From IMG/VR virus record IMGVR_UViG_3300028392_000053, positions 1 to 64,000 of that record: 64,000 nt of DNA. One strand, given 5' to 3'. The position numbers were made by a program, and so were the translations under genes. The stretch comes from a virus. Of this stretch, positions 1 through 64,000 are shown piece by piece. The notes below the pieces were generated by a model that was given only the letters and a program-made list of their open reading frames with translations, was not told the origin of the DNA and did not search any database. Each line of letters starts with the position of its first letter. Positions within the stretch are counted from its first letter, which is position 1.

Positions 1-7
1 ATGTAAG

Positions 8-202
8 ATGATTATGTTTAAAGTGATAGGAAAAGAAGAATCGTTTAAGGTTCTTACACTTGCAGAAGCAATGAATCTTGCTAAAAATATGAATGAGTTT
101 GTGACCATCCGTGGTCCTGATTTTGAAGTTGTTGGCAAATTCGGTGTGGATGTTGTGACCGATCCAAACTATGATGGTTGGATATCACGGAAAAAAGGTT
201 AA
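8..202 (+). CDS. hypothetical protein
   Basis: 64-aa ORF ending just before tRNA-Cys. Confidence 0.6.
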   Translation: MIMFKVIGKEESFKVLTLAEAMNLAKNMNEFVTIRGPDFEVVGKFGVDVVTDPNYDGWISRKKG

Positions 203-203
203 T

Positions 204-279
204 GTCGGCATGACCCGAATGGCTAGGGAACGGATTGCAACCCCGTTATATGCAGGTTCGACTCCTGTTGCCGACTCCA
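204..279 (+). tRNA. trnC: tRNA-Cys(GCA)
   Basis: Acceptor GTCGGCA/TGCCGAC, anticodon GCA, TTCGA T-loop, encoded CCA. Confidence 0.92.
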
Positions 280-357
280 CTTTTCATAAAGGTTGTTTTT
301 ATGACCTTTATGACTGGTTTTTGTTCGTAATGGCTCTTTTTAAGACCTTTATGACAG

Positions 358-418
358 TGTTGTTTTTTAACAACAACATGCAAATAGATGTTGACAAAGC
401 CGCTGGTTCTGTTATACT
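358..418 (+). promoter_or_regulatory. sigma70-type promoter with upstream TGTTG-N8-CAACA palindrome
   Basis: Palindrome 358-375, TTGACA 391-396, TATACT 413-418. Confidence 0.7.
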
Positions 419-463
419 CTATGCATAGATTGAGAAATCAATAAGTAACTGCGAAAAAGCAGA

Positions 464-524
464 TGTTGTTTTTAAGCAACAAAGCGAAAAAAGTAGTTGC
501 CAAGAAAGATAGTTGTGTTATAAT
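464..524 (+). promoter_or_regulatory. sigma70-type promoter with upstream TGTTG-N8-CAACA palindrome
   Basis: Palindrome 464-481, TTGCCA 497-502, TGnTATAAT ending 524. Confidence 0.7.
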
Positions 525-591
525 AGACACATAGCAACAAATGATTGAGTCAGTTGCAAGAAAGTTCTTTAAAAAGTTAAGTGTAATTTGT

Positions 592-666
592 GCTCCTGTC
601 GTCTACTGGCTAGGACGCTGCCCTTTCAAGGCGGAAAAGAGGGATCGAAACCCTTCAGGAGTACCA
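592..666 (+). tRNA. trnE: tRNA-Glu(TTC)
   Basis: Cloverleaf, anticodon loop CTTTCAA, CCA. Confidence 0.92.
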
Positions 667-880
667 TATTAAAATGCATTAGGTTACCAACCCAGTAGGT
701 ACCTTAGCAGAGAACTATTCCTAGTGACGGCTAGGCTCTGCTAAGACTACATGAAGCCCCCCGAAGGTGCTGGAACAAGTTGGAATGTAATGTGTTTGAC
801 AAACAAGTCCGTGGACGGCACGGTAGGGCAGGATCAAAACTGTTATTTTTGTCAAACATCCTAGTGTGTTTTAATATGGT
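663..880 (+). ncRNA. structured ncRNA closed by 21-bp stem (family B)
   Basis: 663-683 pairs with 860-880 with G-U pairs; internal TGTTTGACAAA/TTTGTCAAACA helix; no ORF. Confidence 0.65.
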
Positions 881-882
881 AG

Positions 883-1010
883 TGTCATTTGTTTTGTTGA
901 TGTAAGCCATGAGGGAAACGTCAACCTTGAGTAACTATGTACAGAAACGGTAATTGTTGCAACTGACTCCGTTGAGCATAGCAAATAGTGCGTCAACAAA
1001 ACAAATGATA
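883..1010 (+). ncRNA. structured ncRNA closed by 22-bp stem
   Basis: TGTCATTTGTTTTGTTGATGTA pairs with TGCGTCAACAAAACAAATGATA; ends 1 nt before tRNA-Lys. Confidence 0.6.
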
Positions 1011-1011
1011 T

Positions 1012-1085
1012 GGGGGTATAACTTAGTGGTAAAGTAGTAGGCTTTTAACCTATTAACCAGAGTTCAATTCTCTGTGCCCCTACCA
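1012..1085 (+). tRNA. trnK: tRNA-Lys(TTT)
   Basis: Cloverleaf, loop CTTTTAA, CCA. Confidence 0.93.
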
Positions 1086-1093
1086 AAGATTTT

Positions 1094-1159
1094 AGGATAA
1101 GTTCAGCAAACATTTATACATTTGACTTTTAATCAAAACCGTAAAAAATTATCCTGTTG
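1094..1159 (+). ncRNA. Y-RNA-like ncRNA (family A) carrying a Lys(UUU) anticodon stem-loop
   Basis: AGGATAA/TTATCCT closing stem, GTTCAGCAA motif, internal TTTGA-CTTTTAA-TCAAA. Confidence 0.75.
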
Positions 1160-1165
1160 TATTTT

Positions 1166-1241
1166 GCCCTGGTGACGGAATGGTATACGTACTGGTCTTA
1201 GAAACCAGGTTCTGAGAGTTCGAGTCTCTCCTAGGGCACCA
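1166..1241 (+). tRNA. trnL: tRNA-Leu(TAG), short variable loop
   Basis: Cloverleaf, loop CTTAGAA, 5-nt variable region, CCA. Confidence 0.9.
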
Positions 1242-1371
1242 AATCGGAAAGCAAAAACTTTCTGTTAATCCATACATTATGTGTATGGCGGGTCCAGCGG
1301 GGCATCACATGGTGTTCTTTCGGTGTCCACGTTAGAGACACGGCTAAAGTTCGTAATGCCACATATTTTTA

Positions 1372-1446
1372 GGTCTTAAAGTGTTCATGGACGCACACAT
1401 GCCTGTCACGCATGAAGAAGGGGATCGTTACCCCTTAAGACCGCCA
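1372..1446 (+). tRNA. trnD: tRNA-Asp(GTC)
   Basis: Cloverleaf, loop CTGTCAC, GCCA end. Confidence 0.9.
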
Positions 1447-1452
1447 AGATTT

Positions 1453-1526
1453 CCTCCGTTAGCTCAATGGTAGAGCAATCGGCTGATAACCGATAGACAG
1501 AAGTTCAATTCTTCTACAGAGGACCA
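1453..1526 (+). tRNA. trnI: tRNA-Ile(GAT)
   Basis: Cloverleaf, loop CTGATAA, CCA. Confidence 0.9.
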
Positions 1527-1532
1527 AGTTTT

Positions 1533-1590
1533 AGAATCCATTCAGCAAATAAAAACTTTCACTGGAAATGAAAAAAAGCGGATTCTGTTG
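1533..1590 (+). ncRNA. Y-RNA-like ncRNA (family A) carrying a Ser(GGA) anticodon stem-loop
   Basis: AGAATCC/GGATTCT closing stem, ATTCAGCAA motif, internal TTTCA-CTGGAAA-TGAAA. Confidence 0.75.
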
Positions 1591-1597
1591 TATTTTT

Positions 1598-1685
1598 GGA
1601 GCCTGTTCCCTTCAGCGGACTGTAAATCCGTTGCCTTTAATTGGAGGGTGGTTGGCGGATGGTTCGATTCCTTCAGGCTCCACCA
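1598..1685 (+). tRNA. trnY: atypical tRNA-Tyr(GTA) lacking a canonical D-arm
   Basis: Acceptor GGAGCCT/AGGCTCC-ACCA, loop CTGTAAA, T-loop TTCGATT; only ~10 nt between acceptor and anticodon stems. Confidence 0.7.
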
Positions 1686-1687
1686 GT

Positions 1688-1716
1688 TGCCAACATATAT
1701 AAAGTATGTTATAATA
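1688..1716 (+). promoter_or_regulatory. sigma70-type promoter inside tRNA array
   Basis: TTGCCA followed by TGTTATAAT just upstream of tRNA-fMet. Confidence 0.6.
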
Positions 1717-1723
1717 GTTTTAT

Positions 1724-1798
1724 CGCGGGATAGGAAAGAGGTAATCCGCTAGGTTCATACCCTAGAGATCGGTGGTTCAATTCCACCTCCCGCAACCA
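1724..1798 (+). tRNA. trnM: tRNA-fMet(CAT), initiator-like
   Basis: C1:A72 mismatch, CAT anticodon, CCA. Confidence 0.85.
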
Positions 1799-1804
1799 GT
1801 TTTC

Positions 1805-1878
1805 GCCCTATTAGTATAATGGTATTACACCTGTTTTGTAATCAGGTTACGGCAGTTCGATTCTGTCATGGGGCACCA
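1805..1878 (+). tRNA. trnT: tRNA-Thr(TGT)
   Basis: Cloverleaf, loop TTTGTAA, CCA. Confidence 0.92.
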
Positions 1879-1887
1879 AGTTTTTTT

Positions 1888-1961
1888 GCGGGGTTAGTTT
1901 AATGGTAAAACTACAGATTTCCAATCTGTTGTTGAGAGTTCGATTCTCTCACCCCGCTCCA
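1888..1961 (+). tRNA. trnG: tRNA-Gly(TCC)
   Basis: Cloverleaf, loop TTTCCAA, TCCA end. Confidence 0.93.
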
Positions 1962-1967
1962 GTTTAT

Positions 1968-2033
1968 GCAGTCGGATATTAACCGTGTTGGGGTCCACCC
2001 AATATCTACGTGGGAATCGTAGTGACTGCTCCA
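1968..2033 (+). ncRNA. 66-nt miniature tRNA-like RNA ending TCCA (Gly-like)
   Basis: GCAGTC/GACTGC acceptor-like stem, three hairpins, central loop GGTCCAC, no TTCG T-loop. Confidence 0.6.
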
Positions 2034-2038
2034 GTTTT

Positions 2039-2112
2039 CTCGGTGTGGTGAAATGGTATCATGCATGGTTTGGGACCATGTGGCGAAGGTTCGATTCCTT
2101 CTACCGAGACCA
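2039..2112 (+). tRNA. trnP: tRNA-Pro(TGG)
   Basis: Cloverleaf, loop TTTGGGA, CCA. Confidence 0.92.
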
Positions 2113-2130
2113 GTTTTATAGTTAGAATAT

Positions 2131-2206
2131 TCCGGTGAAGCAAACTAGGTGTGGGCAGAGGACTGTTAATCCTTGAAGCCAGGTTCGAATCCTGGGACCG
2201 GAGCCA
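2131..2206 (+). tRNA. trnN: tRNA-Asn(GTT)
   Basis: Cloverleaf, loop CTGTTAA, GCCA. Confidence 0.88.
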
Positions 2207-2211
2207 ATTTT

Positions 2212-2285
2212 GGGGAATTAGTATAATGGTATTACGGCAGCCTTGCAAGTTGTTCATAGGAGTTCGATTCTCCTATTCTCCACCA
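2212..2285 (+). tRNA. trnA: tRNA-Ala(TGC)
   Basis: Cloverleaf, G3:U70, loop CTTGCAA, CCA. Confidence 0.93.
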
Positions 2286-2291
2286 AATTTA

Positions 2292-2366
2292 GGTGATATG
2301 ACGTAGATGGATGCGTAACGGTTTCATAAGCCGATGAGGAAGGCTCGGTACCTTCTATCACCACCA
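2292..2366 (+). tRNA. trnM: tRNA-Met(CAT)
   Basis: Cloverleaf, loop TTCATAA, atypical T-loop CTCGGTA, CCA. Confidence 0.82.
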
Positions 2367-2380
2367 AAAGATACGAAACT

Positions 2381-2388
2381 TATAAATA
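2381..2388 (+). promoter_or_regulatory. T4-type late promoter TATAAATA
   Basis: Exact T4 gp55 consensus upstream of RBS AAGGAG and HNH ORF. Confidence 0.6.
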
Positions 2389-2411
2389 GTTCGTATACTT
2401 AAGGAGATAAC

Positions 2412-2840
2412 ATGAAAATATGTTCTTGTTGTAAAATAGAATATCCAATAGAAAAATTTGCCTTTAAAAATAAGGCATTAGATAAAAGAAATGCAATGTG
2501 TGATGATTGTAGGCAAGAGAGACAAAAACTTTCTTATTATAAACACCACGAAACGAATTTGAAAAGAATTAAACAATATAAAAAAGACAATAAAGAATGG
2601 TTTTTCGAAATGAAAAATAAACTATCTTGTTGTGTTTGTGGTGAATCGGAATCTTATTGTTTAGATTTTCACCATCTTGATGTTGCTAAAAAAGAGTTTG
2701 ATATTTCCACAAAAGTGGATGCTAGTAAAAATAAAATTTTAGAAGAAATCAATAAGTGTGCTTGTCTATGTGCAAATTGTCACAGAAAACATCACGCCGG
2801 CAAATTAAATGCGCCTTTGGTGAAACTGGATATCACATGA
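2412..2840 (+). CDS. HNH endonuclease (zinc-finger type)
   Basis: CxxC pairs, LDFHH...LCANCHRKHH; RBS AAGGAG; 3' end overlaps tRNA-Arg. Confidence 0.85.
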   Translation: MKICSCCKIEYPIEKFAFKNKALDKRNAMCDDCRQERQKLSYYKHHETNLKRIKQYKKDNKEWFFEMKNKLSCCVCGESESYCLDFHHLDVAKKEFDISTKVDASKNKILEEINKCACLCANCHRKHHAGKLNAPLVKLDIT

Positions 2841-2886
2841 GTCTACGAAATTCAGATTGGGGATTCGAATTCCTCAGGGCGCACCA
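2811..2886 (+). tRNA. trnR: tRNA-Arg(ACG)
   Basis: GCGCCTT/AGGGCGC-ACCA, loop CTACGAA. Confidence 0.9.
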
Positions 2887-2903
2887 ATTTTTAGGAGTTT
2901 TAA

Positions 2904-3038
2904 ATGGCTAATGTTAAAAAAGGCAATCTGACTGGTGCTCCACAATGGTGGAAACACCTCAAAGATTTCAAACGAGTGTTTTGGAAAACAGAACGCAAGG
3001 CTCAACAAAAAGACCTAAAAGGAAGATTGTATGAGTGA
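2904..3038 (+). CDS. small basic hypothetical protein (44 aa, MANVKKGNLTGAPQWWKHLK...)
   Basis: RBS AGGAG, overlaps start of next ORF; below ORF-track cutoff. Confidence 0.6.
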   Translation: MANVKKGNLTGAPQWWKHLKDFKRVFWKTERKAQQKDLKGRLYE

Positions 3039-3237
3039 TGGTGGAAAAGGTTCGTCACCCAGACCTTATAGTGTTTCGCAAAACGAATTCTCTAAGAATT
3101 GGGACACAATCTTTAGAAAAGATCCACGGGAAATTGAGGATCAAAAAAATGAAGATGAGGCTTTTGAAGAAATTTCACGGAGAGTCCTAGATATGCCTGG
3201 AACAATTGGTTCAGCTAAAATTGTTTTTTCCGTGTGA
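3031..3237 (+). CDS. hypothetical protein
   Basis: 68-aa ORF starting MSDGGKGSSPRP. Confidence 0.65.
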   Translation: MSDGGKGSSPRPYSVSQNEFSKNWDTIFRKDPREIEDQKNEDEAFEEISRRVLDMPGTIGSAKIVFSV

Positions 3238-3258
3238 TTCAGAAGTTAAAAATAATAT

Positions 3259-3332
3259 GTCTCGATAGTGTAATGGCAGCACTGCGGTCTCCAAAACCGT
3301 AAGTCTAGGTTCGAGTCCTAGTCGGGATGCCA
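3259..3332 (+). tRNA. trnW: tRNA-Trp(CCA)
   Basis: Cloverleaf, loop CTCCAAA, GCCA. Confidence 0.92.
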
Positions 3333-3346
3333 AATAAGGAAATGAT

Positions 3347-3838
3347 ATGAAAAATTTTGATATCCAAAAAGTAAAAGATTTTATTTTGGCTCAAGGACCA
3401 GACACACGTGTTTACCTTGGTGCAGACTCCGAACGTATGCGTGTAAACGGAGTTTGGTATGCGGATTACGCTTTGGCTGTCGTTGTTCATATCGATGGTT
3501 GTCACGGATGTAAAATCTTCGGATTTGTTGACCGTGAATTAGATTATGACCACAAGAAGTCCAAGCCTGCAATGCGTTTGATGACAGAAGTTTACAAAGT
3601 ATCCGCTCTGTTCCAAGAAATGCAGGATGTATTGGAAGACCGTCACGTTGAAGTTCACTTGGACCTTAACAAGTCAACTGAACACGGTTCTTCTTGTGTT
3701 GTTCAACAAGCAATTGGTTATATCAAAGGTACATGTAACATGACACCAATGGTTAAGCCAGATGCGCCGGCCGCTTCTTTCTGTGCAGACCGTCTAAAGC
3801 GGATTCTAGCAGAACAAGAATTGACCGAAGCCCACTAA
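3347..3838 (+). CDS. RNase H-like YkuK (DUF458) family protein
   Basis: YLGADS, RLMTEV, EVHLDLN, ASFCAD motifs. Confidence 0.75.
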   Translation: MKNFDIQKVKDFILAQGPDTRVYLGADSERMRVNGVWYADYALAVVVHIDGCHGCKIFGFVDRELDYDHKKSKPAMRLMTEVYKVSALFQEMQDVLEDRHVEVHLDLNKSTEHGSSCVVQQAIGYIKGTCNMTPMVKPDAPAASFCADRLKRILAEQELTEAH

Positions 3839-3877
3839 TCTCCTACATAAGGGTTTAACTACCCTTAGGAGATTAGT

Positions 3878-4261
3878 ATGGCTAGAAAACCAAATTTAGC
3901 AAAGACTGCGAATAGAGATACACACGTTGGTCATGGAATGGATAGAAGTCCTAAATGGCCTGGTGTTCAGAAACTACATTTGAAGTTTCATCCTGTTTGC
4001 GAATCTTGTGGTTCAACTAACAATTTGAATGTCCATCATAAGAAGCCATTCCATTTGTTTCCAGAACATGAATTGGATTTAAATAATCTAATTACACTTT
4101 GTATGGATCCATTGAAAGAGTGTCATATTAAAATTGGACATGGTGATAACTTTAAAGACTACAATCCAGAAGTAGAAACAGATGCACAAAAAGTTCGATT
4201 AGATGTTAATTTATTTGAATCGGTTGTAGCAGAAGCAAAGAAGAAACGTTTAATATCTTAA
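3878..4261 (+). CDS. HNH endonuclease
   Basis: CESCG...NVHHKKP...NLITLC...CHIKIGH. Confidence 0.8.
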   Translation: MARKPNLAKTANRDTHVGHGMDRSPKWPGVQKLHLKFHPVCESCGSTNNLNVHHKKPFHLFPEHELDLNNLITLCMDPLKECHIKIGHGDNFKDYNPEVETDAQKVRLDVNLFESVVAEAKKKRLIS

Positions 4262-4302
4262 ACACGGCTGGACCCTCTGCGAAAGTGCGGTCCAGTTCTC
4301 AT

Positions 4303-4376
4303 GCGGGTATGATGTAATGGTAGCTTATGACCTTGCCAAGGTTAATGTGAGAGTTCGATTCTCTCTACCCGCTCCA
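4303..4376 (+). tRNA. trnG: tRNA-Gly(GCC)
   Basis: Cloverleaf, loop TTGCCAA, TCCA. Confidence 0.92.
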
Positions 4377-4384
4377 GTTTTTAT

Positions 4385-4459
4385 GTGGTTGTTAGTTTAG
4401 TGGCAAAACCGCGGGTTGTGATTCCGCTATCACGGGTTCGATTCCCGTACATCCACCCA
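4385..4459 (+). tRNA. trnH: tRNA-His(GTG)
   Basis: G-1:C73, loop TTGTGAT, CCA. Confidence 0.92.
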
Positions 4460-4478
4460 ATTTTATTAAGGATATTTT

Positions 4479-4718
4479 ATGACGTATGTTCCATTGAATC
4501 GTAATGTAATTGTTGAACGAAAAGCACCAGAGAAAGTTTCTGCTGGTGGTATCATTCTTCAATCTTCACTTGAACCAGACCGTGCAACTGTTGTTGCTAC
4601 CTCTGACGAATCCCTTTCAATTGGTGAAGAACTATTGATTAATTGGAACAAAGCATATAAGATTGAAAATGAAACATATCGTATTCACATTGATGATGTG
4701 ATTGCAGTATTTGAATAA
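4479..4718 (+). CDS. groES: GroES-like co-chaperonin
   Basis: PLNRNVIVER...SAGGIIL mobile loop...DDVIAV. Confidence 0.85.
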   Translation: MTYVPLNRNVIVERKAPEKVSAGGIILQSSLEPDRATVVATSDESLSIGEELLINWNKAYKIENETYRIHIDDVIAVFE

Positions 4719-4793
4719 GCCTTGTTAACTCAGCGGTAGAGTGCCCTCCTTACAAGTGGGAAGCCGGCGGTTCGATCCCGTCACAAGGTACCA
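4719..4793 (+). tRNA. trnV: tRNA-Val(TAC)
   Basis: Cloverleaf, loop CTTACAA, CCA. Confidence 0.92.
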
Positions 4794-4796
4794 AGT

Positions 4797-4975
4797 TTTG
4801 TAAGTGTAGATGTAGTGAAAGTAAGGCGTCGAAAACCTTATGAGGCAACGGTTCGAGTCCGGCAACATGGCAACGGCTAAGTAACTACTATTACTACGTA
4901 CCTCTATCCTGTCCGCGGCTTTAAAGAAAATACAGGTAGAATGGTTTCGATGAGTGAGGTGGAACTACTTACAAA
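4797..4975 (+). ncRNA. putative structured ncRNA (~180 nt)
   Basis: TTTGTAAGT/ACTTACAAA closing stem, internal hairpins, T-loop-like CGGTTCGAGTCCG, no ORF. Confidence 0.5.
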
Positions 4976-5028
4976 TTCAATTTCTCCATAACACACGGAG
5001 TATAATAGGATAAGTTGTGTGTTAATTT

Positions 5029-5102
5029 GCTTTTATCGTACAGTGACAGTACACGCCCTTGGTACGGGCGAAACCCAAGTTTGATTCTTGGTAGAAGCAC
5101 CA
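5029..5102 (+). tRNA. trnT: tRNA-Thr(GGT)
   Basis: Cloverleaf, loop TTGGTAC, CCA. Confidence 0.87.
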
Positions 5103-5106
5103 ATTT

Positions 5107-5182
5107 GCGTCTTTAGCTGATATGGTTATAGCACCGGTTTGAAGCACCGAGGAAAGTGGTTCGATTCCACTAGGACGCACCA
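5107..5182 (+). tRNA. trnF: tRNA-Phe(GAA)
   Basis: Cloverleaf, loop TTGAAGC, CCA. Confidence 0.9.
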
Positions 5183-5305
5183 TATTGAAACATATTCATC
5201 ATTGGTTGGGAGCCTGTAGCGGATGGCATCCGGGACTACTCAACGAAACAGCATTAGCCAGCGTGATGAAAAGCCTCTTGACGGCGAGAGTATGTTTCAA
5301 TATGG
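5180..5305 (+). ncRNA. structured ncRNA closed by 18-bp stem (family B)
   Basis: CCATATTGAAACATATTC pairs with GAGTATGTTTCAATATGG. Confidence 0.65.
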
Positions 5306-5378
5306 GTTGTAAACTTAAGTGGTGAAGTAACCGGCTCTTAACCGGAAGAACAGAGTTCGATTCTCTGACAGCCCACCA
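5304..5378 (+). tRNA. trnK: tRNA-Lys(CTT)
   Basis: Cloverleaf, loop CTCTTAA, CCA. Confidence 0.92.
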
Positions 5379-5383
5379 AATTT

Positions 5384-5510
5384 GGAGATGTGATGTAATG
5401 GTAGCATAGCATAGCAAAAAAATTATCCTGTAAAGGATAAGTTCTGCAACAACTACGCTCTAACTCTGTAAAAGTTCTTGTGTGCGGTTCGAATCCCACC
5501 ATCTCCACCA
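5384..5510 (+). ncRNA. chimeric tRNA / family A RNA (circularly permuted, CCA-ended)
   Basis: Acceptor GGAGATG/CATCTCC-ACCA with D- and T-arms; insert TTATCCT-GTAA-AGGATAA-GTTCTGCAA plus AACT-CTGTAAA-AGTT hairpin. Confidence 0.75.
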
Positions 5511-5517
5511 ATTTTAT

Positions 5518-5593
5518 GCCCCGATGACGGAATGGTATACGTGCTTGATTCAAAATCAAGATTCTGTGGGTTCGAGTCCCACTTGGGGTACCA
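5518..5593 (+). tRNA. trnL: tRNA-Leu(CAA), short variable loop
   Basis: Cloverleaf, loop TTCAAAA, CCA. Confidence 0.9.
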
Positions 5594-5594
5594 T

Positions 5595-5683
5595 GGAAGA
5601 TGCAGTAAGATGGTTCTTACACCTGCTTGGAAAGCAGGCCACTGGCTTTGCCGGTGGGGGTTCAATTCCTCCTTCTTCCACCA
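5595..5683 (+). tRNA. trnS: tRNA-Ser(GGA)
   Basis: Long variable arm, loop TTGGAAA, CCA. Confidence 0.9.
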
Positions 5684-5684
5684 T

Positions 5685-5759
5685 GTCTCTGTAGTTCAAC
5701 GGATAGAATACATTCCTCCTAAGAATGGGATACAGGCTCGATTCCTGTCGGAGACACCA
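5685..5759 (+). tRNA. trnR: tRNA-Arg(CCT)
   Basis: Cloverleaf, loop CTCCTAA, CCA. Confidence 0.9.
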
Positions 5760-5820
5760 TGTTGTTTTTAGGTAACAATGCAAGAAAAGTCTTGCCAAAT
5801 TACACTTAACGTGATATAAT
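5760..5820 (+). promoter_or_regulatory. promoter for Y-like RNA + DUF2828 unit
   Basis: TGTTG-N8-TAACA 5760-5777, TTGCCA 5792-5797, 17-nt spacer, TATAAT 5815-5820. Confidence 0.75.
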
Positions 5821-5848
5821 CTTTATATGGAGATTATATAAGTTTTTT

Positions 5849-6060
5849 AGGATGGATTCAGCAATTATAAACTTAATTGACTAAAGACCCGTTACTACAG
5901 GAGGACCACCGCAAGGTGTAATTACGTAACTAGGGAATCAACCTGAATTAAATTTGACGCTGGAAAAGACAGCAAAGATGATGGTAGTCCATTAGGGTTT
6001 GAGTGGTTCAATTGCACTCCGGTTAGAGTAAACCGAAAATTACAGAACGACCATCCTGTT
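5849..6060 (+). ncRNA. long Y-RNA-like ncRNA (family A)
   Basis: AGGATGG/CCATCCT stem, ATTCAGCAA motif, multi-hairpin interior with T-arm-like GAGTGGTTCAATTGCACTC. Confidence 0.72.
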
Positions 6061-6079
6061 ATTTTATTTTGAGAGTTTT

Positions 6080-6188
6080 AGAGTAGGTTCAGCAAAACAA
6101 AACTAGCTGGTTCGATTCCAGCATTATCCACCCAAACTCGAAAGAGACTCGGATCATGTGCCATGGTGGCAATCAAACTACTCTGTTG
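6080..6188 (+). ncRNA. YrlA-like Y RNA (family A)
   Basis: AGAGTAG/CTACTCT stem, GTTCAGCAA, T-arm GCTGG-TTCGATT-CCAGC preceding a D-like hairpin. Confidence 0.78.
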
Positions 6189-6193
6189 TTTTT

Positions 6194-6314
6194 AGGTTAA
6201 GTTCCGCAAAACAAATTAATGCAAATGGAAACTGAAAGGCCGGTTCGATTCCGGGTTCCCTTAGAGGATAAAGTGTAATGGTTGCACATCGGATGCTAAA
6301 AGTTTAACCTGTTG
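6194..6314 (+). ncRNA. YrlA-like Y RNA (family A)
   Basis: AGGTTAA/TTAACCT stem, GTTCCGCAA, T-arm CCGG-TTCGATT-CCGG then D-arm GTGTAATGGTTGCAC. Confidence 0.8.
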
Positions 6315-6332
6315 ATTGAAAAGGAGTTCATT

Positions 6333-7754
6333 ATGTCAACATTTGTCGAAGCCGTTATGAATCAAGAAGCCCGTACCGAAAACGGTATGAAGGCTCGCAA
6401 GTCTACCGCCAATGCGGTGGTTGATTTGTTTTACAATGCGGGTGCATCCCGTGGAAAAGATATTAAGCCTGCATTTGCGGCTGCCTTGGCAGAGAACCGT
6501 GAATTGGCTCTCCGTGTTGCCGCATGGCTACGTGATGCACGTGGTGGTGCTGGTGAACGTCAACTGTTCCGTGATATCCTAGTGTATCTGGAAAAGACTG
6601 ATACGGAAGCCGCTAAGGCTCTGTTGGCTAAGGTGCCTGAATTGGGACGTTGGGATGACTTGTTCATCTTCAAGACCAAGGTTTTGAAAGAAGCCGCATA
6701 TACCTTGCTTGGCAACGCTTTGCGTGAAAAGAATGGTTTGGCGGCTAAGTGGTCTCCTCGCCAAGGTCCAATTGCGGCAGAAATCCGTACATTCTTCGGA
6801 ATGTCACCAAAGTTCTACCGCAAGTCTTTGGTTGAAATGACCAAGGTTGTTGAAACAAATATGTGTGCAAAGGACTGGGATTCCATTAACTTTTCACATG
6901 TTCCTTCCGTAGCGGCTGCCCGTTACAAGAAGGCCTTTAATCGTAACACCCAAACATATGCAACTTATGTTGCGGCTTTGGTAAAGGGTGACAACCCTGA
7001 AGTTAAGGTTAACGCATCTGTGGCATTCCCATATGATGTGCTGAAGGGTCGTATCTCCAACTATGGAGTTTCATTCAACAAGACCGAATTGGACTTGATT
7101 GAAGCACAATGGAATGCATTGCCTAACTATGTTGGGGATGCTAACATTCTGCCTCTAGTTGACGTATCTGGTTCTATGACCTGCACCGCAGGCAAGACCG
7201 GTAAGTTGACCTGTTTGGAAGTTGCAGTCTCTTTGGGATTGTACCTTGCTGACAAGAACAAGGGTGCGTTCAAGGACACATTCTTGACCTTCTCTGGCAA
7301 GCCAGAATTGATGCACCTAAAAGGTGGTATCAACTCTAAGATTGACCAAATGGTTAAGTCCAACTGGGATATGAACACTGACCTGAACAAGGCCTTTGCG
7401 AAAATCCTAGACGTTGCTGTAAAAGGTAACGTAGCACAAGAAGATATGCCAGGAATGGTGTTGATTCTGTCTGACATGCAATTTGACGCTTGCGTTAAGC
7501 ATGATGACTCTGCAATCGAAATGATTGCACGTAAGTACGAAGCCGCAGGATACACTTTACCAAAGGTTGTATTCTGGAACTTGAACGCCTCATATGGTAA
7601 CTCACCTGTGAAGTTTGACAAGTCTGGTACTGCACTGGTGTCTGGTTTCTCTCCAGCCGTGGTTAAGCCACTCCTTGCTGGTGACCTAGAAACCTTCACA
7701 CCAGAATCTGTGATGCTTAAGACCATCATGGATGACCGTTACAAAGTGCTGTAA
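6333..7754 (+). CDS. DUF2828-type helical + vWA protein, Ro60/TROVE-like putative RNA-binding protein
   Basis: RTENG, LRDARGGAGER, GRWDDL, LAAKW, MIDAS DVSGS, ILSDMQFD, VFWNL, LVSGFS; RBS AAGGAG before ATG 6333. Confidence 0.8.
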   Translation: MSTFVEAVMNQEARTENGMKARKSTANAVVDLFYNAGASRGKDIKPAFAAALAENRELALRVAAWLRDARGGAGERQLFRDILVYLEKTDTEAAKALLAKVPELGRWDDLFIFKTKVLKEAAYTLLGNALREKNGLAAKWSPRQGPIAAEIRTFFGMSPKFYRKSLVEMTKVVETNMCAKDWDSINFSHVPSVAAARYKKAFNRNTQTYATYVAALVKGDNPEVKVNASVAFPYDVLKGRISNYGVSFNKTELDLIEAQWNALPNYVGDANILPLVDVSGSMTCTAGKTGKLTCLEVAVSLGLYLADKNKGAFKDTFLTFSGKPELMHLKGGINSKIDQMVKSNWDMNTDLNKAFAKILDVAVKGNVAQEDMPGMVLILSDMQFDACVKHDDSAIEMIARKYEAAGYTLPKVVFWNLNASYGNSPVKFDKSGTALVSGFSPAVVKPLLAGDLETFTPESVMLKTIMDDRYKVL

Positions 7755-7774
7755 CGCAGTGGGCACCGAAAGGT

Positions 7775-7860
7775 GTCCATTTTGAAATACATTACTGAAG
7801 TTGGTTCAGTCAGACAGGGATATCCAATTGCCTATGTCGTTAGTGTGTTTCAAAATGGAC
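7775..7860 (+). ncRNA. structured ncRNA closed by 20-bp stem (family B)
   Basis: GTCCATTTTGAAATACATTA pairs with TAGTGTGTTTCAAAATGGAC. Confidence 0.62.
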
Positions 7861-7862
7861 AT

Positions 7863-7940
7863 GCGGATGTAGCCGAATTTGGTATAGGCAATGGACTTAA
7901 AATCCATAATCTGAGGGTTCGAGTCCCTCTATCCGCACCA
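7863..7940 (+). tRNA. trnL: tRNA-Leu(TAA), short variable loop
   Basis: Cloverleaf, loop CTTAAAA, CCA. Confidence 0.9.
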
Positions 7941-7943
7941 AAT

Positions 7944-8018
7944 GCTCCGATAGCTTAATGGTAAAGCAGTGAACTCATAATTCATTGAGTCTAGGTTCAA
8001 TTCCTAGTCGGAGCACCA
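7944..8018 (+). tRNA. tRNA(CAT), Met or Ile2
   Basis: Cloverleaf, loop CTCATAA, CCA; third CAT tRNA in the array. Confidence 0.85.
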
Positions 8019-8039
8019 ATGTTTTGGATATATAAGGCC

Positions 8040-8474
8040 ATGAAAAAGCTAATTCCTATTCAATCTCTGGACCATCCACTTGCAGGTCACCTAAAAGACG
8101 ATCCAATTCGTCCAGAAATTCCTCATGAAATGAGAGTTGGTATTAACTGTGAGGTACTAGCACTCCAGTTAGAAGAAATTTTAGGTGCAATGGTATGCGT
8201 CAAATACCATGATTCAATTCCATCAAGCGTAGATGAATTGCTAGAGACCGCAAAGAATCCTTCAGTTGCTGTATTTTACACAATATGGAGTTATGCCGCA
8301 GGCGCAGGCAGAGATTTACTCCTTGAAGCCAGAAAATACATTGAGGGTAATAATCCAAACATAAAAGAGTTTGTGACTTATAGCCCAAAAACTGAAATGG
8401 CCAAACGTTTTCATTTAAAAAACGGTGCGTCCATTTACAGAGAAAATCTCGATTCAGTAAACTACAAATATTGA
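8040..8474 (+). CDS. hypothetical protein (possible GNAT-like fold)
   Basis: FYTIWSY..GAGR.LL and A.RFH.KNGA motifs. Confidence 0.6.
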   Translation: MKKLIPIQSLDHPLAGHLKDDPIRPEIPHEMRVGINCEVLALQLEEILGAMVCVKYHDSIPSSVDELLETAKNPSVAVFYTIWSYAAGAGRDLLLEARKYIEGNNPNIKEFVTYSPKTEMAKRFHLKNGASIYRENLDSVNYKY

Positions 8475-8553
8475 TTCCCACTTTGCCGGTTTGATAAATA
8501 GTTGTGTTGGTGTGAAACCAACCACAATTTTGTCAACACCCTAAAGGAAAAAA

Positions 8554-9684
8554 ATGTTCAAAAAGATGCCTTTTATGGTACTTTTTGTCATGTCTACATC
8601 AATTTCCGTTGCTCAGACAACGTATGATTCGAAAACTCTGGTAGATACAAACAGTACCTCTACCAGCACAAGTACCGTTAATACCAATAACGTAAACTCT
8701 GGAACAATTACAAACATCAATAATACTGATGTTAAAAGTATTTCCACGAACAACAATAACAACGTTAACGCAAGTACGTCTACCAGTGTAAACACGAATA
8801 ACAACGTAAACTCTGGCTCTATGACCTACACGAATAACAACGTAAACTCTGGTACGTTGACCAACAATAACAATAACGTCAACGCCAGCACAAACACAAA
8901 CATCAATAGTGGAACAATGACATACAACAATGTCAACTCTGGTTCCATGACAAACACCAATAATAACTCAAACGTTAGTACAAACACTAACAATAACGTT
9001 AACACTGGTGATATGACTAATCGAAACATCAACACATCCACTGCGGCTTCAACCTCAACAAACGTAAACACGAACAACAACATAAACTCCGGTACAATGA
9101 CAAACAACAATGTCAATACTGGTGATATGACTAATCGTAACATCAATACGTCTACAGCCGCTACGGATAACAAAAATACAAACGTCAACACCTCAACTAA
9201 CGTTAATCAAAATGTACAGACTGGTGATATGACTAATCGTAACATCAATGAAACAACCATTACACAAAAAGTAATACAACCTCCACCAACAGCAGTTGCT
9301 CCAACAATGATGAGTGGTGGTAATGCAGATTTATGTTCTACTGGTACATCAGGTTCCGTGCAAACACAAATCTTCGGCGTTTCTTCTGGTGGCACTGTTA
9401 GAGATATGAATTGTGAACGTTTAAAATTGTCTAAGACTCTTTACGATATGGGAATGAAAGTGGCTGCCGTTGCAACCATGTGTCAAGACCGTAGGGTATT
9501 TGATGCTATGTTGGCTGCCGGCACACCATGTCCTTATGAAGGCAAAATTGGTGAACAAGCTAAACAACTATGGGAAGATAATCCCGGAAAGCTACCAGTA
9601 ATGGAAGAGGTTAAATCTGATGACACGTATAAGAAAATTGGCATTGGTGCTTTGCTCGGCGCTATTGTCTTTAAACTATTCTAA
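8554..9684 (+). CDS. secreted Asn/Thr-repeat protein with Cys-containing C-terminal domain and membrane anchor
   Basis: Signal peptide, NNNVNSG/TGDMTNRNIN repeats, C-terminal hydrophobic segment. Confidence 0.8.
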   Translation: MFKKMPFMVLFVMSTSISVAQTTYDSKTLVDTNSTSTSTSTVNTNNVNSGTITNINNTDVKSISTNNNNNVNASTSTSVNTNNNVNSGSMTYTNNNVNSGTLTNNNNNVNASTNTNINSGTMTYNNVNSGSMTNTNNNSNVSTNTNNNVNTGDMTNRNINTSTAASTSTNVNTNNNINSGTMTNNNVNTGDMTNRNINTSTAATDNKNTNVNTSTNVNQNVQTGDMTNRNINETTITQKVIQPPPTAVAPTMMSGGNADLCSTGTSGSVQTQIFGVSSGGTVRDMNCERLKLSKTLYDMGMKVAAVATMCQDRRVFDAMLAAGTPCPYEGKIGEQAKQLWEDNPGKLPVMEEVKSDDTYKKIGIGALLGAIVFKLF

Positions 9685-11359
9685 TGCTCAAGAGATTTCA
9701 ACCACAGGCAATTTAATTGATAATCGTGGTTGGACTAACATAAAGTATACCGATAACAATGGTGTAAGTCAATGTTGTTCGGGTGGTCCTGGTCCAGCAA
9801 TGAATCAGGATACCAATACTATTCGTTTTTCTTATGGAATGTCTACGACCTCCCAAATTATTGGCATCAACACTGCACTTCAAAATGCTGGTGTAAATGT
9901 GCAGATTAAAGGATACAACTATTCTTGGTTGTATCAAAATGATGGTTCAACCTCGGGTACATTGAATGCTTCTATTGCTTTAGGTGGTACAAACGGTTCT
10001 ATGCTGGAGGTGCATAATTACACGATGGGCCCCACAAACGGAAATCTTCAATTATTTCAAGGCAAACAAACTTTTAATTCACCATATGATTTAAACACAG
10101 CAAGTTGGCTGGGTGTTGCATTTACAGGTAAAGATAGTCGTTATTGGGCTGGTTATTATGGACCAAGAGTTAGAGACATTTCTCTATCATTAGATTATTC
10201 TGCGGCCGTTGCACCACCAACTCCGGACCCAAAACCAGTAACACCATCGATACCAAATTCGGGTCAAACAAACGTAGTATTACCTCCATCAGTATCAAAA
10301 ACAGTTGCTGGTGCCGCTAGTGCAGACCCTTCTTCTTCACCTGTGACTAATGTGAATGTTGGTGGTGTTGAATTATCTACGACAGGTTCAATTTCGGCAC
10401 CGGATGGAGTTCCTCAAACTGTAAAAGATGCAGTTGCAATGACACCACAAGGTACACAACAGAATGATAAACCTGCTCAGGGGCAAGAATCACCTATCGC
10501 TTCTAGTGCTGGTCCTGGTGGTGGCCAAGGAGGTGGACCCGATAAAGTGGAATCAAAACCTGGTGCACCTATGTCATTGGTTATGAGTACAATCAGTAAG
10601 ATACAAGAAAACGATAGAGCAACACAAAAGGCTGCTGTTCAGAATGCGGCTCAACAAGTTTCATTGAGTGTTTCTAAGTCTCAAGAACAGGCAATGTCGG
10701 TTGTTAGTTCATTAAATTCTATGTCACTGGCCAGTTCTCAAGCATCGTTGCAAACTACATTGAACGTACAATCAAGCCAAACAGGTCAAGCATTAAACTT
10801 ACCAGGAGTACAAACACCAATACAAACAAGTTCACAATCAAACTCACAAGGAACACAAGGAACCTCATTTGGTTTGCCGCAAGCAAAAATGCCTTTACAG
10901 TCATATTCTCTGTTTTCAGTTAATACAAGTTTAAATTATAGTTTGAATGCCCCTACTTTTGTACAATCACAACAACAAACCTATGTTCCACAAAACACGA
11001 ATGTTCAAGTAGAAATGCCTTCTATTTTGGTCAATACGATTACAACAAGAAGTAATCCATTGGCTGAATTAATGGAAAGCAAAACACCACTTGACAGTTT
11101 AAGAGTTGAAACCTCAACAGAAACAGTGAATAAAAATGTACAATCAAATGAATTGGCAGGCGGTGTTGATATTGCAATGATGGCTTTACAACCAAAAGGT
11201 TATGAATCCTATTCGTTTGTTATGAAAGATGTGTCATTCTATGAGCCAAAAGAAATTTACAACAAGCAAAATAATGTGGATAACATTAAGGCCTTGCGCC
11301 AGTTATCAAGCGATAAACTACACCAAGAAATGGTGAATCAACAATACAAAGGAAAATAA
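9620..11359 (+). CDS. secreted low-complexity protein
   Basis: Signal peptide, beta-rich N-domain, Q/S/P-rich linker. Confidence 0.75.
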   Translation: MTRIRKLALVLCSALLSLNYSNAQEISTTGNLIDNRGWTNIKYTDNNGVSQCCSGGPGPAMNQDTNTIRFSYGMSTTSQIIGINTALQNAGVNVQIKGYNYSWLYQNDGSTSGTLNASIALGGTNGSMLEVHNYTMGPTNGNLQLFQGKQTFNSPYDLNTASWLGVAFTGKDSRYWAGYYGPRVRDISLSLDYSAAVAPPTPDPKPVTPSIPNSGQTNVVLPPSVSKTVAGAASADPSSSPVTNVNVGGVELSTTGSISAPDGVPQTVKDAVAMTPQGTQQNDKPAQGQESPIASSAGPGGGQGGGPDKVESKPGAPMSLVMSTISKIQENDRATQKAAVQNAAQQVSLSVSKSQEQAMSVVSSLNSMSLASSQASLQTTLNVQSSQTGQALNLPGVQTPIQTSSQSNSQGTQGTSFGLPQAKMPLQSYSLFSVNTSLNYSLNAPTFVQSQQQTYVPQNTNVQVEMPSILVNTITTRSNPLAELMESKTPLDSLRVETSTETVNKNVQSNELAGGVDIAMMALQPKGYESYSFVMKDVSFYEPKEIYNKQNNVDNIKALRQLSSDKLHQEMVNQQYKGK

Positions 11360-11360
11360 A

Positions 11361-12002
11361 ATGGCAGAAGAAATCAAAGACGTTAATGCTAAGATTGACA
11401 AAGCGGAAGAAGCGGTAAAAAAGTATGCAAGTAAAGATACAGTCATCAGTATTGGTGGGTATGAATTTACTCCAGCCAAATTGATGGTTGCTTTTACAAT
11501 TGTGTCCAGTTTGCTAGGTGGTCTATATGGCTCATTTGAGGTTTATAAAGATTATGTTGGCATGAAGAAAAAAATTGCCGAATATTCAGCACCAGACCTA
11601 ACGGAGTTTGATAAGCGTATATCTATACTCGATGAAAAAATTAAAAAGGCCGAAGATTCAGTCACTGAAGCAAATGGATACACACGTGATATTAAAAATG
11701 ATTTAAAAAGTGATCTACGTAGAAACGAATCGGTTACTGAGCAAGTTGAACGTTTTGTTAAAGCGGCTCAGCGTGATTCCGAAGGTGAAATGCGTGAAAT
11801 GCGTAAAGGTGTTAGAGAAGATTTGGATAAAGCCCGTGCCGAAGCTAATGCTGTAAGAACCGAAATGGCCCTAGCACGCAGAGAAATTAACTCAGAAACA
11901 CAAGCATTAAAGAAAGAAGTTACTAAAGATGTTGAAGTGTTAAAGAAAGAAATTGACGCTAAAATTCAAAAAGCGATAGACAATCCTTTATCAAACAAAT
12001 AA
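11361..12002 (+). CDS. membrane-anchored coiled-coil protein
   Basis: One TM segment then long heptad region. Confidence 0.75.
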   Translation: MAEEIKDVNAKIDKAEEAVKKYASKDTVISIGGYEFTPAKLMVAFTIVSSLLGGLYGSFEVYKDYVGMKKKIAEYSAPDLTEFDKRISILDEKIKKAEDSVTEANGYTRDIKNDLKSDLRRNESVTEQVERFVKAAQRDSEGEMREMRKGVREDLDKARAEANAVRTEMALARREINSETQALKKEVTKDVEVLKKEIDAKIQKAIDNPLSNK

Positions 12003-12003
12003 A

Positions 12004-12210
12004 ATGAGTTTTAAAATTCTGCCGGTCTTGTTATTGCTGACTGTACTGGCTGGTTCGGCAGAACAAACAATTGATAAAGATGCACCGTGGATTTGTGTTC
12101 GATGGCAATGGACCGGAGATGTTTATAACAGAACCGTTTATTGTTTAGAATGGAAGAAGAAAGATTGTTCTAATAGACTATACAAAGATATATGTAAACT
12201 TGGTGTGTGA
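12004..12210 (+). CDS. small secreted Cys-containing protein
   Basis: Signal peptide, 4 Cys. Confidence 0.6.
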   Translation: MSFKILPVLLLLTVLAGSAEQTIDKDAPWICVRWQWTGDVYNRTVYCLEWKKKDCSNRLYKDICKLGV

Positions 12211-12216
12211 TAAATT

Positions 12217-12831
12217 ATGGATCCAATTACTATTGGCCTGGCTTTTGCGGCCGCACAAAGCGCCGTAGGCCATATTAAACAGGCGATAGCCTTAGGAAAA
12301 GACGTTCATGGTCTTGTGGGTCAATTCAGCAAATTTTTCGATTCTGCCGATAGCATACATCGGGCCCGCATACAAGTTAAAGCTAAATCCTTACATCTTG
12401 GAAAATCTGATGCGGAACTAGGGCGCGAAGCCTTAGAGATTGCAATGCATAGTGATGCTCTGCGTCAAGCTGAACGTGAATTAAAAGATACTATTATTTG
12501 GACTTTAGGTAAGCCTGAATTATGGGAACATATGATTAAGGAGCGCACTAGACTATTTAAAGAGCGTGCCGAGGCTGAAAGAAAATCCAAAGAAGCAGAA
12601 CTGGCACATAAGAAAAAAATAGCCGAGCAATTTTTGTTTGGCATGTATTTTATAGGTTTTGCGATTGCATTATTTTGTATGACAATGGTGGGTATTGGCA
12701 TATATGGTGCTGTAGAAGATCAACGCATCTATCAAGAAAAATTAACAAAAGCCGCAAATGTAAGGTTTCAGCAACAACGTGCAAGAGAATTGGAAGAAAA
12801 AAAACAATTAGCTGATTATGCTAAAAACTAA
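12217..12831 (+). CDS. membrane protein
   Basis: MDPIT start, C-terminal TM helix. Confidence 0.7.
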   Translation: MDPITIGLAFAAAQSAVGHIKQAIALGKDVHGLVGQFSKFFDSADSIHRARIQVKAKSLHLGKSDAELGREALEIAMHSDALRQAERELKDTIIWTLGKPELWEHMIKERTRLFKERAEAERKSKEAELAHKKKIAEQFLFGMYFIGFAIALFCMTMVGIGIYGAVEDQRIYQEKLTKAANVRFQQQRARELEEKKQLADYAKN

Positions 12832-12912
12832 TTAATAATTATACCAATTTATATCTTGCCTGCAATCGGGTTATGTGTTACCATATCACTATATAATTCT
12901 TTGAGCATTTAA

Positions 12913-13482
12913 ATGACACCTTCATTGATGATTTTCGACAACTTCTACTCTAATGCCATGGGTGTTAGAGACTTTGCACTATCTTTACCGTTCAATGTTA
13001 CTGGTAACTATCCAGGTGCTAGAACTAATATCATGCAAGGTGAACAGAACACAAATGCCAAATCTATGTTTGAGGACATACTTCAAAAGAAAATTATTTG
13101 GTGGCCACAAGAATACAATACCGCTTTTCAATACACAACCGCACAAGATAAAACATGGATACACTATGATCCAACAAACTGGGCGGCCGTACTCTATCTA
13201 ACACCAGATGCCCCACTGGAAGCTGGAACTGCTATTTACCAAAATAAAGAATCAAAAATCTTCATGTTGGATCGAAACGATCCGAAAACTGATTATAATT
13301 CATCTTCCAACGACCTAAATGATGTTGATAGATGGGAACCAATTGTTCAAGTTTCCAACATATTTAATCGTTTGGTTATTTACCGAGGTGAATATTACCA
13401 CAGAAGTATGTTGCCAGGCTTTGGCGATTCGAAGTATAATGGACGATTGTTCCAAACATTCTTTTTTAACACAGAGGTATAA
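12913..13482 (+). CDS. 2OG-Fe(II) oxygenase-like protein (DUF6445-like)
   Basis: WIHYD, AAVLYLTP, YHRS, RLFQTFFF. Confidence 0.75.
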   Translation: MTPSLMIFDNFYSNAMGVRDFALSLPFNVTGNYPGARTNIMQGEQNTNAKSMFEDILQKKIIWWPQEYNTAFQYTTAQDKTWIHYDPTNWAAVLYLTPDAPLEAGTAIYQNKESKIFMLDRNDPKTDYNSSSNDLNDVDRWEPIVQVSNIFNRLVIYRGEYYHRSMLPGFGDSKYNGRLFQTFFFNTEV

Positions 13483-13484
13483 TT

Positions 13485-13790
13485 ATGAGTATTAAAGGTT
13501 TCAAACTTGTTACAGGTGAAGAAGTCATTTCAGAAACAACTATCAGTCAAGATGGTCGAGCATTGCTTAAAAATCCAATGCAACTTAGAGTTGTTCCTCC
13601 AAAAATTAATGGTGCACCACCTTCTATGGGTTTTGTGCCATTTCCAGCATTTGCAGATCAATCAAAAGAAGTTTCAATTATGATTGAACCGTTACATATC
13701 GCATACACATATGAACCAGACCAAAATATCATTGAAAACTACAATGCAATGATGTCCGGTAGTTCTTCAAATCAACTAATCACAGGTTAA
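13485..13790 (+). CDS. small T4-like conserved protein (Sm-like fold)
   Basis: KLVTGEEVI motif, position directly upstream of gp43. Confidence 0.65.
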   Translation: MSIKGFKLVTGEEVISETTISQDGRALLKNPMQLRVVPPKINGAPPSMGFVPFPAFADQSKEVSIMIEPLHIAYTYEPDQNIIENYNAMMSGSSSNQLITG

Positions 13791-16327
13791 TGTCTCTTTT
13801 CTATACAAATGTACAATCTGTCGGTAACAACATTCTATATCGTGGTGTTGCTGATGGTAAACGCACAAAAATTAAAATCCCTTATCAGCCAACTCTTTAC
13901 GAACATTCGAAGAAAGTAACTAACTACACCTCACTCGATGGCCATTATCTTCAAGGTAATAAATTCGATTCGATGCGCGAAGCACGTGACTATCTCCGTC
14001 AATTCGAAGGTGTTTCTGGTAAAAAAATCTATGGTCAAAATCGTTTCGAATATGCCTACATTGGTGAACAACATAAAGAAATGATTGATTGGGATTTCGA
14101 TAAAGTCTCTATTGCTATTATCGATATTGAAGTTGGTTCTGAGAATGGCTTTCCCGATCCTTATCTAGCGAATGAACCTGTTACTGCTATTGCTCTCCGT
14201 TTTATCGGTGGGCATATGTTCGTTTTCGGATGCGGTGATTATGAGGTCAAAGGCCAAGAACGATACATGAAGTGTAAAGATGAGTATCACTTGCTAAAGT
14301 TCTTCCTTAAACTCTGGCAAGAGAAATGTCCTGATGCACTTACCGGCTGGAATACAAAGTTCTTTGACGTACCATATCTTGTGAATCGTATGCGTAAAGT
14401 TCTCGGTGAAGATGAAGCGAAGAAGTTGTCTCCGTGGAACATTATCTCCGAACGTCAAGCGTTTGTTATGAACCGTAAAATGACGGTGTATGAACTTGTT
14501 GGTGTCGGTGAACTCGATTATCTAGAACTGTACAAATGGTATTCTCCTAATGGTAAGTCACAAGAATCCTATCGTCTTGATGCCATTGCACAATTTGAAC
14601 TTGGTGAAGGTAAAATCTCATATGAAGAATATGATAACCTTAACCAATTGTATCGATTGAATTATCAACTCTTTATCGAATATAACATTAAAGACGTTGA
14701 CTTGATTCTTAAACTAGAAGATAAGTTGAAGTTGATTGAACTAGCACTTACTTTGGCTTATGATACAAAGACTAACTATGATGATGTGTTTGCACAGACA
14801 CGCATGTGGGATGCTCTGACATATAACAACTTGATGAATAAGAACATCGTTGTTCCACCACGTATCATCAAGGATAAGAGTGAGGCATTTGAAGGCGCAT
14901 ATGTAAAAGACCCACAAGTTGGACTACATGAATTTGTTGCCAGTTTTGACTTGAATTCTTTGTATCCTCACTTGATGATGCAGTATAATATTTCACCGGA
15001 AACACTCATTGAACCAGCAGATTATACACAAGAGATGCGCGACATTCTTTCACAAGGTGTGTCTGTTGTTAAACTCTTGAAAAGACAAGTTGACATTTCA
15101 AGTTTGGAGAATGCAACATTGACTCCGAACGGTCAATTCTTCCGCACAGACATTCAAGGTTTCTTACCAAAGATGATGGAAGACATGTACGAAGACCGTA
15201 AGAAGTTTAAGAAGATGATGATTCAGGCCAAGAAAGACTATGAAGCTGAAACAGACGATTCTAAAAAATATGAAATCGAAAAACGTATTGCAAGATTTAA
15301 CAATCTACAACTTGCAAAGAAAGTCTCTCTCAATTCCGCTTATGGTGCTCTAGGTTCTCAGTATTTTAGATTTTATGATTTACGTATGGCCTTGGGTGTC
15401 ACTACTGCTGGTCAGTTGTCAATCAAATGGATTGAAAACAAGATTAACCTTTACATGAACAAGTTACTGTCAACAGAGGAAAAAGATTATGTAATTGCGT
15501 CTGACACAGATTCAATTTATTTAAAACTTGGTCCTTTAGTTGACAAAGTGTATGGTGCTGATGGTGTAGTTTCTATGCCGAAAACTAAAGTGATTGATTT
15601 TATGGATCGTGTTTGTAAAGACAAGATTGAACCTTACATTAATGAATCATACAATGAGTTGGCTGAGTATATACATGCATATGCACAGAAGATGCAGATG
15701 AAACGTGAAGCACTGGCCGACAAAGGTATTTGGACTGCCAAAAAGCGTTACATTATGAACGTGTATGATAATGAAGGTGTTCGATACACCGAACCTGATA
15801 TGAAGGTTATGGGTCTCGAAATGATTAAATCATCCACGCCTGCGCCTGTGCGTGACAAGATGAAACAAGCACTTCAGATTATGATGAAGGGTACTGAAGC
15901 TGATATGCATATTTTCATTGAAGATTTTCGTACAAAATTCAAGAAGCTGAATGTGGAAGATATTTCTTTTCCACGTGGCATCAATGGTCTGAAAGAATAT
16001 GGAAACAAAACTACCATATATTCAAAAGGTACACCAATTCATGTGAGAGGTGCCCTACTATATAATAAGTACCTTGAAGAAAAAGGTCTATCTAAGAAGT
16101 ATCCGTTGATTCAAGAGGGTGAAAAGATTAAATTTACTTATCTTAAAACCCCAAACACATTCAAAGAAAACGTGGTGTCATTCCCAGGAAGATTACCTCC
16201 TGAATTTGGTCTCCAAGAATATATCGATTACAATATGCAATTCGATAAAACTTTTTTAGAACCAATTAAAATCATTCTTGATTGTATGAATTGGACAACA
16301 GAACGAACAAACTCACTATTCGATTAA
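13790..16327 (+). CDS. gp43: DNA polymerase family B (T4 gp43)
   Basis: DIEV exonuclease, SFDLNSLYPH, KVSLNSAYG, ASDTDS. Confidence 0.98.
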   Translation: MSLFYTNVQSVGNNILYRGVADGKRTKIKIPYQPTLYEHSKKVTNYTSLDGHYLQGNKFDSMREARDYLRQFEGVSGKKIYGQNRFEYAYIGEQHKEMIDWDFDKVSIAIIDIEVGSENGFPDPYLANEPVTAIALRFIGGHMFVFGCGDYEVKGQERYMKCKDEYHLLKFFLKLWQEKCPDALTGWNTKFFDVPYLVNRMRKVLGEDEAKKLSPWNIISERQAFVMNRKMTVYELVGVGELDYLELYKWYSPNGKSQESYRLDAIAQFELGEGKISYEEYDNLNQLYRLNYQLFIEYNIKDVDLILKLEDKLKLIELALTLAYDTKTNYDDVFAQTRMWDALTYNNLMNKNIVVPPRIIKDKSEAFEGAYVKDPQVGLHEFVASFDLNSLYPHLMMQYNISPETLIEPADYTQEMRDILSQGVSVVKLLKRQVDISSLENATLTPNGQFFRTDIQGFLPKMMEDMYEDRKKFKKMMIQAKKDYEAETDDSKKYEIEKRIARFNNLQLAKKVSLNSAYGALGSQYFRFYDLRMALGVTTAGQLSIKWIENKINLYMNKLLSTEEKDYVIASDTDSIYLKLGPLVDKVYGADGVVSMPKTKVIDFMDRVCKDKIEPYINESYNELAEYIHAYAQKMQMKREALADKGIWTAKKRYIMNVYDNEGVRYTEPDMKVMGLEMIKSSTPAPVRDKMKQALQIMMKGTEADMHIFIEDFRTKFKKLNVEDISFPRGINGLKEYGNKTTIYSKGTPIHVRGALLYNKYLEEKGLSKKYPLIQEGEKIKFTYLKTPNTFKENVVSFPGRLPPEFGLQEYIDYNMQFDKTFLEPIKIILDCMNWTTERTNSLFD

Positions 16328-16336
16328 AGGAAAATT

Positions 16337-17395
16337 ATGAGCATTTTGGACAAAATTAAAAAGAACAGTTCTATTAAAGAATCTGCTATATTAGCTAAAT
16401 CAAAATTCTTTCTGGATAAAGATATGATTTCTACCTCAGTACCAATTATCAATGTTGCATTGAGTGGTAAAATTGATGGCGGTTTAACACCGGGTCTTAC
16501 AATGTGGGCTGGCCCCTCAAAACACTTTAAGACAGCATTCTCATTATTAATGGCCAAATCTTACTTGGACAAATATCCTGAGGCCGCTTTGCTATTCTAT
16601 GATTCTGAATTTGGTACTCCGCAATCATATTTCGATTCGTTTGGTATTGATACCAACCGCGTTCTACATACACCACTCACTGATATCGAACAACTAAAGT
16701 TTGATGTTATGCAACAACTTAAAGATTTAGACCGGTCAGATAAACTAATCATCATCATCGATTCGATTGGTAATCTTGCATCAAAGAAAGAAGTTGATGA
16801 TGCACTTGAAGGTAAATCTGTGGGTGATATGACTCGTGCAAAGCAAATCAAATCTTTATTCCGTATGGTAACACCACATCTTTCAATGAAAGATATTCCA
16901 ATGGTTGTTGTCAATCACACATATAAGACAATGGAACTTTATTCCAAGGATGTTGTTGGTGGTGGAACAGGCTCTTATTATTCAGCCGATAATATTTTTA
17001 TTATTGGTCGTCAGCAAGAAAAAGAAGGAACGGAAGTTATTGGTTATAACTTCATTATCAATGTTGAAAAATCTCGTTATGTTAAAGAAAAATCTAAAAT
17101 ACCTGTGTCTGTATCTTTTGATGGTGGCATTAGCAAGTGGAGCGGTTTACTTGACCTGGCTCTTGAATCCGGACATGTTATTAAACCATCAAATGGCTGG
17201 TATTCAAAAGTAGATAAAACTACAGGTGAAGTTTCGGACAAAAAATATCGGACCAAAGATACCGATAGCAAAGAATTTTGGTTACCGATTTTGAAAGAAA
17301 AGTCTTTCCGTGATTTTATCGAAGACAAATATCGTGTTGCGTCCGGAAGTATCATGCAATTAGAAATGGAAGGAGAATTGGATGAAGACGTATAA
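16337..17395 (+). CDS. uvsX: RecA-like recombinase UvsX
   Basis: AGPSKHFKT, YDSEFG, IDSIGNLAS. Confidence 0.96.
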   Translation: MSILDKIKKNSSIKESAILAKSKFFLDKDMISTSVPIINVALSGKIDGGLTPGLTMWAGPSKHFKTAFSLLMAKSYLDKYPEAALLFYDSEFGTPQSYFDSFGIDTNRVLHTPLTDIEQLKFDVMQQLKDLDRSDKLIIIIDSIGNLASKKEVDDALEGKSVGDMTRAKQIKSLFRMVTPHLSMKDIPMVVVNHTYKTMELYSKDVVGGGTGSYYSADNIFIIGRQQEKEGTEVIGYNFIINVEKSRYVKEKSKIPVSVSFDGGISKWSGLLDLALESGHVIKPSNGWYSKVDKTTGEVSDKKYRTKDTDSKEFWLPILKEKSFRDFIEDKYRVASGSIMQLEMEGELDEDV

Positions 17396-17714
17396 AGAGG
17401 GTGTAGATTTCAACTATGTAATTCCAGAAAGTGAAGACACAACTGTGGGTGTTAAATTGCTCACAGGAGAATATTCGGATACTGTTTATCAATATGGTAA
17501 AGTAAAGTTCGAAGAAGAAAAAGATGGTGCCATCTATCTTCAATTCGTGTATAATGTGATGGAAACACCTCTAGAAAAGGATGTGCTTGAAAAAGACATG
17601 AATTTTAAAAATCACATTGGTGATATTTTGGTAAGCATAATGTCGCAAAACATTGACAAGGGAATTATTGATGAAGTTGGAACAAACTATTCTGAGGAAT
17701 CTATTACAGAATGA
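17382..17714 (+). CDS. gp40-like head vertex assembly chaperone (putative)
   Basis: Position between uvsX and gp41 as in T4; size. Confidence 0.5.
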   Translation: MKTYKEGVDFNYVIPESEDTTVGVKLLTGEYSDTVYQYGKVKFEEEKDGAIYLQFVYNVMETPLEKDVLEKDMNFKNHIGDILVSIMSQNIDKGIIDEVGTNYSEESITE

Positions 17715-19065
17715 TGACTATATGAGGAAGGTTTTACCTTTCCTCAAAGATGAATATTTTTCAGATAGAACCGAAAAAGTAATTTATGATGAAATCTTAT
17801 CGTTTACAAATACTTACAATAGTACACCATCAGTTGAAGCGATTGCATTGGCCGTCAAAGAAAGGCGTAATCTCACAAATGATGAAGTGGAGAAGTGTGA
17901 AACTTATCTACAGGAAATTGAACAATCTTCAAAGACGGAACAAAAAACTGATAACAGTTGGCTCATTGACAAAACTGAAAAGTTTTGCCAGGAAAAAGCC
18001 ATTTATAATGCAGTCTTAAATTCTATTTCCATTCTTGACGGTAAAGATAAGGCGAATGACAAAGGTGCCATTCCTAAAATTCTGTCTGATGCTCTGGCCA
18101 TCAGTTTTGATAATTCTGTAGGTCACGATTATCTAGAAGATTCTGATGGACGATTTGAATTCTACCACCGAACAGAAGAACGAATTCCATTTGACCTCGA
18201 CTATTTTAACAAAATCACAAAGGGTGGTCTACCTAAGAAAACCCTTAATATCGCCTTGGCTGGTACTGGTGTTGGTAAATCTCTTTTTATGTGTCATGTT
18301 GCCGCTGGTGCTATGTCACAAGGTAAAAATGTACTTTACATCACTATGGAAATGGCTGAGGAGAAAATTGCAGAACGTATAGATGCAAACTTGTTGAATG
18401 TGACTATTGATGACTTGATACAATTACCAAAGGACATGTATGACAAAAAGGTCAATCGTGTCAAAGATATGACAACAGGTAAATTAATCATCAAAGAATA
18501 TCCAACCGCTTCTGCCTCAGCAACACACTTTAGAACACTATTAAATGAACTTAACCTTAAAAAGTCTTTTGTACCTGATATTATTTTCATTGATTATCTT
18601 AATATATGTTGTTCTTCTCGGATTAAAGCAGGTGCAAACATTAACTCTTACACCTATGTCAAATCTATCGCAGAAGAATTGCGAGGACTTGCCGTTGAAT
18701 TCGGAGTTCCAATTGTTTCTGCTACACAAACAACACGGTCAGGTTTTACTTCATCCGACCCCGGACTCGAAGATACAAGTGAGAGTTTCGGTTTGCCGGC
18801 TACGGCAGACTTAATGTTTGCACTCATTTCTTCCGAAGAACTTGAAGCACTTGGCCAAATTATGGTCAAACAGTTGAAGAATCGTTATTCAGACCCATCA
18901 AAATACAAAAGATTCGTTCTCGGTGTTGACAGATCAAAAATGAAACTGTATGATGTTGAACAAGATGCACAACTTGGCTTAGCTGATGCGGGACATAATC
19001 CAATACAAAAACCACCACAAAACAACAACTTCAAGAAGAAAGATTTTGGAGGGTTTAAAGTGTAG
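17671..19065 (+). CDS. gp41: replicative DNA helicase (T4 gp41)
   Basis: AGTGVGKS, IFIDYLNIC, SATQTTR, QLKNRY. Confidence 0.97.
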   Translation: MKLEQTILRNLLQNDDYMRKVLPFLKDEYFSDRTEKVIYDEILSFTNTYNSTPSVEAIALAVKERRNLTNDEVEKCETYLQEIEQSSKTEQKTDNSWLIDKTEKFCQEKAIYNAVLNSISILDGKDKANDKGAIPKILSDALAISFDNSVGHDYLEDSDGRFEFYHRTEERIPFDLDYFNKITKGGLPKKTLNIALAGTGVGKSLFMCHVAAGAMSQGKNVLYITMEMAEEKIAERIDANLLNVTIDDLIQLPKDMYDKKVNRVKDMTTGKLIIKEYPTASASATHFRTLLNELNLKKSFVPDIIFIDYLNICCSSRIKAGANINSYTYVKSIAEELRGLAVEFGVPIVSATQTTRSGFTSSDPGLEDTSESFGLPATADLMFALISSEELEALGQIMVKQLKNRYSDPSKYKRFVLGVDRSKMKLYDVEQDAQLGLADAGHNPIQKPPQNNNFKKKDFGGFKV

Positions 19066-19093
19066 GCCTAAATATTTTCATTTAGGATGCAAA

Positions 19094-19888
19094 ATGGCTC
19101 AAGAAGGTTTTTTATACGAAGAAAATGCGGCAAAAGCACTAATAAAGAAAAATTGGGTTAAAAAAGATTATAAACCAGCTGGAGCATCTTCTGATAGACC
19201 TGATTTGGATTTATTAATTGGTGGAAAAGAATATGGTTGTGAATTAAAAAAGGATCTTGCATCAGCAGGTTCTTTGGTAATACACTATCTTGGTAATGGT
19301 AAATATGATTATGGCGATACAGAAGGTAGCAAAGAAAAAGAATTTCTCAAAGGCCTTGGTGTAAATGCTAAGGTTCTGCAAGCTATTAAGACTAAATGGA
19401 AAGTTGAACCATTTATTCAGAAGGTGCGTGATGCTAAATGGATTGCTAGGGCCAGAAAGTCTGGATTGTCTTTGAGAGAAAGATATGACCACGACATTAA
19501 AAATTTAAGAGATATATATTTTCCATTGCCTTCAAATACAATAAGTAAATATTACAATATCAAAAAAACTTATTATGTTAATGTTGCAACACACGGTTTT
19601 TATCTGTTGGGTCGAAATGATCCGGCTGAATTAAATGATAATGCTAATCCAAAAATACCTTTATGGGATGACCACCACACCGCAGTTTTAAGAATTCGTG
19701 TACAATCTAAAGGTGTTACAAAAGCCGCAGAAGATGAAAAAAGAAAAGGTTGGCCTTCAGCAGGCTCACAGGGTTATCAAATTACTATGGAAATACAATT
19801 TAAATCCGTGACTAAATCTCCGTACAACATAGGTCCAATTGTTGGCAAAACTGCCACGATTGATGAAAAGAAAATAGTTTTACCGTAA
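19094..19888 (+). CDS. putative PD-(D/E)XK nuclease
   Basis: YE...PDL...ELK spacing; AT-rich. Confidence 0.5.
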   Translation: MAQEGFLYEENAAKALIKKNWVKKDYKPAGASSDRPDLDLLIGGKEYGCELKKDLASAGSLVIHYLGNGKYDYGDTEGSKEKEFLKGLGVNAKVLQAIKTKWKVEPFIQKVRDAKWIARARKSGLSLRERYDHDIKNLRDIYFPLPSNTISKYYNIKKTYYVNVATHGFYLLGRNDPAELNDNANPKIPLWDDHHTAVLRIRVQSKGVTKAAEDEKRKGWPSAGSQGYQITMEIQFKSVTKSPYNIGPIVGKTATIDEKKIVLP

Positions 19889-19892
19889 AAAT

Positions 19893-20174
19893 ATGGCACT
19901 AGATAAAGACACACAAAAAATTCTCAGTGAATACGATGATGATTTTGATTTCGGCTTTACCGCTACAAATGAAGAGGAATACAATTCGATCATTTCACAG
20001 AAAGAAGATACTGTAGAACAGTATAAAGCCAAATTGGCGGAAGTTGAAAAATTGATTCTTCCGTTTCTGATGAAACTGTTGAAAACTTCAGACCAACCTA
20101 TCATCAAATGGCCTAATCGTAAACCTGTCATCGAAGCACAAATTGAAAGAATCCTAAAAGTAACACGGAGCTAA
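19893..20174 (+). CDS. hypothetical protein (T4-like conserved)
   Basis: DFDFGF, IKWPNR motifs. Confidence 0.7.
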   Translation: MALDKDTQKILSEYDDDFDFGFTATNEEEYNSIISQKEDTVEQYKAKLAEVEKLILPFLMKLLKTSDQPIIKWPNRKPVIEAQIERILKVTRS

Positions 20175-20177
20175 ATT

Positions 20178-20912
20178 ATGAAACCATTAGTGACGGTCAT
20201 TACGCCGACTACGGCAAGTGACCAATTAGAAGATGTATTGAAATCAATCGACAGACAAACATACCAAAATATACAGCACCTTGTTGTTGTTGATGGTTTT
20301 GACAAGTATGGTGCAAAAACCACACAACTCATGGAAGGTGCAACACGTTCCTCAACAATCTCACTTCCTCACAATACTGGATACGACCAATACAATGGTC
20401 ATAAAATCTATGGTGCAATGTCATTTATTGCTGAAGGTGACTATATTTGTTTCTTGGATCAAGATAACTGGTATGAAGATAATCATATCGAATCTTTGGT
20501 TGATGTTATTAACCAGGGAAACGATTGGGCATATTCACTGAGAAAAATTGTTTCACAGGAAGGAACATACATATGTAACGATGATTGTGAATCTCTTGGT
20601 AAATGGAACTCGGTTATCAATGATAAATTTATTGATGTGAATTGCTTTATGATTCCAAAGATGGCGGCAATTAATTTTTCCCCTTATTGGTATCGCCGTG
20701 CAAGGCATCCACAAGAACAACCAGAAGTTGATAGAATTTTATCTCCATTTATGATGCAAAACTTTCAAAAATTTGACACGAATGGTGAGTACACTGTAAA
20801 CTACAGAGTAGCCAGCCGAGCAGATTCAGTACAAGATGTTTTCTTTATTAAAGGAAATGAAGTGATGAAACAGAAAATGAATGGAGAATACCCATGGCGC
20901 AAAAAGACCTAA
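20178..20912 (+). CDS. glycosyltransferase family 2
   Basis: VTVITPT, HLVVVDG, FLDQD. Confidence 0.88.
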   Translation: MKPLVTVITPTTASDQLEDVLKSIDRQTYQNIQHLVVVDGFDKYGAKTTQLMEGATRSSTISLPHNTGYDQYNGHKIYGAMSFIAEGDYICFLDQDNWYEDNHIESLVDVINQGNDWAYSLRKIVSQEGTYICNDDCESLGKWNSVINDKFIDVNCFMIPKMAAINFSPYWYRRARHPQEQPEVDRILSPFMMQNFQKFDTNGEYTVNYRVASRADSVQDVFFIKGNEVMKQKMNGEYPWRKKT

Positions 20913-21784
20913 TCATAGGCGCATTCAACAACTATACAGATTATGATGTACTCAAACCTTGGGTGCAGTCAATCAAAGATACCGGTTTCAAAGGTGATAC
21001 TGTATTATTTGCAATTGGAACTACACCAGAATTGGTGAAGAAACTAGGTGAAGAAAGTGTGATTGTCATATCACTTCCTAAAAATGATAGCATGATGATT
21101 CATATGCAACGTTTCATACACATCTATAACTTTCTGAAACAAAAAGATTATCGTTATGTTGTTTCAACTGATGTGCGTGATGTTATCTTTCAATCGAACC
21201 CATTCGACTATATTGAAGATAAAATGAATTCAATGTACGTAAAAGGACTTATCGCATCATCAGAAGTAATTAAAATTCAAGACGAAGAATGGAACAGAGA
21301 CAACATTCTCAAAAATTTTGGAGAATACTTTTATAATGAAGTGAAAGAAAATGAAGTTTGTAATGTAGGTATTCTTGCAGGTCGTTCTGAAACAATTAAA
21401 GAATTGTGTTTTTATCTTTATCAGTTTTCATTGAACCGCCCTGATTGGGTTTGCGACCAAGCCGCTTATAATGTGTTGCTTGGTACAAGACTTTGGTCAT
21501 CACACACACATGTGACAAAATTAAAAGATGCATGGGCTGTGAATGCACATGTGACAAACAAACCAGACCTTGTTGAAAAGCTGAAACCATATTTATTGGA
21601 AAAGGCACCTACAATGTCCAAAGAAGGTCTTATTGTAAATTCAAATGGTAAACCTTTTGTTATTGTTCATCAGTATGATAGAGTTCCAGAATGGATGGAA
21701 TATTTCTCTAAAAAATATGGAACAAATATAACAAAAGACACCAATACTGGCAGTTCGCCTAAATACTTTCTGTACAACACATAA
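20894..21784 (+). CDS. GT-A fold glycosyltransferase
   Basis: TDVRDV DxxD, DQAAYN, VHQYDR. Confidence 0.75.
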   Translation: MAQKDLIIGAFNNYTDYDVLKPWVQSIKDTGFKGDTVLFAIGTTPELVKKLGEESVIVISLPKNDSMMIHMQRFIHIYNFLKQKDYRYVVSTDVRDVIFQSNPFDYIEDKMNSMYVKGLIASSEVIKIQDEEWNRDNILKNFGEYFYNEVKENEVCNVGILAGRSETIKELCFYLYQFSLNRPDWVCDQAAYNVLLGTRLWSSHTHVTKLKDAWAVNAHVTNKPDLVEKLKPYLLEKAPTMSKEGLIVNSNGKPFVIVHQYDRVPEWMEYFSKKYGTNITKDTNTGSSPKYFLYNT

Positions 21785-21816
21785 AATTCGTAATTTAATA
21801 AATATGGGACTTTGAA

Positions 21817-22647
21817 ATGAGCAAAATTAGTATTGTAACCGCATTCTATGATATCGGCCGTGGTGACTGGTCAACAAGCACCGAGAAAAATGGTGGACCC
21901 CTTCCACATTATCTACAACGTTCAGTTGACAAATATATCGATCACTTCACACGCATGTGTGAGATTGATACTGAAATCATTGTATACACTTCACCTGACA
22001 TTGCGCCACGTTTGGCCGCAATTTCTCCTAATGTTAAAGTAGTTGAGTATGACTACTTCAATATTCACCAAGAACTCCGTGATAAGATTGAAGAAATTCA
22101 AAAATCACCAGAGTTCGTCAAAAAAATTAATCCTTATCAAGTCCGTAATCCAGAATATTGGTCGAAAGACTATGTTGGTGTTACATCACTCAAAGCATTC
22201 TATGTTGCAGATGCATTTGAACGTGGTCTAATCACGAATGAATTTGCCGCATGGGTTGACTTTGGTTATTGCCGTGATGATGAACATATTCCAACAAGCA
22301 AAACTTGGGAATATGATTTCACTCCAGGACTGATGCACTATTTTAATTATCGTGATCCAGAATTCAAACAGGCTAAACAACAAGTTTCGATGGCTGTACA
22401 GAATAATGTTGTATTCGTTATTGGTGGTGTATTTGTTGCACAGAAAGAACCGTGGCAAGTTTTGGCTGTTGACATGAAAGAAGCCCTCGAATATTTGATG
22501 AGCATTGGTCTTGTTGACGATGACCAAGGTTTGTTGCTGATGGCATATTTTAAAAATCCCGACATGTATGAACTTCATAAGATGCCTCTTGATGCGCCTA
22601 TTGAAGATGTACGTTCTATTTTAAGAAAGTTTAATAAACATGAGTAA
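21817..22647 (+). CDS. HtrL/YibB (WlaTC) family glycosyltransferase
   Basis: IVTAFYDIGRGDW, AWVDFG, DDDQ. Confidence 0.85.
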   Translation: MSKISIVTAFYDIGRGDWSTSTEKNGGPLPHYLQRSVDKYIDHFTRMCEIDTEIIVYTSPDIAPRLAAISPNVKVVEYDYFNIHQELRDKIEEIQKSPEFVKKINPYQVRNPEYWSKDYVGVTSLKAFYVADAFERGLITNEFAAWVDFGYCRDDEHIPTSKTWEYDFTPGLMHYFNYRDPEFKQAKQQVSMAVQNNVVFVIGGVFVAQKEPWQVLAVDMKEALEYLMSIGLVDDDQGLLLMAYFKNPDMYELHKMPLDAPIEDVRSILRKFNKHE

Positions 22648-24022
22648 GTTAGTTATTTTCGACCTTGATGGAGTTTTGATTGATTCGCGTGAACTACATT
22701 ATGATGCACTCAATGATGCACTCCGTAAAGTTGGTGAAGAATTTGTAATTACACGTGAAGAACATCTCAGTAAGTATGATGGTCTGAATACGACTAGAAA
22801 ATTAAAAATGTTGACCGAACAAAAAGGTCTTCCAATTTCAACGTATGACCAAGTTTGGCAAGACAAACAAGAAGCAACATTCAAGTTAGTGCGTGGTTTT
22901 TGTAAAGAGTATTTGTTACAAACTATCTTCCGCCAAATCAAGGCGCGTGGTTATAAAATTGCTGTAGCATCAAATGCAATTCGTGAAACTGTAAAATTAT
23001 CTCTACTAAGTATTGGTGTGATGGACGAAGTTGATTATTTCGTCAGTAATGAGGATGTGGCGAGGGCTAAACCTTATCCAGAAATGTACTGGAAATGTAT
23101 GACAGCACTCAATGCACTTCCTAAAAATACAATTATTGTAGAAGATAGTCACATTGGACGCCAAGGCGCATTGGACTCTGGAGCGCACCTGCTTGCAGTT
23201 GAAAATGCAAAAGAAGTTAACTCTGAACATATGATGCAAAGGATTTATGACCTGATGAATACGATTGAAGGTACAAGCAAAAAGTCTCTACCATGGAGAG
23301 ATAAAAAATTGAATATTTTGATTCCAATGGCTGGCGCTGGCTCACGTTTTGCACAAGCTGGATACACTTTCCCTAAACCTCTTATTGAAGTTCGTGGTAA
23401 ACCAATGATTCAAGTTGTGGTAGAGAACCTGAATATCGAAGCAAATTATATTTTCTTAGTTCAAAAAGAACACTATGACAAATACAATCTGAAGTATCTT
23501 TTAAATTTGATTGCACCAAATTGCAAGATTGTTCAAGTTGATGGCATCACAGAGGGTGCGGCTTGCACAACTCTCCTTGCTAAAGAATACATCGATAATG
23601 ATGCACCGTTGGTTATGGCTAACTCCGACCAGTTTGTTGAATGGAACTCCAATGAATGTATGTACGCATTCTCAGCAGATTCTATCGATGGTGGTATTCT
23701 CACATTCAAAGCAACACATCCAAAATGGTCCTATGCTAAACTAGACGAAGATGGTTTTGTTTCAGAAGTTGCAGAGAAGAAAGTCATTTCAGATGAAGCA
23801 ACAGTTGGTATTTACTACTGGCGTCACGGCTCGGACTATGTTAAATATGCTGAACAGATGATTAAGAAAGACATTCGGACTAATGGTGAGTTCTACACTT
23901 GCCCCGTGTTCAACGAAGCCGTTGGTGATGGTAAAAAAGTTCGCGTAAAAAATATTGAAAAAATGTGGGGCATCGGCACACCTGAAGACCTGAATTATTT
24001 CTTAGACAATCATAAGGAATAA
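22640..24022 (+). CDS. HAD phosphatase fused to sugar nucleotidyltransferase
   Basis: DLDGV, KPYP, EDS; PMAGAGSRF...PKPL. Confidence 0.92.
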   Translation: MSKLVIFDLDGVLIDSRELHYDALNDALRKVGEEFVITREEHLSKYDGLNTTRKLKMLTEQKGLPISTYDQVWQDKQEATFKLVRGFCKEYLLQTIFRQIKARGYKIAVASNAIRETVKLSLLSIGVMDEVDYFVSNEDVARAKPYPEMYWKCMTALNALPKNTIIVEDSHIGRQGALDSGAHLLAVENAKEVNSEHMMQRIYDLMNTIEGTSKKSLPWRDKKLNILIPMAGAGSRFAQAGYTFPKPLIEVRGKPMIQVVVENLNIEANYIFLVQKEHYDKYNLKYLLNLIAPNCKIVQVDGITEGAACTTLLAKEYIDNDAPLVMANSDQFVEWNSNECMYAFSADSIDGGILTFKATHPKWSYAKLDEDGFVSEVAEKKVISDEATVGIYYWRHGSDYVKYAEQMIKKDIRTNGEFYTCPVFNEAVGDGKKVRVKNIEKMWGIGTPEDLNYFLDNHKE

Positions 24023-24024
24023 AA

Positions 24025-24636
24025 ATGATTTTATTTGATGTAGGCACGCATCACGGGCAAAATTCTTTGAACATAACACATCGTAATCCTGATGTTATTT
24101 GTTATGCGTTCGAACCCACACCTGAACTTGCAAGGCTTCTCCGTATTGCCGCTGAAGCAAGGAATATGAAAGAACGTTATCATGTTTACGAACATGCTAT
24201 TTCAGATTTTGACGGAGAAGCGGATTTTCATATGGTACAAGGTGATACTGGTTCAGCTTCACTCAATGAATTCTCAGATAACTTATCCGAAATTTGGCCA
24301 GGTCGAACAGACTTTGTTGTTCGTGGCTCCAAAAAAGTTAATGTGTATAGACTGGACACTTGGTTAACAATTTTTGCACCAGAAATTACTTGTATTGGCC
24401 ATCTACACATTGATGCACAAGGTTCAGACCTCGCCGTACTCAAAGGACTTGGAGAAAAAATATCGATGGTACAATCTGGTGTTATTGAAGTGCCACAAGA
24501 AGATAACCTAAGACTTTATAAAGGTCAACACACCAAACAAGATGCACTTGACTTTTTGGAACAAAACGGATTTGTGATTGATAAGATTATATCACAAGTA
24601 AATGAAGAAAACTTATATTTTGTGAGGAAAAAATGA
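24025..24636 (+). CDS. FkbM family methyltransferase
   Basis: FDVG...AFEP, HIDAQGSDL. Confidence 0.88.
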   Translation: MILFDVGTHHGQNSLNITHRNPDVICYAFEPTPELARLLRIAAEARNMKERYHVYEHAISDFDGEADFHMVQGDTGSASLNEFSDNLSEIWPGRTDFVVRGSKKVNVYRLDTWLTIFAPEITCIGHLHIDAQGSDLAVLKGLGEKISMVQSGVIEVPQEDNLRLYKGQHTKQDALDFLEQNGFVIDKIISQVNEENLYFVRKK

Positions 24637-25349
24637 AAGTAGCATTGTTATTAACCGGTCATTTGCGTTGTTGGGAACAGGTTGCTCCCAATACAAGACA
24701 ACATATTATCGACAAATACAATGCTGATGTTTTTCTCGAAACGTGGGACTCGGAAGCATATTGGGACCCACATTCACAAAAAGGTATAACTGATACAGGA
24801 CCTAAAATTGATTTCGGTAAAGTGAATGAAGCATACAAACCTGTGCGACAAATGCGTTTCGATAGATATGAAATTTTTGAAGAAAACTTTTCAAAACGTG
24901 CGGAACAATTTACCAATTTTTATCATGTGCCGAAGAATCAAGTTTCTATGTGGTTTAAAGTCGGCCGTGGAATGACGATGGTCGAAGACTATATGATGTT
25001 AACTGGAGAACCATATGACCTAGTAATACGTATGCGTCCAGATTTATATTTGAATGAACCTTTGCCGGATTTTGATCCGAATAAATTCTATACACTAGGT
25101 TATAGAAATCATATGGGTCAGGGTACTTCTGACATGATTCAGATTGGTAATTTCTTTTCAATGAGTTTGTTTTGTAAAGTTCTAAATCATCTACCTCAAC
25201 TTTATAAAGAAACTGGTTTGTTATGCCCTCATGTTATCTCAGAGCATTTCATTAAACGCCTAGGTTTACCTTGGGAAGAATTTATGATTAACAAAACACT
25301 CATGCATACACCACTCGGTGAATATAAACATAAGAGTCTCTATCAATGA
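24633..25349 (+). CDS. putative glycosyltransferase-associated protein
   Basis: ALLLTGHLR, YDLVIRMRPD; paralog of 25773. Confidence 0.65.
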   Translation: MKVALLLTGHLRCWEQVAPNTRQHIIDKYNADVFLETWDSEAYWDPHSQKGITDTGPKIDFGKVNEAYKPVRQMRFDRYEIFEENFSKRAEQFTNFYHVPKNQVSMWFKVGRGMTMVEDYMMLTGEPYDLVIRMRPDLYLNEPLPDFDPNKFYTLGYRNHMGQGTSDMIQIGNFFSMSLFCKVLNHLPQLYKETGLLCPHVISEHFIKRLGLPWEEFMINKTLMHTPLGEYKHKSLYQ

Positions 25350-25837
25350 TTTACATTGCACACCGTGGACTCTTTGAAGGTCCAGATAAAGAAAAAGAAA
25401 ATCATCCGGACCAAATACGCACAGCATTAAAAAAAGGATACGATTGCGAAGTAGACCTTTGGAGAATTGAAAGAGAATGGTGGTTGGGTCATGATGAACC
25501 AACATATCGTGTTGATGAACCTTTCATTGGCCAACAAGGGTTGTGGTTACATTGTAAAAATTTAGATGCGCTCTATGAATTGATAAAAAGACCATTTAAA
25601 TACATTTACTTTTGGCACCAAGAAGATGATTTTACTTTAACATCCAACGATGTTATTTGGACATATCCTGGAAAACACCTGACTAATAGATCAGTTGCCG
25701 TTGTTCCAGAAAGGTGTGAAGGATATTGGAAGCATGTTAAAACTTTAGACTTAGTTGGAGTGTGTACAGATTATGTTGAAAAATTCATTTCCGAAACTAG
25801 CACTTTGCCTGTCGGGTCAAGCCAGAAGCAGATTTGA
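25346..25837 (+). CDS. glycerophosphodiester phosphodiesterase-like protein
   Basis: IAHRG, EN, EVD, GVCTD. Confidence 0.75.
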   Translation: MIYIAHRGLFEGPDKEKENHPDQIRTALKKGYDCEVDLWRIEREWWLGHDEPTYRVDEPFIGQQGLWLHCKNLDALYELIKRPFKYIYFWHQEDDFTLTSNDVIWTYPGKHLTNRSVAVVPERCEGYWKHVKTLDLVGVCTDYVEKFISETSTLPVGSSQKQI

Positions 25838-26501
25838 AGCATACCGATACATCAAAAAGAACTTGCTTGATGTATATGATGTTGATGTTTTTTGCCATAC
25901 ATGGAAACCACAAAGTTCCGCAATTAAGTTATTTGAAGAATTAAATACGCTTTACAAACCTGTACTTTTTTCTTATGATACACCACTATCAGAATCAATA
26001 AATTCCGATCTATTTGTTCCGAATGCATCACATCCGGCAAACTTTTGCACATCGATGTTTTATTCAATATACCGAACAAATGACCTCAGGATTCGCCACC
26101 AGACACTAAATGATGTAAAATATGATTTTGTTATTAGAAGTAGATTTGACTTGGCACTTAATAAAGTCATTGACTTTTCTTCCTTGGAGAAAGGTAAAGT
26201 CTACGTATCAAAAGATACGGCCGGACCGAATCCTTTACTGAATGACCAGTTTGCTATCTCTGACCCCGACACGATGAACGTGTACGCTTCAACTTTTCTA
26301 CACCTAAGAAAGTTGCATGATTCTGGTGTTCAGTTATGTGGCCATGAAATGCTCCATGAGCAACTCACAAGTAATTCTATACCAGTTGAACGTATTGATA
26401 TAGATCATCCATTTGTTGATGGTAAATTTAACATAGGAAAGCATTCTTTAATTAGAGATGACATGAATAAATGGGTGGATATTAAGATTTGGGGTTACTA
26501 A
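25773..26501 (+). CDS. putative glycosyltransferase-associated protein
   Basis: ALCLSGQAR, YDFVIRSRFD. Confidence 0.65.
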   Translation: MLKNSFPKLALCLSGQARSRFEAYRYIKKNLLDVYDVDVFCHTWKPQSSAIKLFEELNTLYKPVLFSYDTPLSESINSDLFVPNASHPANFCTSMFYSIYRTNDLRIRHQTLNDVKYDFVIRSRFDLALNKVIDFSSLEKGKVYVSKDTAGPNPLLNDQFAISDPDTMNVYASTFLHLRKLHDSGVQLCGHEMLHEQLTSNSIPVERIDIDHPFVDGKFNIGKHSLIRDDMNKWVDIKIWGY

Positions 26502-26538
26502 ATAACATATAGTCACAGTGTACTAACCAGAGAATTTA

Positions 26539-27735
26539 ATGATACCTTTTTCCCGATTTTTGACCGAACAGGAAGACCCTGAAGACGGTGCCAGCCGACA
26601 GATTAAACACCTGACGCACGTTGAAGACCGACCACTCCAGACTGGAGAAAAGGGTGCAAAACATGCTATCAAATCTTTAACTGCTGCCGCAAATCACATA
26701 CAACAAGGTAAAAAAAGTTCAGAGTTAACCACAAAATATGATGGTTCTCCTGCTATCGTTTATGGTCATCAACCTGAAAACGGTAAGTTCTTTGTAGCAT
26801 CAAAATCAGCTTTCAACAAGACTCCAAAGATTAACTACACACCCGCTGATATTGAAAGGAACCACGGCCACGCGCCAGGTTTGGTTAGCAAATTAAAAGA
26901 CGCACTGAAACATCTACCGAAGGTTGCACCAGAGAAAGGCGTATACCAAGGCGACATGATGTTTTCACAAGATGACAAAAAACCAGTCAAAGGCGGTGGA
27001 ACATCTTTTCATCCAAACCCATCAGGATTAACATATACTGCACACGGCACACATGAAAGTGCCGTTAAGAAGGCTAAAATTGGTGTTGTTACACATCTTT
27101 CCTATACAGGTAAAGATGCTGGCAGTTTAAATGCATCACATGAAGTTGACCACGAAAACTTCAAGCCACACCCCGATGTATTCTCAGTTGATCCTAGAAT
27201 GGATACATCAAAAGTTCATTTTGGTCCTAAAGATCGTGCAGAATTTAATAAACATATTGCTGCCGCACAGGCTGTACATGACACACACGGTGATGACATG
27301 TATGCTGGTACATCAACACATCGTGGAGTTGGTGGAGCATTAGAAACATATATGAACCATACGGTTCGCTCGGGTGAAACGCCGCACCACCAGAATTTTA
27401 AAAATTGGTTAGAAACAACCGAAAATAAAAAGATAGATAAGCTAAAGGTTGAAAAGAACAGAACAGTAAAACAAAAAGAACTAAAAGACCAACTTGGTAA
27501 AATTGAAAGAAACAAAAAACACTACAATAATTTATTCAAAATGCATCAGCATTTGCAGAAAGCAAAAAACGTGCTAATTAATGTAATGAATCAACATCAA
27601 GAGTTTCAACATACACATGGTGGTGAAGCGGCAAATCCAGAAGGATATGTTTTTCATCACGGAAAAGAATCTGATAAGTTTGTTAACCGTGCAGAATTTT
27701 CACGTAGGAACTTTGCGGGAATTAGAAACATATGA
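26539..27735 (+). CDS. T4-like conserved protein (DUF6267-like, ligase-like motifs)
   Basis: HLTHVED, KYDGSP, QGD, PEGYV, K.V.R.EFS. Confidence 0.7.
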   Translation: MIPFSRFLTEQEDPEDGASRQIKHLTHVEDRPLQTGEKGAKHAIKSLTAAANHIQQGKKSSELTTKYDGSPAIVYGHQPENGKFFVASKSAFNKTPKINYTPADIERNHGHAPGLVSKLKDALKHLPKVAPEKGVYQGDMMFSQDDKKPVKGGGTSFHPNPSGLTYTAHGTHESAVKKAKIGVVTHLSYTGKDAGSLNASHEVDHENFKPHPDVFSVDPRMDTSKVHFGPKDRAEFNKHIAAAQAVHDTHGDDMYAGTSTHRGVGGALETYMNHTVRSGETPHHQNFKNWLETTENKKIDKLKVEKNRTVKQKELKDQLGKIERNKKHYNNLFKMHQHLQKAKNVLINVMNQHQEFQHTHGGEAANPEGYVFHHGKESDKFVNRAEFSRRNFAGIRNI

Positions 27736-29630
27736 AAAAGTTTTTACAAAAAGTAGAAGAAGACATGCAAACACATAAGCCTGTTGTTATGGCTTTTGGG
27801 CGTATGAATCCGCCGACTATTGGACATGAAAAGTTAGTTAATCGTGTTCAACAAATTGCACACGATTATCATGCGCCACACCACATTATCCTTTCACATT
27901 CCGTTGATGCTAAAAAGAATCCTTTGGATGTTAAACGCAAACTAATCCACGCCAGAAGATTCTTTCCTGGTGCAAACATCGAAGCATCAAGCAAAGAACA
28001 ACCAACATTCTTACAACATGCGGCAAGACTGAATGCTATGGGACATGACCATTTGGTTATGGTTGCCGGTTCTGACCGTATTCCAGAATATGAAAAGAAA
28101 CTCCATCAATACAACGGCGAAGGTCCTGGTAAACTATACGACTTCAAAAAGATTGAAGTGAAGTCTGCTGGCCAACGTGATCCTGATGCAGAAGGTGCAG
28201 AAGGTATGTCAGCATCAAAAATGCGCGAACACGCACAAAATAACCACTTCTATGATTATGTTGATGCTCAAGGTAAAAAACAACCTGGATTCAAAAGTGG
28301 CATTCCATCACATGTATCAGAAAAACATGCAAAAGAATTATTCCGTGATGTTCGTAAAGGTATGGGTTTACACGAAAGTATCAATCATGGTTTATTCAAA
28401 GCTATTTTCATTTCTGGTGGTCCTGGTTCCGGTAAAGATATTATCATTCGTGAAGCTATTGCTGAACAGAACGCAGTTGAAATAACATCAACCACAGCAA
28501 TATCAATATTGAATGATAAACATAAACTATATGAGTTCTCACGTGATTCTCGCCGTGAAGCAATACGTCAGCGACAGCCTTTAGTTATCACAGGTACCAC
28601 AAACGAACAATATAATATTATTGCCATACGTGAGGAACTTGAGGAACTTGGTTACGAAACTATGATGGTTTTTGTTAACACATCAAATGAATCATCTAGA
28701 AAGCGTAACGAAGGTCACGAAAGAATGATGGTAGAATCTGTTCGTCAGGAAAGATGGGAAGTCACACAACTTGTGGCAGAAAAATTCAATCAGGCCTTTA
28801 AAAAATATTTAGAGTTTGATAATTCAATGGACCTGAATGAAGCAACTGAATTTGAAACGTCAGAGAAAGAAGAAGATATTTCAATCATATATGAAATGTC
28901 AAATTGGTTCTTTGACACTCCCGTTGAGAATGAAATCGCCGAATCTTGGATGACAAGGCACAAAAAACATAATATCAATAAGATGTTTGAAAACTTTATA
29001 ACAAAACCTACATTAGAAAAGGGATATAAAAAATATGTTTCAGAAACTAAAACAAATGGCAAGACTTCTAATGCCAAAGCAGGAACCTGTAGTTGCGGAA
29101 GCACCAAAGGACTCTTTACCGACAACATCTGTCCAAGTTGCGAACTTGTCAGAAGACAAGGTAAACCAGACGACATTAAAGACGGAGGAATTACCTCAAA
29201 CTCAGGTTACACGTTCAGAACCTACGAAAGCAGTAGTCCAACCATCACCGTCAAAGGTGCAGAAAAAGAACCCCGTTTCCAACAAGACGCAGACAAACAA
29301 AAATCCAAGAGGCAAAAAGCCGCAGGCGCCGAAAGCGGCAAAGTCTTAAGACCAGCAGGTGTTTCTCCTGAGTATGATACCCGTGGTTCAGGCACAGTTT
29401 ATCCAATGGCTGGTTTAAGTAATGTTAACTTTAAAGAACAAAGTGAGTATAAATATACCAGTACCGCAGAGGTGACACGCAAATCTTTCAATAAGTTTAG
29501 AAAAGAATCGATTGATTCTCCTAGCACAGAAATGGGAGTCACCGGTGGTGAATATGGACCATCAAATAAAGAACCAATGGATACTCTGAATAAAATACCA
29601 GTGAATCCACCAAAGAAAAAAAAGAAATGA
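27732..29630 (+). CDS. cytidyltransferase fused to P-loop kinase-like domain
   Basis: FGRMNPPTIGH, SASKMR, GGPGSGK. Confidence 0.85.
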   Translation: MKKFLQKVEEDMQTHKPVVMAFGRMNPPTIGHEKLVNRVQQIAHDYHAPHHIILSHSVDAKKNPLDVKRKLIHARRFFPGANIEASSKEQPTFLQHAARLNAMGHDHLVMVAGSDRIPEYEKKLHQYNGEGPGKLYDFKKIEVKSAGQRDPDAEGAEGMSASKMREHAQNNHFYDYVDAQGKKQPGFKSGIPSHVSEKHAKELFRDVRKGMGLHESINHGLFKAIFISGGPGSGKDIIIREAIAEQNAVEITSTTAISILNDKHKLYEFSRDSRREAIRQRQPLVITGTTNEQYNIIAIREELEELGYETMMVFVNTSNESSRKRNEGHERMMVESVRQERWEVTQLVAEKFNQAFKKYLEFDNSMDLNEATEFETSEKEEDISIIYEMSNWFFDTPVENEIAESWMTRHKKHNINKMFENFITKPTLEKGYKKYVSETKTNGKTSNAKAGTCSCGSTKGLFTDNICPSCELVRRQGKPDDIKDGGITSNSGYTFRTYESSSPTITVKGAEKEPRFQQDADKQKSKRQKAAGAESGKVLRPAGVSPEYDTRGSGTVYPMAGLSNVNFKEQSEYKYTSTAEVTRKSFNKFRKESIDSPSTEMGVTGGEYGPSNKEPMDTLNKIPVNPPKKKKK

Positions 29631-29920
29631 TAAGTTTCAAACAATTTTTAGAAGAATCTGCCGCATGGAAGCGCAAAGAAGGTAAAAACCCCGAAGGTGG
29701 TTTAAACCGTAAAGGTATTGCTTCTTATCGCAGAGAAAATCCAGGTTCTAAACTTTCGATGGCTGTAACGACACCTCCTTCCAAGTTAAAAGCTGGAAGC
29801 AAAGCGGCTAATAGAAGAAAATCATTCTGTGCTAGAATGGGTGGAATGCCAGGTCCTATGAAGGATGAAAAAGGTAGACCAACTAGAAAAGCATTATCAC
29901 TACGCAAATGGAACTGCTAA
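29627..29920 (+). CDS. basic T4-like conserved protein (DUF6321-like)
   Basis: AAWKRKEGKNPEGGLN, RRKSFCARM, LRKWNC. Confidence 0.75.
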   Translation: MISFKQFLEESAAWKRKEGKNPEGGLNRKGIASYRRENPGSKLSMAVTTPPSKLKAGSKAANRRKSFCARMGGMPGPMKDEKGRPTRKALSLRKWNC

Positions 29921-29937
29921 TTTTAACGGAGACATAA

Positions 29938-31068
29938 ATGTTCAACAAAAACGTATTCACCCAAACTGATGCTGTCGCAGACCTCATCAAAGGTATCAAT
30001 GAAGCCGATTATAAGGCTAAGATGGAAGCACTCAAGGGCAATCAACCCGAAATTGATAAAAATAAGAACAACAAAATTGATGCTCACGACTTCAAAATTC
30101 TTCGTGGTGAAAAAAAAGTCAATGAAGAACAAGTTGAAGAAGCAGACACAAGTGTTAAGATTCCTACTTCAACCGGTACAAGAGTTTTGGGTCACCGTTA
30201 TGGTAACGCCGCAAAAACACACCGTGATTCACTGGCTGATCCGTTTGCTGTGGTTAGAGGTCCTGGTCAAAAAGACATGGAAGCCCTCGGAAAGAAAATG
30301 GCTAAAAAAGAAGAAATTGATCCGAATGTTACAACAACCGACACTCTAACGGGTAGAGTTGCTGGTAAGTCTGCTAATCCATTTCTAAAAGCTAAAGTTA
30401 AACTCAATGTTAACGAAGAAGATTTGGATGAAGCTACGGAGAAAAAATATGAACCCATGGTGACAAAAATCGCAGATTTCATGACCCGCCAAAATAGATT
30501 GGCTGCGGCCGGTGCTCAAACTGCAAAAGATCCAGCACGTTTAAAAAGAATGATGAATATTCCTGGATACTCAGCGGCAATGGATTTAGCTAAAAAAACA
30601 ACTACAAAAGAAGAAGTTGATAATCTACATCCAGCTGGTGCCGCTTTATTGAAGCATATCAAACCAGAACACCACAATTTGTATAAGCCACATTTGGCAC
30701 AGGGTACATTTAATGGTTCATTTGCAGACCGTCATGCAGTTTTAAGTGCCGCTAAACAAGCTGGTCACTTAAAAGAAGAAGCAAAAAAAGAAGACCCACC
30801 ATTTGATGGCCCCTACAAAAAACCAGATACAAAACCTGGCCACGGTGATGCTTCTAGAGTTAAACATTTAGCTAAAATGGCCATTCCAAAAACAACTAAA
30901 GAAGAAGTTGAAATGAATGAACGTTCATTGTCTCCTGCTGAAAAAGATGCAGTTGAAGTTAATGTTAAATCTATGAAAAAGAACTTAGCTGGCTTTAAAG
31001 CACGTTATGGCAAAGATGCAAAATCTGTAATGTATGCAACAGCAACAAAACAGGCCAAAAAGGACTGA
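29938..31068 (+). CDS. modular putative internal virion protein
   Basis: Short modules separated by KEE/NEE/LDE motifs. Confidence 0.65.
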   Translation: MFNKNVFTQTDAVADLIKGINEADYKAKMEALKGNQPEIDKNKNNKIDAHDFKILRGEKKVNEEQVEEADTSVKIPTSTGTRVLGHRYGNAAKTHRDSLADPFAVVRGPGQKDMEALGKKMAKKEEIDPNVTTTDTLTGRVAGKSANPFLKAKVKLNVNEEDLDEATEKKYEPMVTKIADFMTRQNRLAAAGAQTAKDPARLKRMMNIPGYSAAMDLAKKTTTKEEVDNLHPAGAALLKHIKPEHHNLYKPHLAQGTFNGSFADRHAVLSAAKQAGHLKEEAKKEDPPFDGPYKKPDTKPGHGDASRVKHLAKMAIPKTTKEEVEMNERSLSPAEKDAVEVNVKSMKKNLAGFKARYGKDAKSVMYATATKQAKKD

Positions 31069-31071
31069 AAA

Positions 31072-33303
31072 ATGAGCAATGCTGGTAAATTAGTCAAGAG
31101 TTTGTTGAAGGCCGAGAAAGAGTCTGTTATGGGCAAACTTGGCGATTCACCATATGAAGATCCAATGGAACCTTGGTCTGCAAAATATGCACAACCTGTT
31201 AAAGAAGAAATTCTGAATGAAGATGGACTTTTAATGAAGTACATCCGTTCACTTGGCTTTAATCCAGAGTTCATGTCTTTCGCACAGCGTTCTTCATATG
31301 CACGTTCAAATGCATTTAAGACTTATAAAACGGGTCACACTTTTGATGCTAAAAAACAGAATTTGAAAACTGAAGAAACCGAACAACTCGATGAAGCTGG
31401 TACTGGTCTTCTAATGTCGTTCATTAAGTCTAAAGGTTTGAATCCTTTGTCTATGGACGGAAACCAAAAGAAAGCATATGCACGTTCTTCTGAATTCAGA
31501 ATTTTCAAAATGCGCCACGTGAAAGAAGCATCTGGTATGGGTGAGCGTGGTGATGATTGGAATGAAGCATCGTCACCTGCACAACAAGCGGCTATTGCAA
31601 TTAATATGAAAAAACGTGGTATCAAGCCCAAGAATGTTCAAGAAGAAGCTGATGCCAAAGACACAGTTTGTTTTGATATTCCTTTACTCATTCGTGTTCT
31701 TGAGTTTACCCGTGAAGATATGAAGACTGATATCGAACTTCACAATATGGTTGAACGTTTGATTGATATGCGGAATGAAGTTCCATTGACCATGGACAAC
31801 TATGATGCTATCACCGGTAAATTAAAAGAATCTGTTTCATATGAACCGAATACTGGTCGCCAAACAAAAACTGGCGCAGGTCATACAATCGTAGGACACT
31901 CATTTCATTCAAATGGGACCAAACATGCCAACATCATGAAACATGGTGAAACAGGCAAATATTTTGCGTCTGGTGGAAGTTCTTCACATCCCGTTAAAAG
32001 CACAACATTCCATGATTCACCTGAACAGGCTGCACAAAGCAAGAAGTCTTATGTGAAAGAAAGTAAAGACGCCGGTGAATACGATTATGAAGGCGCAATG
32101 GCCAAGACTCAGCTACAAACAATTTGTAGAAACGCCGATGACTTGAAAAACATGCTGAAAGATGATGAAAATCTTCCAGAGTGGGTTCAAGCCAAAATAA
32201 CAAAAGCTGAAGATTATATCACAACTTCTTTGGACTACTTAAAGTCTACGCAAGAACTTGATGAAGAAGTTGTAAACGAATTATCAAACACCACTCTGAA
32301 ATCATACGTTGCCACTGTTGCAACCACACCTGGTCGTGGTATGACACCAAAAGGTACACTGAAAAGTATCAAGGCTATTGGTGGTGTTACAAAAGCAATC
32401 CGTAAACAATACGAAAAACCAATTTCAGAACTAAAAGATCAAGATGATAATCAAGAACTTGATAGCCGTATTACACGTGAAGATTTACGTAAATGGTTTA
32501 GCAAAACTGATCCTCAAGGTGATTGGAAAAGGATCAATTCAAAAGGTGATGCTATAGGTCCTTGTGCTAGAGAACCCGGTGAGCCAAAACCAAAATGTAT
32601 GTCCAAAGAAAAACGCAGTGAACTCAGTAAGAGTGAACGTGCGGCCGCAGTAGCCACCAAACGTAGAAATGATCCAGTTGCCGATAGAGCCGGCAAGGGT
32701 GGTAAACCCGTCAATGTTTCAAATTACGGCAAAGGTAAATTAAGCGAAGATGAAGTTGATGAAGCATGTTGGGATACACACAAACAAGTCGGCATGAAAA
32801 TGAAGGGTGGCAAAATGGTTCCAGATTGCAGACTTAAAAGTGAAGAAGCGGAACACATTGAAGAAAAAAACAGCCCAACGAATCCAGCACTATGGTCGAG
32901 AGCAAAGTCTATGGCACGCTCCAAGTTTGATGTTTACCCTTCTGCATATGCAAATGGTTGGGCATCAAAGTGGTATAAGTCAAAAGGTGGTGGATGGAAA
33001 TCCGTTTCCGAAGATGTTGTTCAAGAAGGTATCGGTGGTATCGAAGATTCACCAATGTCAGCAACAAATTCTGTAAAGGCTATGGAGTCTGAACAACGCA
33101 AAAAGAATATGAAATCTGCACGTATCATCAAATCCATCTATAAAAAGAAGGGTAAAAATGAAAGCATGTATGATTGGGAAAAAGATGATAAGCCCAACGC
33201 AAAAATTACATTACAAGGTGGTAGCACTATGACAGGAAAGCCACGCGACACAGTTGAAATTGAGCCTGTTCTTAAGACCAGACCTAATTCACAGAAACAA
33301 TAA
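31072..33303 (+). CDS. large modular putative internal virion protein
   Basis: Internal duplicated module, many xKE/xEE/LDE junctions, YPSAYANGW module. Confidence 0.7.
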   Translation: MSNAGKLVKSLLKAEKESVMGKLGDSPYEDPMEPWSAKYAQPVKEEILNEDGLLMKYIRSLGFNPEFMSFAQRSSYARSNAFKTYKTGHTFDAKKQNLKTEETEQLDEAGTGLLMSFIKSKGLNPLSMDGNQKKAYARSSEFRIFKMRHVKEASGMGERGDDWNEASSPAQQAAIAINMKKRGIKPKNVQEEADAKDTVCFDIPLLIRVLEFTREDMKTDIELHNMVERLIDMRNEVPLTMDNYDAITGKLKESVSYEPNTGRQTKTGAGHTIVGHSFHSNGTKHANIMKHGETGKYFASGGSSSHPVKSTTFHDSPEQAAQSKKSYVKESKDAGEYDYEGAMAKTQLQTICRNADDLKNMLKDDENLPEWVQAKITKAEDYITTSLDYLKSTQELDEEVVNELSNTTLKSYVATVATTPGRGMTPKGTLKSIKAIGGVTKAIRKQYEKPISELKDQDDNQELDSRITREDLRKWFSKTDPQGDWKRINSKGDAIGPCAREPGEPKPKCMSKEKRSELSKSERAAAVATKRRNDPVADRAGKGGKPVNVSNYGKGKLSEDEVDEACWDTHKQVGMKMKGGKMVPDCRLKSEEAEHIEEKNSPTNPALWSRAKSMARSKFDVYPSAYANGWASKWYKSKGGGWKSVSEDVVQEGIGGIEDSPMSATNSVKAMESEQRKKNMKSARIIKSIYKKKGKNESMYDWEKDDKPNAKITLQGGSTMTGKPRDTVEIEPVLKTRPNSQKQ

Positions 33304-33338
33304 ATAGTAAATAGAATTCTTTCAAGGAGAAAAATAAA

Positions 33339-33887
33339 ATGTCAACAGCTTTCTGGACAATGACAGATGCAAACACTGGTGTTCCACTTTTTGCACCGGC
33401 AGCTTTAAAAATATCACCAACACGTGCAAACGCAAACGTTATATATGCGAATGCCAACGTAGCACAAGCATTTTCTTCTGCTATAGGTGTTTGGGGTGTA
33501 GATACACAAGAAGCATCGAACACACAAGTAACACCTGCCGCAGGTAAAATGGCACACGCTGGTTGGGTGCAAAAGACCTCCGGTTTGGGACCAGTTGTAA
33601 CAATTAGAGCAAATGCCAGTTCTTATGGAACAAATAGTTTCGTAACATTCTCTGGTGGTGGCACAGGTAGCACAGTCGCTAATGCTACTGTTTCTGTTGC
33701 AACGAATGGTTTGATTCAATCGGTTACAATAAATTCTGGTGGCTTGTATATCACAACACCAACAGCCGTACCCGTGAGTGGTAACGCCGCATTCACCGTA
33801 ACAATGGGTGGTCGTGCAAATCGTTCCCAATATGAAACTCTAGTTGCAACCGGAAGTATCACCGGTAACGGTGCAGTTATCGTATAA
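33339..33887 (+). CDS. virion structural protein (putative)
   Basis: HAGWV...GGRANR.QYETLVA motif, ATAAATA upstream, strong RBS. Confidence 0.65.
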   Translation: MSTAFWTMTDANTGVPLFAPAALKISPTRANANVIYANANVAQAFSSAIGVWGVDTQEASNTQVTPAAGKMAHAGWVQKTSGLGPVVTIRANASSYGTNSFVTFSGGGTGSTVANATVSVATNGLIQSVTINSGGLYITTPTAVPVSGNAAFTVTMGGRANRSQYETLVATGSITGNGAVIV

Positions 33888-33921
33888 TATTTGGGTGGCG
33901 TAAGTCACCCATTTTATCATT

Positions 33922-34308
33922 ATGTTTGATGATTTGAATGAAGATAATTTTTTAATGTATGCTATGAAGGCTTATACTTCACCGCATTATGTTATGAGTG
34001 AATTCGAGAGCGATTTAAAACGCACTAAATATTTGAAAAGATTGTTCAGACGTTACAAGATCACAAAATCTCTCAAAGAAAGATTAGTTTTAAATCATTT
34101 GATTTTGCTTTATAATGTATTTGGTGCAGAACCAGCAACACGAATATTGTTCTTTAGGATTGATGAATCTGATTATGATGTACTAAAGACCTTTTTAATA
34201 TACCTAAATTACATGCCGGATATTGTCAAAGGTATAAACGGAAAAAATATAATTTCTTCCGATATACTTATGGACATGAACGTGGCGGAAATACTAAGAA
34301 AAATATGA
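33922..34308 (+). CDS. T4-like conserved hypothetical protein
   Basis: KYLKRLF...RLVLNHLILLYNVFG. Confidence 0.75.
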   Translation: MFDDLNEDNFLMYAMKAYTSPHYVMSEFESDLKRTKYLKRLFRRYKITKSLKERLVLNHLILLYNVFGAEPATRILFFRIDESDYDVLKTFLIYLNYMPDIVKGINGKNIISSDILMDMNVAEILRKI

Positions 34309-34493
34309 AAACGTTTAAGCAATTCATGTTAGAAGATGGTGGTGCCGTTGGTTCTGCTGGACCGGCTAATGCCGTGGGCACAGGTGCTATAGCAGGTACA
34401 GGTGGTAAAGGTGGTGAACCTGGTGTCAACCTAAAGAAAAAGAAAAATGTTGTGATGGCTCCAACATTTACACGCAAACCACCAAAGATGTAA
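34305..34493 (+). CDS. small Gly-rich protein
   Basis: MKTFKQF..E leader. Confidence 0.6.
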   Translation: MKTFKQFMLEDGGAVGSAGPANAVGTGAIAGTGGKGGEPGVNLKKKKNVVMAPTFTRKPPKM

Positions 34494-34494
34494 A

Positions 34495-34947
34495 ATGTGG
34501 ATACTTAACTGGTTACCTTTCTGGTTTTTCTATGCTGTGCTTGGTGTAGGCTTAATTGGTCTTGCTGTAACCTATTTGCTTAGGCTTGTTCCACTTCCTG
34601 CAATCTACATCTATAAAACTTCAATACAGTTAATCTCTGTGGCACTGATAGCCATAGGCACATACATGTCCGGCGCAATCTCAAATGAAGAAGCATGGAT
34701 AGCTAGAGTAAAAGAACTTGAAGCAAAAGTTGAAGCGGCTCAAGTTGAATCAGTAAAAGAAAACGTAAAGATAGAAACCAAAGTTGTAACAAAAACACAA
34801 GTTATCAAACAACGGGGCGAAGATATCATACAATATATCGACAAAGAAATTGTCAAGTATGATACAAAGTTTTTGCCTGGTGGTATATGTGAAATTCCAA
34901 AAGAATTTATAGAGGCACACAATAAAGCAGCCGAGGCTCCAAAATGA
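34495..34947 (+). CDS. inner-membrane spanin-like protein
   Basis: N-terminal TMs plus coiled coil, C-terminal Cys, precedes lipoprotein. Confidence 0.6.
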   Translation: MWILNWLPFWFFYAVLGVGLIGLAVTYLLRLVPLPAIYIYKTSIQLISVALIAIGTYMSGAISNEEAWIARVKELEAKVEAAQVESVKENVKIETKVVTKTQVIKQRGEDIIQYIDKEIVKYDTKFLPGGICEIPKEFIEAHNKAAEAPK

Positions 34948-35207
34948 AATATTTGATTGTCTTATTTTTTGTTCTATTAACTGGTTGTTCAACTACAGTT
35001 CCTGTTGTTGCTAAGTTTCCAGAAGTGCCACAACAACTTTTGGTAAAATGTCCCCAATTGCAAAAAGTAACTGATGATGCAAAAATGTCAGATATTACAA
35101 AAACAATTACTATTAACTACACAGAGTATTATACATGTGCTGTGAAAAATGATGCTTGGATTGAATGGTACCAAATACAAAAAATTATATTTGAGGGATT
35201 AAAATAA
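34944..35207 (+). CDS. outer-membrane spanin-like lipoprotein
   Basis: Lipobox LTGC, Pro-containing N-region, two further Cys. Confidence 0.65.
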   Translation: MKYLIVLFFVLLTGCSTTVPVVAKFPEVPQQLLVKCPQLQKVTDDAKMSDITKTITINYTEYYTCAVKNDAWIEWYQIQKIIFEGLK

Positions 35208-35830
35208 TGGAACTATCATTACAACAACTAAAACAATTACTTCCTAAAAATCCTTATGTTGACCACTGGCACCATGCGCTGGCTCAACTTTTACCGGACT
35301 ATGAAATTAATACACCGCAACGTATGGCAGCTTTCATTGCACAGTGTTCACATGAGTCTGGTGGGTTTACTGCACTTCAAGAAAACTTAAACTACAAACC
35401 ACCAACACTCCGTAAGATTTTCCCCAAGTATTTCCCTGATGATACAATTGCTAATGAATATTGTTCACGTAAAAATAAACAGGAAGCTATTGCAAATCGT
35501 GTTTATGCAAGCCGTATGGGTAATGGTGATGAAGCATCAGGTGACGGATACAAATATCGTGGTCGTGGACTCATTCAATTGACCGGTAAAGACAACTATA
35601 GTTTTTTTGCTGGTTCATTACAAATATCCGTAGAAGAAGCCGCAGAATATATGGCAACGTTTGAAGGTGCCGCGCAATCCGCTTGCTGGTTCTGGGAAAC
35701 AAACAACCTAAACCAATGGGCAGATAAGGGTGATATTTTAACATTGACTAAACGAATCAATGGTGGAACAATTGGTTTGGAAGACAGAATTAAACATTAT
35801 GAACATGCACTACATGTTTTAGGAGTTTAA
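35207..35830 (+). CDS. glycoside hydrolase family 19 endolysin
   Basis: AQCSHES, YRGRGLIQLTG, TKRINGG. Confidence 0.93.
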   Translation: MELSLQQLKQLLPKNPYVDHWHHALAQLLPDYEINTPQRMAAFIAQCSHESGGFTALQENLNYKPPTLRKIFPKYFPDDTIANEYCSRKNKQEAIANRVYASRMGNGDEASGDGYKYRGRGLIQLTGKDNYSFFAGSLQISVEEAAEYMATFEGAAQSACWFWETNNLNQWADKGDILTLTKRINGGTIGLEDRIKHYEHALHVLGV

Positions 35831-35831
35831 T

Positions 35832-36131
35832 ATGAAAGATAAACAATTGCTTTTGGGTGGAATTGCTTTAATTTTACTCCCTCTTTCATTAGCATTTTTT
35901 GGTGGGGATAGATTTCGTTATCCATGTCAAGACTCGTTGAATTGGGACAAACCAATTTGTCAAAAACCAGCTTGTGACATAACTAGAACTTGTGTAGAAC
36001 ATGTGTTCAAGGGACAAAGAGATCCTAGATTAGGTCCTCCTGAGGAACCACAGAATACATTAGCAAAACAACAATTAAATGCGGCATCTGCTTGCACACC
36101 AGTACACCAAGGAGCAAATTGTGGAAAATAA
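35832..36131 (+). CDS. membrane-anchored Cys-rich protein
   Basis: TM then DRFRYPCQD. Confidence 0.65.
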   Translation: MKDKQLLLGGIALILLPLSLAFFGGDRFRYPCQDSLNWDKPICQKPACDITRTCVEHVFKGQRDPRLGPPEEPQNTLAKQQLNAASACTPVHQGANCGK

Positions 36132-36600
36132 TGACGTAATGTATACAGAAGAACAATTGATGGCCAGATTGAAATTCTTTATTGGAGTTTGCTTGGCACT
36201 AACACTAACAGGAATCGTTTTCGTTGTCCTATATTCAATCATCTTTGTTACTCAACCACTCAATGCAATTTCTCCAATTGACCAAAAATTCTTTGAGTTG
36301 ATTATTCCAATTGCCACATTTTTGACTGGTACACTATCAGGTATCATGCTTGCTGGCAATGATAAAGATTTAAGGGCTCAAGCACTTACTGCGGCTAATA
36401 AACCACCAGTAGTTTCGGGACCACCGCCAAGTTCTCTTACACCTGCTCCAGCATTTTCATCGGCACCTAGCTTTTCCACACCAATCACAAATTCTTTTGG
36501 TGTACAATCGATGAATTTTGGAAGTGTAGCAGAACCACAAGTTGTAACAGGCTTTGGAGGAAAACCTGCTCCGGCACCTGCACCTCAACCTGAACTATGA
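36121..36600 (+). CDS. two-TM membrane protein with Pro-rich tail
   Basis: Two hydrophobic helices; GTG start after AGGAG. Confidence 0.65.
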   Translation: MENNDVMYTEEQLMARLKFFIGVCLALTLTGIVFVVLYSIIFVTQPLNAISPIDQKFFELIIPIATFLTGTLSGIMLAGNDKDLRAQALTAANKPPVVSGPPPSSLTPAPAFSSAPSFSTPITNSFGVQSMNFGSVAEPQVVTGFGGKPAPAPAPQPEL

Positions 36601-36827
36601 TGAATTTTTTAACCAGTATGTTGACTGATCGAACTAATGATTCGATCAGCAGTAAAAGGGTAATAACATTTTTAGCATTTTTAATGTGTGGTGTAGCTTT
36701 TATTGCTGAGTTGTTTTGGGGTTATAAAGTTTCAGTACAAACATTTGATGCCATGATGTACATTGTCGTGGCTGGATTAGGATTTACCGCATCAGAAAAA
36801 TTTGGCAAAAAGGAATTACTAAAATGA
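36597..36827 (+). CDS. small two-TM protein (holin candidate)
   Basis: SSKR then two TMs, basic C-terminus, in lysis cluster. Confidence 0.5.
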   Translation: MMNFLTSMLTDRTNDSISSKRVITFLAFLMCGVAFIAELFWGYKVSVQTFDAMMYIVVAGLGFTASEKFGKKELLK

Positions 36828-37030
36828 AAATACTAATATTATCACTCGCATTATTGTTTGGTATAACCACATCAGGTTATGCTAGTGCTGAAAAAACTAA
36901 AGTGTGTGTCGATGTTAAAGACAAAGCGGGCAATACTGTTAAAGATGCCAAAGGCAACATAAAACAGAACTGCAAGGAAATGAAAGTGCATAAAAAACTA
37001 GAAGGAACAGAAGTTCCTGTGAAAAAATAA
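36824..37030 (+). CDS. small secreted protein
   Basis: Signal peptide, two Cys. Confidence 0.6.
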   Translation: MKILILSLALLFGITTSGYASAEKTKVCVDVKDKAGNTVKDAKGNIKQNCKEMKVHKKLEGTEVPVKK

Positions 37031-37031
37031 A

Positions 37032-37337
37032 ATGGCAACAACGACAGAGCGACTTGGTATTGTAGAGACCAAGGTGGAAAACCTCAATGAAAAAATGGAC
37101 GATCTTAAAGTGGATGTCAAAGACATCCACGACTGTCTAGATAAGACACGCGATGACTTAAAAGGTGAACTCCAAAAAATGTATGGTGCTTCTTGTGAGC
37201 AACATGCCGCCTTGGCCAAGGATATTTCCGATTTGAAAAAAATGAAAGATAAATGGACTTGGATGATTGCCGGTGGCTTAGCTGTCGGTGGTTTTGTTGC
37301 AGGACATTCAGATAAAATCCTTTCTCTGTTAAGTTAA
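37032..37337 (+). CDS. coiled-coil protein with C-terminal TM
   Basis: Heptads then hydrophobic segment. Confidence 0.65.
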   Translation: MATTTERLGIVETKVENLNEKMDDLKVDVKDIHDCLDKTRDDLKGELQKMYGASCEQHAALAKDISDLKKMKDKWTWMIAGGLAVGGFVAGHSDKILSLLS

Positions 37338-37410
37338 TTACCAAAATTGGTCTTGCACTCCAAACAAAAATGTGCTATAATGATAGAATCTTTCATCATG
37401 ATGCATCGTT

Positions 37411-38436
37411 ATGTCCGTTTTTATTGACCGAAAATATCTCAAGCTACTCTCACCGAAGTTAAACAGGTTTTCTCAAAAAAAGGAAGACCTGTTTAACTTC
37501 CGGTGCCCGTTCTGTGGCGACTCGCAGAAACACCTCCATAAAGCACGTGGCTATGTTTACCGCAAAAAGAATGACTACTTCTATAAGTGTCAGAATTGCA
37601 GTGTTGGCCATACAATGTATAACTTTATCAATTTACTTGATGCAAACATGGTTAAAGAATATGCCATGGAACGTTATACCAACGGAGAAACTGGAAATCA
37701 AAACTATCAGAAACCTGAAAAACAGGAACTAAAGTTTGAAGCACCAGTATTCAAGAAAAAACGGGTAGAAATCAATCTACCAAAAATTATTGACCTTCCG
37801 ATGGATCACTATGCGTCAAAGTATTGCATAGGACGAAAAATTCCAGAGGCTACATATAATACACTATATTATGCACATGACTTCAAAATCTTTATCGATG
37901 AGTTACTTCCAGACCACGGTAAAGATTTGAAGGAAGATGATCCTAGACTTATTATACCCTTTTACGACAATGATGGTACATTGTTGGCGGTTCAAGGTCG
38001 TTCACTCCGTGATTCAAAGATTCGTTATATTACAATTAAAATAGCAGAAGAAAGTATTAAGATTTTTGGACTCGACAGGGTGAATTTAGAAGAAAAAATT
38101 TATGTAACTGAAGGTCCGATTGATTCACTTTTTCTTCCTAATGCTGTTGCTACTGCCGATGCTAATTTAACAAATGCAGTCAATTATATACCGAGAGAGA
38201 AGTTGGTTCTAGTGTTTGATAATGAACCAAGAAACAAAGACATATGTAAGATAATGGACAAGGCAATTGAAAATCATTTTGCAATTTGCATTTGGCCGGA
38301 GATGATGCAAGAGAAAGATGTTAACGATATGATTTTATCTGGGTTTACCAGTGATGAGATTGTTGATATCATAGACAAAAACACCTTTGTGAATTTGAGG
38401 GCAAAGATGGAATTTATTCAATGGAAGAAAGTATGA
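37411..38436 (+). CDS. gp61: DNA primase (T4 gp61)
   Basis: CPFCGDS zinc ribbon, TEGPIDSLF, DNEPRN TOPRIM. Confidence 0.96.
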   Translation: MSVFIDRKYLKLLSPKLNRFSQKKEDLFNFRCPFCGDSQKHLHKARGYVYRKKNDYFYKCQNCSVGHTMYNFINLLDANMVKEYAMERYTNGETGNQNYQKPEKQELKFEAPVFKKKRVEINLPKIIDLPMDHYASKYCIGRKIPEATYNTLYYAHDFKIFIDELLPDHGKDLKEDDPRLIIPFYDNDGTLLAVQGRSLRDSKIRYITIKIAEESIKIFGLDRVNLEEKIYVTEGPIDSLFLPNAVATADANLTNAVNYIPREKLVLVFDNEPRNKDICKIMDKAIENHFAICIWPEMMQEKDVNDMILSGFTSDEIVDIIDKNTFVNLRAKMEFIQWKKV

Positions 38437-39101
38437 ACGTTAAATTAATTAATTATTCACAAAGTCTTGATGGTATGAATTTATTAGAACAGGTGGCATT
38501 TGCCGCACGTGTTTCTAATCCATCAAACCAAAACAACTCGGAGACTGCTGAGAAGTTGGTTCGTTATCTGATTAAGAACCAGCATTGGTCGCCACTGGAG
38601 ATGGTCTCCGTGTGCTTGGAGATTGAAACTACACGTGACATTGCACGACAAATTCTCCGTCACCGTTCCTTTTCATTCCAAGAATTCTCACAACGGTACG
38701 CACGTGCCGATGACCTAGGTTTTGAACTCCGTCAAGCGAGATTGCAAGACACAAAGAATCGTCAAAATTCAATTGAAATGGATATTGCCGATGATGCCCA
38801 CCGCCAGATTGCATATCAATGGGAAAATTTACAAAATGATTTACTTAAACGCACAAAGGATGTTTACACGTGGGCTTTAAATAAAGGTATAGCGAAAGAG
38901 CAAGCACGTGCCATATTACCAGAAGGTAACACAAAATCACGCATGTACATGAACGGAACCCTCCGTTCTTGGGTACACTATATACAGCTCCGATCCGGTA
39001 ACGGAACACAAAAAGAACACCGTGATGTTGCACTAGCATGTGCAGATGCGATTCAACCAATTTTTCCAATGATTGAGGAGTATATTGATGGACAGTCATA
39101 A
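38433..39101 (+). CDS. thyX: flavin-dependent thymidylate synthase
   Basis: RQILRHRSFSFQEFSQRY signature. Confidence 0.97.
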   Translation: MNVKLINYSQSLDGMNLLEQVAFAARVSNPSNQNNSETAEKLVRYLIKNQHWSPLEMVSVCLEIETTRDIARQILRHRSFSFQEFSQRYARADDLGFELRQARLQDTKNRQNSIEMDIADDAHRQIAYQWENLQNDLLKRTKDVYTWALNKGIAKEQARAILPEGNTKSRMYMNGTLRSWVHYIQLRSGNGTQKEHRDVALACADAIQPIFPMIEEYIDGQS

Positions 39102-39450
39102 TGATGTTAAGACCTTTATGGATGCTTGTGACCAAAAGGAAACGGGATTCAATAAACAAGCAGACCTATATTTTAGGTTAATACGTGAAGAATTTGATGA
39201 ATTGGTCAAAGCGTATTTTGAAAAAGATATGGTTGAAATTGCCGATGGCTGTGCAGATTTAAAATGGGTGATTGAGGGATTAGAACATACGTTGCAACTT
39301 CCACAACAAGAAATTTGGAATGAAATTGCAAGAAGTAATTTAGCCAAGATTGACCAAGAAACCGGAAAAGTCTTAAAAAGAAATGATGGAAAAGTATTGA
39401 AGCCGGAAGGCTGGACACCACCCAACATTAAAGCAATTATAAAAAGGTAA
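39088..39450 (+). CDS. MazG-like NTP pyrophosphohydrolase
   Basis: EEFDEL, EIADGCAD, SNLAK, DGKVLKP. Confidence 0.85.
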   Translation: MDSHNDVKTFMDACDQKETGFNKQADLYFRLIREEFDELVKAYFEKDMVEIADGCADLKWVIEGLEHTLQLPQQEIWNEIARSNLAKIDQETGKVLKRNDGKVLKPEGWTPPNIKAIIKR

Positions 39451-39454
39451 GAAT

Positions 39455-41265
39455 ATGGAATATATGGGTATCAAAATAGATTTGGAAAAAGATAAGCTAT
39501 TTGATGAATTGGGTATAAAGCGATTGAAAGAATCATACATGCGTGATGATGAAACTTCACCACAGCAGAGGTTTGCATATGTATCATCATCTTTCGGTTC
39601 CAATACAGAGCATTCTCAACGTTTGTATGATTATGCCTCTAAACATTGGTTGAGTTATAGCACTCCAATCCTTTCTTACGGCCGGTCTAAGCGTGGGTTA
39701 CCCATCTCATGCTTTCTTAACTACATTGAAGATACTGCGGAGGGTCTAGTTGATAATCTTTCTGAAACTAATTGGCTGTCTATGTTTGGCGGTGGTGTTG
39801 GTATCGGTTTTGGCATACGTTCGGCGGATGATAAATCTACTGGCGTTATGCCTCACCTCAAAATTTACGATGCCTCTAGTCTTGCGTATCGTCAAGGACG
39901 CACTCGCCGTGGCTCTTATGCTGCCTACCTTGATATTAGTCATCCTGATCTTATTCCGTTCTTAGAAATGCGTAAGCCAACGGGTGATCCAAATGTACGC
40001 TGTTTGAATCTACATCACGGTATCAACATCACCGATGACTTCATGCAAATCATTGAAAAGTGTATGGTTGATCCTACCGCAAATGATGATTGGAAACTTG
40101 TTGACCCACATTCGGGTGAAGTTCGTGAAGTTGTATCAGCTAAACACCTCTGGCAACAAATTCTTGAACTACGTATGCACACAGGTGAGCCATACATTCA
40201 CTATATCGACACATCGAATCGTGCATTGCCACAGTGGTTAAAAAATAAAGGTCTGAAAGTACATCAATCAAACCTTTGCTCAGAAATCATTCTTCCCACA
40301 AATGAAGAACGCACTGCCGTTTGTTGTTTATCTTCCGTAAATTTGGAGTATTATGATGATTGGAAAAATGAGTCACTTTTTCTTCGGGACATTGCGGAGA
40401 TGCTTGATAACGTCCTACAGTATTTCATTGATAATGCTCCTGATAGCATATCACGCGCAAGATATTCTGCTTCTCTGGAACGCTCTATTGGTGTTGGTGC
40501 CCTCGGCTTTCATGCATTACTTCAAAAGAACAATGTTGCATTCGAAGGAGTGATGGCAAAAGTTTTAAATAACCAAATTTTTAAGCATATCAGGAGTAAA
40601 TTGAATGAAGCGAATCTTCAACTCGGCACTGAACGTGGTGAAGCACCCGATGCCGTGGGCACTGGCAAGCGTTTTAGTCATCTTATGGCTATTGCTCCAA
40701 ATGCTTCTTCGTCTATCATCATGGGAAATACTAGCCCTTCTATCGAGCCTTATCGTGCTAATGCATACCGTCAGGACACTCTATCTGGCTCATTTCTGAA
40801 TAAGAACCGTTGGCTTGATAAAGTTATTACAAAACATTTAGAACTTGATGGTGGCACCTGGACACCAAAAGGTGAAGAACTGTATCAACAAGTTTGGTCT
40901 TCCATTATTGCCAATGATGGTTCTGTACAACATCTTGATTGGATGGACGAAAATACAAAAGAAGTATTAAGACTTCTATGGAAATCGATCAACGTTGGGT
41001 AATTGAACATGCCGCAGACCGTCAAGTTTATATTGACCAAGCACAATCACTGAATGTTTTCTTCCGACCAGATTCTCACATCAAATATATACATGCTATT
41101 CACTTCTTAGCATGGAAAAAAGGAGTCAAAACTATGTACTACCTACGTTCCGAAAAATTAGCAAAAGCCGATAAGGTGTCTAGACGTATTGAACGTGATG
41201 TAATTAAAGAACTTGATATGACTGCACTTGCAGAAGGTAATGATTGTATTGCTTGTGAAGGATGA
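39455..41265 (+). CDS. nrdA: class I ribonucleotide reductase alpha subunit, split by a 1-nt frameshift near 40967
   Basis: SNLCSE, AIAPNASSS; continuation KTSMEIDQ..YIDQAQS..YYLRS..CIACEG in another frame. Confidence 0.93.
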
Positions 41266-41502
41266 AATGTGATGAGTTATATTGTTATTGGATTTTTATC
41301 GGCATTTGGTTGGTGGGGTGCTAATAAATTTGTCATTGAGCCCCACTTGGATCCTTATTTTAATAAAACAGAAATGAAAGAAAATGATGGAAAAGAAAAC
41401 CTCATGGCTAGACAATTATGAAAGAATAATTGATAATATTACAAGAATTTTGTGGATCATTCTTCTTGTAATGTGGATTAACTCTGGATATTCTGTTTTT
41501 AA

Positions 41503-42165
41503 ATGAAAACTATAGCATTATTCCAAGACGATAGATGTAAAGAATCATTATCTTGTGGTGATGGTGTGATTGAAGCATTATCTTCACATTATAATATTAA
41601 AATATTTAAGAAAGAAGAATGTACATCAAAAACCTTTGGGAATGTTGATATGCTGGCATTTCCTGGAGGAATTGGTAGCGCAGATGATTATTTTCATATG
41701 TTTCCAAGAAGAAATGCAAATGCAGTAGCAAAGTTTGTTGAAAGTGGTGGTGCATATCTTGGCATATGTGTGGGTGCTTATTGGGCTGGTCCAAATTATT
41801 TTGATATACTAAAGGGTGCTGAACCTGTACAATATATCAAAAGGCCAACCGCCGACATTATGAGAAGTTTTAACATTGCGGCTCATTGTATGTGGGAAGG
41901 AGAAGAAGAACAAATATTCTTCCGTGATGGTTGTACTTTTGTAGGAGACCTTAGTCATTCAGAAATAGTAAGCACATATTTTAATAAAGAACCAATGTGT
42001 ATTGTTCAAGGTAAGATTGGTGTAATGGGTGCATGTTTAGATTCATTAGAGTGGTGGTATGATAACAAAACTCTAAAACAATACTGGCATGAGGGTAGGC
42101 ACCACAAATTGTTATTGGAATTTGTTAATAAATTGATGAAAAATACAAATACATTTAACATTTAA
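41503..42165 (+). CDS. BPL_N / class I glutamine amidotransferase-like protein
   Basis: FPGG, GGAYLGICVGAY. Confidence 0.8.
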   Translation: MKTIALFQDDRCKESLSCGDGVIEALSSHYNIKIFKKEECTSKTFGNVDMLAFPGGIGSADDYFHMFPRRNANAVAKFVESGGAYLGICVGAYWAGPNYFDILKGAEPVQYIKRPTADIMRSFNIAAHCMWEGEEEQIFFRDGCTFVGDLSHSEIVSTYFNKEPMCIVQGKIGVMGACLDSLEWWYDNKTLKQYWHEGRHHKLLLEFVNKLMKNTNTFNI

Positions 42166-42172
42166 GGAAAAA

Positions 42173-42970
42173 ATGAAATATAAAAGCATATTCATTAGTG
42201 ATGTGCATTTGGGTACAAAGGATTGTAAAGCAGAGTTATTAAACAATTTTTTGAAACACAATAAATGTGAAACGCTATATCTTGTGGGAGATATATTGGA
42301 CGCATGGAAAATTCAACAAAATAACTGGCGCTGGAAACAAAGTCATACGAATGTTGTTAGGAGAATATTGGGACATGCCAAACGTGGAACAAGAGTGATT
42401 TATGTGGCAGGAAATCATGATGAATTCCTTAGAACATTAATACCTTATAATATAAGTTTTGGTAATGTGGAAATTGTAAATCAAAGCGAACATATTGGTG
42501 TAGATGGTAAGCATTATTTGGTCACGCATGGTGATTTGTTTGATGGTATTACTAGACTGGCACCTTGGTTAGCATTTTTAGGAGACAAAGCATATGATAT
42601 CATTTTATCGATCAATAGTAAATATAATTGGATACGCCATCGTTTTGGTTTTGGGTACTTTAGTCTTAGTCAGTATCTTAAAGCAAGAGTAAAGAAAGCT
42701 GTAGATTTTATTTTTCAATTTGAAAAAAACCTGGCAGGATATTGTAAAAAACGTGGATATGATGGAGTAATTTGTGGCCATATACATCACGCCGAAATTA
42801 AATATATAGATGATATTGTGTATATGAATGACGGTGACTGGGTTGAATCGTGTACAGCACTTGTAGAACATAATGATGGTCGTTGGGAAATAGTAACTTG
42901 GACACAGGAGAAAACTAATGAAAGTACAGAAAATACTAATGAAGATGTATCAAGCGTGTTTCAACCATAA
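42173..42970 (+). CDS. LpxH-like metallophosphoesterase
   Basis: SDVHLG, GD, GNHD, HGD, GHIH, GDWVE. Confidence 0.9.
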   Translation: MKYKSIFISDVHLGTKDCKAELLNNFLKHNKCETLYLVGDILDAWKIQQNNWRWKQSHTNVVRRILGHAKRGTRVIYVAGNHDEFLRTLIPYNISFGNVEIVNQSEHIGVDGKHYLVTHGDLFDGITRLAPWLAFLGDKAYDIILSINSKYNWIRHRFGFGYFSLSQYLKARVKKAVDFIFQFEKNLAGYCKKRGYDGVICGHIHHAEIKYIDDIVYMNDGDWVESCTALVEHNDGRWEIVTWTQEKTNESTENTNEDVSSVFQP

Positions 42971-43035
42971 TAAAGTTGAAGAAAAAAGATTGTGGTTGAA
43001 AGCATTAAAAAAATCATTGAAGCACAAAAATACAT

Positions 43036-43746
43036 ATGCCATTAGGTAATAAAATTACAATTGTTATTCCATGTAAGAATGAGGAAAATTACATCTCATA
43101 CCTGCTGGAAAATTTAAAAGAACAAAACATCGACAATACAAAAATAATTATTGCTGATTGTTCTACTGATAACACCAGGAAAATCATCGAAGAAAACAAA
43201 GGTGAATTGAATGTTGAAATTATTGAAGGCGGTACAGTTTCTATTGCTAAAAATAACGGTTCTAAATTAGTAACAACACCTTATATACTATTCATTGATA
43301 GTGATGTTAGATTTTTTTCAGATGCAGTTATAAATGATTGTGTACAAGAAATGGAAAATAAACAGTTGGATTTAATTGGTTTAAAAATAAAATGTTACGA
43401 TAAAAACAAACGGACTCAAATTGGTTTCATATTATTTAATATGATTAATAATATTATGAAATATAAAGTTCCCTTTGCAGTCGGCGCTTTCATGTTGACT
43501 AGAACAGATAAATTTAATGAGTTTGGTGGCTTTTCTGAAAAATATCAAACAAGTGAGGACTTCTTTTTATCTAAGAAATACGATATTAAAAAGTTTAAAT
43601 TAATGCATCATTATTTTGGACAAGATAGCAGGAGATTTGAGATAATGGGATATACAGGAATGGCTTGGTATCTGATTAAGAATTTTTGGAACAGAAATAA
43701 TAAAGAATATTGGAATAACTTAGACTACTCCAAATATTGGAAATAA
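43036..43746 (+). CDS. glycosyltransferase family 2
   Basis: IVIPCKNEE, STDNT, FIDSD. Confidence 0.9.
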   Translation: MPLGNKITIVIPCKNEENYISYLLENLKEQNIDNTKIIIADCSTDNTRKIIEENKGELNVEIIEGGTVSIAKNNGSKLVTTPYILFIDSDVRFFSDAVINDCVQEMENKQLDLIGLKIKCYDKNKRTQIGFILFNMINNIMKYKVPFAVGAFMLTRTDKFNEFGGFSEKYQTSEDFFLSKKYDIKKFKLMHHYFGQDSRRFEIMGYTGMAWYLIKNFWNRNNKEYWNNLDYSKYWK

Positions 43747-43761
43747 CTTAAGGAAAAAAGA

Positions 43762-44199
43762 ATGAAAATAATAATAGCAATAATCCTAGCACTTTGTATT
43801 TCACCAGCATTTGCTCAAAAGGAAAAAAGTGGTGTAACTTATGATGTGGTATTGACAAGAGTTATAGATGGTGATACAATAGCATTCCAAGCCAATTGGT
43901 TACCTGATCCGTTGAAGAAGGAACTAAGTCTCCGTGTCTTTGGTGTTGATACACCAGAAAAAGGATTCCGTGCAAAGTGTCCAAGTGAAGATGCCCGTGG
44001 CCAAGCGGCCTCAGCTTTCACTAAAGCACAAATTAGTGCATCACAAAAACGACAGATTATTTTGATGGATTGGGATAAGTATGGCGGCCGAGTATTAGGT
44101 GACTTGATACTTGATGGTAAGAGTTTAAGGCAAATGTTAATAGCAAATGGTTACGCACGTGAATATTACGGCGAAGCCAAAACCCCATGGTGCGAATGA
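43762..44199 (+). CDS. thermonuclease (SNase) family protein with signal peptide
   Basis: RVIDGDT, GVDTPE, DKYGGRVL. Confidence 0.9.
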   Translation: MKIIIAIILALCISPAFAQKEKSGVTYDVVLTRVIDGDTIAFQANWLPDPLKKELSLRVFGVDTPEKGFRAKCPSEDARGQAASAFTKAQISASQKRQIILMDWDKYGGRVLGDLILDGKSLRQMLIANGYAREYYGEAKTPWCE

Positions 44200-44200
44200 T

Positions 44201-44446
44201 ATGAAAAGAATTTTAAGATTTACGGCATCTTGGTGCCAACCTTGCAAATCAATGGCAATGATACTGGAAGAATGTAATACAAATCTTCCTATTGAAGTTA
44301 TTGATATTGACATCCATACAGAATTGGCAGTGGAATATGGAATTCGCTCGGTTCCGACATTGGTCATCCTCGATGGAAATGTTGAAGTTAAACGAATGAC
44401 TGGTTTGGTAACAAAAGAAAATTTGAAGAATTGGATTGAAGCATGA
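44201..44446 (+). CDS. trxA: thioredoxin
   Basis: WCQPC, IRSVPT. Confidence 0.9.
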   Translation: MKRILRFTASWCQPCKSMAMILEECNTNLPIEVIDIDIHTELAVEYGIRSVPTLVILDGNVEVKRMTGLVTKENLKNWIEA

Positions 44447-45426
44447 TTAAGAAAATTGCTTCCAGACTAACTGATGAAAGAAACAGTTTTAAACCTTTTA
44501 ATTATCCTTGGGCATATGATGCGTGGCTTAAGCATGAACAGTCTCATTGGCTTCATACAGAAGTTCCAATGTCGGAAGATGTAAAAGATTGGAAGAAAAA
44601 ATTATCCGATGAAGAAAAACAATTCCTTACAAATATCTTCCGCTTTTTTACTCAAGGTGATATTGACGTTGCTGGTGGTTATGTCAAAAACTATCTTCCT
44701 TATTTTCCACAACCTGAAGTGCGTATGATGTTATTGGGTTTTGCGGCACGTGAAGCACTTCATATTGCCGCATACTCACACTTGATTGAAACATTGGGTT
44801 TACCCGAAACAACATACAATCAATTCTTGGATTATCAAGAAATGAAAGATAAGCATGATTATGTAATGGACATTTCCGATAAAAATGGAACAAAAGAAAA
44901 TACTGCACGCCATATTGCCGTGTTCAGTGCATTTACTGAAGGTATGCAGTTATTTTCATCTTTTGTAATGTTGTTGAATTTCCCACGTACCGGTAAAATG
45001 AAAGGTATGGGTCAAATTGTTACTTGGTCTATTGTTGATGAGACAATGCATGCCGAGAATATGATGAAATTATTTAAAACATACATAAGCGAGAATCAAG
45101 AAATATGGAACGATGAACTAAAATCATCCATCTATACCATTGCTGAACGCATGGTTGAACTAGAAGATAAATTTATCGATTTGTCATTTGGTATCAATGA
45201 GATGGAAGGTCTAACAAAAGATGAATTGAAAAAATACATCCGTTATATCGCCGACCGTAGATTGATTGGTTTAGGTATGAAGGGTATCTTTAAAGTTAAA
45301 CGCAATCCACTACCATGGGTTGAGGAAATGATTAATGCACCCACTCATACCAACTTTTTTGAAAATCGTGCAACAGACTATGCCAAAGGTGCCACATCAG
45401 GAAACTGGGGTGACGTTTGGGCATGA
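44443..45426 (+). CDS. nrdB: ribonucleotide reductase beta subunit
   Basis: EALHIAAY, EG.QLFSSF, DETMH, NFFENR. Confidence 0.96.
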   Translation: MIKKIASRLTDERNSFKPFNYPWAYDAWLKHEQSHWLHTEVPMSEDVKDWKKKLSDEEKQFLTNIFRFFTQGDIDVAGGYVKNYLPYFPQPEVRMMLLGFAAREALHIAAYSHLIETLGLPETTYNQFLDYQEMKDKHDYVMDISDKNGTKENTARHIAVFSAFTEGMQLFSSFVMLLNFPRTGKMKGMGQIVTWSIVDETMHAENMMKLFKTYISENQEIWNDELKSSIYTIAERMVELEDKFIDLSFGINEMEGLTKDELKKYIRYIADRRLIGLGMKGIFKVKRNPLPWVEEMINAPTHTNFFENRATDYAKGATSGNWGDVWA

Positions 45427-45443
45427 AATAATAAGGATTAAAA

Positions 45444-45632
45444 ATGTCTGAAAAAATTACAACAGCCGAATGTGATAACTGTGAATCAATGTGTGAAATT
45501 GCGTTTGATGAAGATTATGTGTCTGATGAATCTCCCACCTTTTGCCCATTCTGTGGTGAAAGAATTGAAGTCCTAAAAGAAGAATATATAGAGGATGATG
45601 ACTTCAATGAGAACGAGGAATGGGACAAATAA
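45444..45632 (+). CDS. small zinc-ribbon acidic protein
   Basis: CDNC...CPFCG. Confidence 0.7.
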   Translation: MSEKITTAECDNCESMCEIAFDEDYVSDESPTFCPFCGERIEVLKEEYIEDDDFNENEEWDK

Positions 45633-46060
45633 ATTGGCAATATGACAATAAAGATTTTACAGAAAATGATATAGGTGATAATTATGGATTCGTCTATGTT
45701 ATCACCCATTTAAATACAGATAGAATGTATATTGGTAAAAAGTTTTTTTACTCTATGAAAACGAAAGTTCTCAAAGGTAAAAAGAAAAGGTATAAAATAT
45801 CATCAGACTGGCAAACTTATTACGGATCTAGTGCCGAGTTGCAAAATGATGTTATAATACATGGAAAAGAAAACTTCAAAAGAGAAATCTTACACCTATG
45901 TAAATCAAAAGGTGAATGTGGTTATCTAGAAGCTAAAGAGCAGTTTGATCGTAGTGTATTGGAGTCTAATAATTACTACAATGCATGGATTATGGTTAAA
46001 GTGAGAAAGTCACACATTAAGGCATTCAATGAGAGAATTCTTACAACAATTAAAGAATAA
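45620..46060 (+). CDS. GIY-YIG-like endonuclease
   Basis: GFVY...YIGKK, YYGSS, YYN. Confidence 0.75.
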   Translation: MGQINWQYDNKDFTENDIGDNYGFVYVITHLNTDRMYIGKKFFYSMKTKVLKGKKKRYKISSDWQTYYGSSAELQNDVIIHGKENFKREILHLCKSKGECGYLEAKEQFDRSVLESNNYYNAWIMVKVRKSHIKAFNERILTTIKE

Positions 46061-46406
46061 TGATTTTGATGGAATTAATTTCTATCGAAATGATGATGGA
46101 GATTTGGAATTCTCGCAATTTCAGTTTAAAGATCCGGGTGAAAAAATTGGTGGAACTGAATTGGGTGATTACTTTGATATTATCATTGTACAAGAAGATC
46201 CACCAAAAATGCCAGAACGCTTTCAAGCAATATTGATTTCACCAATAGATTATGTTGATAGAATGTCCGAAGATGGTTTTTATGGTGTCGTTACAAAATT
46301 CACCACAACATCAAAAGAAATTATGGATGATATTATGGTTAATATGGAAGATGAGAGTTTTGAATATATTAAAGATTATGAAAAGGAAATGAAAAATGTT
46401 CGATAA
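46029..46406 (+). CDS. hypothetical acidic protein
   Basis: In operon, overlapping neighbours. Confidence 0.65.
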   Translation: MREFLQQLKNNDFDGINFYRNDDGDLEFSQFQFKDPGEKIGGTELGDYFDIIIVQEDPPKMPERFQAILISPIDYVDRMSEDGFYGVVTKFTTTSKEIMDDIMVNMEDESFEYIKDYEKEMKNVR

Positions 46407-46677
46407 GTATGAATTGAAAGAGATTTTAACAAATAGTGTATCCACAGTTGTGTTTACTAAAATTGACGGTACCGAACGTGAATTGAAGTGTACACTTTTA
46501 CCGGAATATTTACCCGCAAAACCTGTTGTAGAGGGGCAACAACTTTTGACGGAGAACTTGCCAAGAGCAGAGAATCCTAGTACACTAGCAGTATGGGATA
46601 TGGAAAGTAACGGCTGGCGTTCTTTCCGAACCGATTCTGTTAAGGCTGTAATTACACATGAGACACGCATCAGTTAA
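46396..46677 (+). CDS. SH3/WYL_2-like beta-barrel protein
   Basis: FTKIDGTER...CTL, WDMESNGWRSFR. Confidence 0.75.
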   Translation: MFDKYELKEILTNSVSTVVFTKIDGTERELKCTLLPEYLPAKPVVEGQQLLTENLPRAENPSTLAVWDMESNGWRSFRTDSVKAVITHETRIS

Positions 46678-47749
46678 AGATTTTGAAAAAGCACTGTCTG
46701 GTGGAGAACCAACTTGGAAAAATGGCCAAGAATCACTATCAGCCGCTTTAAATTGGTATAACACACATTCTGATTATAAAGAAAGTAAAAAATTTACACT
46801 TTCTTATCTTAAAGAAATTGGTGCATCTAAAAAAGAAATCGAAGAAATCGAAAAGGTTTATGAAAACCATTTTCAAAATTTAGGTTTCATTTGCCGAATG
46901 AAACTGCGTGGCGCACCAATCACGGAAAAACAAGAAATGTGGATTTCCACTTTCATTGAAAAATTAAAAGGTAAAGTACCTGCACCAAAAAAGATTGAAA
47001 ATACTGAAGTTAAAGTAGTTTCAATCCAAGAACGTGTAGCAGAAAAAACACGTGATTACATAGGTGAGATAGAAGGTGCAATCGATGATTGTTTCTATTT
47101 GAGAGAATTCAAAAATGTTTTTGATCCTTATGAATTGATGCGTTCTTTAGAAATCAAAGGCGCACACACAAAATATATTGTGCCAGTTTATGAGAAAAAA
47201 CTAAAAGAAATTGAAATTGTCATTAAAGGTAAAGATGAGCAACTTGTTGAAGGTTATTCCTTTCTTTCCAAAAAACAATTAAAAGACTATGCTTCACTTT
47301 TAAAATGCATCATTGATGATTGTGGAAGAATTGCACATACTGCAAAACTTACACGTGCGCCTAGGAAGAAAAAAGTCAAACCTGTTGATAAGGTGATTGA
47401 AAAGTTGCAATTCAAAAAGGAAGACAATGAGTATAAGACTGCTTCTATTAATCCTGTTGATATTATTGGCGCTTCACAGTTGTGGATTTTCAATACAAAA
47501 ACCCGAAAACTTGGATGCTACAATGCAACGGATTCTGGTGGATTGAATATCAAAGGTACAACACTTACCAATTTCAATGAAGAAACTTCAGTACACAAAA
47601 CAATCCGTAAACCAGAAGTTGTTTTACCTGCAACACTGAAAGCTGGTAAAGTTGCACTACGGAAAGTGCTTCCCGACATTAATGCAGTCGAACAGGCCTT
47701 GACAGGTCGTATTAATTCTGATACAATATTACTCAGAGTAATTAAATAA
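46658..47749 (+). CDS. T4-like conserved hypothetical protein
   Basis: LWIFNTKTRKL, GRINSDTILL; upstream of rnh. Confidence 0.75.
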   Translation: MRHASVKDFEKALSGGEPTWKNGQESLSAALNWYNTHSDYKESKKFTLSYLKEIGASKKEIEEIEKVYENHFQNLGFICRMKLRGAPITEKQEMWISTFIEKLKGKVPAPKKIENTEVKVVSIQERVAEKTRDYIGEIEGAIDDCFYLREFKNVFDPYELMRSLEIKGAHTKYIVPVYEKKLKEIEIVIKGKDEQLVEGYSFLSKKQLKDYASLLKCIIDDCGRIAHTAKLTRAPRKKKVKPVDKVIEKLQFKKEDNEYKTASINPVDIIGASQLWIFNTKTRKLGCYNATDSGGLNIKGTTLTNFNEETSVHKTIRKPEVVLPATLKAGKVALRKVLPDINAVEQALTGRINSDTILLRVIK

Positions 47750-47757
47750 GGTATATT

Positions 47758-48609
47758 ATGATTCTTGTTGACTTAAACCAGGTTTTACTGGCAGGTCTTA
47801 TGGTCCAAATTTCTGGCCAGAAAAATGTAAAACTCGAAGAAGATTTAATTCGACACCTTGCATTGAATATCCTACGTGGTCATATTAAACAATTTCGCCA
47901 TGAATATGGTGAAGTTGTACTATGCTGTGACAATAAAAAATATTGGCGCAAAGAATTCTTTCCATTCTACAAAGCTGGACGTAAAAAGACACGTGAAAAG
48001 TCCGATTTAGACTGGCACCTGATTTTTGACATTCTTGGTAAAATCAAACAAGAACTTAAAGACAATTTCCCATATCGTGTTATTGATGTTGATGGTGCAG
48101 AAGCCGATGATATTATTGGAACACTTACACCAATTTATTCAAAAACTGAGAAAGTGTTGATTCTCTCAAGTGATGGTGACTTCTTACAACTTCAAATGTG
48201 GGGTAAGAATGTTAAGCAATATAATCCAACACAAAAGAAATTTCTTACTTCTAAAAATCCATTAGAAGAACTAAAGGCGAAGATTATTGGCGGTGACCGT
48301 GGTGATGGTATTCCAAATATTCTTTCACCGGGAGACACCTTTGTCCGAGAAATCCGTCAAAAGGTTATGACTGAAGCTAGGTTGACAACTTTCATGTCTG
48401 CAAACTATGGTGAATATGAAGATGAAACTGCACGTATTGGTTATTCGAGAAACCAGACTTTAATTGACCTCCGTCTAATTCCGGGTGAAATTAAAAATTC
48501 AATTATTGATACATATAATAATACAACGCCGGCCACTCGCTCTAAGTTAATACCTTATTTCATGGCCAAGAGACTTAAAAATTTGATGGATGTAATAGAG
48601 GAATTCTAA
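47758..48609 (+). CDS. rnh: T4-type RNase H (5'-3' exonuclease)
   Basis: ILVD, YKAGR, EADD, SSDGDFLQL, GDRGDG. Confidence 0.95.
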   Translation: MILVDLNQVLLAGLMVQISGQKNVKLEEDLIRHLALNILRGHIKQFRHEYGEVVLCCDNKKYWRKEFFPFYKAGRKKTREKSDLDWHLIFDILGKIKQELKDNFPYRVIDVDGAEADDIIGTLTPIYSKTEKVLILSSDGDFLQLQMWGKNVKQYNPTQKKFLTSKNPLEELKAKIIGGDRGDGIPNILSPGDTFVREIRQKVMTEARLTTFMSANYGEYEDETARIGYSRNQTLIDLRLIPGEIKNSIIDTYNNTTPATRSKLIPYFMAKRLKNLMDVIEEF

Positions 48610-49031
48610 TGAGAAAAAATGTTTATGAAGTGTTTGATGAATTTGAAAAAGCAGATTCGAAACAAGATAAGATTAATGTACTTGCCAACAATTGGACACC
48701 AACAGTAAAATTGGTACTTCAATTGGCATATCGACCTGAAATGGAATGGAAGTTTAAGGATTATCCAAAAAGATATAAGAAACCGGATACAAAACCCGGA
48801 ATCTCTTATGCCACACTTGATACTGAACTTAAACGACTTTATATGTTTCGTGTTGGTAATGAAACCGCCGAGAAGTTGACAGAAAAACGTGCAGAAGAAA
48901 TTCTCATGGTTTTATTGGAATCTCTTGAACCCCTTGAAGCGGATGTTGTTATTGGAATTTTTAAGAAAGATTTGGGTGTTAAAGGATTGACATATAAGTT
49001 TATCCGTGATAACATTCCTGATGTATTATAA
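48609..49031 (+). CDS. T4-like conserved hypothetical protein
   Basis: Typical gene downstream of rnh. Confidence 0.7.
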   Translation: MRKNVYEVFDEFEKADSKQDKINVLANNWTPTVKLVLQLAYRPEMEWKFKDYPKRYKKPDTKPGISYATLDTELKRLYMFRVGNETAEKLTEKRAEEILMVLLESLEPLEADVVIGIFKKDLGVKGLTYKFIRDNIPDVL

Positions 49032-49048
49032 ACAAACGGAGAAAAAAA

Positions 49049-49234
49049 GTGGGAAAATTTGTTCCTAAGTTTCGTCCATTTGATGATGAATATTCGAGTG
49101 AATATAATTCATCAAAGGAATTTAATAAAAATAAGAAGCGTAAAAAAGAAGTTACAGAGTTACGAAGGATGCGCCAGCGTCAACATGATGATAACGATTA
49201 TGGTTTTTTAGAAAAACGTTACACTAAGTTGTAA
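49049..49234 (+). CDS. small basic hypothetical protein
   Basis: GTG start after GGAG. Confidence 0.5.
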   Translation: MGKFVPKFRPFDDEYSSEYNSSKEFNKNKKRKKEVTELRRMRQRQHDDNDYGFLEKRYTKL

Positions 49235-49279
49235 AAAAACAACAAACCTCTTGACTTTTATCTTTAAATCGATTATAAT
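49227..49279 (+). promoter_or_regulatory. promoter with GTTG-N8-CAAC palindrome
   Basis: Palindrome 49227-49244, TTGACT 49251, TATAAT 49274. Confidence 0.7.
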
Positions 49280-49306
49280 AGGGATATTCGATCTTGGAGA
49301 TATATT

Positions 49307-49642
49307 ATGATGATATACATTAGAACTGGAAAATCCAAACCCAAACTCAAGCCTAAAAAAGAGCGTGAGGAATATGAGGCTTGGTTAGCTAAACACCAGA
49401 TTCCAATTACTAAAAAGGTGATGCCGAGTGTCCAACCGTGGCCATATACATTATCGGGTTCTATTCGTGAAACCAGAAAAATTCCATCGTTAAATTCTTC
49501 AGTGATGGATGGCGGAACTGTTAAACCTAAACATTTTTACACAGGTGATAAAATGCTAGGTATTGGAACTCTACATAAGTCTAATGCTGTTCCTGTTTTT
49601 TCTGTTGAAGAAGCACAAGATATGGCAAAAATGCGGAGATAA
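49307..49642 (+). CDS. T4-like conserved hypothetical protein
   Basis: YTG...GIGTLHKSNAVPVF. Confidence 0.75.
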   Translation: MMIYIRTGKSKPKLKPKKEREEYEAWLAKHQIPITKKVMPSVQPWPYTLSGSIRETRKIPSLNSSVMDGGTVKPKHFYTGDKMLGIGTLHKSNAVPVFSVEEAQDMAKMRR

Positions 49643-49644
49643 AA

Positions 49645-49770
49645 ATGAAGATAACAATCAAGATACCAAAACCAGTTTGTCGTACTCCTATCAAACCTGC
49701 ACAAAAACACAGGATTGAGACAAAGTACAATCGTCAACCTAAGCACCGTCAAAAGGAAAATTATGCTTAA
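49645..49770 (+). CDS. 41-aa basic peptide (ArfA-like tail)
   Basis: MKITIKIPKPVCRTPIKPAQKHRIETKYNRQPKHRQKENYA; GGAG RBS. Confidence 0.55.
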   Translation: MKITIKIPKPVCRTPIKPAQKHRIETKYNRQPKHRQKENYA

Positions 49771-49901
49771 TGAAAGAGAAGTCCAAAAAATCGCCGATAA
49801 GTTGGAAAAAATGAATTATGAAGAAGTTATGGAGACATTGATGCAGGTAAACCTTCTAGTTGCAGAAAAACAGAATAAAATCGTTTTTTTGGAGTGTGAT
49901 T

Positions 49902-50225
49902 ATGTACACTGATACACAAAGACTCGCAAAAGCGATAATTCAAAGTGATCCTGAGTTGGCCAACGACATTTATTTTGCTTTAGATGAGGAATTAGTTGGA
50001 AAACGACAACCATGGGAACATCTAAGTGAAATTGTGCATCAGTGGGTAAATCCTAAGCCAAAAACTTATGGTCCGATTCAAATTGAAGATGCGGATGACG
50101 ATTCAGGAGACGGAATTCTGACTTTTCCTCCGGAATTAATCGAAGAAACCGGTTGGAAAGAAGGAGACACACTAAATCTTGAAGTTTCCGAAGCCGGAAC
50201 GCTAATTATCACAAAAAAAGAGTAA
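49902..50225 (+). CDS. protein with C-terminal AbrB/MazE-like domain
   Basis: ILTFPPELIEETGWKEGDTL...LII. Confidence 0.65.
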   Translation: MYTDTQRLAKAIIQSDPELANDIYFALDEELVGKRQPWEHLSEIVHQWVNPKPKTYGPIQIEDADDDSGDGILTFPPELIEETGWKEGDTLNLEVSEAGTLIITKKE

Positions 50226-50238
50226 TTTGTGACAAATT

Positions 50239-50290
50239 TGTGACAAAAAAACAACAAAGCACTTGACATTTTCTGTGGCTGTGTTATAAT
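50239..50290 (+). promoter_or_regulatory. strong sigma70-type promoter with palindrome
   Basis: TGTGA-N8-CAACA, TTGACA 50263, TGTTATAAT ending 50290. Confidence 0.75.
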
Positions 50291-50317
50291 ACATACTACA
50301 GACTCACAAGGAAACAC

Positions 50318-52531
50318 ATGTTAGTTGAATCAAAATCCAATCTTGCACGCCTCATGGCTACCGAAAACCTGATTGTCGAACAACGTCAGGTTCCGACAGC
50401 ATTTTTCGATATTAAAAATCGTGTTTTGACAGTTCCTGTTCTAAACGGCAATCTTTCTAACGAAGTAATTGATCTTCTCCTTGGTCACGAAGTTGGACAC
50501 GCACTGGAAACTCCAGAACAAGGTTGGCACGATTCTATTGTTGACCTCAAAGTCAATCGTTCAATTCTTAACGTGTGTGAAGATGCACGTATCGAAAAGA
50601 AAATCAAACGTAAATTTCCTGGTATCCGTATTTCCTTTGTCAAAGGTTATCGTGAACTGATGGAGATGGACTTCTTTGGCACCGAAGGTAAAAACCTCAA
50701 TACAATGAATTTCATTGACCGAATCAACCTTTACACTAAAGGTGGTGCGGCTCAAGGTATCGATTTCAATTCCGAAGAATATTCTCTGGTGCGTGAAGTT
50801 GAAGATGCTGAAACATTTGAAGAAACTGTGGCAATTGCCATGAAAATTCAAAAGTTTATGAAAGAACAACCAGAAAAGCCAAAAACTCAACCGAAAAAAG
50901 ATGAGAACTCACAAGGAAACGAAGAACCTGGTGAAGAACCTGGTGGAGAAGTTGGTGGTCGTATGAATTTCGATTTCAATGAACCTCAAGAACAAGCGGA
51001 AGGCGAATCGAAACCAAAAGAAGGTGATCCTAAAGAAGGTGACCTTACCGCAGGTTCTTCCAGTGAAGAAGAATTGGCCAAAGAAGAAAAAGAAGGTGAA
51101 TCTCCACTTGAAACTGGTGGAACAGGTTCTGCCGGTTCAGACGATACTAAGATTGAATCAGAGACCGACAATGCTTTCCGTGAAAAAGAAAAACAACTGT
51201 ATTCTGATGAAAAGCGGAAAGATGTTATGTATTCTAACATTCCCGAAATCATTCCAGAAAATATCATTGTCGGTCACAAAACTTTGATTTCTGAAATTGA
51301 ACGGTACAATTCAGAAACATTTCGTAACGAATGGTTTTATCCAGAAAAAATGCGTCAGAATTTTAGCAAGTTTCGGAATGAATCAAACAAGGTTGTTTCT
51401 TACCTTGTCAAAGAATTTGAAATGCGTAAGAATGCTGAACAGCAAACACGCGCACAAATCTCTAAGACTGGTGAACTCAACATGTCCAAAATCCATGAAT
51501 ACAAATTCACGGATGACATTTTCGCACGGATGACAAAAGTACCAAATGGTAAATCCCACGGCTTGGTGATGTTCATTGATTGGTCTGGTTCCATGTGTGA
51601 CCATATGAGTCCAACAGTGAAACAACTATTGAACCTTGTGATGTTCTGCAAGAAGGTTAATATTCCTTATGAAGTGTATGCATTTACAACAGGAACAATG
51701 TTAGATCGAGAATACAGGCAAACTCAAAAGTTGAAAGTTGGTGATTTGCTTGTCCATGACTTCTCGCTACTCAACATTCTTTCGCACAAGATGAGTGCAA
51801 ATGAATTCACAAAGATGGCATCATTCCTGCTTGATTATGGTACTGGTCGCCGTGGTACTTGTACAAACATGGAACCTCCAAGTATTATGGAACTCGGTGG
51901 TACTCCACTCAACGAAGCAGTGATTGCCGCATTCAAACTGATTCCCCAATTTAAAACAGATAACAAACTTCAAATTGTAAATACTGTGTTCCTGACTGAT
52001 GGTGAAGGTTCTTCATTATCAGGTAGAATTGAAACCCTTGATGGTAAACGTTATGAAATCACGAATGCTGATGCTAACTGGAAAATGCGTTCTTTCTTCC
52101 GTGACACTGTGACTAAAGCATCGGTTGAAGTTACTGAATCTGGTTATGGTTATGGTGGGCGCGGTGTTTCTCAAACCACTGCACTCCTGAAACTATTGAA
52201 GCAACGCACGAATGCAAATGTTGTTGGTTTCTATGTTGCAAAGGTTCGTGATATTCGTAATGCACTGACACTCTATACACCAAAAGATGAACAAGTAAAA
52301 ACTGAAAGGCTTGTGGCAGAGTTCCGCAAAAATAACTTTACGTATCTAAATAACGTTGGATACGATGAATATTACTTCCTCCGTTCCGATAAACTGGACA
52401 CCGATGAAGATGATGAATTCGAAGTTTCTTCAACAACGACACGTGGGCTTGTCTCCGCTTTTTCTAAGTACACAAGCAACCGTGTTTCTAATCGTATCGT
52501 GTTGAATCGCTTCATTAACTTAATTGCATGA
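50318..52531 (+). CDS. HExxH metallopeptidase-like + vWA (CobT-like) protein
   Basis: HEVGH, EDARIE, acidic linker, DWSGSM, GGTPL, LTDGE. Confidence 0.88.
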   Translation: MLVESKSNLARLMATENLIVEQRQVPTAFFDIKNRVLTVPVLNGNLSNEVIDLLLGHEVGHALETPEQGWHDSIVDLKVNRSILNVCEDARIEKKIKRKFPGIRISFVKGYRELMEMDFFGTEGKNLNTMNFIDRINLYTKGGAAQGIDFNSEEYSLVREVEDAETFEETVAIAMKIQKFMKEQPEKPKTQPKKDENSQGNEEPGEEPGGEVGGRMNFDFNEPQEQAEGESKPKEGDPKEGDLTAGSSSEEELAKEEKEGESPLETGGTGSAGSDDTKIESETDNAFREKEKQLYSDEKRKDVMYSNIPEIIPENIIVGHKTLISEIERYNSETFRNEWFYPEKMRQNFSKFRNESNKVVSYLVKEFEMRKNAEQQTRAQISKTGELNMSKIHEYKFTDDIFARMTKVPNGKSHGLVMFIDWSGSMCDHMSPTVKQLLNLVMFCKKVNIPYEVYAFTTGTMLDREYRQTQKLKVGDLLVHDFSLLNILSHKMSANEFTKMASFLLDYGTGRRGTCTNMEPPSIMELGGTPLNEAVIAAFKLIPQFKTDNKLQIVNTVFLTDGEGSSLSGRIETLDGKRYEITNADANWKMRSFFRDTVTKASVEVTESGYGYGGRGVSQTTALLKLLKQRTNANVVGFYVAKVRDIRNALTLYTPKDEQVKTERLVAEFRKNNFTYLNNVGYDEYYFLRSDKLDTDEDDEFEVSSTTTRGLVSAFSKYTSNRVSNRIVLNRFINLIA

Positions 52532-53078
52532 TATGATTAAAATTATAGATGACGTACTCTCTCAAGGTTATATTGACGAACTCCTAGCATGGAACGATGG
52601 AACAAAGGCATCTGATGTTTGGGCTTCAAACCAGACAAAATGGATTGATGTTCTTAAATATGCTACGACTGGTACAATACTTTCGAGGGCGCTTCCGGAC
52701 GAATGGAAGAATCCAATTTATTATGATTTAGCGAATCGTGGAAAGTTGGATTATCTTCCATACTCATCTTCGGCCATTCTCTATATGGGTTTCTCCACTT
52801 CTTGTGTAAATTGGCATCCAGACTATCCTGATTATGATGCAATGTCAATTTACCTCAACAAAGAATGGGATTCAAATTGGGGTGGTTGGTTTGCATGGAC
52901 AGAAGAAGATAAGGGTGTAGATTCGCCGAATATCAATCCAAAACGAGGACAGTTCTACTCTCCACAATACAATACAGCCGTGTACTCAACAGAGAGGGAA
53001 TGGCATTGTACGACTCCAATTGCTACTACAGCACCACCTAGAATTTCTATTCAACTATTCTTCTCAAAGAAGCCATGA
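52524..53078 (+). CDS. 2OG-Fe(II) oxygenase (prolyl hydroxylase-like)
   Basis: WHPD, IYLN..W...WGG, WHC, RISIQ. Confidence 0.82.
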   Translation: MHDMIKIIDDVLSQGYIDELLAWNDGTKASDVWASNQTKWIDVLKYATTGTILSRALPDEWKNPIYYDLANRGKLDYLPYSSSAILYMGFSTSCVNWHPDYPDYDAMSIYLNKEWDSNWGGWFAWTEEDKGVDSPNINPKRGQFYSPQYNTAVYSTEREWHCTTPIATTAPPRISIQLFFSKKP

Positions 53079-53470
53079 CTTTACGAAAAAAAAAATTTAA
53101 GGCGGCTCTGATAAAGTATAAACATGTGGGTGTCGAGGGTGAAGTTTGGTTCTGGATTAATCCAAGTTCTGGAACAAAACTATCACCACAGTTTACGACA
53201 CATTCCGAAGCTGAGTATTGGTTTGATTCTGTGATAGCCATACACAATGAGACTTATGATTTTTTAGACCGAATCAAAAACGGAAAGTTTTACACACTAA
53301 AAGGTAGAATTGATGTTGGTGATGTAATCTCTTCCAAAAAAGCGAACGAATGCCCCTTTACAATGCACCTGAATGATGATATACTTGAGTTAGAGGTCCT
53401 CTCTACCTCCTTTGAAAATGCAAAGGAACGAGCAGAGGAGTATTTTGAAATTTTAGAATGGATAGAATGA
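53075..53470 (+). CDS. hypothetical protein
   Basis: ATGA overlap in operon. Confidence 0.6.
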   Translation: MTLRKKKFKAALIKYKHVGVEGEVWFWINPSSGTKLSPQFTTHSEAEYWFDSVIAIHNETYDFLDRIKNGKFYTLKGRIDVGDVISSKKANECPFTMHLNDDILELEVLSTSFENAKERAEEYFEILEWIE

Positions 53471-53667
53471 TGAAAACATATACGATACTTATCTACCTTG
53501 CATTTGTTATAGCCGCAATTACCCTCGGACCTCTTGCAACAATTTGGTCAATCAACACACTTTTCACACTCACGATTCCGTACACACTTGAAACATGGGG
53601 AGCAGTAGTATGGCTCACAATGGTAACATTCGGTAACGTGGTATCAACAATCAGGTCCAAAAAATGA
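53458..53667 (+). CDS. small membrane protein
   Basis: Two hydrophobic segments. Confidence 0.6.
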   Translation: MDRMMKTYTILIYLAFVIAAITLGPLATIWSINTLFTLTIPYTLETWGAVVWLTMVTFGNVVSTIRSKK

Positions 53668-53921
53668 TTTCAGAAAAAACTATAGGAATAGCGAATAGAG
53701 CAAGAGACTATCTGAAAGAAAACGTAATCTATACCTCAGAGGAAGTAGAGTATGGTTACACACAAAAGGTAATTGAAATCGCTCTTGAGGAAGCTATCGA
53801 AGCCGTAAATAGGGCTAACCTAAAGGATCGAACATTTACAACATATGATGAGAGTATGATGAATTTCTGTAGAGAGAGAGTAAAGAAAGAAATCGAAGGA
53901 ATTATCGGAGAACAGAAATGA
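53664..53921 (+). CDS. hypothetical protein
   Basis: ATGA overlap. Confidence 0.6.
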   Translation: MISEKTIGIANRARDYLKENVIYTSEEVEYGYTQKVIEIALEEAIEAVNRANLKDRTFTTYDESMMNFCRERVKKEIEGIIGEQK

Positions 53922-54157
53922 ACCTAGCTGATTACTTTAGAGATAACCGATACAAACCGACATTCGAAATGGGTGAAAGAGTATTCGGAAAGAAAGAAGG
54001 TATACCCTTCATTGGAACGGTAGGGAACGACACCGAAATCTCTAAGGAAGAAGGACCAAGAGTATCGATACACCTCGACCTTCCATTCCCAAAGAACAAG
54101 AGTTCTATATTGGTAGTGAAGCCAGAGGTACTCAAGAGACTGAAAAGCTATGACTAA
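53918..54157 (+). CDS. hypothetical protein
   Basis: ATGA overlap; PFIGTVGND. Confidence 0.6.
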   Translation: MNLADYFRDNRYKPTFEMGERVFGKKEGIPFIGTVGNDTEISKEEGPRVSIHLDLPFPKNKSSILVVKPEVLKRLKSYD

Positions 54158-54359
54158 ACGCTGGAGTATCTCCTTCCCTGGAGAGTTTGACCAAGATGTG
54201 GTGGAGACATGGACAGAGGAACAAATCCTGAAGTCCTACTACACGTATTGGTCAACTAAGATGATTCAGGTGGGAAAGGGTGACGATATTTCAAAAGAAC
54301 GTTGTATCGAAGACTGGTGCATAGTCCACTGGGCATGGGAAAATTTCGAAAAAGTGTAG
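54150..54359 (+). CDS. Trp-rich hypothetical protein
   Basis: CIEDWCIVHWAW. Confidence 0.6.
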   Translation: MTKRWSISFPGEFDQDVVETWTEEQILKSYYTYWSTKMIQVGKGDDISKERCIEDWCIVHWAWENFEKV

Positions 54360-54519
54360 TGGGGTCCGGAGAAAATTCCAGCTGGGAAGAAAACTCGAAA
54401 ATGTGCTTCCGGCCCCAGAAAATAAAAATGGGAAGAAAAGAGTTTGGGCCATAGCACAACATTACTTACACTATGATACCTTTAAGGGCACTGCCCCTGG
54501 ACCTTTAAGGCGTGAGCAC

Positions 54520-54546
54520 AAAAAAAGAGGTGCCAAAGCACCCCCT
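54520..54546 (-). terminator. intrinsic terminator for leftward operon
   Basis: GGTGC/GCACC hairpin followed by T-run on minus strand. Confidence 0.55.
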
Positions 54547-54566
54547 AAACCACTGCCACCTAACCT

Positions 54567-54671
54567 TTAGCCTACCACGCGCCACACCCACAGGTCCAGC
54601 GCCACCACCACCAAGCCTAACACCAGCACCACCTGGAATGCCAGGTTCTCCCACTTATTTTCTGAAAACAT
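54567..54671 (-). CDS. 34-aa membrane peptide
   Basis: MFSENKWENLAFQVVLVLGLVVVALDLWVWRVVG with AAGGA RBS. Confidence 0.5.
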   Translation of the reverse strand: MFSENKWENLAFQVVLVLGLVVVALDLWVWRVVG

Positions 54672-54685
54672 AATAATTCCTTTAT

Positions 54686-54916
54686 TTAAACCGAATGGCC
54701 ACGGGCATCCATCATTTCCGAGAGGATGAATTTAGCCACGTTCAATTGCTTCCGCATCGCCTCATTGTGGCCCATAGCCTGTAGTTCCTGACAATCGGAC
54801 AGGATGCCCATGACCACCATCTCCAAACCAGAGAATTTAGCGGTGATGGAGCCCATGTACTGGTCACGGATGTCGGCTTGGCTCATGCCATAGCACTTGG
54901 TTTCGAATTCTGTCAT
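54686..54916 (-). CDS. hypothetical protein
   Basis: Start MTEFETKCYG after AAGGA and promoter. Confidence 0.65.
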   Translation of the reverse strand: MTEFETKCYGMSQADIRDQYMGSITAKFSGLEMVVMGILSDCQELQAMGHNEAMRKQLNVAKFILSEMMDARGHSV

Positions 54917-55007
54917 TTTGGTTCCTTTTCTTAACAACATGGTTGGATTATGGCGGAAGGGCATGGTTTTGGCAACCATGCATGGAATACACCACCGGAC
55001 TGTAAGG

Positions 55008-55229
55008 TCAATCCAGGAGCACCATGTAAGCCTTGGCATAGTGGCGCCTGAACCAATCCAGCCCCTTTTGCATTCTCTTATAATCACCGACCATTTGGCA
55101 ACCCATAATGGTATCGTATACCGCCACTGCCTCTGGAGATAATGTAATGGATTCTCCTGAGAATGGATTGGTTACCACCTCATTCTCGGTTCCAACCATG
55201 CATTCGAATGGTAATTTGATTTTGGACAT
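55008..55229 (-). CDS. hypothetical protein
   Basis: NPFSGE..L...AVYD.I.G motif; AAGGA RBS. Confidence 0.65.
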   Translation of the reverse strand: MSKIKLPFECMVGTENEVVTNPFSGESITLSPEAVAVYDTIMGCQMVGDYKRMQKGLDWFRRHYAKAYMVLLD

Positions 55230-55245
55230 AATGTTTCCTTTCAGT

Positions 55246-55995
55246 TTAAACGGATGCCATCATAATGGCGGGATACTTTACAAAGCCAGTATTATCTTTT
55301 TTGGCTTTACCTTTGGCATATAAACCAACAACCACATTCGAAGGATCAAGGAAGCGGAGGTCCGATTCGTCACCATTGAATACTGGCATATTGAGATAAT
55401 CGGCAGGCATTGGGAGGGTTTTCTTAATACCAAACACCACTGCCACGTTATAACCCTGGAGAATGGCATTCGAAACGTCCGAATCATTACCATCGGCTGC
55501 CGAAAATGTCAGGTGATAATTAGGATAATCCTTGATTTTACGTCCGAGAATCTTGGTATAATCATAGAATTGTAATTCAGGGAATGCCATGAAAATGTTT
55601 TTATATTCCACACCATTACGGATAGCGGCATACTTTTCAAAGGAAAGGTCGGAAGTACCATTCAGGCGAATAACTGGAATCATGGAGATTTTCTCCGATT
55701 GTTTAATCGCCAATTCAATATCCTTTACCAACAAAGCCATAAAGGTTTCGCGGTTATTGAAAAACAATTGGGTTTTGCGGATACGCGCCTTTTGAATGAC
55801 GTTGGTATTCTCGCCTTTTTTGAACATACCACCACGTCCTGCGGTATTGAGGCAAGCGGCCGTGCAACCAGCGGTTGCCTTAGGGCAGGTATTGAAACCG
55901 GAGAGGGAGGCTGGTGCAAGGTGCAGGATGTAAGTATTGAAACCGCGAACCATGCCTTTGAGGACCTTAGGATTGCCAGTGGAGAGTAAATTCAT
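55246..55995 (-). CDS. GP88-like (radical-SAM-like) phage protein
   Basis: CP.A..GC...C, RLNGTSD, FYDYTK, DLRFLD. Confidence 0.75.
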   Translation of the reverse strand: MNLLSTGNPKVLKGMVRGFNTYILHLAPASLSGFNTCPKATAGCTAACLNTAGRGGMFKKGENTNVIQKARIRKTQLFFNNRETFMALLVKDIELAIKQSEKISMIPVIRLNGTSDLSFEKYAAIRNGVEYKNIFMAFPELQFYDYTKILGRKIKDYPNYHLTFSAADGNDSDVSNAILQGYNVAVVFGIKKTLPMPADYLNMPVFNGDESDLRFLDPSNVVVGLYAKGKAKKDNTGFVKYPAIMMASV

Positions 55996-56255
55996 TTTTT
56001 GACCTTTGTTTGATTGTATGAGTGTATTATACCACAATTGGAGAGAATGGCAACCATCCTCGGAATAGTTGACCGGCTGGCTGGGTATTGGAGTGGGGGC
56101 TTGCCTTCCCTGCTGGTTGTGGTATAATTGATCCTATGATTCGAAGCAAAGGCGGGGTGGACGTGGAGGCTGGGCACCATAATAATACACCATCCCTCCG
56201 GTCGACTATTATTTCAATGGTTGCCAAACCTGCTGGAACCTGTAGAATCCAACCC

Positions 56256-56468
56256 ATGATAAACACAAAAACCTACACCGCCGAATACCACGATAAAACC
56301 ATGGACTTCCGTGTGGTCCGCTGGACACCAATGGTTGACGGTATCCGCATGGGTACCAATGTTGACCGATTCGACACCGAACAGGAAGCCATGGAAGTGT
56401 CTCGAATCCTGAACCAAGCCGAGGACCTGAGCCTGTACCTGGACCAGTCCTGCGAATTTGATACCTGA
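56256..56468 (+). CDS. early hypothetical protein
   Basis: ORF following promoter cassette. Confidence 0.5.
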   Translation: MINTKTYTAEYHDKTMDFRVVRWTPMVDGIRMGTNVDRFDTEQEAMEVSRILNQAEDLSLYLDQSCEFDT

Positions 56469-56550
56469 CCGGATTGGTCAAGTATTATTCGAATGGTTGC
56501 CAAACCTGCTGGTTATGCTATAATTCACCCATATTTTGAAAGGACACCCA

Positions 56551-56736
56551 ATGAAATTTATGACCTTCCCCCAAGCCATGGAAATTGTCTCCCAATTCGG
56601 CTATGCTAATAAGTGCGAATCCTTATTGGTCGCCATTTCCGATATGGAAGACAATTGGGACAATTTATCGTTGGATGAAATTGCCGCCTATAACGTGATT
56701 ATATCGGAATATGATATGATTGCGGAATTGGCTTAA
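56551..56736 (+). CDS. early hypothetical protein
   Basis: Promoter plus AAGGA RBS. Confidence 0.55.
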   Translation: MKFMTFPQAMEIVSQFGYANKCESLLVAISDMEDNWDNLSLDEIAAYNVIISEYDMIAELA

Positions 56737-56820
56737 CCCAGTAAATCGGTCAAGTATTGGTTGCCAAACCTACCGAAACCTGTATAATTAGACCCATATT
56801 GTAAAAGAAAAGGAAAGAAA

Positions 56821-57090
56821 ATGTCCCGATTGATAACCGAAACCGAAGCCTTGGAAATGTTTAATGAAATGCTGGACGATTGTGAGGGTCCGGTTGAACT
56901 CTGCGGAATGACCTATTCGGCATCCAACGTCCTGCGCGAAATTGATCCGGTAGCATACCGTTGCGGTTTTAATGATTATGTTGATTCCTTAACCGATGAT
57001 GACATTTTCGTGGAAGGACTCACCGAGTCCGAGGATGATGGTCAACCGGATGAAGCCCAAGAATGGGAGTCCTTTGATCCTGATTGTTGA
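56821..57090 (+). CDS. early acidic hypothetical protein
   Basis: Promoter plus RBS; DPVAYRCGF, DGQPDEAQEW..FDPDC. Confidence 0.7.
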   Translation: MSRLITETEALEMFNEMLDDCEGPVELCGMTYSASNVLREIDPVAYRCGFNDYVDSLTDDDIFVEGLTESEDDGQPDEAQEWESFDPDC

Positions 57091-57165
57091 CCAGTCCGGT
57101 CGAGTATTGGTTGCCAGACCATTCAAAATCTGGTATAATGGTTTTTTAAATTGAAAAGGTATATT

Positions 57166-57441
57166 ATGACAGTTAAGACAGACACCCAGGTGGCCTTGGT
57201 CGCCGCCCGTACGGCTTTGGCTCTAGCTAAGGTCTCCGTTAAGGAATTGGTCGAAGCCGTGAAGGTCGAAAAGGAAAAGGCTCTACAGGCTAAGGTGACC
57301 GCTAAGGAAGCAAAGCGCCAGACCGCTATCCGCAAGGCTCAAGCCACACTGGCTCGGCTCCTTGATAAAAACAATCCAGTAGGTGTGAAGGCTCGCAAAG
57401 CCGCACGGAAACCTGGTCCTGTGATTGTGACAAAAGGTTGA
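57166..57441 (+). CDS. early Lys/Ala-rich basic protein
   Basis: Promoter plus RBS. Confidence 0.6.
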   Translation: MTVKTDTQVALVAARTALALAKVSVKELVEAVKVEKEKALQAKVTAKEAKRQTAIRKAQATLARLLDKNNPVGVKARKAARKPGPVIVTKG

Positions 57442-57561
57442 CCAGTCCGGTCGAGTATTGGTTGCCAGAACCCGCAGGTTCTGGTATAATCGATACCATA
57501 TTCAAGAGCACCTCTCCCGGTGGTGTTTTTCAACATGGTATTGCAAATTGAAAGGAAAATT

Positions 57562-58446
57562 ATGATTGAAGTGAAATTCATTAATGGTAAATACGTTGCC
57601 AACATCAACGGCAAGGTGGTGAAGCGTGCCAATAAATCCCACATGGACTATGTGATCCGTAAAGCCACCGGTGGTGCATCCTCGCTGGCACCGTTGGCTC
57701 TCAAGGAGTCCCGTTTCACCATCAACCAGCGGTTCGGTTTTGTCTCGGACATGGTTTCCATGTTGGTGAAAGGTGACCAGTCCTCGGTGGTAGTGTCTGG
57801 TCCTGGTGGCCTCGGCAAGTCCCACACCGTCACCAAGGCACTGAATGATGCCGGCATGCGTGATGTTACTCTCCTCGATGAATTCGAGGTAGGTGGTAAA
57901 ATCAACACCTCAAAATCCTACCGCGTTATCAAGGGTTATTCTACACCTAAGGGCCTGTACCGTACACTGTATGAAAACAAGGACGGCGTGGTTGTGTTCG
58001 ATGATTGCGACTCGGTGCTAAAAGATCCGGTCTCCCTGAACCTGCTTAAAGGTGCTCTCGATTCCTACTCTCGCCGTGTTATCTCATGGCGTGCGGATAT
58101 GCGTGATGAGGAACTACCACAATCCTTTGAATTCAAGGGTCGCGTGGTGTTTATCTCCAATATCTCCTCTGATTCGATGGACCAAGCCATCATCACCCGT
58201 TCGATGGCGGTTGACCTGACAATGACAACCGAGCAAAAGGTCGAGCGTATGCGCCACCTGGTGTCCCTCCCAGAGTTTATGCCTGATTATTCAAAGACAG
58301 AAAAGTCCGAGGCTCTGGACCTGATTGACAACCTCCAAGATGAGGTGAAAGAACTTTCTCTCCGTACACTGATCCAGACTACCAAGATTCGTAAGTCTGC
58401 CGGTGCAAAGTGGAAAGACCTTGCAGAATATACCATCTGCGGTTAA
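57562..58446 (+). CDS. P-loop (AAA-type) ATPase
   Basis: GPGGLGKS Walker A, VFDDCD Walker B. Confidence 0.85.
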   Translation: MIEVKFINGKYVANINGKVVKRANKSHMDYVIRKATGGASSLAPLALKESRFTINQRFGFVSDMVSMLVKGDQSSVVVSGPGGLGKSHTVTKALNDAGMRDVTLLDEFEVGGKINTSKSYRVIKGYSTPKGLYRTLYENKDGVVVFDDCDSVLKDPVSLNLLKGALDSYSRRVISWRADMRDEELPQSFEFKGRVVFISNISSDSMDQAIITRSMAVDLTMTTEQKVERMRHLVSLPEFMPDYSKTEKSEALDLIDNLQDEVKELSLRTLIQTTKIRKSAGAKWKDLAEYTICG

Positions 58447-58565
58447 TAGGAGAAAATTATGGACATTCGTTGGACTTATATGATTAATTGGTTAAAGGAC
58501 CGCACCCACGTTCTGCCGGTCATTCCAGTTAAACGCACTCACATATACAAAATAAAGGTGAAATA

Positions 58566-58748
58566 ATGAGAACAAAATCCAATGAGATGGCATCGACCAT
58601 TTCCCACTCTGAGGATTGCATCCTCGAGGTGCAACACCGGCTGGAAAAACAAAACAATCCACACAATGAAAACCTGCTGGCAGCCATCCAACAGGCGCTG
58701 GACATCCTTGCTGACGTTTATTATGACCTAAGGGAAGACAATGAGTAA
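58566..58748 (+). CDS. hypothetical protein
   Basis: AAGGTG RBS. Confidence 0.5.
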   Translation: MRTKSNEMASTISHSEDCILEVQHRLEKQNNPHNENLLAAIQQALDILADVYYDLREDNE

Positions 58749-58962
58749 ATTTAAAAACCTGATAATCGATGTTGAATCCTGCATTACCAATGGCGATGCA
58801 TTCGAGGACATTATTGCATTCGTGAGACACACCACTGGTTGTGATGAAAAGACAGCCACCGACCTGGTGTTCCAGGTGGAGGGTCAACTATGCACTGAGG
58901 AAGAACAGGACTATTGGATAACAGGAGAACCTATTCCGAATGAAAATGAATTGATGTTGTAA
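58741..58962 (+). CDS. hypothetical protein
   Basis: MSKFKNL start, overlaps previous ORF. Confidence 0.55.
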   Translation: MSKFKNLIIDVESCITNGDAFEDIIAFVRHTTGCDEKTATDLVFQVEGQLCTEEEQDYWITGEPIPNENELML

Positions 58963-59370
58963 AGAAACAACAGTGAGTCACCAGGTGGTTGCCAGGTGGC
59001 TTTTTTTGAGTTATAATAGATGCATGGTTCGAACAGCACACTGGGGATGGACGTGGCGGCTGCCTGATGGATTAATCCAGTCTAATCCAGTGCATATTCC
59101 AGTATACCACTGCGGTGCTCTGAATGGTACTCTACCAGACCATCACCGGACACGCTGGAACGTGCTGTGGTCGTGCTGTGGTACCACTGTGGTACTCTGA
59201 GGCTCGCTGAGAATATTTCAGGGCTTGGCAGCCAGACACTAAGTCCCACTGGTACTTACACACCAACGACACACCGCGACACAGCCAGCGACATATGCAG
59301 TATAATGCATGTCGCATCCGTTACATATGCGCTATAATGCATACTGGTTTCCCAAACACATTCCAAAAAG

Positions 59371-59402
59371 ATATCCACAACTTATCCACAGCTTTATCCA
59401 CA
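59371..59402 (+). promoter_or_regulatory. three tandem DnaA boxes
   Basis: ATATCCACA 59371, TTATCCACA 59382, TTATCCACA 59394. Confidence 0.7.
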
Positions 59403-59478
59403 GATTTTTTTGTTGTTTTTTCACAACAAACGCAAATATTCCATTGCCATTCCTACCAGTACCGCTATAATACTCTAC

Positions 59479-59685
59479 ATGATGAAACAAAACTTCTTCC
59501 CTACTCTCAATTCTGCTCTCGAATCTGAGGGACTGCTGGAATCTTGGGCACTTAATTTCCCTCCACTTTCTTATGATTCCACGTACTCTTACACTTTTGA
59601 TGATGGTTCAAAGCATGGTCATTATGTCTCTCTTTATCGTGATTCTGGAGGTCGTTATGAACGTCCGGTTCACTATAAGCGGTAA
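59479..59685 (+). CDS. hypothetical protein
   Basis: After promoter; YRD..GRYERPVHY. Confidence 0.6.
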   Translation: MMKQNFFPTLNSALESEGLLESWALNFPPLSYDSTYSYTFDDGSKHGHYVSLYRDSGGRYERPVHYKR

Positions 59686-59784
59686 GGTGAATACTTGACC
59701 GGAGAAATGGATTACTTTTCTCTTACTTGCCATTCTTCTTTGGAACCTGTATAATAGACTCTATTGATTGATAAGGAACTCTCT

Positions 59785-59970
59785 ATGAAAATTACTACTG
59801 CTATCTCCATTCTCGAAAAAGAACGGAACTTTCTTGGTCTCGGTTTTCTTGAAGTCCTACAGGACATCCAGAAACATGGGAAAATGGTTTATTCTGAAAA
59901 GACTATGGTTGCATTCCATGTTTTTATGAACGAAGGTGCTAAACTCTTTGCTACGGTGGAGGAAGAATAA
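59785..59970 (+). CDS. hypothetical protein
   Basis: Promoter plus AAGGA RBS. Confidence 0.55.
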   Translation: MKITTAISILEKERNFLGLGFLEVLQDIQKHGKMVYSEKTMVAFHVFMNEGAKLFATVEEE

Positions 59971-60191
59971 TGTTTTTCAATATCTTTCGTTTTTATTCTC
60001 GGTCGAATACTTCCGCAGTATTCACTAACATACCTATTCATTTATTAAATGAGTTTCGCTCCGTATATCCAGGGAAATACAAGGTTCGGTATCGTGGACC
60101 TAGGGCACATCGGAAAAATGAATTTCCAAATAATCGTGCATCATATTGTCTGATGAAGGACGCAAAAACTTTCTCCGCTTATACCTATTGA
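59970..60191 (+). CDS. hypothetical protein
   Basis: RYRGPR motif; TAATG overlap. Confidence 0.55.
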   Translation: MFFNIFRFYSRSNTSAVFTNIPIHLLNEFRSVYPGKYKVRYRGPRAHRKNEFPNNRASYCLMKDAKTFSAYTY

Positions 60192-60590
60192 TGGAAGTAT
60201 ATAAAATGAACGAACTCGAAACACTTCAGGCACGTGCAAAGTCTATTTTAGAATCCCAAGCACATTGGAAAAGCTGCCAAGATGGCTCTTATGAAATGGC
60301 TCTCCATAATTTGGGCTATTCTGAAATATTAGAAAAAATTAAGGAATTATCAAATGAAAGATTATAAAGAATATTTTGATTATCTCGTTGCACTACGGGA
60401 TTCCGGTGAAACCAATATGTGGGGTGCGGCTCCGTACATCCAACGGGAATTCGGTGTTACATACCAAGAAGCTAAGGAAATCCTGCTGGCATGGATCAAA
60501 TCATTCGAGAAATGAATACTTCCAGTCCACTTGCCAAGCACCAAGAAATCTGGTATAATACACACACAAACAAACTTTAAAGGAAATATT

Positions 60591-61001
60591 ATGGGCACTC
60601 GTTCACTCACTTTTGTTTACACCGACCACTATGGCTCTGAGACTGGTCCTGAACCAATCGTCAATATGTACCGTCAGTTTGATGGCTACCCCTCTGGTCA
60701 TGGGCTTGAACTCTCCGAATTCTTAAATTCGTTTGAAGCCATTACCAATGGCATTCCCTTTGGTGATACACGGAAACTGGCAAACGGAATGGGATGCTTG
60801 GCTGCCCAACTCATTGCACATTTTAAACAGTCTGTCGGTGGCTTTTACATCTACCCTGTGACCTCCAAAGATTGTGGTCAAGATTATGAATACCATGTTT
60901 ACTCTGACCGTATCACCGTTTATGGCTACGATAAAGAACACCTGTTCACTGGTCCATGGTCCGCTTTTACTGAATTTTGTACTGAAAAGGAGAATGCATA
61001 A
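60591..61001 (+). CDS. conserved phage early protein
   Basis: MGTRS...YRQFDGYP.GHG, NGMGCLAAQL. Confidence 0.75.
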   Translation: MGTRSLTFVYTDHYGSETGPEPIVNMYRQFDGYPSGHGLELSEFLNSFEAITNGIPFGDTRKLANGMGCLAAQLIAHFKQSVGGFYIYPVTSKDCGQDYEYHVYSDRITVYGYDKEHLFTGPWSAFTEFCTEKENA

Positions 61002-61231
61002 TGCCGTACGTAAACACCTATATTGAAGTTGATGATGTTCTTGATGAACTCTCTGATGATGAACTTATCGATGAATTGAAACGCCGTGGAAAAGATTACA
61101 ATACACAGTTTGTCGATGGTGATGAAATGCGTATGGTTCTCCAAACTCTCTATGAAAAACGTAGGATTGGTAAGGATTATCAATCCGAACTGGACCAATT
61201 GATTTACGGAATTCTGGGTAAAATTGTATGA
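61001..61231 (+). CDS. hypothetical protein
   Basis: DDELIDELKRRG. Confidence 0.6.
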   Translation: MPYVNTYIEVDDVLDELSDDELIDELKRRGKDYNTQFVDGDEMRMVLQTLYEKRRIGKDYQSELDQLIYGILGKIV

Positions 61232-61458
61232 ACGAACGACTTAAAAAATTGATGGGTCTAACCCTAGATGAGAAATTCTCTGGCACATGGTCAAGAATGG
61301 ATATGCAAGACTTGGAAAAGTTTGCTGACGGATTTGCTGACTTGATTATTCGGGAATGTATGGATATTGCATGGCGGCATACGCCTGACACAGAAGAATG
61401 TGAATATTCTTGGTTAATTCACGATAAGATTAAACAATATTTCGGAGTTAAAGAATGA
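61228..61458 (+). CDS. MNERI-family paralog 1
   Basis: MNERL...FADLIIREC...YFGVKE. Confidence 0.7.
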   Translation: MNERLKKLMGLTLDEKFSGTWSRMDMQDLEKFADGFADLIIRECMDIAWRHTPDTEECEYSWLIHDKIKQYFGVKE

Positions 61459-61877
61459 TTGAAGATGATGAATTTGAAGATGGCACTTTTACAATTAAGT
61501 ATGCCAATGTAATAAAGCAGAAAGATTTTCTACCGCTTACCCGCACACTTGCTATGGACCTGTCGGAGACTGGTTATATGCGACCAGGTGATTTTCTAAA
61601 GTCACTCACTGATGGTGATGTATCGGCTCTCCTTACGATTGCTGACAATGACGAAAACCCACGCCTTGAAGAAATTCTACTGATTGCTGAAATGTTGGCT
61701 ACCGGTGAAGGCCTTGAACAATCAAAAAATGCCGATGAAATTACACTCCGAATGAATACATTCTGTGGTTTCCTTGCTATTGAAGGACTCAAGCGGAAAG
61801 GTATAGTGAAGGTTTACTATGATAATATGTCATTTGGTGAAGATTTTGGAAATAAAATTATTGTTGAAAAACTATGA
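61455..61877 (+). CDS. hypothetical protein
   Basis: ATGA overlap. Confidence 0.65.
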   Translation: MIEDDEFEDGTFTIKYANVIKQKDFLPLTRTLAMDLSETGYMRPGDFLKSLTDGDVSALLTIADNDENPRLEEILLIAEMLATGEGLEQSKNADEITLRMNTFCGFLAIEGLKRKGIVKVYYDNMSFGEDFGNKIIVEKL

Positions 61878-62104
61878 CACTCCCTATAGAACGAACAAAT
61901 GCGGTGACTAGGACTCAAAAGTTCCTATATGACCTACTTGATCCAAAGAAAACTCCACGTGTACCACTCTCTGTTCGGAAAGATGCAAGGTCATTACTCC
62001 GTCACTACCCATCCGAATTTGAAATGAATATGATTGCAGACCGTGAAGATACTGAAGGTAATAATGGTATCTCATATAAAGTTTTTGGAAAAGGATACGA
62101 ATAA
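61874..62104 (+). CDS. BPSL0761-like protein
   Basis: MTLP.ER..AV...FL..L...PRVP..VR..A..LLRHYP. Confidence 0.7.
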   Translation: MTLPIERTNAVTRTQKFLYDLLDPKKTPRVPLSVRKDARSLLRHYPSEFEMNMIADREDTEGNNGISYKVFGKGYE

Positions 62105-62267
62105 TGTATTGGGCTATTCTAGTAATTTCCACAATGACAACATCAGTTATTGCATATGTTGGACATTTTGAAAAAGAATCTGATTGTAACAAGGCTGTGA
62201 TTGAATTGAAAACACAAAATTTGCCTTATTCAACTAAAATTGCATGTGTGCAGATGGAAGCTAAAAA

Positions 62268-62513
62268 GTGAACGAACGAATTAAACAACTTGCTCTACAG
62301 GCTGGATGGGATTTGTGGGAAGGTAGAGCACAAGCGGATATGACTGGCTGTGAGACCGAATTACAAAAGTTCGCCGAGTTGATTGTGGCAGAATGTTTGA
62401 AAATTGCTAAAAACAGAGAAGACGAGTTTGAAAGTGCCGGCTTCCTCGAAGAATCAAATGCAGTAGGCAATGTGGCATATCAAATTTCACGACAATTTGG
62501 AGTTGAACGATGA
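62268..62513 (+). CDS. MNERI-family paralog 2
   Basis: KFAELIVAEC...FGVE. Confidence 0.7.
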   Translation: MNERIKQLALQAGWDLWEGRAQADMTGCETELQKFAELIVAECLKIAKNREDEFESAGFLEESNAVGNVAYQISRQFGVER

Positions 62514-62719
62514 ACGAACGAATTAAAGAACTTGCTGAACATGCAAACTACTTGGCGACAGAGAAAGAATTTCCATATGATGAGGATTGGTTTTATCTCT
62601 ATAACAAAAAGTTCGCCGAGTTGATTGTTAGGGAATGTGCTAACATTGGTGAACGATATGCCGACGGCAACTACGAAGTTTATAATCAGATTTTAGCACA
62701 TTTTGGAATTGAGGAATGA
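62510..62719 (+). CDS. MNERI-family paralog 3
   Basis: KFAELIVREC...HFGIEE. Confidence 0.7.
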   Translation: MNERIKELAEHANYLATEKEFPYDEDWFYLYNKKFAELIVRECANIGERYADGNYEVYNQILAHFGIEE

Positions 62720-62985
62720 ACGAACGAATTAAAGAATTGATGAACAAGGCTACAACTATTGAAGAACATGGTTGGGGTGCCAGTTATGAAAATTTTGATA
62801 GACTTAAGTTCGCCGAGTTGATTGTTAGGGAATGTGCTAAAATTTGTATTGAACAGAATGTATCTAATCTTGATTTGGATGTTATTCGTGAGTCTGGCAA
62901 ATTTACTTTACAGGATCTTGCCACTAAATCGTGTGGTGAGAATTTGTCTAAACAGATTAAGAAACATTTCGGAGTTGAAGAATGA
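62716..62985 (+). CDS. MNERI-family paralog 4
   Basis: KFAELIVREC...HFGVEE. Confidence 0.7.
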   Translation: MNERIKELMNKATTIEEHGWGASYENFDRLKFAELIVRECAKICIEQNVSNLDLDVIRESGKFTLQDLATKSCGENLSKQIKKHFGVEE

Positions 62986-63200
62986 ACATGCCCGTCATAC
63001 CTGACCATGTATTCAAGATGTGGAATGATCCTAGATTTGAAATTCTAGCAGAGGTCGATAAACTATTGAATGGCAGCCGTATATGGGCCGGCCAGGATTG
63101 GACTTATAATCCAATTCATCCTGTCAAGTATATGCCCGTGGCTAATAAGATTCGCAAGGCATTGGATGAACTCCATAAAGAATATGGAATTGAAGAATGA
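62982..63200 (+). CDS. hypothetical protein
   Basis: ATGA overlap; ends GIEE like the paralog family. Confidence 0.6.
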   Translation: MNMPVIPDHVFKMWNDPRFEILAEVDKLLNGSRIWAGQDWTYNPIHPVKYMPVANKIRKALDELHKEYGIEE

Positions 63201-63631
63201 GATTTTTTCTTGATACTGAATTCAATGGATTTGGTGGTAAACTTATATCGATGGCTTTGGTGCCAGAGAATGATACGTTTCCCGAATTCTATAAAGAACT
63301 GGAGATGAATGACCAGTTAGAACCATGGGTGCGTGATAATGTGGTGCCTCACCTTTTTCAGCCTCCATGCACACACCATGAATTCCAGCAAAGCCTTGCT
63401 AACTATTTGTGGAATAATAAAGAAGAAACAATCATTATTGCAGACTGGCCTGATGACATTCGATATTTTTGTGATTCACTCATTACAGGTCCAGGTATGA
63501 TGTTGAGTCTAATGTTCAATATTAAATTTGAACTCGACTTTGGTATTGAATACGAATCATTGGTGCCACATAATGCACTTTTTGATGCTAGAGCGATTCG
63601 TGATTTCTATATGAAAAGAGAAAATAAATGA
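63197..63631 (+). CDS. DEDDh 3'-5' exonuclease (Rv2179c-like)
   Basis: FLDTEF, LIS, HNALFDAR. Confidence 0.8.
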   Translation: MRFFLDTEFNGFGGKLISMALVPENDTFPEFYKELEMNDQLEPWVRDNVVPHLFQPPCTHHEFQQSLANYLWNNKEETIIIADWPDDIRYFCDSLITGPGMMLSLMFNIKFELDFGIEYESLVPHNALFDARAIRDFYMKRENK

Positions 63632-63969
63632 GCCTCGATGTTGATTTGATGATAGTGCAACCCACTTCCGTTTACTCCGACAATATTACACATAATCTAG
63701 GTAAAATGGCCGGAGAAGTTAAACTCTCAAATGGCCTGACCCTGTATGATGTGCTGTGGAGACCGGATGAGCACTCCTTGAAGTTTGCGAAAGATATATC
63801 CGAACTTCTGGATGAAGGATGGAATATTCTGCTATCAGACCCAAAACACTTTATGACATTCAATCCAGATAATGGATGGGGTTCATATGAGGGACTGGAG
63901 AAATTCGTATACAAGTATCGTAATGCATGTTGGGATAATCCTGATGCTGAACTGAGTATATCAAGATGA
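63628..63969 (+). CDS. conserved phage hypothetical protein
   Basis: MSLDV, NITHNL, NP.NGWGSYE. Confidence 0.7.
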   Translation: MSLDVDLMIVQPTSVYSDNITHNLGKMAGEVKLSNGLTLYDVLWRPDEHSLKFAKDISELLDEGWNILLSDPKHFMTFNPDNGWGSYEGLEKFVYKYRNACWDNPDAELSISR

Positions 63970-64000
63970 ACAAAAAACCTAATCTGTACATGATGATTGG

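What the first reader, a model, noticed from the sequence alone, without database searches (positions are those of the whole stretch)
6080..6314. Two tandem YrlA-topology RNAs abutting the DUF2828 RBS
Each has a T-arm with a TTCGATT loop placed 5' of a D-arm-like hairpin (GTGTAATGGTTGCAC in the second), enclosed by the family A stem. This is the order described for bacterial YrlA. The second RNA ends about 5 nt before the Shine-Dalgarno sequence, so binding by the protein could also autoregulate its translation (inference).
Basis: partly seen in the sequence, partly recalled or inferred. Interest (0 to 1): 0.75.

Follow-up and report, generated by a model that had tools for sequence, protein, structure and literature searches.

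The report
Phage Y-RNA-like tRNA mimics beside Ro60-like gene
Two small RNA genes built like inside-out tRNAs sit directly in front of a phage gene for a Ro60-shaped RNA-binding protein, and the same RNA "handle" turns up next to that protein in many unrelated phages, so they probably work together as a particle that handles or imitates tRNA.

Summary
Window 6080-6188 and 6194-6314 (+ strand) each fold into a 7-bp closing stem that encloses a T arm, a closed acceptor-like hairpin and a D arm, in the YrlA order. Compensatory changes support all four helices.

The adjacent DUF2828/DUF7788 protein has the Ro60 fold: pLDDT 93.7, and Z 21.3 to 1yvr.

The RNAs are not Rfam YrlA members. They give no hit at E<=10, and the YrlA 5' motif is replaced by UUC(A/C)GCAA. 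A mycobacteriophage relative matches both my model (55.6 bits) and YrlA (39.8 bits).

The closing stem plus CAGCAA "handle" is modular.
- The window holds six such RNAs.
- A handle RNA ends 13-27 nt before the start codon in 65 of 65 related loci.
- Handle RNAs flank the homologous gene in 10 of 12 cultured phage lineages inspected.

Best reading: these are Y-RNA-like partners of a divergent phage Ro60. Binding is inferred, and autoregulation is untested.

The scan met this stem before on another lake phage (e1-5370043), where it was read as an RNase III-like clamp.

Verdict: new variant of a known kind.

The parts
6080..6193 (+). RNA 1 (U1). Closing stem 6080-6086 / 6178-6184, 5' motif GUUCAGCAA 6087-6095, T arm 6106-6122, acceptor-like hairpin 6123-6157, D-arm-like hairpin 6159-6171, U-rich tail 6185-6193.
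   Evidence: Sequence. Consensus fold of 10 relatives. Pair counts. Model R1 scores 33 bits, E 5e-4.
6194..6314 (+). RNA 2 (U2). Closing stem 6194-6200 / 6304-6310, 5' motif GUUCCGCAA 6201-6209, T arm 6240-6254, weak acceptor-like hairpin 6256-6268, D arm 6273-6287, GUUG 6311-6314.
   Evidence: Sequence. Consensus fold of 13 relatives. 28-sequence pair counts. Conserved T-loop and D-loop letters.
6321..6335 (+). Shine-Dalgarno AAGGAG (6321-6326) and start codon ATG (6333-6335) of the Ro60-like gene.
   Evidence: Sequence. The spacing from the stem end to the ATG is 13-27 nt in 65 of 65 loci.
6333..7754 (+). Gene for a 473-aa DUF2828 + DUF7788 protein with the Ro60 fold (helical repeat ring plus vWA/MIDAS domain).
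   Evidence: Pfam PF25043 1e-48 and PF11443 1.5e-21. phrog_850 'RNA-binding protein' 3.6e-141. AF2 pLDDT 93.7. Foldseek ranks 1-12 are all Ro60. VIA-align Z 21.3 to 1yvr.
5849..6060 (+). Unit 0. A 212-nt multi-hairpin RNA in the same handle (stem 5849-5855 / 6051-6057, motif AUUCAGCAA).
   Evidence: (z -2.51). Metatranscriptome contigs of two studies lie wholly inside it.
5792..5820 (+). Sigma-70-like promoter (11 of 12 matches, extended -10) upstream of unit 0. It is the likely start of a unit0-U1-U2-gene transcript.
   Evidence: This is a consensus match only. No terminator-like site lies on the + strand between it and the gene.
5384..5510 (+). tRNA-like RNA in normal topology (acceptor stem, D arm, T arm, encoded CCA). 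It carries the same handle closed by a GUAA tetraloop, inserted before an anticodon-like hairpin with loop CUGUAAA.
   Evidence: z -2.53. Not called by ARAGORN or by Rfam tRNA.
1094..1158 (+). Short handle RNA. Its only insert is a 5-bp hairpin with the 7-nt loop CUUUUAA. It lies directly after tRNA-Lys(UUU).
1533..1589 (+). Short handle RNA with a 5-bp hairpin and the 7-nt loop CUGGAAA.

Best explanation
The two elements are small non-coding RNAs of a phage Y-RNA-like family. Each consists of two modules.
(a) A 'handle': a 7-bp closing stem of the 5' and 3' ends, followed on the 5' side by a conserved single-stranded NNN-C(A/C)GCAA, preceded on the 3' side by an A-rich stretch, and followed by GUU.
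(b) A displayed tRNA elbow: T arm, sealed acceptor-like hairpin and D arm, in YrlA order.

Proposed mechanism:
- The RNAs are transcribed from the promoter at about 5792-5820, together with unit 0 and the downstream gene (inferred).
- They are cut out of that transcript (inferred).
- The neighbouring Ro60-fold DUF2828/DUF7788 protein binds them through the handle. This would parallel Ro60 binding the stem and 5'-strand motif of Y RNAs (inferred from co-occurrence and fold, not shown).
- The tRNA-like module then lets the particle engage proteins that recognise tRNA, either for tRNA/RNA surveillance and repair or as a decoy in counter-defence (inferred).

Shown: RNA structure, conservation, strand bias, protein fold, and genomic linkage across phage lineages.
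For: The T-loop core GGTTCGAnTCC and the D-loop letters (AA.T.GG.TAG) are at least 90% conserved in 28 sequences.

Handle covariation: 75 of 79 motifs have a complementary partner, against a control mean of 11.5. Motifs number 108 on the plus strand and 0 on the minus strand.

Protein evidence:
- The AF2 model has pLDDT 93.7 and pTM 0.91.
- Foldseek ranks 1-12 are all Ro60 (E 6.7e-9 to 7.2e-7, 509-569 aligned columns). vWA-only hits start at rank 13.
- In VIA-align the ten best rows are all Ro60, with Z 21.3-13.3; vWA-only rows reach Z 11.2 at most.
- The profile of alignment A3 against PDB sequences gives four weak top hits, all Ro60 (E 0.029-0.075).
- The ESM Atlas listing gives 30 hits. Twenty-eight are TROVE plus vWA_Ro60 clusters, and the other two rows shown are TROVE as well (score 0.93).

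Linkage:
- A handle RNA ends 13-27 nt before the start codon in 65 of 65 loci.
- Handle RNAs lie within 3 kb of the homologous gene, on its strand and in intergenic DNA, in 10 of 12 cultured phage lineages. These lineages infect Proteobacteria, Cyanobacteria, Firmicutes, Actinobacteria, Fusobacteria and Campylobacter.
- The strict pattern gives 31 plus-strand against 9 minus-strand matches, with a shuffle mean of 6.35.

The handle behaves as an autonomous module. It also occurs closed by a tetraloop inside otherwise normal tRNA-like RNAs: window 5384-5510, Cronobacter phage S13 and Synechococcus phage BUCT-ZZ01.

Bridge to YrlA: the LeBron RNA scores 55.6 bits with my model and 39.8 bits, E 1.7e-7, with Rfam YrlA.

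Precedents:
- Y RNAs lie within 4 kb of Ro60 on the same strand, including three tandem copies in phage CcrColossus (PMC4201824, Results and Table S2 read).
- Two Yrl RNAs lie upstream of the Thermus phage phiLo Ro60 gene and bind the protein (PMC12135203, passages).
- Felixounavirus Bas63 gp130 is Ro60-like, sits upstream of the tRNA genes and counters the ppl defence system (PMC11482910, passages).
Against: - No binding, processing or expression experiment exists for these RNAs.
- Rfam YrlA does not detect them, and the YrlA/Y-RNA protein-contact motif GNCGAAN0-1G is absent.
- The Pfam TROVE model does not match the protein at E<=0.01.
- Handle RNAs also lie 5 kb from the gene inside the tRNA array (1094-1158, 1533-1589).
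- Of 5 other records with handle RNAs, only 2 hold the gene. The other 3 are fragments estimated 3-16% complete.
- Xanthomonas phage XbC2 has the gene and no handle RNA within 3 kb. Vibrio phage TCU-VP04-AIR2 has only the CAGCAA motif in the leader.
- The acceptor-like hairpin of RNA 2 is weak in this window (about 3 bp), and single-sequence folding z-scores are -1.56 and +0.74.
- RNA-library contigs cover relatives of unit 0, RNA 2 and the gene start. However, contigs cannot show ends, and DNA can be present in such libraries.
Confidence: 0.6

Rival explanations
1. The closing stems are RNA-processing 'clamps' or punctuation, for RNase III or another host nuclease. They release assorted passenger RNAs from the tRNA-array transcript and have no specific tie to the DUF2828 protein.
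For: An earlier scan note on another lake phage read the same stem signature this way and counted over a hundred different passengers (e1-5370043; unchecked note). Handle RNAs sit between tRNAs, and their 3' tails run straight into the next tRNA or unit. The passengers are very diverse.
Against: The stems are 7 bp, or at most about 10 with G-U pairs in RNA 2. That is far shorter than the roughly two helical turns of classical RNase III sites (recalled knowledge). A conserved single-stranded CAGCAA sits next to the stem. The same stem plus motif also occurs capped by a tetraloop inside tRNA-like RNAs, where it is not at an end. The handle is linked to the Ro60-like gene in 10 of 12 distant phage lineages.
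Confidence: 0.15
2. In this clade RNA 2 acts mainly in cis. It would be a structured leader of the Ro60-like mRNA that the protein binds to repress its own translation, or that simply stabilises or defines the mRNA 5' end.
For: The handle's 3' stem ends 13-27 nt before the ATG in 65 of 65 loci. No terminator-like site lies between RNA 2 and the gene. In Vibrio phage TCU-VP04-AIR2 the bare UUACAGCAA motif sits 7 nt before the ribosome-binding site. In Campylobacter NCTC12673 and Fusobacterium phiKSUM a handle RNA lies between promoter and ribosome-binding site. This reading does not exclude the best explanation.
Against: The ribosome-binding site is not part of any conserved helix. The insert of the abutting unit is not conserved: T-loop kind in 30 loci, short in 20, other in 15, of 65. 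In S13, the Felixounavirus, LeBron and Staphylococcus 6ec the RNAs lie downstream of the gene. Identical handles occur far from the gene.
Confidence: 0.2
3. The RNAs act without the phage protein, as decoys or sponges for host tRNA-binding enzymes or tRNA-cleaving defence nucleases.
For: The inserts are tRNA pieces: elbows, whole D-anticodon-T bodies or anticodon-arm look-alikes. Of 44 distinct short units, 27 have a 7-nt loop. Of those 27, 25 have U at position 2 and 22 have a purine at position 6. Earlier scan notes list YrlA-like RNAs in phages with no Ro60 found (e1-5838888, e1-6031999; unchecked).
Against: This does not explain the conserved handle or its linkage to the Ro60-like gene across lineages.
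Confidence: 0.1
4. They are decayed or circularly permuted tRNA genes: either functionless remnants of tandem tRNA genes, or genes matured into real tRNAs.
For: A T arm followed by a D arm arises naturally at tRNA-tRNA junctions. Rfam YrlA's best hit in this record is such a junction, and most of the 121 pattern hits were junctions.
Against: Compensatory changes maintain all four helices. The acceptor-like stem is sealed by a loop and is 0-9 bp long. RNA 1 and RNA 2 have no anticodon arm and no CCA. The handle is conserved.
Confidence: 0.03

Closest known systems
YrlA (Rfam RF02553), the tRNA-like Y RNA bound by bacterial Ro60/Rsr (Chen et al. 2014, PMC4201824)
   Same: A 5'/3' stem with a conserved motif on the 5' strand. 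The T arm comes before a closed acceptor-like hairpin and then the D arm. T- and D-loop letters are near-invariant. The RNA is encoded beside a Ro60-fold gene on the same strand, often in tandem. A family member in phage LeBron scores 39.8 bits with RF02553.
   Different: No RF02553 hit for the window's RNAs. The 5' motif is NNN-C(A/C)GCAA rather than GNCGAAN0-1G. The partner is of the DUF2828/DUF7788 clade, not Pfam TROVE. The same handle carries many other inserts, and it also exists in the unpermuted tRNA topology.
Thermus phage phiLo Ro60 with Yrl1 and Yrl2 (PMC12135203; PDB 9kop, 9l5y)
   Same: A phage Ro60-fold protein with two Y-RNA-like genes directly upstream. The protein model aligns to 9kop at Z 17.6.
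   Different: Those Yrl RNAs were picked by a CGAA motif in a stem-bulge-stem. The term 'tRNA-like' does not occur in that paper's text (passages only). The protein there is a canonical TROVE protein.
Felixounavirus Bas63 gp130 (PhageMaP preprint, PMC11482910)
   Same: A Ro60-like protein encoded directly upstream of the phage tRNA array. The authors guessed that some annotated tRNA genes might be Y RNAs. In the related Salmonella phage BPS15Q2 I find four handle RNAs in that array.
   Different: The passages I read name no RNA. I did not verify that gp130 is the homolog; this is inferred from genus and gene position. The homolog is present in 244 Felixounavirus-like records.
Metazoan and Deinococcus Y RNAs with Ro60
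   Same: Modular design: a protein-binding stem plus an effector-binding module.
   Different: Different sequence motifs. There is no complete tRNA-like elbow: Chen et al. describe only a T stem-loop and some D-loop features in Deinococcus Yrn1.

Membership tests
YrlA (RF02553) | T arm 5' of a closed acceptor-like stem-loop, followed by a D arm, enclosed by a 5'/3' stem | tested here: met
   Consensus folds. Pair counts.
YrlA (RF02553) | tRNA-like invariant letters in the T loop and D loop | tested here: met
   GGTTCGAnTCC and AA.T.GG.TAG are at least 90% conserved in 28 sequences of the RNA 2 kind. RNA 1 has the same T loop but a short 5-nt D loop that contains GG.
YrlA (RF02553) | GNCGAAN0-1G motif near the 5' end (PMC4201824) | tested here: not met
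   The 5' motifs are GUUCAGCAA (6087-6095) and GUUCCGCAA (6201-6209), read.
YrlA (RF02553) | Score at or above Rfam's gathering score (69 bits) | tested here: not met
   No hit at E<=10 in 5760-6400. The best hit in the record is 24.8 bits at a tRNA-tRNA junction. The LeBron relative scores 39.8 bits.
YrlA (RF02553) | Encoded within about 4 kb of a Ro60 ortholog, on the same strand | tested here: met
   The RNAs lie 19-253 nt upstream of a gene whose product has the Ro60 fold. That product matches Pfam DUF2828/DUF7788, not TROVE.
YrlA (RF02553) | Bound by Ro60; carries tRNA modifications; substrate of RNase P and the CCA-adding enzyme | not testable with these tools
   Needs bench work.
Ro60 / TROVE proteins (for the neighbouring gene) | Helical-repeat ring followed by a vWA domain with a MIDAS motif | tested here: met
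   Z 21.3, rmsd 3.9, 406 residues aligned to 1yvr over model residues 9-453. D277, S279 and S281 are invariant in 134 sequences and align with the Ro60 MIDAS motif.
Ro60 / TROVE proteins (for the neighbouring gene) | Match to Pfam TROVE (PF05731) | tested here: not met
   Only PF25043 and PF11443 match at E<=0.01.
tRNA | Cloverleaf in the order acceptor-D-anticodon-T-acceptor, with an anticodon arm | tested here: not met
   Neither ARAGORN nor Rfam tRNA calls 6080-6314. No anticodon arm appears in the consensus folds.
RNase III processing sites | About two turns of double-stranded RNA | tested here: not met
   The closing stems are 7 bp (RNA 1) and 7-10 bp (RNA 2). The length requirement is recalled, not taken from a call.

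The most novel reading that the evidence does not exclude
The 7-bp stem plus CAGCAA handle is the universal docking site of a very large, previously unpaired clade of phage Ro60-like proteins (DUF2828/DUF7788). Phages use it as a display stand for interchangeable tRNA parts: an anticodon arm alone, the elbow alone, or a whole body, in permuted or normal topology. The resulting particles would act as programmable tRNA decoys or adaptors that protect the phage's own tRNA supply from host defences, including tRNA-cleaving ones and systems such as ppl.
Probability: 0.3. Interest if true: 0.85.

Novelty: new variant of a known kind. Interest (0 to 1): 0.66.

Why it matters
What the tRNA-like half of bacterial Y RNAs is for remains an open question. 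The DUF2828 family is large: 6085 cluster representatives at E<=1e-3 and 710 phage records. No RNA partner is named for it in any paper my searches found.

If the handle RNAs are its partners, the Ro60/Y-RNA system extends to Felix O1-like, T4-like, Listeria P100-like, staphylococcal, campylobacter and cluster L mycobacterial phages. Some of these are easy to handle genetically.

One relative already has a phenotype: it counters the ppl defence system (PMC11482910).

The modular handle, seen both permuted and unpermuted, also gives a concrete binding-site hypothesis to test. It explains several over-long or 'tRNA-OTHER' annotations in phage genomes as well.

Tried and rejected
- Rfam at gathering score on the whole window found only 24 tRNAs.
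- Rfam at E<=10 on 5760-6400 gave four chance-level hits and no Y RNA.
- phmmer of the protein against PDB sequences found nothing.
- The gapped DNA pattern scan of viral contigs returned 121 loci. Most were tRNA-tRNA junctions; my stem-and-motif filter found 31 units in 17 loci.
- tblastn found the gene within 1.2 kb in only 7 of those 121 loci.
- A Pfam scan of all 134 aligned proteins exceeded the size limit and was dropped.
- Looking for Bas63 by a guessed accession gave a different phage, Bas51. A 60-row listing of 244 Felixounavirus records did not show Bas63. The identity of gp130 with this family therefore stays inferred.
- A looser motif anchor (GCA plus a 7/7 stem plus G) gave 1060 mostly noisy candidates. 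CA before GCA was the commonest dinucleotide, at 239 against 98 for the next. I did not use this further.
- Laid RNA contigs left parts of 6102-6209 without cover in three of four runs. That says nothing either way.
- The search of earlier findings by place found no notes on this genome.
- I considered and rejected a permuted-tRNA-gene reading and an intrinsic-terminator reading. The only + strand terminator-like sites lie inside the gene.
- The inner helix GUAGAA/UUCUGC, seen in closed handles of BUCT-ZZ01, does not exist in RNA 1 or RNA 2, so it is not a family-wide feature.
Full report
**Setting.** The window is the first 64 kb of an 84.5-kb virus record estimated to be about 50% complete. 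Freshwater metagenome runs hold the sequence (the best holder may be the source sample). Positions 204-8018 carry 26 tRNA genes on the + strand. Inside this array lies ORF 6333-7754, which matches Pfam DUF7788 (1e-48) and DUF2828 (1.5e-21), and PHROG 850 'RNA-binding protein' over its full length.

**Observation.**
- RNA 1 has a closing stem 6080-6086/6178-6184, a T arm at 6106-6122 (loop TTCGATT), a hairpin at 6123-6157 and a D-like hairpin at 6159-6171.
- RNA 2 has a closing stem 6194-6200/6304-6310, a T arm at 6240-6254, a weak hairpin at 6256-6268 and a D arm at 6273-6287.
- GUUG ends at 6314, AAGGAG starts at 6321 and the ATG is at 6333.

Single-sequence folding is not convincing (z -1.56 and +0.74), so the case rests on comparison.

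**Comparative support.** A protein-guided scan gave 78 related viral loci.
- RNAalifold on 10 relatives of RNA 1 and on 13 relatives of RNA 2 recovers four helices: closing stem, T arm, acceptor-like hairpin and D arm.
- I built a covariance model from the RNA 2 alignment (R1). It collected 28 distinct sequences of this kind.
- On them, 96.6% of cells pair against 73.4% in shuffles, the covariation score is 0.600 against 0.189 (0 of 500 shuffles reach it), 16 of 22 pairs change on both sides, and slid controls give 32-46%. That alignment is fitted to the model, which favours the structure, but the margin is large.
- For RNA 1, a MAFFT alignment gives 98.7% against 93.2%, with 5 of 23 pairs changing on both sides. 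Its closing stem and D stem never vary, so they are uninformative there.
- The T-loop core and the D-loop letters are at least 90% conserved.

**The handle.** The closing stem is not peculiar to these two RNAs.
- Five RNAs in the window share it, all on the + strand: 1094-1158, 1533-1589, 5849-6060, 6080-6187 and 6194-6313. Each has a 7-bp stem starting AG, then NUUC(A/C)GCAA, and on the 3' side the complementary strand followed by GUU and a U-rich tail.
- Across the window and 78 loci, 75 of 79 distinct 5' motifs have a downstream CUGUU preceded by a fully complementary 5-mer. Swapped controls give a mean of 11.5 and a maximum of 19. There are 19 different 5-mers, and 108 motifs lie on the plus strand against 0 on the minus strand.
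- The four misses turned out to be the same stem closed by a tetraloop.

**What sits inside the handle varies**.
- The T/acceptor-like/D elbow, as in RNA 1 and RNA 2.
- The same elbow preceded by an anticodon-arm-like hairpin, which makes a complete permuted tRNA body.
- A normal-order D-anticodon-T body.
- Long multi-hairpin RNAs, such as unit 0.
- A single small hairpin. Of 44 distinct short units, 27 have a 7-nt loop, mostly on a 5-bp stem. Of those 27, 25 have U at loop position 2 and 22 have a purine at position 6, as in anticodon loops.

**Sixth RNA and the unpermuted form.** Window 5384-5510 is a tRNA-like RNA in normal topology with an encoded CCA. It carries the handle closed by GUAA between the D arm and an anticodon-like hairpin. 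The same design explains two over-long annotated tRNAs in Cronobacter phage S13 (121 and 113 nt) and two in Synechococcus phage BUCT-ZZ01. The handle is therefore an autonomous module that exists in both circular permutations. That is hard to reconcile with a role only as an end-processing site.

**The protein.**
- A library search found 6085 cluster representatives at E<=1e-3.
- An AlphaFold2 model from 134 aligned sequences has pLDDT 93.7 and pTM 0.91.
- Foldseek against the PDB puts Ro60 structures at ranks 1-12 (E 6.7e-9 to 7.2e-7, 509-569 aligned columns). From rank 13 on, only vWA domains appear.
- VIA-align gives Z 21.3, rmsd 3.9 and 406 aligned residues to 1yvr. The ten best rows are all Ro60, and vWA-only rows reach Z 11.2 at most.
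- Sequence-level hints agree. The four best weak profile hits in the PDB are Ro60 proteins. The ESM Atlas listing gives 30 hits; 28 are TROVE plus vWA_Ro60 clusters, and the other two rows shown are TROVE as well.

I conclude that the protein is a divergent Ro60. Pfam TROVE itself does not match it.

**Linkage.**
- In 65 of 65 loci with the gene start (window included), a handle RNA's 3' stem ends 13-27 nt before the ATG. The abutting unit has a T loop in 30 loci, is short in 20, and is of another long kind in 15.
- tblastn finds homologs of the protein in 710 phage records.
- I inspected 12 cultured lineages within 3 kb of the gene. Handle RNAs (intergenic, on the gene's strand, 7-bp stem plus NNNCAGCAA) are present in 10:
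  - Cronobacter S13
  - Salmonella BPS15Q2 (four, in the tRNA array just downstream of the gene)
  - Synechococcus BUCT-ZZ01 (three upstream, the last abutting the ribosome-binding site)
  - Mycobacterium LeBron (three downstream)
  - Listeria P100 (three upstream)
  - Campylobacter NCTC12673 (two upstream)
  - Staphylococcus 6ec (two or three downstream)
  - Bacillus Tsamsa (three)
  - Fusobacterium phiKSUM (one)
  - Enterococcus EfV12-phi1 (one)
- Vibrio TCU-VP04-AIR2 has only the motif in its leader, and Xanthomonas XbC2 has none.
- The strict pattern gives 31 plus-strand against 9 minus-strand matches in these loci, against a shuffle mean of 6.35. Some plus-strand matches inside ORFs are noise. 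The Campylobacter, Fusobacterium and further Staphylococcus units were found by eye.
- Of 5 other records with handle RNAs but no gene within 1.2 kb, 2 hold the gene elsewhere. The other 3 are fragments estimated 3-16% complete.
- RNA ligase genes lie near the gene in P100 (RtcB type) and in XbC2. This recalls the bacterial rsr-yrlA-rtcBA neighbourhood.

**Relation to YrlA.**
- Rfam's YrlA model (114 positions, gathering score 69 bits) gives no hit for 6080-6314. It gives none at E<=0.1 in S13, BPS15Q2 or BUCT-ZZ01.
- In LeBron, the handle RNA of the elbow kind scores 39.8 bits (E 1.7e-7) with YrlA and 55.6 bits (E 1.3e-10) with my model, which was built only from the window's clade. This RNA bridges the two families.
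- The YrlA 5' motif GNCGAAN0-1G (PMC4201824) is replaced here by NNN-C(A/C)GCAA.
- Chen et al.'s phage list (Table S2, read whole) holds Bacillus phage G, Caulobacter CcrColossus and 20 cluster C mycobacteriophages. It contains none of the DUF2828-type phages.

**Expression.**
- A strong promoter-like site lies at 5792-5820, and no + strand terminator-like site precedes the gene.
- In four metatranscriptome runs laid as contigs, a 193-nt contig (5859-6051) and a 173-nt contig (5871-6040, no differences), from two studies, lie wholly within unit 0.
- One 353-nt contig joins unit 0 to RNA 2 and the gene start while skipping 6066-6189. It comes from a relative that lacks RNA 1, as several loci do.

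These contigs show presence in RNA libraries only. They do not show ends, and DNA carry-over is possible.

**Literature.** Searches for DUF2828, YrlA with phage, Ro60/bacteriophage/Y RNA/TROVE, Ro-like with phage, Y RNA or Felixounavirus and CAGCAA with phage and tRNA found no description of these RNAs.

The nearest statements are these:
- The PhageMaP preprint (PMC11482910, passages) reports that Bas63 gp130 is structurally Ro60-like, sits upstream of the tRNA genes and counters ppl. The authors guess that some 'tRNA genes' are Y RNAs.
- The phiLo paper (PMC12135203, passages).
- The jumbo-phage survey notes ROT/TROVE proteins with a tRNA-like partner (PMC7824862, passages).
- The LeBron screen finds gp53 toxic on overexpression (PMC13148394, passages).

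Subscription papers and preprint supplements were not searchable.

**Earlier scan notes.** Note e1-5370043 saw the same closing-stem signature in another lake phage and read it as RNase III-like clamps. My data argue against that reading: the stems are short, the adjacent motif is conserved, the handle also occurs in closed form, and it is linked to the Ro60-like gene. I ran no nuclease test.

**Verdict.** The YrlA-topology reading is supported. Strict YrlA membership is not met on two tested features. Binding to the Ro60-like protein is a well-supported inference (about 0.6). Autoregulation remains an open, non-exclusive possibility (about 0.2).

Noticed in passing
window 5384-5510: An uncalled tRNA-like RNA with acceptor stem, D arm, T arm (bulged stem) and encoded CCA. 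It carries the handle closed by a GUAA tetraloop, plus an anticodon-like hairpin with loop CUGUAAA. Neither ARAGORN nor Rfam tRNA calls it.
   Followed up: partly
window 1596-1690: A second uncalled tRNA-like RNA, with a 7-bp acceptor stem, CCA, a T arm, a long variable arm and anticodon loop CUGUAAA (Tyr-like). The D-arm position holds a UUCAGC-containing stretch instead of a D arm. Folding z is -2.11.
   Followed up: partly
window 1094-1158 and 1533-1589: Short handle RNAs between tRNA genes whose only insert looks like an anticodon arm. The first has loop CUUUUAA and lies right after tRNA-Lys(UUU), which has the same loop. The second has loop CUGGAAA.
   Followed up: partly
window 5849-6060: Unit 0 is a 212-nt multi-hairpin RNA in the same handle (z -2.51). 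It has no Rfam match. Metatranscriptome contigs of two studies lie wholly inside it.
   Followed up: partly
window 7884-7997: Rfam YrlA's best hit in the record (24.8 bits) is the junction of two adjacent tRNA genes: the T arm of one followed by the D arm of the next. Such junctions are a general source of false YrlA-like hits in tRNA arrays. They are also a plausible evolutionary route to the permuted topology.
   Followed up: no
L219 (Vibrio phage TCU-VP04-AIR2), about 2970-3000: Only the bare UUACAGCAA motif, without a stem partner, lies between a promoter-like site and the ribosome-binding site of the Ro60-like gene. This would fit direct binding of the protein to its own leader.
   Followed up: no
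L215 (Listeria phage P100) 5780-7063; L210 (Xanthomonas phage XbC2) 345-1610: An RtcB-type 'tRNA splicing ligase' lies five genes downstream of the Ro60-like gene in P100. An RNA ligase lies two genes upstream of it in XbC2.
   Followed up: no
window 3347-3835 and 3878-4258: An RNase H-like ORF (PF04308, 5.3e-13) and an HNH endonuclease ORF (PF01844, 1.8e-5) sit inside the tRNA array.
   Followed up: no
L209 4396-4516 and 4526-4638 (Cronobacter phage S13); L212 5577-5697 and 5711-5827 (Synechococcus phage BUCT-ZZ01): These are over-long tRNA-like genes. The S13 pair is annotated tRNA-Ser and tRNA-OTHER. All four are tRNA bodies that carry the closed handle as an insertion between the D arm and the T arm. 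Rfam tRNA scores three of them at 40.9-56.9 bits; it does not list L212 5577-5697.
   Followed up: partly
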